Shown: in pieces, positions 1 to 64,000 of the stretch
Layout: every line of letters starts with the position of its first letter
Numbering within the stretch: the first letter of the stretch is position 1
NCBI GenBank assembly: GCA_964234715.1
Contig: OZ174275.1
Length of the DNA stretch: 64,000 bases
Source: Podarcis melisellensis
Taxonomy: Eukaryota
Direction: 5' to 3' (one strand)
Translations under genes and position numbers: made by a program
The notes under the pieces: model-generated
What the model was told of the DNA's origin: nothing
What the model saw: the letters and a program-made list of their open reading frames with translations, nothing else
Databases searched by the model: none

Positions 1-121
1 GTGTTAGAAGCTGCCCAGAGTGGTTGGGGCAACCCAGTAAGATGTATGGGGTATAAATAGTAAAATTACCATTATGGAATGGGATGTCCCTATTTTCATC
101 AGAAAATTGTTGGAGAGTATG
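1..121. mobile_element. Right end of a hAT-like non-autonomous element carrying an L2 3' tail (truncated by window edge)
   Basis: L2-tail-like gaagctgcccagagtggttggggcaacccag followed by the terminal motif gtccctattttcatc...ttggagagtatg, which recurs at about 16978, 17817 and 17962. Confidence 0.5.
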
Positions 122-167
122 CTTTTAGCCTCATCTTGGGTTTTTTTAAAATAGCTCTGACCCCACC

Positions 168-530
168 TGTTATGTACTGAGTTGAATAGGATCGAAAAAG
201 CAGCAGTCTGATTGGTCCTAGAACAATAGGATTCAGAATGCAGCAGTCTGATTGGTCCTAGAACAACAGGGTCCAGAATGCAGCAGTCTGATTGGTCCTA
301 GACCAATGCAGCAGTATGATTGGTCCGCAGGAGCCACCCAATCCAGCTCCAGGTGGAATTGAATCCGCAACCTGATTGGCCTACAGGAGAATCCCAGAAT
401 TAGCCAATCAAGTGCGACCCATTGTGTAAATAATGTATGTAAAGCAGATATTTTGGGGAAACTTTCATTCCTCACTACTATGAGCTGAATAAAGAGCATG
501 AAATCCACACTCGACTCCGAGTATATTTCA
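168..530 (+). mobile_element. Solo LTR (363 bp)
   Basis: TG...CA termini, 5-bp TSD CCACC (163-167 / 531-535), AATAAA at 488-493, internal 40-bp tandem repeats with ATTGG. Confidence 0.85.
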
Positions 531-1286
531 CCACCCCTACTCAGGCACATGTACCCTCCCATTTAAGTGACAACTTGGTGCATCTCATCTGACAATCTGC
601 TGTGGCCCACAAAAGAGTGTCTTCAATGTGGCCCAGGACTCTGCTGCAAGAGACTTATACACCAACCCTCCTGGGTCGTAGGCTGGAACTGTTAGCAAAT
701 AATTGAACTAGATGGCTTTTGAGATCCCTTCAAACTCTATAATTCTGTTCTACAACTAGTACTAAGGGGGAAATGGTCTTTTGTCAGCCAACAACCCTTG
801 GTGTCCTCATTGAAGAACCCTTGCTGTGCTTCCAGCCAAGGTTTCTTAAAACATGACTCAAAAGCAACAGGTACATATTATGCAGCTAGGGTTATTTGAT
901 TCATTTCAGTTTAAAGGAGTAAAGTTCAAATCAGCCTTCTTCTTCTACTGCTTGATCTGAGAGGAAAGTCTCTCAGGCGCAGGTCCCCATCAAGGTGGGG
1001 CATTCCAACAATCCTGGGGGGAAATAATAAAGTTTACTATCAACGGCACAACTCAGATAAGCACACCTACAATTAAGAGAGCTGTCACTCAATATATTGT
1101 GTAGTAATTCTCTTAATGCCAAGCACCCAATGGGTTGTAAAAAACATTTTTTCCCATATGACTCATGCCACCTTTATTTTGTTAAGCTGCCTTGTAGTAT
1201 ATTGCTATGGGAAACTCGTGTTTATGGTGCTTGCATTGCAGTCCTGGGCATATTTATTCAGTGAGTGTGTACAGGATTGCCTTTTC

Positions 1287-1428
1287 AAGCTGCAGTTCAG
1301 TGGTAGAACATCTGCTTTGCATGTAGAAAGTCCCATGTTCCACAAAGAGCTAGAGGAGACCCCCTGCCTGAAACTCAGTCTACTCTAGACAATACTAGGC
1401 TAAATGGACCAGTGGTCTGCCTCAGTAC
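1287..1428 (+). mobile_element. Old tRNA-derived SINE (related decayed copies near 27050-27215, 30375-30515, 49575-49710, 51635-51805 on minus)
   Basis: A-box-like gctgcagttcagtggtagaacatctgctttgcatg head and tail gacaatactaggctaaatggaccagtggtctgcctcagta. Confidence 0.55.
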
Positions 1429-4400
1429 AAACACACCATACCTTGAAAGCACTCTTATAACACCTGGGGAATCCTGGGAACTGTGGTTTGTTAAGAGTGC
1501 TGGGAATTGTACATCTGTGAGTTCAGTGCCTTTAAGAAACTACATTTCCCAGGGTTTTTTGGGGGAAGCCATGAGCGCTTTAAATGTATGAAGTGGTTGT
1601 GACCTAAGGCAGTTCCTTATCTTCCATGAACCCCACAGTGGCTTAACAGCAAGAGTAGGATGCCAACACAAAGGGCCACCAACGTATTCTAGTTTTCAAG
1701 GTACAGCATCCCACAGGCATCATGGTGAGTTCTGACACCTCTTTTCTAGAAAAATAGCACTGCTTAACAGTGTCTATAAATGGCTTCCCGAAGAAGATAT
1801 ATATATGTCTTGATAGAGTGTGCTGGAAACCAGCCCAAATTGCACCCCCTATGTGAGCCCCACCCCTTGGGCACTGCTACTTAGCCATATATATGTGTGT
1901 GTGTGTGTGTGTGGTTTTTTTTTTTTTAAAAAATACATAGTTACCACAGCAACAGAGGGTGAAAAGCTTAATGTTCTGGAACATGGTGATTAAAGATTGT
2001 TACAGAAACAGTCGCTCCATTATGTTATCATGGCAGACACATTGAATCATAGAGCTGGAGAGGGACTATCTAGAATCATGGGATCATAGAGTTGGAAGAG
2101 ATCTCGGAGGTCATCCCGTCCAAGCCCCATGTTCAATGCAGGATCGGCAATGCAGGATGTAGCTACTGCATCCCTGATGGATGGCCTTCCAGCCTCTGCT
2201 TAAATATCTGCAATGTGTTCCACTGAAAACCTGGAGGGCCTCTGTACAGGGTGGGAGCAACTCTGTGGAACTCCAAGGAGATTCATCAGGCTAGAGAAGC
2301 AATAAAGAGCTCTTCTCTTTCTGTATTCCATAATAAGGCACTTAAGGGTACTTAAGTAATGGACCTTATCAAAACATTTTTTGCTGCTGCTCTTCTTCCG
2401 ACCTTATTTGCCAGTTTTTATTTCGCTGAAGCTTTGCAGAGCAATCCTATGGTTGGGGGGAGGGGGAAACGTAGCTTGTTATAAGGGTGCTAGGAACTGT
2501 AGCTGTGTGAGGGATAAACTACCATTCCCAGGATTCTTTGGGGGAAGTCAAGTGCTTTAAATGTATGCATTTCCATGAAAACTAGAATTGTTAGCAGAGA
2601 GGCTGTTGCCACAAAGAGCATAACTGAAAATAAAATTGTGAGGAAATCTACTTTTGCAAGACCTCAAGACTCCTCCATCTTCCAAATGGCCTACTGCAAA
2701 CTGGAATAGCAAATTGTTATCCTACCCGCAGCAATGGTTCGCTGAAACTCACCTCACACATCGAGAGCTAAGATGTTGAGAGAATTCACTCAGTTCCCAA
2801 TGGCAGCCTACCCCTTTGTGTTCTTTACCGAAAGGAGAAGACAAATATGATGTTATAACATGCCCACAGAGTTCTGCATCTTGGATGCCCCCAGGCAAAG
2901 GCCCAGTATACCTTCTAGCTAATTTGTAAGCAACTAATTCCTCCTTTAATTGTATTTCCCTTATGCCCAAGTTTGTTACTTTTCATCTTGGATGTCATCT
3001 ACAAAAAGGCTCTTGCTGCTGATCACTGGTTCCTATGTTGTCTCTTGTGATTAATTAGATTTAATCCTTTTGCTACACAGCAGAAGTAAGGAGAGGCAGA
3101 GTCTCAGGCTACTACAGCAGCTAAGGAAAGAGGCTATCTTTGGTAAATGTATGTTTTCTGAAGATTCTTTGTCCCATAATTTTCTTCCACCTTTGGAGGA
3201 AGTCAGGTGCTCTGAATGTGTGGGGCATACACAACCTAAGCACATTTTTTAAAGCCAGCTTCATAGAATCGTGGAGCTGAAGATGGATCTTCTAGGTCAT
3301 CTAATGCAACTCTCTACTGCAGGAAACCCAGGGTCAGAGCATTCCCATGTATGGCTGCCCAGCATCTCTGCTTGCAGTTCACCAACCCTACATAATTGGT
3401 TGCATTGCTGAACTGCTCAAATGTTTATCTTAATGTTCTGGTGAAATCTACCTCCTATAACTTGAGCTTGTTCAGTCTAGCCCTGTTCTCTGCCATATAT
3501 TTGCAAAGGGTGATCTCCCCATAGGACTAGTTTTCTGTACCCCTAACCATCTTCTCAACCTATCACAGGGGTGTCTGCATCAGGGGCAAAGACCCTGTTG
3601 CCATCCAAAAGTTACTGGACTCCAACAAGTGTGGCAACAGTACTGACAGATATCACAGCGGTTTCTTTCAAAAACCCCACTGAAAAACATGATTTCTCCA
3701 TTTTCCATGCCTAGACCAGGCATCTGTTGCCCCTGTGGGTGGCAAAGGGGCCAGCTCTGTCATTAGACAGAGTGATATGGCCACCTCAGGTGGCAAATGC
3801 TAACGGGCAGTGGCAGAAACCCTGGCTGTTTCCCCTGTGTAGGCCGTCCATCCTGCCCTGTGCCCCTTAAACAGAAGCACTGTGCACAAAATTTGGCCCT
3901 GGATTGCTCTGGGTCAAATATGGTCCACTCAGACTGATCTAAGGCTGTCTAAAGTGGGAGGTGTACTCACTGTGAGGAGAGGGGGGAGGAGATGCACAGG
4001 CACCCTATGTGTGTGTCTCCTTCTTCCCACCCCATGACTGTTTACCAGCAGGGCTGTTCAGGGCCTAGATCCAACTCAGTCCCAGATTGTATTGGGGCCA
4101 CTCCAAAACACAAAATTAGGCCCTGAATCAGATGGGGTGGGGTGGGGATTGTGCACAGCCTCGGGTGCTGCCTCAGGCACCATGAAGGACCCTATCCCAA
4201 TTGCTGTGTTGGAGTGGGGTTCAGTTGCCAGTCCAGTTGACCTGTGGATGGAATAAGGAGAGGAACAAACCCATCTTCGTCATCACCTCTACCAGCAAAA
4301 AGTCATAGCCAGCCTTGGTCTGCGAGTCCTGTTTTCACACCGAAATACTTCACTGCTCATAGTCTTTCAATACCCGGATTTAAGGGATCAGCTAAACATA

Positions 4401-4919
4401 TTTACCAAGCATGGATTAAACAAGTCTGAGTGTAATCATTTTATCTTTATCTAACGTGTTACAGGATTGTAAATAAGCCCTGGGATGCTAATTTCAATGT
4501 ATACAAACCTAAGGGTACAAAAAAAAAAATGACCCCAAACCTCCCCTGCAGCATCAACAAATTAATTTACATAAAGAGAAACAGAGGACTAAACTAAATT
4601 TATTAACTTTAAATGAGTTCAGAAAGCTGCATGTCTTGGCAAGGAGGAGCTGGGTAGGAGTAGCGGAATCAAAACCCTTTTCAAGATCTGAACTCAGTTC
4701 CACTTTGAAGATTGTGTCCTCAACCAACCTCTTCTCTTATTTTAGTCACTGAAAGCTATTTACTGTCAGGCTCGAGGCAACTTAGGTGTGGGGGAAACTT
4801 CTTGCCCAGCTGGAACATGTCCTTGAACTGCGATAAAGCCTCTTGCTTGCATTGATGACGAGAAATGTACATATGGAAGGAGTGTGGCTGTAGAAACCTC
4901 TGACTTTTGTGTGGCTAGG

Positions 4920-5046
4920 CAGAGCTTTCCAAACTTTTCAAGGTTAAACTAACCCTTTCTAGACCCAGGAAGAGTGTTCGTGTGACACACCTACACACTT
5001 CAGCCGACGCACCAACGTGTCATGACACACAGTTTGGAAAGCTCTG
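4920..5046. mobile_element. hAT-type MITE
   Basis: 16-bp perfect TIR CAGAGCTTTCCAAACT; ggctag on both flanks. Confidence 0.7.
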
Positions 5047-5892
5047 GGCTAGAATATAGCCCACTGTACAAAGCTAAGAGTCACATCCAATGCCCTACCC
5101 ATTTTTGCCCCAAGGCCCATCCACCAATGGCATGTGGCCCTCAAAAGGTTCTCCATGAGAGAATACGGCCCTCAGGCTGAGAAACATTGATAAAAGTTCC
5201 CCATCCCTGCCTTAGACAATTATGTTCTCAGGCCCTGGTATCTGTTATATGAGGAGATGACTGGCCCATCTTAAAAGGTTATTGTAAAGGTATTTGTGAA
5301 GCACTTGGAAGTTTATTATTATTATTATTATTAAGATTTATATACTGCCCTTTATCCCAAGATCTCAAGTTGAAGTGCACTAAATGAATGGGGCAATAAA
5401 TGCAGGAGGAATGATGTCCCTCCTCATCCTTCCCTCCAACACTTGTCAGGAGCTTATCATGCCTGAAAATGCTGTCGCAGGGATGTGTGGACAGCCTTGG
5501 CCCTGCTTCCCAGGTAGGCTGTTGGTTCAAGTAGCAGTTGTAAGGTATGAGTTCCAGGAACATTGCTTAGTCTCCTCATGTATCCTTGGATGTATCTGGG
5601 AACTGTGTGCTGATGGTTGGATTCTATGAGATAGGAGAGTTCTCACATGCGCCCAATAATGTCATCAGAGTGGCATTCCTGGGGGGCTACTGATGCAGAA
5701 AACTTTCCTGGGGGCTGGTGAAGTTTTTTGGTACTTCCCTTCCATCATCATTTGCAGATGTCTACACAAGATGGTTCCTAAGAGCAGTAATGGATGGTGA
5801 GGAGGGGTGTTGTATCACTCACGTGATCTCTCGCCAGTCAAACCACTGCTGCTTACCAGGAAATAGAGCAGTAAGGCAGCAGGGAGGCTGAT

Positions 5893-6150
5893 GAAGAAGA
5901 AGAAGAGGAAGAGTTTGGATTTGATATCCCGCCTTTCACTCCCTTTAAGGAGTCTCAAAGCGACTAACATTCTCCTTTCCCTTCCTCCCCCACAATAAAC
6001 ACTCTGTGAGGTGAGTGGGGGCTGAGAGACTTCAAAGAAGTGTGACTGGCCCAAGGTCACCCAGCAGCTGCATATGGAGGAGCGGAGACGTGAACCCGGT
6101 TCCCCAGATTACGAGACTACTGCTCTTAACCACTACACCACACTGGCTCT
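5893..6150 (-). mobile_element. tRNA-derived SINE with (CTT)n tail (Squam3-like)
   Basis: Head agagccagtgtggtgtagtggttaagag on minus; near-identical copies at 11112-11307 and 48627-48875. Confidence 0.8.
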
Positions 6151-8307
6151 CAATGCAGCGCAAATGTCCCAGCAGGAGCACCAGACTGCCTCCACTGTTG
6201 TGTTTGCGCCGCGCCAATCTCGCTGCCGCCTTACCCCATCCTATCTCCTACCTAAAGAGCAGCAGCAAAACATACAGCTATAGGTCAGGGGAGTGGCAGT
6301 GCCCCACTGCTGCCTCAGAGGCAGCAAAAGATTTTTCTGCCTGGGATGGATGACAAAATGCGCCCCCACAATTCTGCATCCAGAAGTTGATTAGACTAGC
6401 ACCTGGATGTTGGAGGTCCTCCATTGCAACAGGTAGCATCAGGCCCATTTAAGGGTCAAAAGGTAGGCTTATCTAGCACACACAGTGCTGTCCCCCCAAC
6501 ACCTCACCACTGCTCCTCACCTGCTTCCCTGAGGCAGCTGCTTCACTCTGCCTAACAATAGGGCTGTCTGTGCTTCCTGAGATGTTCCAGACAGAATTCA
6601 TCTGTCTGAAGACTGTGTTCCAGCCAGAATATTTCCTCTGATGATGAGGTTTTCAGGTCTTGAGTGAAGATAACCCCTCTGCAGCAGACACTGCCTTTGG
6701 CTTTCACCCTTTTCTGCTCTACCTGTGTTTCCCAAGATCAAGGCAAATGTGTGCATTTGTGACACACTGCAAAAATATGTACAAATTGCTGTCCCCCCCA
6801 AAAAAAAAAATTCTGTCATTATGAGTAGGTGGGGTAGGTGCTTTTCAACAGAGCTCTGTTTCTGTTTGTCAGCTGGAAAGGATAAAATACAACACTGTGT
6901 TTCCATTTGCCTCATAATAGGATCTGAGTGCTTGTTATGTAAATTAGATTTCTGTTAAAGTTCAGTTTTAAAGAAAGACTAAGTGCCTATTTAATTGAGG
7001 CCACTGCTGTAAATGCTTCTGTAAATTTCCATTCAGTCAATGAGACAGGTCATTCTAGCATGGAAGAAGTAAAATGAGGGAGGGAAGGGAAGGAATGAAA
7101 TATTGAAAGGCCAATTTTGAAAACAGGCCTGTATTCTGTGCTCAAACATGCAATATTTAAGAGGCATTATTTTAATTTTTTTACTTTTAAAAAAAGTATT
7201 TCTTTTTAATACACAAATGTTGCTAACAGAACTGCGTAGAGCTATGCTAATGACTCAAACGGATGCTATTTTGTTCTGCAAATATTTTACGAGTTCTTTA
7301 CGCAAGTACGAATAAAGGCATAAGAGGAACTGGCTTCCCAGTGGATGTAGATGTTCGCTCTGCAAGACTGCGCAGAGCATGCAGAATTATCTATACCCTC
7401 CTGGCACAGAGATATGTCTAATTACACTGTTTTCACTACCTAATCAAATGGAGTTCCCAGGAGTGGAATATTCTAAGTCTTTACAAGAGGCAGACAACTC
7501 ACTCAAAACTGAACACTGGAATCCAGGCACTCAAGAAGCTCCTGTACTTGATGGTGAAAGGAGATCACAGCCCTTGGATAGCTGTGCTGTATTCTGGAAC
7601 TCATTGTTTCTAAGGGCAACCAGGTGCAAAAGGGGAGAGCAGAACTGTTGTACATTTAAAAAACAGCAACCCTCATTTCCCAAATGTAGTTCTTGCTGGG
7701 GTTTTATTTGAAAAAAGTGTATCTTCCCTTTTCGTTACCGTGGCAATACTTAGGGCAGCTGAAACCTATTTAAAATATATTTAAAATTATCCAACGAAAA
7801 CAAGCTGACAGGAAATTGTAATCTATGTACTTCCCAGAAAGTTGACTAGGCTGACACCTAGGGCGGATTTTTCTTACATTGGCAAAATGTCCAGGGAAAC
7901 CCAGACGTACGGCAAGTAGGGCATTTTTTAAAAAAATAAATGCTTTGAAAATCCGAAAGTCCCCAAACTTTCTTTGGGGGGGGGGAGAGATGTTCCCCCC
8001 AAAAGCTCAACAACCATGTCCAGATTTTCACTTTTGGGAATATGGTAACCTTATTTTAGGTTAAGTCAGGCAACCTTCCTTGAGATGTTAGTTGGGGCCA
8101 GGTCGGGGAGATAAACAATTATGAATTTCAGAGCCTCCAAGGGGTTAGCGTGAAAAGCGCAAATTGAATAGGCTTCCTTCTTCAGAGGATTAAAAAGGTT
8201 AAGGTTTATACCAGTCGGTTGGAATAAGATGGAGATGGGGCAGGGCATGGTGCTTGCTGTCCATTTGAGTGCAAGGCTACAGCTATGGAAGAAACAGGGA
8301 CCTTTTG

Positions 8308-9653
8308 GCTTCCTGTTTCTGCCTGTGCCCTCAAGACAGGGAGAAAAACAGATGGAGATAAACAAAGAATGATTGATCGGGGGGGGGGGGGCTCATTCTT
8401 TGAATCCCTCTCTGGGTGGGAGAGGAACGGGCTCTCATCTGCAGATTGCCCTGAGGTCTGGCACTCACTTCCCTGGAGGCAATGAGACTACAAGGATTTA
8501 AAGGTTGGAATTGAGATAAAGTTTCATTCGGTGCCAGAGACGGTGGAGGGGGGGGGAGCCTGTGATTGTTTTTCAAAGTTTTTCTTTTACATTTCTGATT
8601 CGTCAACCCTCCTCGGAATGCAAGGTTAAAACATAATATAAAAAGTGAAGGTGGAAGAAACTGGATTAATAACATGAAATTTAACATCAAACTGGAACTG
8701 TGCGTGAGAGATGAATGGAATGGAGGGGGGGGGGAGTTTCACCCTTTGAAAGGACTATGTTAGAATATAGAACGAAACCACCCCCACTCTCCGTTATTTT
8801 CAAAGGAATGCGAAAGAGACTGAAACAATTTGGAATGTAATCTAACTGGAAAGATAACTGACTATAATTTTTTCAGCTGAAAGGAGTCTGCCAACTGCAA
8901 GGTCAGAGGTTTTCTTATTAATCATTGGCAGTTTGGAATCAGACCGCTCTTCCTAGGTTGGAGGGGGCAGTGGCGTAGCGTGGGGGGTGCAGGGGGGGGG
9001 GCCGGCCGCACTGGGCGCAACATCTGGGGGTTAGGGTCAGGGGGTGCAAATCCACGGGTTAGGGATTTACTTGCCTTGCCCCGGGTGCTGACAACCCACG
9101 CTACGCCACTGGGGGGGGGGGATGGCAAGGATTTGTTGAAACAGAGGGGTCTCTAGCAAACTCTTGAATCACAGGAAAAAGTGATGCAGAGGCTTTTGGA
9201 AAACTATGAGACAACCGCTTCCTCTGAATCATGATGGGGAATATTAACAGTTGGAAGAATGAAGGACACAACACCATATATGGTTGGGACAACATCCTGG
9301 GGAGGAATTACCACACACAGGAAAGAACAATAATTACAGACTAGCTCATTTGAAACGTTATAAATTACTTAATATATCGACACAAATTGAAACCATAAGA
9401 TTGTAGCTATTATATAGGGGATTACTATCTTGAAGGGAATGTAATTGAAATTATTAAGATTTTGGAACGCAGAAAATAAAAATAAAAAACAAAGAGGAAC
9501 CCATCAAAACTATCATGTGAGGAAGTCACTTAAACTGTATAATTCGGTATATAAATAATTGGTTTTAATAACTGGATAAAATTGGCATTGTTACAGCGAG
9601 GCTGTTATTGGAACAATATTGGAAAATCAATAAAAAAATATATTTATCACAAA
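8308..9653 (+). mobile_element. Short internally deleted L1-like retroposon
   Basis: 19-bp TSD aagaa(a/g)cagggaccttttg (8289-8307 / 9654-9672). A-rich 3' end with AATAAA. L1 ORF2 C-terminal-like peptide VTARLLLEQYWK near 9590-9625. Confidence 0.7.
8968..9111. mobile_element. hAT-type MITE (144 bp)
   Basis: 17-bp TIR CAGTGGCGTAGCGTGGG; 8-bp TSD 7/8 (ggaggggg / gggggggg); second copy at 22363-22524. Confidence 0.85.
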
Positions 9654-10660
9654 AAGAAGCAGGGACCTTTTGAGATGCCAAAGCTATGAGCCCTTCCCGA
9701 TCTTAGATCAGGTTGCATATATGTGTAAATAAACCATAGATCCTAAAGACACCAGCATCTCCACTGTGCCTCATTTGTCTGAAAGGAAGCATAGACCCTG
9801 GTTTAAGGCATGCCTGCAACCCAGGAATCTCGCATCACTCGAAGAGATTGGTAAGTACACAGTTTGAACTTGTTAGCTGCATTGTTAAACTCAAGGCCGA
9901 CCAGCAAGCCCGTGAAACGTCTGCCATTAAGGTTTATTACTTCATCAATATTGTGGACTACGGTATGTAATACCTATTGCTCCCATGAGTCAGCCGGTCT
10001 ATTCCAGAGGAACATGCTGTTTGCTTCCAGGTGTCAGATCAGAGACAAGGGGCCTGTGGATTCTGGCATAAAGAGGGAAGGCCTGTTCTATCCCAGGACT
10101 GTAGATTCTGAACAGCATGTTGCGCAAACTGTATTGTTTAGCCCAGCAAGTGAGATTTCCTTTCCCTTGGCTAATGAGGAATTCGTGCTGGCAGGCTGCA
10201 TTTCAGACACAGTGATCACGAGGCAGGACCAAACATCAAAAAAGGAGTGGCACATCAGAGGAACTGCAAATTGACTTTTGGAGGCCTATCTCTGTTTAAA
10301 AACAAGAATTGGGAGGAAGCACACTGGATGTGCCAACTTTTGTGCTTTGATTTAAATACTTTTTTTTTAAAGCAAATTCTCCCAGTCCTCGTTTGCCAGC
10401 CTGACTTTGTCCTCTTATTTATTACAGAATTAAGTTATTACACCCTGCCGTTCTGCCATTCCTGGCTCCCAAGGCTGATTACAATCAGAGTTCTGTAAAA
10501 CGGTATGTCAAGATCAAATCAAACCACAATAATCGATAAAAGAAAAGTGAGTAAAAGTAATCAAAAGTTATAAGTGCTGCCAACACAAATTCAAAATGTT
10601 GAGAAAAATACGTAAAGTTTTAAACTAGACATCTAAAAGCCAGTACTGTGGGTCGACCAA

Positions 10661-10662
<2 letters not shown>

Positions 10663-10698
<36 letters not shown>

Positions 10699-11104
10699 TT
10701 ATTATTTATACCCCGCCCATCTGGCTGGGCCTCCCCAGCCACTCTGGGCGGCTTCCATAAAAACAAAAAATACAGTAAAATCACACGTTAAAAACTTCCC
10801 TGAACAGGGCTGCCTTAAGATGTCTTCTGAATGTCAGGTAGTTGTTTATTGCTTTGACATCTGCTGGAAGGGCGTTCCACAGGGTGGGCGCCACTACCGA
10901 GAAGGCCCTCTGCCTGGTTCCCTGTAGCTTTGCTTCTCGCAATGAGGGAACCGCCAGAAGGCCCTCGGCGCTGGACCTCAGCGTCCAGGCAGAATGATGG
11001 GGGTGGAGACGCTCCTTCATGTCTACTGGACCGAGGCCGTTTAGGGCTTTAAAGGTCAGCACCAACACTTTGAATTGTGCTTGGAAACATACTGGAAGCC
11101 AATG
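10663..11104 (-). mobile_element. L2 LINE 3' fragment with (TTA)n tail
   Basis: ORF with LHWLPV..QAQFKVLVLTFKALNGLGP...RAFSVVAPTLWNALP, the L2 ORF2 C-terminus; microsatellite tail. Confidence 0.9.
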
Positions 11105-11111
11105 CAGCAGC

Positions 11112-11307
11112 AGAAGAAGAGTGTGGATTTGATATCCCACTTTATCACTACCCTAAGGAGTCTCAAAGCTGCTCACAATCTCCTTTCCCTTCCTCCCCCA
11201 CAACAAACACTCTGTGAGGTGATTGGGGCTGAGAGACTTCAGAGAAGTGTGACTAGCCCAGGGTCACCCAGCAGCTGCATGTGGAGGAACAGAGAAGAGA
11301 ACCCGGT
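11112..11307 (-). mobile_element. Squam3-like SINE, 5' truncated
   Basis: Matches 5893-6150. Confidence 0.8.
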
Positions 11308-11958
11308 GCTTGGGAAAGGCATTCCATGCATAGTCTGGGTGCCACCACAAAAAAGTCCCTGTTTCTGATTAGCTTCCCACTGCACCAAGACTAAGGCTGC
11401 TGAAGATTATTTTAATACCTGGTGAGGATCATATGGCATCAGGCTTACAATTATTAACTTGGTACATTCATATCCACCTTTCCTCCAAGGAGCTCAAAGT
11501 GGTGTGCATGGTTCTTCCTCTCCCCATTTTATACTCACAACAATCCTGTGAGGTAGGTGCCTGCTCTACTCTCAGCTGACTCAATTCCAAAAAATAGTGG
11601 GGAGAAGGCTCTGTTTCTGTTCCCCTCTAGGATTCATAGTTCAGGGTCTCCTAGCAGTGTCTACTTTGTGGTGGCACCCTGACTCTGGAATGCCTTCACC
11701 ACTGAAGTTACATTTGCCCTCCTTGTTTGCCTCCAGTTGTCAGTTGAAGGTGCTCTTGTTTACTCATGCTGATATTTTGTTGCCTAAACCTCCTTCCTTG
11801 TAGGTTTTTCGGCAGAGGTTGGATGGCCATCTGTCATGGATGCTTTAGTTGAGATTCTTGCACTGCAGGGGGTTGGACTAGATGCCTCTGGGAGTCCCTT
11901 CCAACTCTATAATTATATGGTTCTATGATTAAATGCTAATAGTAGCAACTGATTAAAA

Positions 11959-12324
11959 AAGTAAAGGTAAAGGACTCCTGACAGTTAAGTCCAGTCGCGA
12001 ACGACTCTGGGGTTGGTGCACTCATCTTGCTCTATAGGCCGAGGGAGCCGGCGTTTGTCCACAGACATTTTTTCTGGGTCATGTGGCCAGCATGACTAAG
12101 CCGCTTCTGGCAAAAGCAGAGCAGTGCACGGAAACGCCGTTTACCTTCCTTCTGGAGTGGTACCTATTTATCTACTTGCACTTTGACATGCTTTCAAACT
12201 GCTAGGTTGGCAGGAGCTGGGACTGAACAACGGGAGCTCACCCTGTTGCAGGAATTCGAACCGCCAACCTTCTGATCGGCAAGCCCTAGGCTCAGTGGTT
12301 TACACCACAGTGCCACCCGCGTCC
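11959..12324 (-). mobile_element. Sauria SINE (Squam1)
   Basis: tRNA-like head ggacgcgggtggc...ggttcgaat and (ACCTTT)n tail; similar to three other copies. Confidence 0.9.
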
Positions 12325-12730
12325 TGAAGCAAGTGATACTGTATTTTAATTATTTTGTTATTTTACAGATATATTGGGCTTTTGGGTGTGTTTTATCTAT
12401 TTGTTTTGTCATTTGCTCTTCTGCTGAACATTGCCCTGGGCTCCTTTTGGATGAAGGGGATTCATAAATCCAATAAATAAATACAGACTACGAAGCCTCA
12501 CCTCGATGACTCTTTCCCTAGCCTGATCGTTTTGGCTCTTGTACCTGCTGTAGCATTTGGATCCCTGGCCTTATTTCTTTTCCCGTTTGCCTTGTAATTG
12601 TCCCAGTGACGACAAGTTTCAAAGAACACTGAGTTATGAGTCAACTCTGAGAAAACAAAGAGTGAGGGCAGGAAGAGTAGAAGAGAGGGGGATTTGGAGG
12701 CTGGAAGTGGAAATAGAGGCAGCACAGGTG

Positions 12731-13055
12731 TGTTATATATTATTATGAATCAGGTGCCATAATCGTTTTGCAGTTTTTGTGAGCTGGAAGCAGGGCAGCA
12801 GGCTGGGAAGACACACACAGAGAGAGCCATGCCTGATTTCTGCTTGGATCTGAGCCTGTGGCTATGGGAGAAGCAAGACCATCTTGGAGTATGAATGCCG
12901 TGAACCCCTCCATCACAGGCTCAGGTTTTATATGTGTAAATAAACCATATGTCTTAAAGACACCATCTTCATGCCGAAGCAAACACAAAACCTGGGTAAG
13001 GACCTGGAAGCCCTGGAATCTCGCAATGCTCAGAGACCGGGGTGTCATCCACCAA
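12731..13055 (+). mobile_element. Decayed LTR-like repeat (family also at ~8200-8307+9673-9851, 38549-39524, 46423-46680)
   Basis: Shared blocks gctatgggagaagcaagacc, tgtgtaaataaaccatat..taaagacacc and gagactggggt. Confidence 0.55.
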
Positions 13056-16000
13056 TAAATATGCACTCCAAGAGCACAAGTTCCCTTGTTTAAAAGAGGG
13101 GAGGCAGATGGACCCTCCTGTTTTAGTAATAATGCCCTTGTTATTGTTAGATCTACAAAAATAATCACAGCAGATGCTCTTAAAATGCACTGGTTTTCTT
13201 TCTTTTTGCAATTCAGGTGTGGAATTTAATTCTTTCTCCCTTATTACAATCTCTTCCTCCTCCCTGAAATATAAAATGGGATCTGCGACTGAAAGTTGCT
13301 GAGATTTTATTTTATTTTTCTTTGATTGACCAAGCTCAGACCATTGTTCTGCTGTGGAATGGATGCCATCCTCCCAGTTACTAGAATAGAAACATTTATC
13401 TGCAAGGAGGAAACCATTTGCTCTCTCCATTCCCAGATTGCAGGAAAGTATCATCATTGGAAGAAACGATGCCCTTCTGTGTTAAAGGTGTGGCAATATG
13501 TAGACTTAATATGTGCTTATCATTGAATGAACTGGTTTGCTAATGAGCTCCTTGTGTTTTTTACATGTCGTCAAATCAAACAAGCAGCAGCTCCATCTAG
13601 CACAGTGAAATTGTTCTACTGTGAACAACAATATCCAATAATAACCTCTATTTCAGGGCATGTCTTTTATTTTAAGGCGTCAGCAATTGGAGAACATCAG
13701 CAGAGCACACTGTTATTTGTTTTGCATTCTTACATTATGTTATCTTTCCTCCCCCCTCCAACTGTGGAGGAAAAGTTGCCCACTAATAGGGATGCTCTTC
13801 CAGTGAGTAAGCCCTTCAGAGCAGGGATGGTGTTATTATGCATGTTGACTAGAAACATGTGACTTTGCCAGTGTATACTCACAAAATTGTGTTTGAGGGA
13901 TCTCAATTAAGCAGTATATAAATGTTATGGGACAAATAAAAAATATTATTAGACCTTTTAGTTGCTTGTTATCCAAAGGTCTCCAAGTGACTTACTTAAC
14001 AACAGTTAAAAAACATAAATACATTGGATCATTAAAATAATTCATACAAAACACCTATCATTCATTAATGTGGGTGATATATATGTACACACACACACAC
14101 ACTATATATATATATATATATATGTATAAGCACAATTCACGGGTGTGTGAGAGATATGGAGGGACAGAGTGTTTCAGCAGGAGGCTGAGACTCCAAGTTC
14201 CATGGTGTATCTTAAAATAAATGCATGTTGTTTTGCTGATTTCCCTTTTTATACCTCACAATAACCATAGCAATGTTATCATCACAAGACGAGCAATTAC
14301 CTCCTCCTCAGCCCTCTTCTTTATTTTTTGCTATTCTTTCCCCCCCCCCCACCCCCAAAAATGGATTTGTGCCTTTGGCATGCAGCCTTCTATCTAGAGC
14401 CTTTGAATTTTTGTGTGTGTAATGAAAAAAGAGAGTGTGTAGAAGTAGCGAGTGTAAAGAGATCTCTAGGGTGATGGGGGTTGGCGAGGAGGGCGGATTA
14501 TCACTTGCCATCACTGGATCAGGAGGTGGCAGCAACTCATCTCTGTCCCCCAGATTGCCCTTCTTACTTTTGCGCCGCTTTATCTGACCAATGATTCTCT
14601 TATTTATTCTTTCTGGTGATACATTAATTATGACCAAAAAAATGTGTTGAAAGAGAGATGTTCACATTAAGGCATCTGTATGCCAACTGATCAAACATAA
14701 GGCTCACAATTCTAGCATAGCTCATTTTTTAAGCTGAAATGTGATGGAGAGATTTTTCCCTTTTACAGAGCATAGAGGAGCCCCAGGCCATAAGCACTAA
14801 TGAACTGACCGAATATCCAGAAGTAGGTCATCACGGTTAATATCCAGGGATGCTTTGTTAGAGTGATTTTATTCTCTCTCTCCCTCTCCCTCTCCCCCCG
14901 CCCCACCACCGCTTTTTGGCTCTTGTTCTATAACACACACACACACACACACACAGCCTGTAAATCTGGCTTCATTCCACTGACTTTGAAAGAGTTTCTC
15001 CCCTTTTACCCTGACGTCTTTGAGATTAGAATGTGCTGTACATTCTGGGTTAGGCTTGCACCATAAAAGCACAGAGGCGAACTGCAGGGTACCAATGGCC
15101 CCTTTGCTGCACCTTATCCATCAAAGCTGCTTGTCCCCGGCCCTGCCACATGCCACACTGCATCAGCTCCTGCTTGACAAGAGAGGCTTCCAGTGCTGCC
15201 TGCGAAACCCTATCAAGGGATTTGGGCCCAGCAGGAGCCCTGCGTGCTGCGCTTGATGGGAACAGGGGAAAGCTGAAGAGAACCTTCCCCAGGCCAGCGC
15301 TGCTAGAGAAGAGGATAAATTAAGAGTGCTGCTGCTGTTGAGCCTTTTCAACCCCTAGATGCAGCCAAATGTGATCTGTGTGAGTTTGCTTCTGCTTCCA
15401 GCCCTCAGAGCCAGTCAGGGATGGATGGCAGGGAAGAGGGATTCTGCCAGCCATCCCTGATCAAGATGGCAAACATAAAGGAAATTCCAAAGGCACCATC
15501 TTTTTATTTTTTAATGATTTCTGGGAAGATGTTGGGTTCTGTTCAGAGCTTGCCAACTGACTTTAAAGCGGCGCTGACTTGATACTACAGTAAACCAGGC
15601 TTTAAGCTTCTGTAGCATAACCCTCCATGGAATTTTTGGGGAAATGAGATGCTCACAAAACTAGAAAGGGGTTGTTGTCTTTAACGGCAACATCAGTTAT
15701 CTTCGTATTCTCAAAATAAGGGCAAGCGGGCAATAGCCCTAGGACGGCACATGATGTGATTAATGGGATGCAAACTGGATATCAAGCAGTAAAGGAACTT
15801 CACCTGTTGTTGACCAAACCCCTCAAATATTTGTGAAGTAAAACTTCTTTATTGGCAGTGTTATATAAGTAATGTCATAAATAATCAGCTTCTTTGAGGC
15901 TCTTTATCCGCAAATGGTTTCACAGAGTTACATAGGAATACGCCTCAGAAGTTTGGGGTGGTGGTGGGAGAGGGCATTCTCTGTGGCAGCCCCTAAGCTG

Positions 16001-17132
16001 TGGAAATCCCTCTCAACAGCTGTGTATCTTCTGCACTACACAACTTTCAGTGAATGCTGAGGATGTACCACTTTATCCTGACCTTTCACACCCACAATGT
16101 GTGTTTTCAAGACCACCTTATTCCTGTGTCTGTAATTGTTTTTCATTTAAAACGTGCTGGTGAAGTGTGGGTAATATTTATTTTTATTTATTTATTCAAT
16201 TTATACACCGCCCTATACTTGGAGGTCTCAGGGCGGTTCATTAATAATAATGATGATGATGATGATGCCCCCTCCCCAGGCCGTAGCCCTGACTGGCCCA
16301 ACTTTGTATCCTCATGTGAGTTTACCTAGCTGACATATGTCCTTAAGCTGTGATAATGTCTCTCGCTTACCTTGATTGAAGGATGGAGATCTGTGTACGT
16401 GTACATCACAGTCTCCAACTGCCCCCAAAATCCCGGGACTGTCACAAAAACCCAGCTTTTCCCTTTGTCACACAGAGTGCCAAATTCCCAAGGAACCTTA
16501 CCTTTAGGTACAACATGTCAGTACGTTACCAGAAGATTGGATCCAATCATCCCTCTAACACATTTCTTTGATCTATGCCTCCCACTCCCTTCCCTCTGCC
16601 CATTCAATATGGCGCCACTTCCTGTTTTTATGAAAACAAGATCTGGGGTCACTAAGAAAGCCTTTCACCCTTTCTCCACTCCTCAGTCAGTCGGCCACCC
16701 ATAAAGAAAGGGGTGGGTGGGGAGCGAAGGGGGTCGGGTTTGTCATGGCTGCAAGGAGCGCCGAGGGGTCGTGGGCACTGAAAAGTGGCCATTGCAGCCA
16801 TTTGGCTCTGACTTGCTCTAATTGGCCACTACATCTGCATCCTTGCCCCAACCTCGGAGGAGGAGGTGTGGCAGGCGGTAGAAGCTGAAAGATGCCAGAC
16901 CCTCCTATTTTCCTGGATTTACAGAAGCCGTCCCGGTTTCTGATTTGATCCTGGAATGTCCCACTTTTCTTTGGGACATCCCTATTTTCACTGGAGAAAT
17001 GTTGCAGGGTGTGGAGTTATGTGGCCCCCGAGCCAAGTAGATAAGTAACTATACAACCTTTAGAAGCCATCTGAAGGCAGCCCTATATAGGGAAGCTTTT
17101 TAATGTTTAATGTTTTATTATGTTTTTATATA

Positions 17133-17679
17133 TCCTGCTTTGACTACTGCAATGCACTCTATGTGGGGCTACCTTTGAAGGTGACCCGGAAACTACAACT
17201 AATCCAGAATGCGGCAGCTAGACTGGTGACTGGGGGCGGCCGCCGAGACCACATAACACTGGTCTTGAAAGACCTACATTGGCTCCCAGTACGTTTCCAA
17301 GCACAATTCAAAGTGTTGGTGCTGACCTTTAAAGCCCTAAACAGCCTCCGCCCTGTATACCTGAAGGAGTGTCTCCACACCCATTGTTCTGCCCAGACGC
17401 TGAGGTCCAGCTCCGAGGATCTTCTGGCGGTTCCCTCATTGTGAGAAGTAAAGCTACAGGGCACTAGGCAGAGGGCCTTCTTGGTGGTGGCGCCCGCCCT
17501 GTGGAACACCCTCCCATCAGATGTCAAAGAGATAAACAACTACCTAACATTTAGAAGACATCTGAAGGCAGCCCTGTTCAGGGAAGTTTTTAATGTGTGA
17601 TATTTTAATGTATTTTAATCTTTGTTGGAAGCCGCCCAGAGTGGCTGGGGAAACCAAGCCAAATGGCAGGGCACAAATA

Positions 17680-17729
<50 letters not shown>
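17133..17729 (+). mobile_element. L2 LINE 3' fragment with (TTA)n tail
   Basis: ORF with DYCNALYVGLPLK...LQLIQNAAARLVTG...HITLVLKDLHWLPV; tail 17679-17729. Confidence 0.9.
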
Positions 17730-17733
<4 letters not shown>

Positions 17734-17776
17734 CCCATCTGACTGGGTTGCCCCAGCCACTCTGGGCAGCTTCCAA

Positions 17777-17816
<40 letters not shown>

Positions 17817-18074
17817 TGCCCCTATTTTCATCGGAGAAATGTTGGAGGGTGTGGGATGGCCAAATCCCCTGGACTGCTGGGTACCAAGGTGTTGACCCTG
17901 CAGGAGAAAGTGGTTGTGCTGGGCGTGGGAGACCAAGCTGCACCTAAAAGCCCAGGCAAACGTCCCTGTTTTCATCTGAGGAATATTGGAGGATATGGTA
18001 TATATCTAAATAGAAACCTTTGACTTTTGCCTGACTGGAATGCACCCTACTGTACAGAGGTAAGAGCCTCACCC

Positions 18075-19124
18075 AGGCGAGGGAGAAAGTTGTTGTTGTT
18101 GAACCTCAAGTAATACAAGTGGAGAGAGTCCCAGCCTTACAGAGGCAATTTGATGAATATAAGTTCTTGCCTTCTATGACTGAATTCAGAGAAAGTCAGA
18201 TTTTGAGGATTGGAGCCCTGCTTGGACTGGAGAAGGAAAGTTGGATAGATCTCCTCATGCAGGGATGTACTGACCTTTGGGACCTGGACTTGGGTCAGGA
18301 GGAGATTGGAGTTGTGGGGACCTTCCGTTTTGGAGGGATTTTGAAACACGTCCTGAAATATTTTTGGGACTCTAGTTTTAACTACGGAGATTTGGCTGAC
18401 CTGTCGAGAAGGAATAAAAACATTGCTAGGTTGGAGCTTCCCTGAGATCTACTCCTTGGCATCAAAGGAAGGAAATTAAGAACAAGATCAGCAGAAGACA
18501 ATGTAAAGTGCATGTATAAACATGAAGAAGATCTGCAGAAGGGACTTGGGAAAGAGTTAAGAGCCTCGGACAGAAGATCACCAGGTTGATGGACTATATG
18601 CAATTGACGCAAATGACTGGCAGAATCCGAGACCAGGGAGAAGAGATGGTGGAAGAAGATTGGAAAAAGTTTAAAGACTATCTATGGAAATAATGTAAAA
18701 TTAATGAGTGTTAGAAAAATGTTGGAATGAAATTATATGGCTTTAGTAGAAATGTTATAAGGAATTAAGTATAAATAAGTATTATAGTATTAATGGAAAA
18801 TAAGGTTAAAATATGTTATGATAAATATATGACAGAAAATAGAGAAAGATGGAAAGGACTTGCTGAAATAATTAATAGAAAGGGAATACAAAAAGGGAGG
18901 TGAGAGGAGGTCGATGAAACAAGGGAATGAAAGAGAGGGTATTGAAATGGTATGATGTGTGTTTTTGAATTGTTTTTGCTCTGTTGTGTTTTGTTTAATG
19001 TGTTAATGTTGTGTTGTGTATTGTTTATATATTGTACTGTATTGTTTTTTCTTTCTTTTTCTTTTTTCTTTTTTCTCTTCTTTGTAAGGTTTAAAAGTAA
19101 TAAATATTATTTTTTTTAAAAAAA
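18075..19124 (+). mobile_element. Non-autonomous L1 derivative (ORF1-like segment + ORF2 C-terminus + 3'UTR)
   Basis: Perfect 19-bp TSD agaggtaagagcctcaccc (18056-18074 / 19125-19143). AATAAA and poly(A). 18577-18693 encodes ITRLMDYMQLTQMTGRIRDQGEEMVEEDWKKFKDYLWK*. Confidence 0.8.
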
Positions 19125-20125
19125 AGAGGTAAGAGCCTCACCCTTTGCTCCACCCACTTTAGCCTCTGGCCCCGCCCACCACTGACACGTGGCACCAGAT
19201 TGGTTGCCTATGAAGGAGTGCAGTTCTTGGGCTAAGAAAGCTTCCCTAGTGCTGCTCTACAGGTTCACAAATGTTAAAAGAGACAGGTGTGGCGCATGGG
19301 CAGGTATGGCCACCTGTCAGGGATGCTTTAGTTGAGATTCCTGCATTGCAGGGGGTTGGACTAGATGACCCTTGGGGTCCCTTCCAGCTCTACAATTCTA
19401 TGATTACGGGCTTTTGACCTTTCAGTTCCTGTTGTAACCAAAACACAGTCTTTTGAAAGTGTTTTGATTGGAAAAACAACAACTGCAATGAACGGTGGTT
19501 CTTGATTAATTGGTTATAATCCGTGACTGGTGTTGATGCTTGTTGCTGTAGCTTCTCCCTCCTTGCTGTCCGGCATCCTCTAATACCGCAAAACAAGCTG
19601 TGAAAATTAAAGCTCTGAGGGTTACAGAAGGTTGAGTGATGGATGGGCTGGGGAGCTGGGAGGCAGGGACATGGAGAGACCTCAATTACAGACTGGATGC
19701 ATTGCACAGAAAAGTGTGGATTACTGTGAACAGCTGGTGCAGATTCAATAATCAACTGCTCAGAGAGAAAAGCCTATTTCCCCCCCTCATCCCATAGCAT
19801 TAGAACACAGGATACCAGAGCTGCCAAATTTACAATTGAAATCTGCCCACGCAGAATTGCAAAGTCCCCTTGACTCTCATTTAAATGCTCCTGGCTCATT
19901 ATAAATCTGCAGCTTTTGATGCATGCTGTGTAGTTTTACTCCACATCGCCTCTCCCAAAGCACCCTGAAGTGTTCAGCAGGCTTCAGTCTTTGGTTGTGA
20001 ACACACCATACGGTTAAAGCACGCTGAAGGCACACCCTCCTACCCCCCCAAAAAAAATGAATTACGGGAACTGCATTTTGTTAAGGGTTCTGGGAGCTGT
20101 AAGGGGCAAACTACATTTCCTAGTA

Positions 20126-20351
20126 CAGTGGTACCTCGGGTTAAGTACTTAATTCATTCCGGAGGTCTGCTCTTAACCTGAAACTGTTCTTAACCTGAAG
20201 CACCACTTTAGCTAATGGGGCCTCTCACTGTCGCCGCGCCACTGCCACACTATTTCTGTTCTCATGCTGAAGCAAAGTTCTTAACCCAAGGTACTATTTC
20301 TGGGTTAGCAGAGTCTGTAACCTGAAGCGTCTGTAACCCAAGGTACCACTG
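20126..20351. mobile_element. Tc1/mariner (Tigger-like) MITE
   Basis: TIR CAGTGGTACCT(C/T)GGGTTA, TA on both flanks. Confidence 0.85.
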
Positions 20352-21124
20352 TATAGCCTTTGTTGTAGTAACATGGGAATGCAGGCAGAGGAAGGCTTTG
20401 CAGTGCAAGCCTGTAAATGTCTACTCAGAAGTAAGAAGCTCAGTGTCGTTTACTCTGGGTGAGTGAGAATAGGAATTCCAGTCTCCAAATGGAGAGCATG
20501 CTTATCTGTGTTACGTCTGGTGATATAATCATTGGTTCTAAGTAGTCATTTTTTTTACCTTGAGTATCCATTTGGCACATTCACTTTTCTGACTATCAAG
20601 CTGCCTGTTACTGAACAAAAAAAGCTACTTCCCTGGGTGGGATTAGGCAGCACAATTTTTTTCTATATCTTTGCCCCGCCCCACCCCCTGGCAGAAGAGA
20701 TTCTTCTGCCTGCATTGGAATAGCGTTTAGTGCCCAACCCCAGTCAAGGAGGACATAGGCTAGGCAAGTTGTTTTGGCCCCTCATGCAGAAAATCCCTGG
20801 GCATTAAAAAGAAAAAATGCAGTAATAATAAACCAAGTAACAGGTTGTTGACCCCAAACCAGCTGCTGGAATCTGCCTAATGGCAGAGTCTGCACTGCCT
20901 GAACACTTGACTCTACTGACTCAACAATAGTCCACTGTACCCAAGAAGGACATAGAAGAAAAACTTGTCATCGGATATGCTATCAACAGTTATCACTCAA
21001 TCCTCACACAGAGATTTAGGTTCTGGGGATCCTGGGGGAGGAGCTTCATCTCCAAGAAGGGATAATTTGAGCTGTTTAATAAGGCAGCCTTCACCAGCCA
21101 GGGGCCCACCAGATGTGTGGGACT

Positions 21125-21640
21125 CATAGCTGTAAACTTGCAGATTTGGAAATAAGGGACCAGCAACCTTGAAAATAAGGGATCAGCAGCCAAAATAAGG
21201 GATTTTCCGGGCACAGGTATGTTCGACTTCTGAGCTCCTCTGAGCCAAAGGCAGAAAGCCCAGCCAGCAGCCAAACGAAGCCTCAAGCAGTGGTTCCCAC
21301 AGCGCAGCAACCCAGCAAAGAGGATGCAGCAAGGAAAACCACCGACACCTCTCCGCTGGGAAGTGCTGAGCAAAGGCGAGTCCCCAGGCAACACGGCCAA
21401 TTTGATAGGCACAAGGCATGCAAACTCAGTCGTTCTTAGACACCTTATTGGGTGAGCAACGCAGCCAAGCAACACAGTTGGAGCCTCCCTCCTCCCTGGC
21501 CGGCAGGGAGGGAGGGAGGGAGAGGAGCTTTTCTTTGAAACCCGGGAAATTTAAGGGACATCATCAATAAGGGACAGCAGCGGGACACAGCACTGGGATA
21601 AGGGACTTTCCCACCAAATAAGGGACGGTTGACAGCTATG
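21125..21640. mobile_element. hAT non-autonomous element (516 bp)
   Basis: TIR CATAGCTGT(A/C)AAC; perfect 8-bp TSD GTGGGACT; subterminal ATAAGGGA repeats at both ends. Confidence 0.88.
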
Positions 21641-21742
21641 GTGGGACTACAACACCCATCAGCCACAGCAACTCCTTTGATTGATTGTTAGGGGGGAGGG
21701 GAGTGAGGGGCTAGCTGAGGGCAGGTGTACATTGATGGGGCA

Positions 21743-21835
21743 CATGGGCGTAGCCAAGGGGGAGTAAAATCAGTAAAAATAGATAGCAAACCGAGGTTCT
21801 GCCCCCATAACAAAAGGCCTGGCTATACACCCATG
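21743..21835. mobile_element. Small hAT-like MITE
   Basis: Imperfect TIR catgggcgtagcca / tggctatacacccatg; degenerate 8-bp TSD. Confidence 0.5.
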
Positions 21836-22116
21836 GTAGAGCAGTGCCCTATTTGCCCTGATGGACCAGCCTCCACTGAGCAGCACCCTAGAAACTGTTG
21901 GAGAAAAGGCTCTTTCCTATAATCAATCAGTGTGGTGTAATGGTTAGAGTGTTGGAGCTGGGAGAGCAGGGTTCAAATCCCAACTCTGCCATGAAACTCA
22001 CTGGGTGACCTTGAGCCAGCCCACCATCTCTTAGCCTAACCTACCTCTCAGGGTTGTTTGTGAGGATGAGAACCATGTTCACCAACTTGAAATCCTTGGA
22101 AGATAAAGGTAGTATA

Positions 22117-22636
22117 AAGGTAAAGGTAAAGGGACCCCTGACCATTAGGTCCAGTCGTGGCCAACTCTGGGGTTGCGGCGCTCATCTCACTTTATTGGCC
22201 GAGGGAGCCAGTGTACAGCTTCCGGGTCATGTGGCCAGCATGACTAAGCTGCTTCTGGTGAACCAGAGCATGGAAACACCATTTACCTTCCCGCCGGAGC
22301 GGTACCTATTTATCTACTTGCACATTGACGTCCTTTCGAACTGCTAGGTTGGCAGGAGCAGGCAGTGGCGTAGCGTGGGGGGTGCAGGGGGGCCGGCCAC
22401 ACCGGGCGCAACATCTGGGGGTTAGGGGGCGCAAATCCACAGGTTAGGGGGCACAAATCCACGGGTTGGGGGGCGCAAATTACTTGCCTTGTCCCGGGTG
22501 CTGACAACCCACGCTACGCCACTGGGAGCAGGGACTGAGCAACAGGAGCTCACCCCGTCGCGGGGATTCGAACCGCCGACCTACTGATCGGCAAGTCCTA
22601 GGCTCTGTGGTTTAACCACAGCACCACCCACATCCC
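22117..22636 (-). mobile_element. Sauria SINE containing a MITE
   Basis: TSD aaaggt(a/g)gtata on both sides; (ACCTTT)n tail. Confidence 0.9.
22363..22524. mobile_element. hAT-type MITE (162 bp)
   Basis: 17-bp TIR; perfect 8-bp TSD GGAGCAGG. Confidence 0.9.
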
Positions 22637-24835
22637 AAAGGTGGTATAGAAATGTAATAAATCATCACCACCACCACCACCACCACAGAAGCTTCTTAGT
22701 ACTGAAGAAATTTTGTAAAATATATTGGTGGGTAAATAGAAGAAATGAATGGGATTTCAGTTGACAGTTTTGAGAGGCAGAATTCAGAGAACTGAAAAGG
22801 GAGAAACACGGAGGTGTCACAAATAAATGCTAGCAAAACCAGGAACCATTCGGATGAAACAATGCAGAAAGGTGTGTGCTTGTGTGTGTCAGAAATCTGT
22901 CCTATGGTTGGCTTTGTGCTGCTTCTGATTTAGATTTTTTAACACAAGTTCTCAAGCTAACGTAGATGCCCCACCACCACCTACCTTGACATCCTTGAAT
23001 ACTGTGTTCCTGCAAGATACAGGGGAAGTATGTACGGTGGTAATTCAAAAATAAATTGAATTCTGCCCGGGAAGAATTGTCTTTTCCATGCCCCTTGTAG
23101 CTAGGAAGGAAAGAAACAACTGTGGAGAATTGTTACATAAATACATGGTGTATTGGACCCATTTTTAGCACTTGTGGGGGTGTGAGGTATGGCTCTGAGC
23201 TGCATATCTGTTTGAGGAGAATTCTGCATGAACTGAGAGGAAAAAAGACAGTGTTTCTGAGGCAAATCAGCACAGGGTTGAAATGAAGGCATGTCTTAAT
23301 CCACAGACAGAAAACAAGTCCTCCTCTGTTGGCCCTTGCATTGTTACAACGGTTCAGCTACAGAGTGTAACTGAAACCCAGGAAAATGTTTCTGTTCAAG
23401 GACTTTGGAGAGGAATGGTTTCTCTGCCCCACAACCACTGCATCCCAGTTTCCACCAGTTCCATTGGCATCATCAGCACAGGGAGCACGAGAGAAAGACT
23501 CAAATCCATATTTAAATCTTGAAGACGATTTGCACCTGGGGATGGATTCATTTTGGCTGGGATTTCCAAATGGGGTTGGTGTGCAGAAAAGGCCGCTTCA
23601 CTGCCACTGAGGTGGGTGCCTCATGACTGCTGTGGTGAAGTGAACTGTGGGCAAGCAAGGACTTTGTATCTTGTCAAAGGAAGTATGCTGAGACCAAACA
23701 GGCTCGTTGTTTGGGAGAAACCAGTCGTTTATTTATTTATTTATTCATTCATTTATTAAATTTATAGCCCATCCTCCCTCCCAAAGGAGTCCAGGACCTT
23801 TTCCTGGTGTGGAGATGGAGACACCTTTCCCAGCTGAATTTTTGGCCTTTATGCGGGTGTTTAAGATGCAAAGAGTTCTGTCGGAAAAGAAGTTTGCAAT
23901 TTAAAGAAGGACCTTTAAGAACCTCCCTGTCATTGTATTGACCTCTTCCTAGTCCCTCATCCCACTCTGAGCTCACTGCACTTTGGTTCACCTTGTCTGT
24001 CATCTGCTGTGCTCCATATCATGCCTAATTCTGTGTGATGTGATTTCGTACTTGCTGGGGCATCTACTGATAGCCCCAGGAAACACAGCAGCATTCTAAA
24101 ATTGTCATCAAAATTGCCAAGTTCACATGATTTATCAAAGCATTATCATTATCTGATCTCTCTCTCCCCTTCCCTTTCTGGTCCCTGTTGCCTTTTAAAA
24201 TCCTCTGCCTTCAGGAATTAACCTAACTTTTCTTGAAGGCCAGAATTTTTATTTATTTTTTATTTTTGAGGGAGAAGGGGAATCAAATATGCTGTGCAAG
24301 TTTCTTCTATGGAAGTTTCTTCTTTTGGCATACAAGAGGTATTCTTTCTTTTGTCTCTGAAAAAGATTGAATGGACAAAACTGGATCCTAATATAAGCCT
24401 TTTCATGAATTTGGAGCTTTTCTGGAAGTTAACTTTGTCATGCATAAGCAGCCCACAATAAACTGCCATGTGGAAGCACCTTGGTTTTCTAGATCCATTT
24501 CAATCAGTATTTAGGCCTGGTTTTGGCACCAAAATTACCTCAGTCCATGGTCACCACCCTATGGATAACATTCACTGGGAGAAAAACAGAGGGAGTGCAA
24601 CCCAACCCTGTTGAGTCCCCTTGACTTTTGATAGCATTGGCCATGGTATCCTTCTGGAGAAACTATCTGAACTGGGTGTTGGTGCCTCTGCTTATTAGTA
24701 TTTCTGCTCATATCTAGATAGCCATTTTCAGAAGCTGTTAGTGTTGGATTTCTGTTTAACCTCATGGAATTTATGCACTGGGGTCCTACAGGGTTTAATC
24801 CTACCCCCCCTTCCAACCAGCTAGTCATCTTCATC

Positions 24836-24955
24836 AGTGTTTCCCCAACTTGGGTCTCCAGCTGTTTTTGGACTACAGTTCCCATCATCCCTGACCACTG
24901 GTCCTGCTAGTTAGGGATGATGGGAGTTGTAGTCCAACAACAGCTGAAAACCCTG
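24836..24955. mobile_element. Palindromic hAT-Charlie/URR1-like MITE
   Basis: ggactacagttcccatcatccct...agggatgatgggagttgtagtcc fold-back; same family as 57110-57245. Confidence 0.7.
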
Positions 24956-26661
24956 TTCTAAATGAAACTGTGGTGTGAGGACCCCCCTCCCAGATAGTGC
25001 AGTATGCTTTTTTTATTGAATTCAAGTAAGGGACATGCTAGATCAATGTCTAGCTGCAGCAATGGACTGGATGAAACCCAATAAGCTATAGTTCACTCAA
25101 AACAAGGTTGGAGATACTCTCGGTAGCTTGTTTGTCTGCCCAAATGGCCAGAGTTGTAGTTTGAGGGTGCTCATTGATTCCTCTTTGTCACTAGATGCCC
25201 AAGTGACTTCTGTGCCTCAGTGCACCTTTTACTGGCTTACAGTGGTGCTGACGGGAGTTGTAGTCCGAAACATCTAGAGGGCACAAGGTTGGAGAAGGCT
25301 AACTTAGCTTATGCATTCTCACCATTTGATTGCCAATGGCATCTCATTCATATGTAATGATAATGATCAACATTATATATGTGTCAATACACATAGACTG
25401 GACTGAATGGATCAGCCCTACAGGAGGCTAGAACAGGTGACTTTTTAACATTAGTTTTTATGAAAGATTTTTGTGTGTGTTACAAAACAAACAAATAAGG
25501 AAAAGTACATATAGCGTCTCCACTTTCAATTCAGAGTCTTTTTCACAGTTCGTTTACATTTGGTATGGGACCCTGTTGCCATAGCCATTGTGTGCTTGGG
25601 AGGAAAGAGAGGGGAGGGGATAATGATATTTCTTTTTATTGCTTGGCTTGTGTAGGATTTTTGTGTTAACATCATGTGGGTAGGTCATTTATTCACTCGT
25701 TTGTTTGTTTGTTTGTTTGTTTGTTTGTGTTGGCATTGTGAGAGTTAACAGCATATGAATCAATATGGCTAATCAGAACAGATGACTTTTGGAATTATTT
25801 CCAGTATAAGGTATTACCTGAACTGTTTGTGTTGTTTCCCTCTTCCCCCTCGAAATACCTTTAAGTCACACTGCAGATAAACTCCAACCTCAAGGGTCCT
25901 TCCCTTGAGCAAAACAAATTAAATGATAAAAGTGATGTTTAGATAGCTATGATAAAATTATAACAATCATTCACAGAACACCCCCCCACACACACACACT
26001 ATTCATATTTAAAGCTTCATCTGTAAAGATGCAGACATTGACAAACCTCTGTATTGCTTTAAGGCCAGTCAACGTGGCTGTGGCAAATTCTCTCCTTGCT
26101 GCTTCTAATTCCCTCTCTATTATCCATCTGCCACCATCTCTATCAAACAATGTCATCGCCAGGGAGGTTATCCATTGGCCGTGCTTTTCTCTTTTTCAAA
26201 AGCTACGTGCGTTATTCACATGTCAAGTTTTGTGCACTGGGACACTAGTATACATACAGCTGAGAATTGCCTTTCCCCTACTCACCTTCACTTCCTCAAT
26301 AGCAACTCAGAATTAAGATAGGGGAGCTCCCTGAGGGATGGAGAGAACAATGCACAGATTCTCTACCGCGCAGTGGTTTCTATCGCCTCTCCTAAAAGCT
26401 GTTCTGTTGGGCTGATCCAGGCAGAATAGGACGCAGGCCTGCTTATTCTGTGTATACTGTTGGATTGCAATGGTGAATGGTGGTAAAATTTGAAAGGGAG
26501 ATGCGAATCAAAGAGTATTGGAAGGTAAAGGATGTGTGATGGGTCTGCACTCAATCTGTGTGTTTATTCTTCCCACTAGGTGGGATGTGCTGTAAAATTT
26601 AATGTATGTCACGAAAGACGTGGGGAACCAGGGAGAATTCTGATGGGCTACCTCTGAATCT

Positions 26662-27010
26662 GGGACGTGGGTGGTGCTGTGGGTTAAACCACAGAGCCTA
26701 AGACTTGTCGATCAGAAGGTCGGCGGTTCGAATCCCCGCGACCGGGTGAGCTCCTGTTGCTCAGTCCCTGCTCCTGTCAATCTAGCAGTTTGAAAGCATG
26801 TCAAAATGCAAGTAGATAAATAGGTACCGCTCCGGCAGGAAGGTAAATGGTGTTTCCGTGCACTGCTCTGGTTCGCCAGAAGTGGCTTAGTCATGCTGGC
26901 CACATGACCCGGAAGCTGTATGCCGGCTCCCTTGACCAATAAAGTGAGATGAGCGCCGCAACCCCAGAGTCGGTCACGACTGGACCTAATGGTCAGGGGT
27001 CCCTTTACCT
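26662..27010 (+). mobile_element. Sauria SINE
   Basis: Perfect 13-bp TSD tacctctgaatct (26649-26661 / 27011-27023). Confidence 0.92.
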
Positions 27011-27340
27011 TACCTCTGAATCTACACATCTCCTCTACATATCTGATTATGAAGCTGCTATGTATTGAGCCCTCTAACCCAGTACTTGTCTTCCATGGCT
27101 TCTTATGATCTCAGGGAGCGTATTCCCCCAGTCCCACTGCATGAGATCTTTTTACCTAAAGATACCACCAATTGAACTTGGGGCTTCCTGCATGCAAACC
27201 ATGCATTCTACTGCAAATCTATGTCCTCTTTGCCGTTTGCAGTAAACAAGATGGCAAAAGCACCTTGCCCCATGGGAGAATGGGTTCTTCGATAGATGTT
27301 AAAGCTAAGAGAGGGTTACACTGGAAAAGAATAGAACGAG

Positions 27341-27492
27341 CAGTGTTTTTTTTCTGGGGGAGACGCAGAGGTACGCATGCTCCTAAACATTTTGTGAATC
27401 TAAGTTTGGCCTCACTGAGGAACAGTATTTCAATGCGAGTAGGGAAATGAGAGTACCCCTAAACATTTTTTTTTAGGGGCAAAAAAGCATTG
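27341..27492. mobile_element. hAT-type MITE
   Basis: CAGTG(C/T)TTTT termini; TSD agaa(c/t)gag; shares internal blocks with 36252-36428. Confidence 0.75.
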
Positions 27493-28320
27493 AGAATGAG
27501 CAATATATTGGTGCTGGCAGACTTCGGCTTCTGGTAAATTATGTCTTGCAATAATTCTTCTCTGCTCTCATGTATATTTTCCAGACCTCTGCATCCAAAC
27601 ACTCACTCTGCTTGGTGTATGTGTGCTTGAAGTAACAGTCTGAAATAATAAAAATTCCCTGCTAAGTTTCATCATTCAGGTTATCACTTGGTGGTCAGAC
27701 AATAGGGCATCCTTGAACGGGGAAAGCTGCCACTATTATGCAAATGGAAGATTATGCTGGAGAATGTAAGAGACCCATATCCTGCTGATAAAGCACTGAC
27801 AGCTACGCTTTAGAGGATTTTCTGTAGCAAGACCATAGAAAAGCTATTTGGCCTTACGGGGTGTTTACAGAGAAAGGCCTGCTAAATGTCTGCTTCGAAA
27901 CTAGGCTGGGGAAAGTGCAGCAGGGATATGTATCTTCACACCAAGTTTGGAAGCGAAAAGAAAAGAAACCTCGAAGAGCATTGTAACCAACAGGATTATT
28001 GGAATCGCTGTGTGCCCCTCTCTCTACACCCCAAAATTGCAACCTTTTCTTTCTCGATCTTCTCTGCCAAACAGTAGCATCAAGGCTTGTTCATTCTTCA
28101 GGTCTGCAGCCAAATGTAGTTCTCACTTTCATTTTCCTAAAAGAACCATCATTCCCCCTTGCTATTTAGTTTCTCCTTTTCCTTGTTTGCATTTTCAGTA
28201 CTTTTGTTCTCCTTTATCCCATGGCTCCTTTTTACAACATTATGTTCATTAATCTTCAGACACTCTATTACATGTTACCTCAAAGGAAAGCACAGCTCTT
28301 TTGGAGTTGCTAAAACAGTA

Positions 28321-28540
28321 CAGTGGTACCTCAGGTTAAGTACTTAATTCGGTCCGGAGGTCCGTACTTAACCTGAAACTGTTCTTAACCCGAAGCACCA
28401 CTTTAGCTAACGGGGCCTCCTGCTGCTGCTGTGCCGCCGGAGCATGATTTCTGTTCTGAAGCAAAGTTCTTAACCCGAGGTACTATTTCTGGGTTAGCGG
28501 AGTCTGTAACCTGAAGCGTATGTAACCCGAGGTACCACTG
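28321..28540. mobile_element. Tc1/mariner (Tigger-like) MITE
   Basis: Same family as 20126-20351; TA flanks. Confidence 0.85.
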
Positions 28541-30659
28541 TACTAAGAAAGTAAAAAACTTAGCAATCTGGAGTTAAACTCTCCCACTGACACACACACA
28601 CACACACAAGGCTGCAATCCTATACACATGGGCCACGAACCTTTTTGAACCAGACAATGCCTTTCAAGAAAATGCTGTGAGTGCCAGTCACAAAATGGCT
28701 GCTATGCGATGGGGGGTGGGGGCATGGCTTAACAGAAAATGGCTGCCAAGGAGGCATGGTGTAATGCAGTATTTGAGAGAATGCACTCATTGCTTCCAAA
28801 CCAATCAGAGTGCAAGGGGCACAGACCATTTCACCTCCAGAAACTGGCCTGCCATTTCCACAACATAATCTACATGGGGTCTCCAATCTAGTGCCCACAA
28901 GCACTGTGGTACCCACAGCCACCGGGTTGGCCCTGACTGCCTTGGGGGCATCTATGCTGTCCACATTTTACCTAGGAATAAGTTACATTAAACTCAATGA
29001 GTTTAATTCTGTGTTGCTTCAGGATTGTGGTGTAAGATGCCATATATGGCCCAAAGCATCCATGTTGGAACACCCCTTCCCCATGCATATTTCTGACCAC
29101 TGTTAAACTGCAGTGCAAATGTGAGTGTAGTGTTAATTATCCATGCATGATATGCACCCGTAGGCTCGTGCGCTACTGCACGTTGAAATACCCTGCACAA
29201 CTTCTGCACCATAAGAGATGGCTTGAAAGAAAAGCAAGATAAGGCATTAACAAGTGAACAGTTGAGTGACCCAATGCAAAGCTATATCTGCCAAGCTATA
29301 TCTGCTGAAAGCCCCTCTTCAGCACAACTATTAAAGGCACAGGAGACCCACCCTTTCTTACACCTGGTCTCCCTAGCAAACAGCCTTTTCAAGTGCAGAC
29401 ATTTATTCTCCAGGAGGTCTAAAATTCACAGGTGATATTCCAGTAAAATCAGCTAACTATGCAAAATTTTAACCATGGGTTGCTCCAAATGACTGCCTAA
29501 AATGGTAAATTGACACAATAAGCCTTTTGTAGTAACTATAAGCTTCACGCTCTGTAATTACACAAAGACGGTGTAAGAAGAAACAATATTGCTGTCAACA
29601 CTTCAGTTCTTTCCTCTGGCTTTCCTCCGGTTCAGGCTAGAAAATTAAACCCATCTATATGGCATTTCATGTATTACCACTGAGACAACAAGAACAACAA
29701 CGTTGAGTCAGAAGTCTCTGAGCTATGAAAGACAGTTGGTCTGAAATGCATATACAATTATGAGTAAACAATGTGTGTTGCGCTGTGAAAAGCATGCTTA
29801 GCATTACCATTGAAGTAATTCCGAGTTGGAAGTACTTGACATTAGCAGGATCACAATGCCTCTTTTTTCCTTGAGCCGTAATGGTGCAATAACAATTTTC
29901 CTTTTACTAAAAACATTATGTTTGAATACATAAGCTGTGTTCAAACATTATTTTATCTTAGTAGAATAAAGGTTATTCCGCAGGAGCACAGATGACCATC
30001 TAGTGCTGAACAAGATCTTTTTAACACGCCATAGCTCTTTTATTGTTTCATCCATCTGGGAATTTAAAGATTAATTAGCAGGCCTGCCTCCATCATGCCT
30101 TCTTTTCTTTTTCTTAATCCTGGTGTGTAAGCAGTTTCTCTTTACCTTATAAATCTAGATTCTCTAGGCCAGCATTGTGTCCTCAGTGGACTGTGCTGTC
30201 ATACAGTCCTATTCCTGCACCCAGCCAACATCACCACAGTAAATGTGTCTTCCTGGTCTTCATGAATCAGCATTTCCCAGCGCTAAAAGCATTTACTGGA
30301 ATCAGCAAGAATGGGAAGCAACAGCTCCAGCCTTGGTAAGCAGTTTGGCTGTTTCCTTATGAGGCAGGGGGACACAGGAAGCTGCCGTATGCTGACTCAG
30401 ACCACTGGTCCATCGAGCTCAGCGCATTGGCGGTCAACAGGTTTCCAGCCTTTACCTGGAGATACCTGAGACTGAGACCTTCTGCATGCAAGGCAGATGT
30501 TCTACTACTGAGTAGGGAAGGCGGATAAACTTAAGTCAGTTTCCATTTAAAAGCAAACCTACCTAAACTGCTCTTTCCAAAACCAAGGTGTGAATTGAAA
30601 CACGGCCATTCTTTGAAATTCACACTGCTGAGAATTTTGCGATTCAGTAATCCAGCCAA

Positions 30660-30660
<1 letters not shown>

Positions 30661-30709
<49 letters not shown>

Positions 30710-31200
30710 TTATTATTATACCCTAGCCACTCTGGGCGGCTTCCAACAAAACACTAAAATACAATAACTTATTAAACATTAAAAGCTTCCCTAAACAGGG
30801 CTGCCTTCAAATGTCTTCTAAAAGTTTGGTAGTTATTTTTCTCTTTGACATCTAGTGGGAGGGTGTTCCACAGGGCGGGTGCCACTACCGAAAGGCCCTC
30901 TGCCTGGTTTCCTATAACTTGGCTTCTCACAGCGAGGGAACCGCCGAAAGGCCCTCAGCGCTGGATCTCAGTGTCCAGGCAGAACGATGGAGATGGAGAC
31001 ACTCCGTCAGGTATACTGGACCGAGGCCATTTAGGGCTTTAAAGGTCAGCACCAACACTTTGAATTGTGCTTGGAAACATACTGGGAGCCAGTGTAGGTC
31101 TTTCAAGACCGGTGTTATATGGTCTCGGTGGCCGCTCCCAGTCACCAGTCTAGCTGCCGCATTCTGGATTGTAGTCACCTTCAAAGGTAGCCCCACATAG
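30661..31200 (-). mobile_element. L2 LINE 3' fragment with (TTA)n tail
   Basis: ORF with IQNAAARLVTG..HITPVLKDLHWLPV. Confidence 0.9.
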
Positions 31201-32500
31201 TACCATATATTGTACAGAAACACATATTCTAAGGTAAAATGTGCATTAAAATGCATATATTTGTGAAAATAACAAAAATGCATTGCATCAGGGGAAAGTG
31301 CTTTGCCAAAATGCATATATTCAGCAAAATTGCATCAAAAACATGTATATGAGGAGACATTCTTACTAATTAGGACATGGGGTTTGGGGGGTTGTTCTGT
31401 GCTTGTTTGTTTCAATCACAAACTGATGTGGAAATGTGGAGTGCTGAACTGAAGACTGGGAAGCGAAGAAACAGGTAGAAACAGAAAGGAGCCTTTTCCA
31501 AAGGGAAGTTATTTCCATCCCTATGGTCCGTTTCACATTATCCATGGCAGCGAAGGTGTGCGCACTGGAGAACAGTAGCTAAATCCTGGCTCTCTGGTGC
31601 ATATATTTATGAAAGACAGATAGCTGCTGGGAATGGAGAGCGGGTGGCAGCAGCGGGTGAACATTGCCACATGGGGCATGTCATATTTACGGCACATGCA
31701 GTTGAGAGAGGAGAGGCGTGGGTATTAACACGCGAGGTTATTCGGGTTCTTTCTCTCTAGTTACCCTTTGATTAGAAAGCTCCTGCCCTTCATTGGGGAA
31801 TAGAAGGTGTGAGTGATATGCCCTGCCTAGTTATAAGGGGTCCACAGAAATAGCAACGAAGGGTTGGAGGACACAGGCGACTGACCCCTGCTGTTAAATG
31901 GCAGCATCCTCTGCAATGCAGCACTAAGTGCTCTGCTCTTGATAAGTGTACGCTTCTCCTCCCCCTCTCCCTGCCCTCTCCGCTCCTGCCAGGGAACGTG
32001 TACAGTGTACAGGCAGCAAGAAGTATTAATAACGCAAACTCTGCGGCAGACTGCTGCAGAAGCAGGCTGGTTAACAGTTTGGCAGGTCCAGGGGAGCGTG
32101 CAAAAGCATCCCTCCTGCAACCCTACAATCTGGGGGATCAAAGCCCCAGCCAGCATCAGGTGGTTAAGATGCAGGTTCATCCTTAAACCCACGCTGGTGC
32201 TTACCCTTTCCCTGCAGGGGGGGCTTTCAGCGCTGATCACCTCCTTGAAGTTCAAAGGAGCCTGTCATTTGGGTGCCGAGAGAAAGGCTATCAATTAAGG
32301 AGGTAAGCAGCTTTTGAGCAGCAAATATAGCTTGGGATCTGTTACGACTCTACAGCAAGAGATACAGAGAATTGTTTCTTTAAATAAGAAAAAAAAACCC
32401 TTCTTTAATTTTCAGGTAGAAAGCAGAATTGTAGCCACTATCCTCCTGTCTGTGAATCAGGGAGATGAGAGAAGTTTATTTCTCTCCACAAAATTAATAA

Positions 32501-32861
32501 AGGTAAAGGTACCCCTGCCCGTACGGGCCAGTCATGTCCGACTCTAGGGTTGTGCGCCCATCTCACTTAAGAGGCTGGGGGCCAGTGCTGTCCAGAGACA
32601 CTTCCGGGTCACGTGGCCAGCGTGACAAAGCTGCTCTGGCGAGCCGGCACCAGCGCAGCACACGGAAACGCCGTTTACCTTCCCGCTATAAAGCGGTACC
32701 TATTTATCTACTTGCACTTAGGGGTGCTTTCGAACTGCTAGGTGGGCAGGAGCTGGGACCAAAAGACGGGAGCTCACCTCGCCGCGGGGATTCGAACCGC
32801 CGACCATGCGATCGGCAAGCCCTAGGCGCTGAGGTTTTACCCACAGCACCACCTGCGTCCC
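32501..32861 (-). mobile_element. Sauria SINE (distinct subfamily)
   Basis: TSD acaaaattaataa (32488-32500 / 32863-32875); many intact CpGs. Confidence 0.9.
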
Positions 32862-33391
32862 TACAAAATTAATAAGGGTTGCCAAATAGGTCTCCTCTAC
32901 CTCTGCACCCTACACTTCAGATCACATATGATTATCTCTCATGAATGCTTTAGTAAGTTCTTTGGCTTTCCACACTGAGAGTAGGTTCACACCGTATACT
33001 AGAGACGGAGAACCTGTGGACTGCCAGGCATTGTTGGACTTCAACTCCCATCAGCCTCAGTCACCGTGGTGGACAGGGATGATGGTAGATGTAGTCTAGC
33101 AGCAGCTGGAGGGAAACAGGTCCCCCATCCCTGCTGTATATGCTGTTGTTTCAAACATACATGTACTTTGCTTAACCCATGAATATTCGCAGGATATTAT
33201 GTATGATAACTCCGCTGAGCAGCATCATAGAGTTGGAAAGGACTAAGAGACTCAAAGTCCAACCCTCTACCAATGCCACTTTCTAAGGCATCTTGTTGAC
33301 TCATGCCACCAGGACATTTCCCTAATTTTAGACACTTACTGTAGTCTAAATTCATATTAATTACCCTTTTTAAAATTACCACTATCCTGGC

Positions 33392-33617
33392 CTGTTGTTC
33401 TTGTCCATGGAGTTTTCTTGGCAGGGATACCGGAGTGGCTTGCCGGTTCCTACTCCAGGTGGATCACGTTTAGTCAAAACTCTCCCCTATGACCTGTCCA
33501 TCTTGGGTGGCCCCGCACGGCATAGCTCATAGCTTCTCTGAGTTATTCAAGCCCCTTCGACACGGCAAGGCAGGGGTCACGAAGAGTTGGACATGACTAA
33601 ACGACTAAACAACAGCA
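33392..33617. mobile_element. Bov-B (RTE) insertion with inverted 5' segment
   Basis: 11-bp TSD actatcctggc. 33573-33617 is the Bov-B 3' end on plus; 33393-33572 is Bov-B 5'-region-like sequence on minus. Confidence 0.75.
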
Positions 33618-33691
33618 ACTATCCTGGCTCTCCTTGGACACAGAGCTTCACCTGTTACCATGACTTGAAGATTTAAAAGCTTTGTTGATAA

Positions 33692-33822
33692 ATCATAGAG
33701 TTGGAAGGGACCCCATCTAGTCCAACCCCCTGCAATGCAGGAATCTCAGCTAAAGCATCCATGACAGATGGCCATCCAACCTCTGCTTAGAAACCTCCAA
33801 GGAAGGAGAATCCACCACCTCT
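33692..33822 (-). mobile_element. CR1 3'-end fragment (similar short fragments near 2045-2225, 3262-3490, 11785-11930, 19305-19403)
   Basis: catagagttggaagggacc..atctagtccaacccc..ctgcaatgcagg CR1 tail. Confidence 0.7.
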
Positions 33823-33863
33823 TGCTCTCATCACTCAGAACAGTATCCCAACAAGGGACGGCA

Positions 33864-34363
33864 CGTTACAAGCAGGTAAAGCATGGCAGATAACTACAAG
33901 ACATGGCTAGGCTTAGCTAATATGTTGCTCCAACAATTGACATGCGCCCTGTCAACTGAAGACTAGGGCAGGCATGATTATTTGTGCAAGCTGTGTCCTG
34001 CATCTTGTGTGGCTGGGCCAGCTTGCCATCAGGTGTTCTCTCAGAGGACTCCTCTGCAGTAGAGGACTCTTCACTGACAAGGGAGGACACTGGTGCCACC
34101 TTATCAGCTGATGACATAGTGCCTAAGGTGTCTGGTATGAGAGAGATGGACCACTCCACTAAAAAGTAGACCCATCCTTAGAATCCAGACCAGCAGAGTA
34201 GGAACTCTGCTGGTACCCTTCTCTAGATCAGATTCATCTTCCAAGTTCTCAATCCACAGCCCACTAGGTCAGTCCCCTGGACCAGCCTCCTCCAAGCTCC
34301 TCTCGTTCATCCTCCTCCTCATCTGACCATCTTCTCCATGACGTCTACACAGGACTCATGACA
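33864..34363 (-). mobile_element. Probable decayed solo LTR (~500 bp)
   Basis: Begins TGTCATGAG on minus with a purine-rich GAGGAG U3-like region, ends TGTAACG; flanks ggca / gtca (3/4). Confidence 0.45.
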
Positions 34364-36251
34364 GTCACAGTACATCAGCTTCCCTGGGCCCTCTGTTGTG
34401 TGGGGGGAGGGCAGATCCAGCCAAGTCAGAGTGTACCCATCTATTCGCTTCCCCTTCCCCTCAGACCTTTGCTGCCACCAGGTGAAAGGGCTATTTTTCT
34501 ACAAGGCTGCCTTTTATCCATCAGCCTCCTTCAAAGTTGGCTTAGATATGGGGCAATTTTAAAATAAGGGGGTCCACAAGGTTTTATGAAAGAAGACTAA
34601 AAGTTTCCAAAAAAAGAAGAAGGAATAAAAGGCAGTGAAAGGGTTTAAACACAAGAAAAGTTATGTGCACACGCAATCATTCCTCCACTTTAGAACAAAA
34701 GAATAAACGAATTAAAAGTGAAACACATTCTGCTTTCCCTCTCTAGACTTTGGCTACATACACACAATATATGGTATTCTAAAATCAATGGAGACTGAGT
34801 ACTTGGGTTTTTCTTCTTCTGTGTAGTCCACACAATCTAGGCCAGTTGCATATATTTTTTTACCCTTGAAAAGTACTACTTGAGAAACTGGTTTCATTCC
34901 AAAAATAAAAGCTCATTGCAGATTGATCCTGCATTATGCCCCCCCCCCCCGTGTGTTCATTTGAAAACAGGTGTAGACAGTCCTAGCAATGTGGGAAGCA
35001 GGGTATATTCACACCTGTGGGTGGGCATATATCAAATTTGCAATTACCACTTCTTCATTCATATGGGGCATTTCAAGGAGGAAAAGGCATGGACCACCTA
35101 ATCAGTGGGAGGGCTTTAAATGCATATCAGTTATTCACACCACCCTTCTGGATGGCAGGATCTAGCATCAATCTGGATTGAAAGCAGCATGTTTCGGATG
35201 AGCTGCTTTCTTATTCCAGAATGAGAAAAACTACATTTTTTTGTGCTACAAACAGTTCGGTGTGTTTGCAGCCTTGATCCCTAAAGATACAGACTTACGT
35301 CTGACTTGCCGTTTCTTAAGCCGTCCGTCCTGGCTGAATGTTACTCTGTCACTCTGAGATCCTTGCTCTAAACTACCAAAGCAAGTCACTGGCAGGTATT
35401 GCTTGGGGCTACATGACTTGCACTCAAACTATTCAAGGCTCAGTTCCCAACTTCAGGCAAGCCTACTTGTCGTTCACCTCATCTTCAGCGAAATTCTTTC
35501 CTTCCAATTTTCTGGACAGGTCGGGTAACAATCCCCAAATCATATTACACAAAAGATATATATTTGTATATAACAGAACATTTCCTTCACACCATTCCAA
35601 CTAATGCTAACTTTTAACTTCCATGCTCTGCTTTTCTAAACTGCAGTAGAAGCTTATCTGAGATGATCGATGGTTGCATGGCCCACCAGTAATGAGAAAA
35701 GTACAATTTCAATCTGCATGCCTCACTGTTCCAATATCCCAGGGGTCCCAGTAACATCTAATTCCAGCCCTTTAGAATTAGGTTGCCCACATCTTTTGAA
35801 TCAATCCTTCCTTGTCGGAATATTTGTACTGGGGTTTTTTGTTTTTGTTTTTGCATGTTTTCCAGTTTTCATTGCATTTTTCTTAAGATGGAAACAGGAA
35901 TTGCTCTCACTGTGCACTTATATAGATGAATTTAGAAGTTCTTTGGCGATCTTTTGAATCTCCTTCTTAATGCTTTATGATATTCCATTGCTAGCTTGGC
36001 AGCAAAAAAAAAAAGTGGCTGTTCTCAGAAAATAAAAATACCTTGCTTTTCAACAAAAGGCAAAATCTCTTTCCTGAGCAAAGCCAGTACATTTGGTCTC
36101 CAGAAATGTTTACAGAAAGTTATAAAGATTTCAGTGTGCCTCACTTTATACTTGTTGTTTTATCTGCTGTTTCGTTTCCTAGTCAGGCTGTTTGGAAACA
36201 GATATTGTCTATGAGGAGGACTTGTCAGACCCCACCCACAATACGAATACC

Positions 36252-36428
36252 CAGTGCTTTTTTTCCCTAGGGGGACACAGGGGTATGCATACCCCTAAAC
36301 ATTTTGTGAATCTTTCCACTTTTGTCCATTTAGTGTATTTATTTCTCCTGATTTGAGCTATAAAATGATGATTTTCTTGAGTCAAAATGAGAGTACCCCT
36401 AAACTTTTTTAAAAGAAAAATAGCACTG
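36252..36428. mobile_element. hAT-type MITE
   Basis: TIR cagtgcttttt / aaatagcactg; TSD 6/8. Confidence 0.7.
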
Positions 36429-36437
36429 CCAATACTA

Positions 36438-36468
<31 letters not shown>

Positions 36469-36977
36469 GCCTATGTGATGCAAAAGTGGTTTGCAATGGC
36501 AAGGGTGGGATAGTTTGAGATTTTCCACTCCAGGACTTGAAACATCAAACTATTTTGCTCTAGCTGATGCACTGTGGAGGCTGATTCACTGGGACAACCA
36601 GGGCACAGCCCTCCAAGCGAAAATGTCAAGCAATTTTTTTTAAAAAAAGAATTGTGGTCAAAATCTCAAGGCCACACACTCATTTGTATCCCCCACACAT
36701 TTCATACTACCTTGAATTTACAGAGGCATTTCTGTCAATCTCTTTTATGACCAATCAGCTCTCTGCACCACCCAGCCAATCCTAATCCTGAAGTATACCT
36801 ATGGCAATGAGGTCCCTCCCATGAGCTCCAAGCAGAAAAGCCATGTGACTGGGTGAGCTGCCAGAAAGCTGGCCCTGGTAGGAAAACTCATATTCCATTT
36901 GTTGTTATGAGGCCTGACCAGCACAGCCGCTATGGCATATATAAAGGGAGTCAGCACTGCTTTAAAAACAATGCTAT

Positions 36978-37420
36978 TGTTGTTGTTTAGTCATGTCCGA
37001 CTCTTCGTGACCCCATGGACCAGAGCACGCTAGGCACTCCTGTCTTCCACTGCCTCCCACAGTTTGGTCAAACTCATGCTGGTAGTTTCAAGAACACTGT
37101 CCAACCACCTCATCCTCTGTCGTCCCCTTCTCCTTGTGCCCTCCATCTTTCCCAACATCAGGGTCTTTTCCAGGGAGTCTTCTCTTCTCATGAGGTGGCC
37201 AAAGTATTGGAGCCTCAGCTTCAGGATCTGTCCTTCCAGTGAGCACTCAGGGCTGATTTCCTTCAGAATGGAGAGGTTTGATCTACTTGCAGTCCATGGG
37301 ACTCTCAGGAGTCTCCTCCAGCACCATAATTCAAAAGCATCCATTCTTCGGCGATCAGCCTTCTTTATGATCCAGCTTTCACTTCCATACATCACTACTG
37401 GGAAAACCATAGCTTTAACT
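36978..37420 (-). mobile_element. Bov-B LINE 3' fragment
   Basis: ORF LVKAMVFPVVMYGSESW..KKADRRRMDAFELWCWRRLLRVPWTA...SLEKTLMLGKMEG.RRRGRQRMRWLD; (CAA)n tail. Confidence 0.92.
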
Positions 37421-38548
37421 AGCAATAGTCTAGTGCATCAAATCTACTTTTTAAAAAAACACACTGTACCAACTCCCTTTTTCTGTTAGGAAAGTGACAG
37501 GGAAATGCAATAAATAGTATGGAATGAAATGGGAAGGTGTATAAACAATCCACAAGCAAATCAGGATGAATGTTTATTGCCATGTTAGGGCCTCCTAACA
37601 AACAAATCAGAATGATTCCTCAGTAAAGACTGCATGGAACCTAGCCTCTGCGTAATGGTAGGAGAGAGTTTCGATTCAGTTTACCTACGAGATCACCTTA
37701 CCCCTCAGGTGCTCACTTGACCACCTTGATCGGTGGAATTGGCACTGCCACAGGTACCAAGTAATACCCATTCTGTATTTGTAAGGACTCGGTCATTACA
37801 AGTGTGACAGCATCTACACTTGGAAGCTCCCTGCCTATTGATATCAAGCAGGTGCCTTCGCTTTACTGTTTTCAGCGCCTGCTAAAACCATCCTTGTTCA
37901 GACAAGCCTACTCAGATGTTTAGAAAGTTATGGTAATTTTAATCTATTTTAGTATTTTTTTACTTTTGTATGTTTTAAAGTACTGTTGTAGGTTTTGTTG
38001 TTGTTGTTGATTTTATTGCTTTATCTTTTATTTATTTTATTTATTAATTATTTTATTAAAGATTTTCTTGCTTTATCTTTTATAAACTGCTTTGGGAGGT
38101 TTTTTTTTACAATCAAGTGGTGTATCATTGTTATGAAATACATAAATATTAGGGGAAATTGCTCACAAAAATGTGCAAAACTGCATTCAAATATGTACCT
38201 TTAAGGAGAAATTTGCACTAAAATGTTTGTGATTTTCCATGAGGATTTTTTATTTAAGAAAATACAAATTGCTGCAGAAATATGGAGAACTGGATTCAAG
38301 AATGGAAAAATGAGAAACTGAGAGGGCAGAAATTGACAGCTCTGTCTATCCCTATTGCTGTGTCAGCTCAGGGCAAGCACATCAATAAACAGGTCATCTG
38401 GCAGAGCTCTCATTTGCTTACAGCCTCTGAATTGTGAGGCTTCATATAGCTCTCACCCATTGCCATTGATATACCTATTTTCTGACCCCCATTTTAAAGC
38501 CTTGAAGTTTGTGGCCGTCACATCATCTTGTGGCACTGAATTTCATAG

Positions 38549-39524
38549 TGTTATAAGTCTGGGGGATTGCCAAGTTTCTTGTTGAGTTAATGGGCTCTGC
38601 ATACGGGTCATTCATATAAGAAAGGAGGCAATTGGGTGGCTGGCAGTGAGAAGGACAATCATAGAATCATAGAATCATAGAGTTGGAAGAGACCACAAGG
38701 GCCATCGAGTCCAACCCCCTGCCAAGCAGGAAACACCATCAGAGCACTCCTGACATATGGTTGTCAAGCCTCTGCTTAAAAGACCTCCAAAGAAGGAGAC
38801 TCCACCACACTCCTTGGCAGCAAATTCCACTGTCGAACAGCTCTTACTGTCAGGAAGTTCTTCCTAATGTTTAGGTGGAGTCTTCTTTCTTGTAGTTTGG
38901 ATCCATTGCTCCGTGTCCGCTTCTCTGGAGCAGCAGAAAACAACCTTTCTCCCTCCTCTATGTGACATCCTTTTATATATTTGAACATGGCTATCATATC
39001 ACCACTTAACCTCCTCTTCTCCAGGCTAAACATGCCCAGCTCCCTTAGCTGTTCCTCATAAGGCATCGTTTCCAGGCCTTTGACCATTTTGGTTGCCCTC
39101 CTCTGGACACGTTCCAGTTTGTCAGTGTCCTTCTTGAACTGTGGTGCCCAGAACTGGACACAGTACTCCAGGTGAGGTCTGACCAGAGCAGAACACAGTG
39201 GCACTATTACTTCCCTTGATCTAGATGGGGATCAAGAATAACAATAGCTGGGCTAGAAGCAGGCAGAAGCCTGAGAGGGAGAGACATGCTTGATTTTTGC
39301 TTGAATCCAAGGCTGGGGCTATGGGAGAAGCAAGACCTTCTTGGGTGTTAATGCTGTGAACTAATTCATCATAGGCTAAGGTTGTATAAATTGTGTAAAT
39401 AAACCATATATCATAAAGACACTCCAGTCTTTGCTGTCCTTCATTCCAAGGAAACTAAACACTAGGTAAGTGCCTGGAACCCCTGCAATCTCACACCGCT
39501 TAGAGACTGGGGTTGCATGCAACA
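38549..39524 (+). mobile_element. Solo LTR-like element interrupted by CR1
   Basis: TGTT...AACA termini; flanks atag / atat; family blocks shared with 12731-13055. Confidence 0.6.
38657..39226 (-). mobile_element. CR1 LINE 3' fragment
   Basis: [41 protein letters not shown]...LFSLEKRRL; (ATTCTATG)n tail. Confidence 0.93.
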
Positions 39525-39568
39525 ATATATTAATTATGAATTGCACTAAAACAATCAGGTTGTGTATC

Positions 39569-39802
39569 CACAATGGTGACCAGAGGAGGAATGTTCTGTG
39601 GGAGGAGCACAGAGGGAACAAACACCATGGTGTACATGGAGCAGCAAAACCAGTCACCTTCATCTGCCCCAGCTGCAACAAAACATGTCCCTCCTGTATC
39701 AGTCTCTATAGCCACAGCAGGCGCTGTAACTCCCCAGCTTTTGAATTTACCCCTGAAGGTGTACTCTTCCATTGTCTCCAAAGACAGACGGATGCCAGCA
39801 AC
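39569..39802 (+). mobile_element. RTE LINE 3' end
   Basis: Zn-finger-like FICPSCNKTCPSCISLYSHSRRC followed by ccattgtctccaaagacagacggatgcc, an RTE-type 3'UTR. Confidence 0.7.
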
Positions 39803-42800
39803 ACTCTAGCAAAGAGAAGAAAGGCAAGAGCATCTAGAAATATATGCAAAGATAGCTTTGAAAGATAAATATATGCAAAGATAGCTTTGCATCCTGAATT
39901 AAATGGGAAGAAGTTCTTTCTTCAGTCTGTCCTGAACTGCTGCCAATTAATTCTATTGCATTTTCCAATGGCCTTGTCATTTAAAAATGACGAGAGCCCA
40001 TGCTTTCTCTTTTCCTTTGAACACTATACCCACCAGCACACACAAACACACATTCAGTGCAAGGGGAGTGCACCTGGGGAAGATTTTATTTCAATGTATT
40101 GTAGCGATTAAGGAAGGCATAGTGGTCCAACTTGGAAGGTGGCGGCTGGGTGCATTCCCCCTCTTTGGCCTGCCACCAATTGATTCGCTGAGCTCGCATC
40201 ATTCCCCACGTAAGAAAGGGTGCAGCTCAAGGGCTTACAGAGCATCTTGCAAGCAGAAAAGAGTCAGGAGGACATGTTGGGACACAAGTCTGAGAGCTCC
40301 GTAATTTAAAATTTGCAGAACTACTGCCTAGCCCTTGCCTGGTATCCTGTTTATGTCTCCCCCAAAGGATGCAAAACTCTAATTATGAAATCACAGCGTA
40401 TTCTCTTTCGGTGGATTCAGGAAATGTAGCTGAGTAAACCTCACTCAGTCTTCTGCATACAGTGCCGGTAATGCCAATTCTGTGTGATAACACCTTCAAG
40501 ATGCTCACCTGGACCTATCTTGCATCTCTATTATTTGGATGGAGAGGAAGGAGCAGTCCTCCACCACTGCCCGTAAGTATTTACATATTGTAGGGTTGTG
40601 GGCAACTCGCACAACACGCAATAATGAAATCTCACAAGCCTTTTTCTTTAAAATAAAAACCAGTCACTCTAAATTGAAAGGCTAGACTTGTTTTAATTTC
40701 CAAATCTGGAAAAATAGTCCAAATGCATTAAAAAGGAGATTAAAAGCCCCAAAATATCTACAAGTTCTAAGGGTTTGAGTGTTCCATACTTGAAATTGTA
40801 TTCTCCATTTTCCTAACAAAAAAACTGAAGTCAAAAAATGCCAATGGGGAACAGGGCTGTGACTTATATCCTTTTTAATGCTTCCCTTTTTCTTGCAGTG
40901 GAGAAACACTGGAAATAAAAAGCCTTTTCCATTGCTTCATTCAAACTGCTTCTCTTTTTTTTATTATCTATTGCTATGCTGCAGCTCCACGTTCCTTGAC
41001 CAAGCTATTCTTATTCTTAATTTTATTTTATGTTTGGATTCAGCCAGCTTTGATTTAAGAGGTTCATCTGGCCTGGTTCCCAGGCTCACGTTGTTGCTAG
41101 CCAGTGTAGGGTTGAGTAATATATACCTGCATCAATGGTGTTTTAATGATGCATTATTCTAATACATCATCTGAGAGATAGTGCTTTCTTGATAGATTAG
41201 CCCCATACATCACTGCAGTGAGGCACTCCTTGTGATCTACAACCCAAACAATGTCCATGAGGGGGAAAGGAGAGGGCTAAAGGACGTGATCGCTTCTTAA
41301 TTTCTGACACTTTTGGAAAAGCTTTCTTCCCCTTCAACTGAGCTCAATAACAGCTCCCCGAGTTCAATTTAGGATTGCTAAGTCCAGGTGCATATTTCTT
41401 TTCACGCTGGAATGCTACAGCGATGCACACAGCTAAATGTGAATTAGAGGTGTGGAAAAAGGAGGATGGGGAAAGGCAGACAGGGAGATGAATGTTACAT
41501 ATTCGAGTTTGTTTGGCAGAGTGACGCAAATAACACAAGTGGATGGCAAAATGTAACAGCCAAGCATATCACACTCATATCTTATGGGAGAGCCAGCATA
41601 TTGCAGTGCAGGTAAACACAGAGAAAAGCCAGTGTTGAATAGACAGGAGGTCAGGGTCAGGCAAAGTGAGGCAACCACCCCAGGTGTGAGAGACGGCCGG
41701 GCAGCCCCAATGGCCCTTTGCACCAAATAGCCTATCCTGCACCTCCCTAACAACCCTGCTACCATAAGGTACAGTGGAGGGCACTACCCAACGTTGTTAT
41801 TAAAATTAGGTTCCACTGCCAGCCCAGTTGGCTTCCATGTGTTGAACCATATGGCGGCTGCCATCTTGTCCTTTGCCTCAAGCAGTTTGTCTTGGGCCAG
41901 CCCTGAGAGATGCGACATCCCTGCAGCAGCAGCAGCAGCACAGTCTTGAGAGAAGGCCTGAAGGTTGTGCACTTATTGTGCACAAGCTATGAAGAAAGCC
42001 CTAAAAAATGGGAACAGTGAGCCTGTTGAGCAGGGGTGGGGAATCTGTGGTCCACCGGGTATTTCTGGACTACCTCTAATCCCTGACCATTGGCCATGCT
42101 GGTTGGGGCTATTCCAGGGCAAGTTCCCTATCTCTGCCGTAGAATAAGTAGGGTGAACGCTCTTGTCATCTCTGCGAGCTGCTGACATGGAAACTGCAAC
42201 TAGAATATTCCACTATGCATCAATGGGCCTTGCAACTGTATTAATAAAGGTCAAGAATTGTCCTGAATTAACTCCACCCACCTACCACTGGCTACTAGCG
42301 CTGCCTCTTTTAATCCTCCCTTTTCCCTCTTCCTTTTTTCCCTTCCCTTTCTGTAGCTGGTTCACATCTCTGAGGATCTGCTCTTTTGCATTTTAAATAT
42401 TTGCTCAGTGCTTAATTTAAGCCCCTGAGACTAATTCTGGAGTCCTGGCTTCCTGCACAACTTGAATACAGTGATTTATTTCTGTCACTGCAACACAGGG
42501 CATCTTCAGAAAATTGGTTCCTTCCATCATTAATGTACCTTTTAGAAAAAATAAACAAACATAACAAAGGGAAAAGGTTTGGGGTCTTTTGGGCTTTTTT
42601 TGGGGGGGGGGGTTAAGCAGTATAAGGAATTAAACTGGATTTGTTTTATTTTTTTGGCCTGTTGAATTATGTATGGTATCCATGGCAACCTTGAAGTTTT
42701 CTTCCCTGCTACCTCTTTTTGTTTGCAGGAGTGGAACTTGCAGTTACATCGGGAACAATTCTAATTAACAAACACAGCATCGGAAAACAGTTTCGTCGTG

Positions 42801-43041
42801 GCCACTTTGTTGCCCAGCCTGTGTGGGGACATTCGACAAATCAACCCAAACGGATAAAGACTGGACTGGAGACAATGCCTTGTTCAAGTGTTCACTGGTC
42901 ATTTTATAGGCTTAACTGTGTCAGGTGTTTGATGTGAGAGGTCTCATTCACGCATGCAGGTTACCACTGGATGCTGTTGCATGTATGAACCAGCTTGCAG
43001 GGCCCATGAGGCCTACTCCATATTGAAAGCTAGTTCCTAAT

Positions 43042-43288
43042 TGTTATGTACTGAAGTTCTCACCCTGGGCCAGCAGGGGGATACTGTAGATAGTTATGCA
43101 AATGAAGGATCAAAAGTGACGTTCAGTGATTGGATGGTTTTAGAAAGTTGTTACAGTAACGTGGTACTGGAGCTCTATATAAGCAGGCTAACTGAGCCCT
43201 TCAGTTCAGTTCTGTCCTGGCCTGTGAATAAACAAGAGCTGTTTGAAGAATTGCTGTGTTGTCTGATATGTTCACCCACAACTTAACA
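43042..43288 (+). mobile_element. Solo LTR (247 bp)
   Basis: TGTTA...TAACA termini; 5-bp TSD CTAAT; TATATAA 43176-43182; AATAAA 43227-43232. Confidence 0.9.
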
Positions 43289-43481
43289 CTAATGCATGTC
43301 CTCCACCGTTTTACTAGAGACATTATTTGTGTGTTTCTAACACACTAAGGATTGCTGCCTGCTGTATACTGTATTAGTTTCCTCCACAATAAACAGTGAA
43401 GGCTGGTCCATTAGGACAAATAGGTCACTGGCCCACCAAACCATTTGACCTCAGTCATGCCCCATTTGCCTACCTCCTTAC

Positions 43482-43626
43482 TTAGAATCATAGAATCGCA
43501 GAGTCGAAGGGACCACGAGCCTCATCCAGTCCAACCCATGGCAATTCGGGAATCTTTTTCCCAATATGGGGCTTGAACCCACGACCCTGAGATTTAGAGT
43601 CTCGTGCTGTACTGACTGAGCTGCCC
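43482..43626 (-). mobile_element. tRNA-Lys-like SINE with CR1 tail (Squam2-like)
   Basis: gctcagtcagtacagcacgagactctaaatctcagggtcgtgggttcaagcccc head, then CR1 tail ending attctatgattct. Confidence 0.75.
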
Positions 43627-46422
43627 TTGAGGTAGCACTGGCTCTCGGCTTTCTCAATGTCCTTGTTGCCCTTCCAGAACTCACCAGGAAGGAGGAGGAT
43701 GGGGGCAAAGCCAGAACAAGTTGGCTCTGCCTATCATTGGTTCTCGCTTCATCTGGGTGGGGGGCGCAGCCACAGTGGTGTGCCCATGGCGATGGGGCCA
43801 TGGCAGTGGCATGGCATACCCATGACGGGTTAGTAGTGACGGTTTCGCCTCAAGTGGCAAAACACCCCGAGTCAGCCAGGTCCAAGTCACACAACAATGA
43901 AATAAATCATACTTGAGAGTTCCCTGTTTTGATCACCTTTTCCCTGGGTGGTATTAGAACTTTGCTTATGAATGTAATATGGCGTATCATTTATTTACAT
44001 TTTGCCATGTAAGCAGCTGTTTTCTATCGGAAGAGAAAGTCTTCTGAGGTACTATCAGTACAAGAGTGTCCTAAATGTTTAATAACACAAAAATGTCACT
44101 GTGAAGTACACTTGGCTGACATCTTTGGTACCGCACCACTGTCTTCAGCAGAGTTTACACAGTTTTAGGCCTGCATGAAAACTTTAAACTGTGGAATCCA
44201 CTCTCACAAGATGTACCGATGGCCATTGAAATAGGTTTGGACAAATATAAGGACATCAGTGCCTACAATTAGGATAGATACAGTATGTCTCTGTGCTACT
44301 GACATCTGGCTTGCCACTGTGGAGAGAGGATGCTGGACTAGATGGGCCTTGGACCTGATCCAGGAGGCTGTTCTTACACAGCACTTGTTAGATTCTTCAA
44401 GGGTATTCCAGGTTAATTTTATTTCAGGGTTCCGTATTCATCCATACAGTCCAAAGGGATTACTCTTTAAAAGCTCTAAAAGCTCTTTGCTCCCGAACAG
44501 CATACAGTTCCACTGGGAGAACTAACGCAGTTCTATGAGCACCGAAGGCTATACTTATGAGTCGCATGTTCTCCTAGCCTGCCCAGCTATTATTATGATC
44601 AATTTTGGAGGTCCACCTTGTATGTCCACCACCAGTAAGATCAATCAGGTTGCAGGCACAAGAAGTAGGGCCTTTGTTGTTGTCGTGGCCCTGCATATGT
44701 TGAGTTCCTTTTACCAACAGTGGTTTGAATGGCTCCTTCGATTCACGTCTTTTTAACAGTTTTGAGAAACTGACTATTCCTGGTTACTGTTTCTTGATGG
44801 ATTTGCTCCCACCCCCACCCATAGGAAAGCTTTTTTTATCTTACACTTTGCTTCAGTAGCTTTAAGCTATGAAGCAGTCTATAAATTTGTGAGGTAAATG
44901 AAGAAATAAAGAAATAGAACTAAATGCAATGTGAAGTACTTGCTTTTGTTTTTCCTGAATCTCCCATAATTCCGTTTCACTGAATGACCCCGAATTCTAG
45001 TATAGCCTAATGAGGAGAAAAACATCTCTCTGACTACTTTCCCCACAAGAGGGATAATTTTTAAAACCCTTTGTTATGTTCATCCTTACTCTCTGGGTTC
45101 CCCCACCCCCACCTAAAATTAAAGACTAGAACTTCAGGGAAGTTTTTCATGTCTGGTGTTGTATTGTGTTTTTACTATTTTTTGATGGGAGCTGCCCAGA
45201 ATGGCTGCGGCAAACCAATTAAATGGGCGGCATATACATAATAAATTGTTATATAAAATGTCCAAACTTCTCCTCACATCAGACAGATGTTCCAACTCCT
45301 TGAAAAACCTGAGCTTCTCTTTTTAAACTGTTTTGTGTTTTTTTCTGATTTTATTGCCATGAAGGTCTTTATATAGGCGGTCTTTTCCATTTTCTTTCCT
45401 TACTATACACCACTTTTTGGGAAACAAGATTTTTTGGAAAAGCAGTACAAATAATTAGGATGACTAAATGGAATTGTTTTGCTTTTAATTCATTTAACGT
45501 TCAATTCCGTCAGGTAGAAACGCAGTTTCAAAAACACAACGAACATCTATGTAGCAACTTCATCTTCATAATGACACAGTGGGATAGGAGTTATTTCGCT
45601 CTGGTTATTAATGTCTTATTTGGCTTGCTTTTTCAATGCCTTGCTTGCCCATTTGGAATTCCAGCATAAAAAATAAGTGTGTGCAGTGTTTATTGTTGTT
45701 ACTGACCATCTTGGTCCTATCAACTACAGAATCTATCTATCTATCTATCTATGGAATTCCAACATACAACACAGTCTAATTCTAAAACCCAGTTTACAAA
45801 TAGGGATGCACACAGGCCCCAAGATACAATTCAGGGCCTGATCTGGCACTTCAGAGCAGCTCCAATCCAACCTGGGATTAAACCCTGAACCAAATCTGAT
45901 TAAACATGTGGTCCGGGGGGGGGGGGGGAGAGAAGATACCTGCACTGCATGTCTCTCCCCCCCCACACACACCAGATCGCTGCTTTTGACAACCTTAGAT
46001 TGCTTCAGGTGGACCCGATCCAACCCAGGGCAATCTGGGGCTGCCTCAATCCCAGGTCGCCACAGATGAATCCAGATGAAATTCATCTGGCTTTGGTACA
46101 CAGCCCTATTTAAAATCACTTCTGATGGCTGCAGAAGGATGGTTTACTTGAGGAAAAACACAGAATAATGACTCCTTCTGAACTGATGTGTTCCTGAGTA
46201 ACTCTTTGCAAAGCAATACAATACAAAACAAAACAAAGATGAATAGGAAATGTTTACCCTCTGAAAATAAATGGTAAAAAGCTTTTTCCTGTCCTTTTGT
46301 TTTTTCCCCTTTCGCTCTAAAGAGTCTCAAGCTCTTGTTTCAGTGAAGACAGGCATAATTGTGTATAGGGAAAAGTAATGGATTTTATTATGCAGCTCCG
46401 GGCTGCAACAGCTGATGAGATG

Positions 46423-46680
46423 TGTTGTGTCCTAAGGCAATTGGTGCTTGACATTGTTGGCTTAGCTTTCAGAAAGCCACAGAGTTTGCCTATGGGCAGA
46501 TACATGAATACTGTGTGGTAAACTAACTCACTCCCCCCCCCCCAAATCCAGATTCTGTACCAAGTATATATCCTAAAGACACCACAGTCTCCTCTGTGCC
46601 TCATTTCCAAAAGGAAAAACGGACCCTGGGTCAGTGTGCCTGGAATCCTTGGACTCAAGAAATTGGGGTGGCGTGTAACA
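46423..46680 (+). mobile_element. Solo LTR-like element
   Basis: TGTT...AACA; family blocks taaagacacc and ttggggtggcgtgtaaca. Confidence 0.55.
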
Positions 46681-46703
46681 ATATCCTTATTGCTTTGCAA
46701 CTA

Positions 46704-46929
46704 CAGTGGTACCTCGGGTTACATATGCTTCAGGTTACATACGCTTCAGGTTACAGACTCTGCTAACCCAGAAATATTACCTTGGGTTAAAAACTTTGCT
46801 TCAGGATGAGAACAGAAATCGTGCAGCGGCAGCGAGAGGCCCCATTAGCTAAAGTGGTGCTTCAGGTTAAGAACAGTTTCAGGTTAAGAACGGACCTCCG
46901 GAACGAATTAAGTACCAGAGGTACCACTG
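46704..46929. mobile_element. Tc1/mariner (Tigger-like) MITE, opposite orientation
   Basis: Reverse complement of the 20126/28321 family; TA flanks. Confidence 0.85.
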
Positions 46930-47560
46930 TATTGCTTTTTCCTAGGTCTAAACAACATAAAAATCAATTAAAACTCATACAACTCATTTAAAAACAATGC
47001 AGTCCTATTCATGCCTACTCTGATGCACGTCTCAGTGAGTTAGTGGGGCTTACTCCCAGGAAAGTGGGGGTATAGGAGTGGGGCCTAAAGGTACAATCCC
47101 ATGAACACTTACTTGGGAGTAAGCCTCATGGAACACATCAGGGCTTTAATTCTGAGTGAGCATGCAGAGGATTACACTCTAAGACTTCTTTAATTGGGTG
47201 ACGGTCCCATTCAGCATAGTGCTCATACTTTCCCCTTGCAAATGACCATTGTCCCCTACTCCACAGTGAAAAGCTGGTTTTGAAGAGGTTAGTCTACATG
47301 CTGGAAACACAGTTGTGCCCAGTGCTACATTTCCCAGAGTCAGCTAAGTCAAATGCATGTACCCACATAAGGTTAATCCGCACTCAGTAGTTGCTAGGTA
47401 ACACTGCCTTGCCATCAATGACAGTTTGTTCCAAGGATGTGATGCTTGTAACTTGATATGCTGCTTCCAAGCTTTATGGATGGCTTTCTATTCTGTCATA
47501 AGGATTTTTAGATTTCCTCCCTTTTGAAACTCTAATTAACATAGCCCTCATTTCCTCACT

Positions 47561-47571
47561 GCGCGCGCACA

Positions 47572-47631
<60 letters not shown>
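47561..47631. repeat. Compound (GC)(AC)n(AG)n microsatellite
   Basis: Seen directly. Confidence 0.95.
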
Positions 47632-47636
<5 letters not shown>

Positions 47637-48403
47637 TTATATCAGTACAGGAGAAAGTGGAGAAAAGATATCTAATTAGGGCCAGTTCTGACAATCAGAT
47701 TTGTGTCTTTTCCTGGCTGTCTGTTGTCCAGATTTGTCCAGATTGCAGCAATATTATCTTGTCTGCCCAGTGGCCAACCCAAGTCTCAGCTAGCTGTGGC
47801 AAAAGAAACAAAACAACACCCAGCCACAAAAACGTTGCTAAGCTATCTGAAGTCTTTTGCCTTCTGTCAGAATTCCTTTGATGTTTCACCCTGAGGAGAA
47901 GCTGCCAAGTTTGTTTCTGATTTTGCTTTTGGTGGAATCTGGTGATGCCTTGCAGTTTCCTCCCTTGAAATGCCTCAGGTGTCTTCCTTCTGAGAAGGAA
48001 GCCCCAGACAAACTAGACACAGTCACTGCAGCCCCAGGAGGCTGCCAAAAGAGAGACCCAGCTAGACAAGTGCTGCTGCTAGTGACTTGTTATGAATTTT
48101 TGTTTTGTTGCTTTTAAGGATTTTCTGGTTTTATGCCATTGTTTTTTTATCTTATTTGAAGTTGCTGTAAACTAGCCCTGTGGTTTATAATATAAATCAT
48201 ATAAATACATACATACTGCTATAGGTTTGGGGGTCAGTCTAGATGATGTACGTGGCTTCCTTCCAAACCTGTGATCCTGTGGCTATGAGACTGGCATCTA
48301 CCAGGGGAAACCTGATGAACCACTCAGTCTAGTTACTTTGCTAAGTTAATGGCCTTAGCTGGTGAGCTAAGTGGTCTCACCAGCATCTCAAAAAGTGAAG
48401 TAT

Positions 48404-48417
48404 GTTGCCATAGCAAC
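48404..48417. promoter_or_regulatory. RFX X-box motif GTTGCCATAGCAAC
   Basis: Matches the RFX consensus; motif only, no functional evidence. Confidence 0.45.
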
Positions 48418-48626
48418 AACTAAGTGACGGTGCTTCCCAGGAAGAGAGTAGGCCTTTTCCTTTTCCCCCTCACCTGCAGAGACAGGGTCCTTCTCTGAAT
48501 ATGCAAACAGGACATAATAACCATAAGAAGAACCCTGGTGGATGAGACTAAAGACCCATCTAGTCCTTCACCCACTTCTCACAATGGCCAGTCAGATGTC
48601 TACAGGAAGCCCACAAACAGGGCATG

Positions 48627-48875
48627 AGAAGAAGAAGAGTTTGGATTTGATATCCTGCTTTATCACTACCCTAAGGAGTCTCAAAGTAGCTAATATTCTC
48701 CTTTCCCTTCCTCCCCCACAACAAACACTCTGTGAGTTGAGCGAGGCTGAGAGACTTCAGAGAAGTGTGACTAGCCCAAGGTCACCCAGCAGCTGCATGT
48801 GGAGGAGTGGAGACATGAACCCGGTTCACCAGATTACAAGTCCACCGCTCTTAACCACTACACCACACTGGCTCT
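48627..48875 (-). mobile_element. Squam3-like SINE
   Basis: Matches 5893-6150. Confidence 0.82.
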
Positions 48876-49010
48876 CTGGCTGAGAACAACAGCACCCTTC
48901 CACTCAGGATCATAGAATTGTAGAGTTGGATGGGACCAGTGGTCAGGGATGATGGGATCTGTAGTCCTAAAACAACAGGGGACCCAAATTTGGGAAACAC
49001 TGATCTAGTT

Positions 49011-49262
49011 CAGGGATAGGCAACCTAAGGCCCAGGGGACGGATGCAGCCCAATCACCTTCTCAATCTGGCCCACAGATGGTCTGGGAATCAGTGTGTTT
49101 TTACATGAGTAGAATGTGTGCTTTTATTTAAAATGCACCTCTGGGTTATTTGTGGGGCATAGGAATTCGTTCATTTTCCTGCCAAAACAATATAGTCCGG
49201 CCCACCACATGGTCTGAGGGACGGTGGACCAGCCCACGGCTGGAAGAGGTTGCTGACCCCTG
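49011..49262. mobile_element. hAT-Charlie-like MITE
   Basis: CAGGG...CCCTG termini; TSD atctagt(t/c). Confidence 0.8.
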
Positions 49263-49417
49263 ATCTAGTCTAACCCCCTGCAATGCAGGAATCTTTTGCC
49301 CAAGGCATGCCTGGAGCCCACAACCATGAGGTTAAGAGTCTCATGCTCTAGCAACCAAGCTATTTGTATACTGCCCTTCGTTGACTATCTTTGATACTGG
49401 AGGTAATCACAGAACTA

Positions 49418-49552
49418 CCGTATTTTTCGCTCCATAGGATGCACTTTTTCCCTCTTAAAAACTAAGGGGAATATATTTTTTTTTCTTGATTTCCCCTCTA
49501 AAAACTAGATGCTTCCTGTGGTCCGGTGCGTCCAATAGAGCGAAAAATACGG
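49418..49552. mobile_element. Tc1/mariner-superfamily MITE (CCGTA termini)
   Basis: 15-bp TIR CCGTATTTTTCGCTC; TA flanks. Confidence 0.85.
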
Positions 49553-50936
49553 TAATAGCCACCTTGGGAACACAACTTCCAATGATCCATCTAGTTCAGT
49601 ATTGTGTACACTGCCAGCAGCAATCCACAATTTCTTGCGGGGATATTTCCCAGTCCTACCTGCAGATGCTGGAGACTGAACCTGGAAAAGCATACATGCT
49701 CAACCAACGGCCTCTCTTATTTTTTGGTCATGTACCCGCTTTACCACTTAATTATGCCCTAAATTAGAGGCCTCTCTGGTGTCATTCTGGCCAGCGTGAA
49801 CTAAGCTGGAATTGCCATATTGCAGGAGCTCTCTGAGCTCACGCTAATTCGCCAAGGTAAAAGAAGCAAGGCAGCATGTGATGTTATAAACCCCTAGAGA
49901 GAAGCTGATGCTGCAAAATTCCCATCTGGTTCACTAAGCACAACAGTTCCAAAGAGGGAGGGAGGGAGGGAGTTCTTGCCTATCATGCTTGATTCTGCCT
50001 TAGAGGGAGGCATTTGCAAACGTCCAAGTCTGCCTCTTTCTTCAACCATCCCAGTATTTGGGATCCAAGTGTCCAAATGTTTCTCTCTGCATCACTTGGC
50101 CAGGTGCTCTTGTGTGGACCGGGATCTGGCAGTCAAGCAGTTGTTTGCCTAGTGAAAGCTGTTCTTCCCCATACTCACCAGCGTGTTGCTATGCAAATAC
50201 CTCGTTGAGCTTCTCCGCAGATTGTTGCCTTGCTTATGGGAGGCAGTATTTAATGAGCACATGGCGTGATTTTCCCTTCCGACCAGCCTTTGTCGGACTC
50301 AAGAGCATTTTTGTCATGTTTTCATGGGTGTAGAGTTGTTTGGTCATGCAGGAAGAAACCAGTTCAGCGGTTGCTGTCATGGCGATGAGGTATTTAACCT
50401 AGGAGAAAGCCCCCCCCCCCGAACAATTCCCTGATTCTTAAAAATAACACATACACACATTTATTCAAAAGTTACAGCAACATCTGGAGAGCCACAACTT
50501 CCTCATCCTTGCGCTACGTGAAGAGACAATATCGAAGTGGCCTCAGTGTGATATATCGCAAGGGAGTTGCTTGTGATACCCTTGGGAGATTCATGATTCA
50601 TACTTTCCACAGACATCTGCTGAAGCTTCTTGTTACCTTACCCAGTATTTCTCTTCAAAGGGACTTTTAAAAGTACACGTTTTGCTCAAATATTCTCAGA
50701 TCTAAATCACTGTAGCATAGATGCAGCCAATCCTTCATAGCAGCTGCTTTGTTGCTGTCAGAAGGGGAGCAAGTGTCTTTTGTTTTGAAACCGGCTCTTT
50801 CGAAGTGTGTGCTGGAAACAGTTAAAGCTGTCTTACTTCATTGCACATGCAATGTTTATATGTTGAGGCTGCAATCCTGTACCGACTTAACCTGCAACGA
50901 AGTCCCATTGAACCAAATGCATTGCATAGGATTGTA

Positions 50937-51170
50937 CAGTGGTACCTTGGTTTAAGAATAGCTTAGTTTATGTACAATTTAGATTAAGAACGCTGCAAAC
51001 CCAGAAGTAGGTGTTTTGGTTTGTGAACTTTGCCTTGGAAGCAGAACATGTTCCGCTTCCTGTTGAGTGTGTTCCATTTGTAAATTGAGTCCCCCACTGC
51101 TATGGGAAAGCACGCCTTGGTTTAAGAACGGACTTTTGGAACAGATTGTTAGTAAACCAAGGTACCTGTG
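50937..51170. mobile_element. Tigger-like MITE, second subfamily
   Basis: cagtggtaccttggttta / taaaccaaggtacctgtg; TA flanks. Confidence 0.75.
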
Positions 51171-54100
51171 TACCGCAATGCAATAAATCAGTGTGGCTCA
51201 AGCAAGTAGGAGCTCTGTGAATCTATCTGTGTGCATGTGTGAGTGTCACTACAGCAGGATAGAAAACAGAAGCCGGAACCACTTAAAATCAAAAATTCAC
51301 TCAAGCCAGCAAGGCCGGCAGATTTCCACTACAGCGGTGGGAAACGCAAACACCTATTTAAGGCTCAGGTATGAAAATACTCCTCCGGATTAATAAACTG
51401 AGTAAAATCAACAGATTCCTTCCTGATCCCCGTATTGTTATGAACCAAGATGTATTCAAAAATCTCTAACTCATGAATATATTTTCCATATTACAGCTTG
51501 GATATAAAGTGTTGCTGTTCCAGTGAAAGGAGCAGAGGAAGGGAACCTCTTTGGTCACGAAAGGATTGTTTTTGACGGAGCAGATAAGCATTCCATTAGA
51601 AAGATGACACCCCCCCCCAAAAAAAGGTAGGAACATAGGAAGCTGCCTTATACAATGTGCAACCATGGGCCCATCTAGCCTAACCTAGTCTACGACTGGC
51701 AGTCATTATCCAGGATTTCAGAGAAGGGATATTCCCAGCCTCACCTGCAAGGAAATTGCACCTGGAACGTTCTACAGGCCAAGCAAATGCTCCACCACCG
51801 AGCTACAACAATTTGCTCTTCAGTCTGTTTTCGCAAGCTCTTTTGCCCCGTATCTTATTTTATTTATATCCTGCCTCTTCTCCCAGTGCAGGACCCAAGG
51901 CGGCACACCACATTAATTAAAGCAGGTACAGCTAGAACACATGCAATAAATATTTTTTAAAAGCAAATAAATGAGCAGCCCTATTGAAAACAGCACTGGA
52001 GACGCTTAATGCCATTCTAAAGCACACATAAAAGTACAAGAGCCTCCCTCAGAAGGCCCTGCCACAACAGCCAGGTAGCAGGCAAAGGTCTGTCAGGACA
52101 AAAATCTTTGTATTTGCCTTATTTACCATGTTTCATAAGTAATCCTCTCTCCACCTTGCAATCCCTGTATAGGCTGTGTTTCTGAGCTATGAGACATCTT
52201 CCACTAACACACACTTGTGCATGAGTTAGTGTTTATTATTATTATTTAGTTGCTTTCCTCTCAAAAGTGTACCAAAGCAACTTACAAAAACAGGTTGGCA
52301 CTAACAACTGTTGCTCTTTCAAGCCCCAGGTCCTTCAGAGTTTAGGGCAGTTGGCCCTTGCTTACTTCCAGAGCATACAGCACCACAGTCACCCTGCTCA
52401 TAACAACCAGTAGGTAAGTCCATCCGTCCTACTGCAAGAGGCAGCCTCTGGTCTCCCTCCAGCCTTTCCCCTGAGGTTTTTAAGTCGTGTGGGAGCTTGC
52501 AGCCTCTTATCAGCCTTACCTGTTTGCACCTGCAGCAATCCCAGATGATTATCGGTCAGTCAGTCTTGTAGCTTCTTCCCAACAAAGCGATTTCAACCAA
52601 ACATGTTCTACAATGCAACAGACTGCTTTGGAAGGTAGATGGAATATCCTTCATTACTGGACAACTGCTTATCAGGGATGCTGTGGAATAGTTAATTTCC
52701 TGCCTCAGCAGGGGTTGGGCTAGATGACTTTTGAGGTCCCTTGCACCTGTGTTTCTATGATTTCCAGCATGATCTGATGGTGGATAATGCAGTTCTGCTG
52801 AGGAAGCTAAACAGGACTGCTCCTGTTAAGAGGCCTGGGTGAATCAGTCATCTCAGACCCATTACATTATAAATTTAATAATAATCAAGTGGTGTCTATA
52901 AAGATTATAAATATAATAAGCATTGTTGGACTGAACCAGTCTGGCTTTGCTTCTTGGCTAATCGTTTTTATATTTCCCATAGAACCATTCCTTTCATTTC
53001 TGATGTTCATGGTTGTGAGCGCTGTTGCTTTTGCAGCCAAAACAGACCTACTCACACAGAATAGGGAGGTATCAGCAGCCTGTAGAGTCTGTAGATTTAT
53101 AAACAAACAAACAAACAAACAAACAAACTGGAAATTAACTCCCAAGGAGAAAAGCAAAACCAAAAACTCTCCCGAAATGGCCCAATGAGGACTGAGCATG
53201 TTGCCTGTTGTTTAAGGATAGAAAACCAAGTCTTTCTTGTTGCAGTTCTTGTTCTGCTTAATATCAATTTCTGCATGGTCTGATGCTTAAAAAGATCGAG
53301 CGATTGCCAGACTGGAATCCCTATCATTTGTGATCAGTATGCATCAGTAACATTTACAGTACTTGATGATTGCAAAGGAGTCATTGTTTGGAGTAGCAGC
53401 TGCTCTGAGACACAGGAGTGCATTTTCACCCATCACCTCACCTACAGGGGCAACTGATGCCACCACAAGGGCGTGTTATGAGAAGGGGCTGTAGCTATCT
53501 TCACTAACACCAATCTTGTTTTTCTGTTCCTCCTGGAATGGAATGCTCCGAATACTTTCAATGCTCTGTGTACCTCAAAGGGAGAGACCGCCATTTAATT
53601 CTGCCCACAGCATTGGCAAAGTCTTTAAACCTTTTCAGAAGCATCCCCTTGAAGGACAGAAGCAGGACAAAAAATATACAGCCATGCAGAAGCTTTAGCT
53701 ACAGCGCGCTATTATATTGCAGCAGAGAACTGGCAGAACTTGCTACGCCACAGCTTGCTGCCTGGGAGTGTTTGTTTGGCATGCCGGCTGTGCGCAATAA
53801 GCAAAGGCATGCAGCCTAGTAAGCCATGATCTGCTGCTTCCTAAAGTGCATACCTATTTGGAAATACGACACATTTACCGTATTGTCTGTCTAACCACCA
53901 ATATGGGCTGCAGATCCCTTAAATGCTGCTGCAGACCCGAAACCAAGAGGTCCTAAAACCAAATCCACTGAGCAGCTGTGAGTAAGCCAGTTATCTGGGA
54001 CAGCAATAGTGGCTTCAATTAGGAGTTGCTATAAAGCAGCGGTGGAGGACCTGTGGCTCTCCAGATATTGTTGAGACCACAACTTTCATAATCCCTGAGC

Positions 54101-54623
54101 ACTGGTCAGAGCTCATGAGTCCCAACAACAGCTGGGGAGACCTGAGGTCTTGTTGAGACAAGGAAGCATTCACCTGGTTCTTCATGTCTCTTTTGATTCC
54201 TGGTCTTTAGGAACTAGGATTCTACAGAGCTGCAGGAACCAGAGACGACTGTGTAGCATAGTTCCCCATTGAGGATTTGATGCTCAGATGCTGGCTTCTT
54301 CTAGTGAGAAGCATCATCTAGAGAACCTTCCCTGTCCTTCACACTCTTTACTCACAACGTCCCCTATCTCCCCCAGTACACACACATCTTCTGCATAAGC
54401 GTAGCCTAGATAATGCAGGAGAACAGAAGTTTTATGCTATACATATTCTAGTGTGTGTTTTTTTCCTTCCTACTGGTATTGCCAGTATTGCTATTGAACC
54501 CAACTCTCAAGTTCTGCAGAAACAAGCTTTAAAAAGTAGCAGTAGCTGAACGGGACATGCAGTGCTCGGGGTTTCAGTTCTCCATCTCTTTCTGCCTTCC
54601 CAGGATTAGAAGTAGAAGACAAG

Positions 54624-54832
54624 ACTGTGTGGCATAGCGGTTACGATGTCAGACTAGGGGCCTGGGAGACCAGGGTTCAAATCCCCACTTGGGAGTGATG
54701 TTAGCAGGGTGAGGCCAATCATTCACTTAGCCTAACCTACCTCACAGGGTTGTTGTGAAGAGAAAATGGGGAACCACGTACACCACTTTTAGCTCCTTGG
54801 AGAAAAGGGGTAAACGTAATAAATAAATAAAA
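54624..54832 (+). mobile_element. Older Squam3-type SINE
   Basis: gtggcatagcggttacg...gggttcaaatcccc...agcctaacctacctcacagggttgttgtg; (TAAA)n tail. Confidence 0.7.
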
Positions 54833-55132
54833 TGAGGAAGAAATCCTGAGTTCAGCTTCTTTTTTGTTTGAGGTCCTTCAGTGTGTAATTTGGATCTCTC
54901 TCTTGAAACAATACTGCATGTAAGGAAATTTGTATTTAAAAATTGCTCCTACCACATTTGTTGGACTCCCATGTTGAAAGCTGTTCTGCCTGTTCCCCAT
55001 TTCCACCCTCACCCAAATTCTTAATCATGCTTGATAACTTGCTTCCATGCATCTCCCAACAGGATGAGTGGTTAGTAATTTTTCATTTTATTTTTATTTT
55101 TGTGTGTGGAGGCGGGACACCCTCAAAAATGC

Positions 55133-55134
<2 letters not shown>

Positions 55135-55170
<36 letters not shown>
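55135..55170. repeat. (TA)n microsatellite, left flank of the palindrome
   Basis: Seen directly. Confidence 0.95.
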
Positions 55171-55173
<3 letters not shown>

Positions 55174-55218
55174 GGTTTTGGTGTCCTCGGGTGTCTTCCC
55201 GTGTAAAAGTTGGGGTGT

Positions 55219-55263
55219 CTAGGCGACGTTTCGACGAGGTCTCACTCGTCATCTTCAGGCTGG
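55219..55263 (-). ncRNA. Mirror copy of the hammerhead motif, same strand as CALM1
   Basis: Exact reverse complement of the plus-strand motif; core runs 55258 down to 55225. Confidence 0.75.
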
Positions 55264-55315
55264 TGCTTTCGGCTTCTTGTTACTGCTCTGTTCCAGTAAC
55301 AAGAAGCCGAAAGCA

Positions 55316-55360
55316 CCAGCCTGAAGATGACGAGTGAGACCTCGTCGAAACGTCGCCTAG
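55316..55360 (+). ncRNA. Minimal type I hammerhead ribozyme motif
   Basis: CTGAAGA (55321-55327), extra T, stem II GACGAG/CTCGTC with loop TGAGAC, GAAA (55347-55350), then CGTC (palindromic ACGT helix III, GUC cleavage triplet ending 55354). Stem I is short (2 clean bp). Confidence 0.75.
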
Positions 55361-55436
55361 ACACCCCAACTTTTACACGGGAAGACACCCGAGGACACCA
55401 AAACCTGCATTCCTGTACCCGTGAAAATCTACGAAA

Positions 55437-55438
<2 letters not shown>

Positions 55439-55482
<44 letters not shown>
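55439..55482. repeat. (TA)n microsatellite, right flank of the palindrome
   Basis: Seen directly. Confidence 0.95.
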
Positions 55483-55485
<3 letters not shown>

Positions 55486-55917
55486 AGCATTCCAGCTAAA
55501 CAGACGACAGGAGAAAAAACAGTGCCATTTCCCTGCAGACTACAGAACGCTGAGTTAGAATCAAGCCAGTTTTGTGAGCCACTGAATTAAGATTGTCATA
55601 AATATGAAAGGCAAGCACAAGTTCATTTATTTATAGCAAAGGTCTTGGGTTACAAGAGGTCAGTTCTTGCCATCTTGAAGAAACGTTAAACGGGTTAAGT
55701 TATTGCATACATGTGCATTATAATTTAGCAGCAAGTCATTCACAGAACACATTTATTTCCCCTTCCTACTGCCTTCTTTATTTAAATTTTTTGGTTTCGT
55801 CTCTCAAATTGTATATATATATATTTATGTATTTATTTATATATATATATGTACGTATATAGATATATAGTTTCGGCTTTTACGAAGCATGTAACACCAC
55901 CTTTAAGTTAATGGTCT

Positions 55918-55923
55918 TTTATT
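55918..55923 (-). terminator. Proximal polyadenylation signal AATAAA of CALM1
   Basis: Minus-strand context ttccAATAAAagaccattaacttaaaggtggtgtt, with a GU-rich element downstream; same context as recalled for mammalian CALM1. Confidence 0.85.
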
Positions 55924-56062
55924 GGAAAAAAAGACTAGCATTTACAACTTGGAATGGACATAACTGTAATATCTTGAACAGCGATGTTGATAGTTGTGCT
56001 GAAGTCCACAGGCTACCCCGCCAGCTCCAAGTCTCATTACGGAAGGTTTTTTAAAAATGCAA

Positions 56063-56077
56063 AAGAGAGAAAGAGAG

Positions 56078-56138
<61 letters not shown>

Positions 56139-56144
56139 GAGAGA
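56063..56144. repeat. (GA)n microsatellite inside the CALM1 3'UTR ((UC)n in the mRNA)
   Basis: Seen directly. Confidence 0.95.
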
Positions 56145-56952
56145 GTGTGTTGTGTGTCCAAAAAAATGCTCCCGCCCCTTGATGGAGGTTCTCTTTTTTT
56201 TTAAATAAAAAATAAAAGTTTTGTGAACGGTAACAGCCCAACACCCGTTTCACAATAGTGCAATGCAGACAATATTAAAACCAATGTTAACACAGACATG
56301 CCACCCATAACCTCCGCTGCATTTGGGGGTGGGGGGGGGGGAGGGACACTGCTTCTACATACAGGATAATCTTTTCCACCTTGGGGGGGGGGGTTCCTTC
56401 TAAACGTTTTGCATCCTTCAACTATTTTTGCTGCATACCATCCTGAGGTATAGACCAATTTGAAAATAAACCAGCTATGACAATTTTATAACTGCAAATT
56501 GAGCTAGAATCCACTTTTGACAAAAGAGTGGATGATTTTTTTTTTTTAAAGATTTGGTGTTTTTTTCCCTCTCTTTTTTTTTAAAACTGTTTTAATACAA
56601 ACGTCTGACTGTGCTCAATTGTCAAGCTGCATGCATGAAAAACTGGCCAGCCCAAACAGTGTAATAGTCATTAGCAAATGGAACTTTGAGGAGTTCACTA
56701 AGTGCTTTCTTATTTTTAAAAGGTAGTACAATTATTTATATTGGAAAAAACTGATAAGTTTAACTCGATCTTTTTTGGGAACAGGACCACCAACCATTAC
56801 ATGCAGTTTGTGGACAGAAGGTATTTTGACATTCAGTTTTGCTATACAGAAACAGAATGAATAAATGAACATTATTATTTTTTTTGCAAGAGGTAAGTAA
56901 AAGATTCAATTTGATTCTTCTAGAGGAAAAAAAAAGGTGAAAGGAAGTCTCT

Positions 56953-56981
56953 TCATTTTGCAGTCATCATCTGTACGAATT
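56953..56981 (-). CDS. CALM1: Calmodulin exon 6 coding part ((E)FVQMMTAK-stop)
   Basis: ctttcag|AA TTC GTA CAG ATG ATG ACT GCA AAA TGA. The spliced exons give the invariant vertebrate calmodulin sequence from residue 12 onward. Confidence 0.97.
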
Positions 56982-57109
56982 CTGAAAGAGACAAAAGAAA
57001 TCCCACTACTTTTAATGCATTTTGAAAGCAAGTACTATAAATAGCTTTTGGCAAACACTGAAATTATGGGACAAGCAAGGAAAGTAGCAACCTACAGCTT
57101 CTAGTAGGG

Positions 57110-57245
57110 CAGGGTTTCCCAAATCTGGGTCTCTAGCTGTTGCTGGACTACAACTCCCATCATCCTTAGCTAGCGGGACCAGTGGTCAGGGATGATGGGA
57201 ATTGTAGTCCAAACTGATCTGGAGACCCAGGTTTGAGAAACACTG
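57110..57245. mobile_element. Palindromic hAT MITE in CALM1 intron 5
   Basis: cagggtttcccaaatctgggtctc...gagacccaggtttgagaaacactg fold-back. Confidence 0.75.
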
Positions 57246-57409
57246 TTCTAGGGCATCGATGGGGAATCACTGGTCCTCCAGCTATTGCTTGTCCACAACT
57301 TCCCTCACCTCCAACTTGCCATGCTGGCTAAGGTAGACAAGAGTTGACATCCCACAACATCTGGAAGGCCCTGTGTTCCTTATGCCTGCACAATGCTAAT
57401 AAATAGCTA

Positions 57410-57667
<258 letters not shown>

Positions 57668-59415
57668 CTATATCGTAGGTGGGATGGACATACAGCCTGA
57701 CCTGCCTATGCTTTAGGGCAAGAATTTGATGGCTTGTGCATGTGTTGTGCATGCAAGTTCCACTTTGATTGCCCTTATTCCTAAGTAAGGTTTGCCCACT
57801 TAAGGTTGCACAGCTAGAGAGCAATGCAATTCTACCTTCTAAAATGATAGCCTGAGAAGAGGTAAATGGTGATTATGATTATTACTCCTACTCCTACTAC
57901 ATTCCTATCCCACTTTTCATCCAAGGAACTAAGCAACTGAAGTCTGACTCAACAGGCTGCAGTCCTCAAGCCGCTTATTTTTGTTACCTTGGTGGAACAG
58001 TTCTTTAGGAAACAAGATTTAACATCAATGATTCTGTCCACAACCTCTATGCCTGCCTTATGGAGCTATCTCTAGTATGGAACCACTTAAGAAATGTCAA
58101 GAAAGCCCTTGAATAATCATTTAACAAAACTCTTTGATGCAAGGGAAGCTGCTGGGATTATTGTTTTGCTTCATTTGGTGGGAGGTTCCCACTCCCCACT
58201 CCAAACTACAGGCAAGTCCGATAACTAGTAAAAGCTGGGAGCAGTGAAATATTTCCCACAACTCCCATTCACAGGGAACAAATCAAGAGTGTGACAGAAT
58301 AAGATCATGGAAGCAAATAACCCTGAAAGTATTGGGGTCACATCCCAATTTGGCTCACACAATCAGCTTCAGGATATTCACAAAGACTTAATATTTTTCT
58401 TTTTGAATGTCAGCCACAAGCCAATGGCATCACTAACCACTTTTGAAATCCCCTGAACTTGTTTTTAAAACAGGATTCATGTAGCATGGTAAACTGCTAT
58501 TTAAAAAAAAAAAACATGATCCAGAAGTCCTGCTGGGTATATATGGCACTAATCATGTAGTTCCTCAGATTTTTGCCCTCTATTTAGCAGGACATTTTAT
58601 TTAAGCCAGAACCCTGTAATTGATGATATCTGGTATACCAACAATACAAAGAAGTCCAGAGTGTTGGGTTTTTTAAAAAAAATTACTAAAAAATCGGGGC
58701 AAATTTGCATTGTTAAGTCAACGGCCTATTTCAGACGTGATTTGGGAAGAGCCTTTAATACATCGATACAGGGGAATTTGCTCCAGGACTGGCACTACAT
58801 GCAGTGGGGACCAGATGTTCAAATTTAGGCCAGGGAGACCAGGCCTCAGTTGTTTACATAGCCACAACCCTCCACGGGGCATCCATGGGGAAATTACCCC
58901 CTCTCAAAGTAACCTCATTCAATGGGATAAATACTGACACAACATGCTTTCCTCTTCCCTTACTTAGAATTCAGCTGAGTCTAAGGGGAAGAGTCATTTC
59001 ACACATTACAGAGCAACAAACCGAACAATTTGCCACAGAGCGTGTGCTCATGAAACATCAGCCAACCCTGGTGGTCTGACATTTGTCACGTTCTATATTT
59101 TTGTAGATGCCCATCTCAAAATGGTTGTGTGAAGATGTCCTCCTTCAAGCTCTCCAGAATGCCTTTTGCCCTTGCAGTTGCCCTTGTCTGTAATGAGTTT
59201 GGTACACAGTCATTTTATCGTTCCCCAAAAAAGCTGGCTTGGTAAATTACACCAAGTAAGTGGCCCTGTAGAAATTTGATTATGGCCTTCTACATAAAAA
59301 GCCATTGATGTATACTGAACCTCATAAGGGTCTCTCTCTCTCTGTGTGTGTGTGTGTGTGTGTCTCTCTCTGTGTGTATTTTTCAACTGCATTCAGCAAC
59401 TGAGAAAACTCCTTA

Positions 59416-59628
<213 letters not shown>

Positions 59629-59898
59629 TTATAGCAAAACTTATTTTAAAAAACTTTATTAAAAAATGGCAAACACACTCCTTTTCCTTTTATGACAACA
59701 GAGTTTGCTTTCAAAGTTAACAAATCTCAACTTGTTTACCAGGAACAGGGGTGGGGAACATTTTTTCAGCCTGAACACAACATTCCTTATTGCGCAGTCT
59801 TCCAGTGAGCCATGGACCAGAATAGGGTAAGGCCAGAAGCAAAAGTGGGCAGAGCAATGGATGTTCATTTTACCTCTGTACCAAAGGCCTGTTGTCTG

Positions 59899-59934
<36 letters not shown>

Positions 59935-61123
59935 CCCTCTCTATCTTTCATCCAGGAAAGCAAGCAGAATTATCAGAGTCCAAGGACCCATTCTAACTAG
60001 GCAAAAGCACTCAAGGAGGGTGCAAAGAGGGTGCGCCCTGGAGAGAAGGGGCGGGACTAGGGAGAGACTTGAGGGACAGACAAAAAGATCTAGAGAACTG
60101 CACTCAGCCCCTGGTCCTGAGGCTCCACATCCCTGTCCTAAAAGCATGGTTGTTCTGTTAATATATGTGAATGAGACCAGCCTAACTTGATTTAGCATCC
60201 TTTGCAGTTGGTTCACCATCCAAGAGGATTCTTCTCTGGACTGCCATTACAACCCGAAACTCCAGCAAACTTGGAGCTACTCTTAATTCTTCTCATTGTA
60301 TCACTACTGCGGGTCAAGTTGGTAGCTGGTGTATTCAATATACAGACACTACTTAGAAGTGCTGTGAGGGCTTTACAGCTTACCGTGTCCGTTGAAAGAC
60401 CAGGTATTGAACTAGACATGTAAGAAGCTGGGCATCTCCAAAAGGACTCTTTAAGATTGTTTAAGAGGTGTTACAATGCATTTTGAATTGAGCTACTGTT
60501 TGGAGAATACAATGCCAACAAATAAACTCTCTAGCGCTGTCACCTCCTGCCCACTAGGGGCACTCCTATAAGCTCCAATCAGTTTTAGAGTCAGAAGCGA
60601 TAGCTTCCATCTCTACTATTAAAATCTTGCATTCAGATCCTGCTTCCAGGTTTCCCACAGGCATCTGGTTGGCAACAGTGAGAAGAGAATGCAGGACTAG
60701 ATGGGCCAATGGCCTCACCAAGCAGGCTCTCATGATGTTCAACAGAACACAGAAGCGGGCAACAATTCTATTGCCAACCCTCAGAAATAGGTACATGTTC
60801 TTTGGTTGACCTTAAAAAGGGGCAATACTGTGACCATTTCGCTTAGCACCTGAACTTAACACGCTCCATGCTTTCAACAGCAATTTGCTGAACAGGCCCA
60901 CAAAATCCCAAGAAATTCCCTCAAATTAAGCTCTACTCTTTTTAGTAGAATTGATGCCAACTGAACCATTTCTTAAATAATGGTTGTTGTTGAATCTCAT
61001 TGGGGATAAGATGTGTTAGTCAAATGTTAGGAATGGATAATCTGTTTATGGTGTCGATAGCAGGACAAAAAACCTCTTTAAAAATAAACTTTAAAATACA
61101 GTATGTGTAACACCAGCAGAATG

Positions 61124-61170
<47 letters not shown>

Positions 61171-61276
61171 CAATATACATATCAGTTATAATACTTGGAA
61201 CTGGAGTTGCTAACATATACTCTTGGGCATCATGTCACCCTCACACACCTTCACTGCTACCCACAAGGGATATCCT

Positions 61277-61418
61277 GAGGGATAGCTCAGTTGTAAAGAG
61301 CATGAGACTCATCTCAGGGTCATGGGTTTGAGCCCCACGTTGAGTGAAATATTCCTGGACTGCTGAGGGTTGGACTAGATGATCCTCGTGGTCCCTTCCA
61401 ACTCTAGAATTCTGTGAT
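61277..61418 (+). mobile_element. tRNA-Lys-like SINE with CR1 tail in CALM1 intron 3
   Basis: Same family as 43482-43626. Confidence 0.72.
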
Positions 61419-63321
61419 ACCCCTCCAGCATTATTGTTTTATTAGTTGGAAGTAGCAGGGGAGGAACTGCCTGCTTTTTGCCGCTGGAGGGGTATAACTG
61501 TATTGCAACAAGGTTCTGAATGCAGCCAGTTTTTCTCCTGTGAAATGGGTATTTGTGGTGCGCATTAACAGTCTTAGATTTTCCAGGCGGGCCCCTGGCC
61601 CAGGAAGGTTGGGGACCCGTGATTAAGAACATACGAGACATTAGCACATAATAAGGCATCTGGGATCACCTCCAATTAGCCTCTGTGATACCATCTGGGA
61701 TCTTAGTCACTAAGTTCTTGCACAACACCCATGTGGTTTCAACATGGACTTGTTCAGGAGGAATTTTTCATATATTTTTGGTTCCCCTCCTTCCAGGCGT
61801 TTCTTTTTAGGAGGCTGAGACTAGAGGATCATAGAGTAGGTGCCAGGAAGCTGGATGGCTCTTCAAATCATAAGCATTGGAAGGGACATCAAAGGGAGTC
61901 TATGGTCTACAGCATTCCTCATAGGTAGTCATCCAGCCTCTGCTTAAAAAACTATTAGGAAAGGAGAGCCTGCCCCACTGTCAATCAACTCATCCCGTTG
62001 GATGTAGAGAACACAGGCTGAAGAAAGAGCTGTGAGAGGAAGGGGGCTCTTTTCCCATTATTTGGATCCCTTGGGAAACTGAACAAACCTGCTGCACCTG
62101 AACTGAGCGTGAAGAGTGCAGCTGAATGGGACATAGCTGCGGGCAGCCTGAGGAAGTACCATCCACCTTGGGCCTGCCCATAAAATGCAAATCTAGAGTG
62201 AGAGACCAGGATGGTGCCTGCTGTTTCTAGGAACTCTTCTCATTGTGAGACTTTTGTGGGTGAGCTGAGAGTTTGTTTGGGCCTTGGGTGAGAATTCGAA
62301 AGCTGAGAGGGAAGGTATGTCAGAAGGAGAATGAGTTGATTTATATATATTAGTAACTTTATATTAATGTAACATTTTATATGAAACTGCATGCTTTTGT
62401 AATATTTTGTTTTAAATTTTCTGTTATTGCTTTAGTTTTTTCTACACCACTTAAAGAGATATTCTTAATATATTAAGTGGTATAGAAATTAAATAATAAC
62501 ATTGGGAAGTTATTCTTGCCATCTGAATTCACAGGTTCAGTTCCAAACTTCTGGAGCAGCAAGAAACAAATTTGTTTCATCATTCATTTCTTCCTTTACT
62601 CTAGATGAGGGGTGCCCAAACTTTTTTCAAAAGAGGGCCAGATTTGATGAAGTGAACATGTGTGAGAGCCAAAGTTGTTGAGCTTTTTTTACAAAGGATT
62701 TGACCCCCAATAAATAAACTGCCATAGAGGCCGGAGAAAGCCAGCCAGGGACGTGCCTGCTCTAGACCTTTGGCCCTCCCAATTTTGGCTGGACTGCAAC
62801 TCCGATCATCCCTGGCAATTGGAGTCAAGCAACATATGGAGAAGCACAGGTTAACCACCACCCCCTGCTTTGGACTAAACAAATTCAACTCATTCCACCT
62901 TTCCTCACAGAACTTCTTATCCTGATGGATCAGGCCAATGGCCCATTTAGTTCAGCATCCTATTCTCACAGTAGCCAACCAAAACTTCCTCTCCAGGAAA
63001 CTCACCAACTTTTTGTCACTCTCCTCCAGGTAAATTATATTTACTATATATCCTTCTTAAACTGCAGGACCAAGAACTAGACGCAGAATTCTGGATGAGG
63101 TCTGACCAAAGAAGAATAGAGGAGTACTAATATGTCACCTGATCTGGACAGTACCAAGAAAAGTAACGGTACCACTATATTTTACTTTGAGCCAACCTAA
63201 AAAGAGAGAAATTCCCAGTGGACATATATATATATCCATATACCTGTTCACCTAAAATGCCACCATGATTTATGTATGAATAACCATTTATTAAGTCATG
63301 GCTGTACTTATCAGGAGCTTA

Positions 63322-63795
<474 letters not shown>

Positions 63796-64000
63796 TTACT
63801 TGGAAGTATCAATTTGCTTGTCCTAGGGATGCTGTTTGTTGTTGGGAGTAAATGAGAGCCAACGTGGGTTGTAGCCTGTCCCAACATGGCAGCCTCCAGA
63901 GGTTTTGCAATACAATTCCAATCAGACAGCATGGCCAATGATGATGGTAGTCCAAAAAAAGGAGGGCACCAGACTGGGGTTTCAAAAACCCCACACAGCC

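Follow-up and report, generated by a model that had tools for sequence, protein, structure and literature searches.

A 270-bp palindrome of Penelope-like element ends with a hammerhead motif on each strand in the lizard Podarcis melisellensis

Known Penelope-like insertions and the architecture of the locus

Insertions of Penelope-like elements (PLEs) are described as combining pseudo-LTRs (pLTRs), an inverted 5′-truncated copy, a one-sided tail of 30-40 bp and a bias for microsatellites (Arkhipova 2006; Craig et al. 2021, PMC8557442); two features, the inverted repeats and the confinement of the tail to one end, still count as unexplained in the published work. The minimal hammerhead ribozymes (min-HHRs) of these elements are characterized by a G10.1-C11.1 pair, a long helix II, a palindromic 15.2-16.2 segment without loop III and a very short helix I, and pairs of them on opposite strands, 100-700 bp apart, have already been published (Cervera and De la Pena 2014, PMC4209133). 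In vitro, activity in this class is low or protein-assisted. In the only biochemical study of a PLE, that of PAc, the hammerhead cut site lies 26 nt after the start codon and internal reverse transcription begins at two start sites, of which that at nt 111-118 is the major; between them lies the sequence that makes up the tail (nt ~85-119, roughly 34 nt) (PMC11167929). The PAc protein prefers AT-rich DNA, and both target strands are cleaved and extended. The ribozyme cleaves only with the element protein, insertion in vitro works without the ribozyme, and no reads were seen in vivo that end at the position of the hammerhead cut (PMC11167929). Dual opposite-strand min-hammerheads, inverted truncated copies, one-sided tails, AT-rich or microsatellite targets and an ORF start within the hammerhead are, in sum, all on record (PMC4209133, PMC8557442, PMC11167929). 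What the locus described here adds is a compact natural example that agrees with the PAc in vitro data: with its 270 bp it shows the target, the junction at the centre and the two 3′ ends down to the single nucleotide.

The locus lies in a 64-kb window, that is, the whole stretch of P. melisellensis DNA that was analysed (64,000 nt). Two arms of 117 nt each, at positions 55169-55285 and 55294-55410, are 100% complementary; they are separated by 8 nt, CTCTGTTC (55286-55293), and followed on the right by a 28-nt tail (55411-55438) that has no counterpart on the left. Each arm contains eight CpGs; for the window as a whole the CpG observed/expected ratio is 0.27, a value typical of a methylated vertebrate genome. 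A (TA)n microsatellite surrounds the whole insertion, extending 34 nt on the left (55135-55168) and 44 nt on the right (55439-55482); the same type of target flanks the twin insertions of Podarcis and Vipera presented below. A check of the sequence reproduced every element of the geometry given in the original prediction (exact 117-nt arms, 8-nt spacer, eight CpGs per arm, a 28-nt tail on the right only), and the proposal that an inverted pLTR pair with a short tail is the signature of a PLE matches published descriptions (PMC8557442, PMC11167929).

The inverted 5′-truncated pair, the single-end tail and the (TA)n target are those of PLE insertions at large. The locus departs from them in being an extreme miniature, both copies measuring about 120-155 nt with no full-length unit within or beside them, and its 28-nt tail is slightly under the quoted 30-40 bp. 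As short, non-coding, hammerhead-bearing, PLE-related DNA it also resembles the metazoan non-LTR retrozymes (PMC7229834; bioRxiv 10.64898/2026.07.22.740005). Retrozymes, however, are arranged as head-to-tail tandems, which allow dimeric hammerheads and circular RNAs, whereas the copies here lie head to head, with one sense and one antisense motif.

Coding identity of the arms and the hammerhead motif

The A9-U-G10.1 positions of the hammerhead provide an ATG at 55327, from which the sole open frame runs through the end of the tail. The first 37 codons of this ORF (MTSETSSKRR...TRENLRK) occupy 55327-55437 on the plus strand, and the first 28 codons are repeated in the left copy on the minus strand (55252-55169). 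In an exhaustive HMMER search the 37-residue peptide was 68% identical to residues 1-37 of a protein, P0002, with the same start methionine; tblastn matched residues 1-28 of P0002 to the left copy. The ORF for P0002 lies on a public contig of 2,989 bp (L001), where a 773-codon ORF follows it directly. This second ORF matches Pfam RVT_1 at 2e-17 and has a weak GIY-YIG match, below the curated cut-off (19.2 vs 22.6 bits). Its product is 45% identical to an 836-aa PLE protein of Anolis carolinensis (E = 0, 626 residues aligned); the alignment spans the reverse transcriptase (RT) and the GVYxIPC...YIGxT endonuclease motif, and the pairwise match in the endonuclease region is clear. P0002 can be aligned with the N-terminal part of this Anolis protein (E 1e-26). 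Among named proteins, those nearest to the L001 protein belong to Podarcis muralis (85%) and to Vipera latastei (83%). At the DNA level the arm and L001 share about 85% identity overall; the hammerhead core (~55309-55357, about 49 nt) is identical in the two, and the flanks have diverged. The PLE ORF of L001, a transcript-like contig, is split into overlapping frames (119-688 and 669-2987, overlapping at 669-688), which points to a frameshift in this copy or to an error of sequencing. Another protein, P0001 (830 aa), matched in a representative search and was rejected as repetitive and spurious.

Given its homology to the 5′ junction of elements that encode an RT and a GIY-YIG endonuclease, the arm is, as judged from the sequence, the pLTR/ORF-start junction of a squamate Poseidon-type PLE. 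The expectation that copies would be found beside RT and GIY-YIG ORFs was confirmed by the ORFs of P0002 and L001, by the Anolis alignment and by the copies at a Podarcis muralis locus (L002, OZ076968.1). The insertion itself is a PLE fragment and not an autonomous element, because it retains merely 37 and 28 codons, with no RT and endonuclease ORF, and because no other PLE DNA or protein similarity was found in the 64-kb window outside the palindrome. Of the original prediction of a non-coding PLE insertion, the PLE part thus stands and the notion of a separate non-coding family does not: this is the extreme 3′-terminal piece of an autonomous element, carrying 28 or 37 ORF codons.

The hammerhead motif, CUGAAGA-U-GACGAG-UGAGAC-CUCGUC-GAAA-CGUC, occupies 55321-55354 on the plus strand and is mirrored at 55258-55225 on the minus strand. 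With its first helix the minimal type I motif extends over 55319-55356 (+). Stem I consists of GC at 55319-20 (5′ strand) and GC at 55355-56 (3′ strand); the core CUGAAGA (55321-27) is followed by an extra U (55328); stem II joins 55329-34 with 55341-46 around a loop at 55335-40; GAAA (55347-50) then precedes CGU-C17 (55351-54), with cleavage predicted after C55354. By the symmetry of the palindrome, the mirror motif covers 55223-55260 on the minus strand, with its core at 55258-55252 and a predicted cut after the C at 55225. A min-hammerhead descriptor (core boxes, an optional extra base, a perfect stem II, 4 bp or longer and starting with G, GAAA, a palindromic 15.2/16.2, U and H) gave two matches in the 64-kb window, both in the palindrome, and none in 150 first-order Markov resamples. 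The claim of a hammerhead motif on each strand is upheld by the two descriptor matches, with none elsewhere in the window, and stem I does have just two clean base pairs, as had been noted. Searches for type I hammerheads were nonetheless divided, as the descriptor singled out the two palindrome sites and the Rfam hammerhead covariance models returned no match to the palindrome or a single arm at E values up to 10. An experimentally cleaving PAc hammerhead, present in an Anolis PAc-like copy (L004), was also without a match; because this active control was missed too, the Rfam models do not cover the PLE min-hammerhead class, and the miss was rejected as evidence against the motif. An exact-family motif pattern scan of viral contigs gave no matches.

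Comparison of five squamate copies bears on the fold. The core CUGAAGA (55321-27) and the GAAA-CGU-C segment (55347-54) are invariant in all five, and the extra U after A9 and the G10.1-C11.1 pair are likewise present in every one. Over the whole hammerhead fold 93% of the cells are paired and 7 of 9 pairs have changed on both sides; no shuffle out of 500 scored as high, and slid registers fell to 29-53%. Helix II accounts for 6 bp, with 100% of cells paired and changes on both sides in 4 of its 6 pairs. Helix I comprises 2 bp here and 2-3 bp in the relatives: its inner two pairs covary between Anolis and the remaining copies, and the third is unpaired in 3 of the 5. The palindromic ACGU of helix III is present and invariant in the five copies, invariant pairs being uninformative on pairing. 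When two hammerhead segments were folded together with RNAcofold, the dimeric 4-bp helix III did not form, a result that counts neither for nor against dimer cleavage. The covariation across the five copies supports the predicted hammerhead fold. Together with the presence of all those traits listed in PMC4209133 that are not part of the descriptor, it also agrees with the assignment to the PLE-type minimal hammerheads. The short helix I, of 2 bp as in D. virilis, is a further likeness to metazoan PLE min-HHRs (PMC4209133); the two motifs differ from the published pairs in lying 63 nt apart (core to core) inside a perfect palindrome.

The resemblance to Poseidon_Ac/PAc is close. Both share the arrangement CUGAnGA-U-[6-bp stem II]-GAAACGUC, and in both A9-U-G10.1 is the ORF start codon. 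The cut falls 26 nt after the ATG in PAc and 25 nt after it here, stem I has 2-3 bp, the tail interval is ~85-119 in PAc and ~87-115 here (aligned), the target is AT-rich, and a conserved helix surrounds the AC-rich start region. The family is nevertheless a different one, the RT/endonuclease protein of L001 being 45% identical to that of Anolis and the 5′ region barely alignable outside the core. In addition, the L004 locus is a direct tandem, whereas the locus studied here consists of inverted 117-nt stubs without RT or endonuclease.

Whether the motif would act as a ribozyme at this position is another matter. The predicted folding energy is -251 kcal/mol for the whole hairpin and about -12 kcal/mol for the local hammerhead hairpins, and because a hairpin of this stability would sequester the motif, self-cleavage at the P. 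melisellensis locus is predicted to be unlikely. The two tandem sense hammerheads required for a dimer are absent. Since each transcript strand would hold one sense motif locked by its perfect complement, dimer cleavage at the locus also appears improbable from the modelled folds. The hammerhead motifs in the insertion are best regarded as passengers; the insertion, having neither RT nor endonuclease, is incapable of moving, and if transcribed it would fold as a 117-bp hairpin.

End points, centre junction and other twin insertions

With the copies oriented from the hammerhead onward, the left copy ends in ...AAACCTGCAT|(TA)n and the right copy, 28 nt longer, in ...CTACGAAAGC|(TA)n. Numbered from the ORF ATG, the left copy (55169-55285, minus strand) comprises element nt -33 to +84 and finishes at the untailed 3′ end point; it is the 100% reverse complement of the right arm and 99.1% identical to the L002 element. 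The same element interval, nt -33 to +84, forms the right copy (55294-55410, plus strand), as indicated by the complementarity of the arms and by homology to L001 and L002. The tail (55411-55438, plus strand) continues from nt +85 to +112 and thus fills the distance between two alternative 3′ end points. Upon alignment to the L004 copy (ATG at 4001), the end points correspond to approximately PAc nt +87 (untailed) and +115 (tailed), with the tail itself aligning to PAc nt ~88-115. Each arm represents the terminal part of the transcription unit of the element and consists of 33-41 nt of pLTR, a minimal hammerhead over the start codon and 84 nt (left) or 112 nt (right) of ORF; the two outer ends of the insertion are the family's two fixed, RT-start-derived 3′ end points.

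A comparable reading is possible at the centre of the palindrome. Both uninterrupted copies at L002 (2/2) read ...GATCCTG CTCTGTTC CAGTAAC..., with the spacer contiguous with the arm; the spacer (55286-55293, plus strand) is therefore element sequence in sense orientation (nt -41 to -34) and not filler. It represents a 5′ extension of the right copy, which starts at element nt -41, the left copy starting at nt -33. At the junction the left copy ends ...TTACTG and the sense sequence before the spacer reads ...TCCTG, giving an overlap of 3 nt (CTG).

Analysis with RNAalifold identified a conserved 6-bp helix that would join the arm to the tail (55376-55423, plus strand), CACGGG at 55376-81 pairing with CCCGUG at 55418-23. 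The 3′ strand of this helix lies in the tail, and the AC-rich loop that it encloses contains the +84 end point. In five sequences 30 of 30 cells are paired and half of the pairs (3/6) have changed on both sides; shuffles scored as high in 3 cases out of 500, and slid registers were all at or below 50% paired. The compensatory changes fall between the lacertid, viper and Anolis families (alignment columns 63-68 with 108-113). In these five sequences the covariation lends modest support to the putative arm-tail helix, which is likely to be part of an RNA structure recognised at the initiation of reverse transcription.

Three other twin insertions were compared with that of P. melisellensis. At L002, two copies are 99.3% and 99.2% identical to positions 55286-55438, spacer included, and form a near-perfect palindrome of 4.65 kb (2394-7048) with arms of ~2.3 kb, a 5-nt centre and a tail at one end. 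The outer ends fall, to the nucleotide, at the same two points as in the P. melisellensis insertion, and both abut (TA)n. The sense copy passes through the centre and reaches L001 nt 849, the antisense copy reaching nt 862, with an overlap of about 2 nt; the orientation of this centre was deduced by comparison with a related element (~86-96%). A public gene model for an 'uncharacterized protein', LOC144326219 (735 aa, L002 4001-14158, about 10 kb), covers the right half of the L002 palindrome and is probably an annotation artefact, at least partly built on a dead transposon.

The remaining two occur in Vipera latastei (L003, CM044371.1, 560-6520) as separate twin PLE insertions in (TA)n, with arms of 321 nt and 1,477 nt, which show a homologous end pattern in their own PLE family. 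Both are located inside the span of a gene that encodes a product with thiamin pyrophosphokinase domains. In the pair with 1,477-nt arms the copies abut directly and are truncated at L001 nt 515 and 1641, an asymmetry of 1,126 nt that may stem from unequal cDNA lengths or from a later deletion at the palindrome centre. All four twin insertions, that of P. melisellensis included, have (TA)n on both sides and exactly one tailed end (4/4; p = 0.06 under independence). It is the longer copy that bears the tail in P. melisellensis, and the shorter one at L002.

Origin of the palindrome and its genomic context

We consider it highly probable that the palindrome is a twin, severely 5′-truncated Poseidon-type PLE insertion into a (TA)n microsatellite. 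As we picture it, the GIY-YIG endonuclease of the element would have cut both strands of the AT-rich target, and each exposed 3′-OH would have primed internal reverse transcription on element RNA, one at +84 and the other at +112. Both cDNAs would have stopped some 120-155 nt on. Their same-sense 3′ ends could then have been bridged through the 3-nt CTG/CAG microhomology, overlaps across loci being 2-3 nt, and completion of each cDNA with the other as template would yield perfectly palindromic arms around an asymmetric centre of 8 nt, with the tail on one side only. That the tail goes with the longer copy here and with the shorter one at L002 fits two independently primed cDNAs. On a sample of four loci, we give this two-primer, bridging mechanism about even odds. 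It holds no explanation for the near-equal stops of the two cDNAs, which are ~11-13 nt apart here and at L002 and are more suggestive of an intramolecular fold-back, or of coupled synthesis along a single template. The small distances (~11 nt here, ~13 nt in L002) might even hint, speculatively, at the two RTs of a dimer tailgating on one RNA.

The locus might also record in vivo what was suggested by the experiments with PAc in vitro, namely that both target strands prime, with one start site each, and that the cDNAs are bridged by 2-3 nt of microhomology; we advance this stronger reading tentatively and lean somewhat against it. If true, one start site per strand would explain the one-sided tails of PLEs, and microhomology bridging of cDNA 3′ ends would explain their inverted repeats. 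The P. melisellensis locus constrains models for PLE inverted repeats.

Perfect arms, tiny centres (8 nt here, 5 nt in L002) and overlaps of 2-3 nt are also what hairpin self-priming predicts. A single cDNA whose 3′ end folded back, through a 3-bp CAG/CTG stem with an 8-nt loop, could have copied itself, the hairpin being later unfolded and filled in. Such a snap-back would account for the near-equal arm lengths and would suffice for the P. melisellensis locus taken alone, where the tailed copy is the longer and hence the primary one. At L002, however, the longer, centre-bearing copy is untailed, and a self-copy cannot reach 28 nt past the start of its own template; a stop exactly at +84 would have to be added ad hoc. 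The strong asymmetry in Vipera, with copies cut at L001 nt 515 and 1641 that abut directly, also stands against it. We regard a snap-back origin as unlikely and, given the tail on the shorter copy at L002, have down-weighted it as the only mechanism. Far less probable still, indeed scarcely credible, is an assembly artefact in the form of a fold-back chimera or a mis-joined read. Tandem and inverted PLE structures are reported to cause assembly problems (PMC8557442), but this palindrome has limits that coincide to the nucleotide with the two biological 3′ end points of the family, has a built-in asymmetry in its tail and in a spacer made of element sequence, and is flanked by different unique sequences on each side. 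Moreover, the same architecture recurs in independent Podarcis and Vipera assemblies, and a single read from any modern platform would easily contain its 270 bp. The palindrome is read from the assembly, with the other loci as analogy.

The palindrome might instead be a small functional element, either a retrozyme-like non-autonomous unit or a miRNA/siRNA hairpin gene exapted near the 3′ end of calmodulin. Rfam miRNA-precursor models score the hairpin with E values down to 6e-14, the calmodulin stop codon is ~1.5 kb upstream of the insertion when read along the strand of that gene, and PLE-derived retrozymes are known in vertebrates (bioRxiv 10.64898/2026.07.22.740005). The matching miRNA families (MIR6288, mir-3914 and others) nevertheless reach at best 66.6 bits, against a gathering threshold of 74, with the rest far lower, and matches to such models are generic to any perfect hairpin; the Rfam miRNA, SRP and sok matches on the palindrome were accordingly set aside as sub-threshold hairpin matches. 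Retrozyme units are direct tandem repeats, whereas this is an inverted pair with no further copy in the 64-kb window. The arms are 99% identical to the junction of the autonomous element, the same ends recur in palindromes ranging in size from 0.27 to 4.65 kb, which implies that each was made anew at insertion, and no sign of conservation or expression was seen. A functional unit of either kind is accordingly very doubtful, and the twin PLE insertion remains the reading that we prefer.

Several features indicate that this twin insertion is young, among them the absence of any difference between the arms, the survival of CpGs in a genome otherwise poor in them and the match, at 99% identity, with a copy at another locus. 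Arm identity alone would not date it, as gene conversion between the arms could maintain their identity. The 99%-identical copy at another lizard locus and the intact CpGs support recent activity, in line with the suggestion of a very recent insertion from a PLE family that is likely active.

The neighbouring calmodulin exons are on the minus strand, between 56,950 and 63,600, where the EF-hand peptides DKDGDG, FLTMMA and DIDGDG are encoded at ~63,558, ~59,562 and ~57,463, and the terminal MMTAK-stop at ~56,970-56,953. The palindrome follows the stop codon by ~1.5 kb in the direction of transcription, and AATAAA signals occur on the calmodulin (minus) strand both before and after it. A perfect 117-bp hairpin near the 3′ end of calmodulin may possibly form double-stranded RNA or make the DNA fragile. 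For annotation purposes the insertion is an ordinary dead fragment of a retrotransposon class that is often mishandled by gene predictors and repeat maskers. Over the whole 64-kb window, Rfam at gathering thresholds gave a tRNA-like match only, outside the palindrome (43566-43622, minus strand; 33.1 bits, model positions 9-63 of 71), which may be a fragment of a tRNA-derived SINE rather than a gene. GC skew was high in the 2-kb bins 8,001-10,000 and 18,001-20,000 (+0.18 and +0.19, respectively) and about 0 elsewhere in the window.
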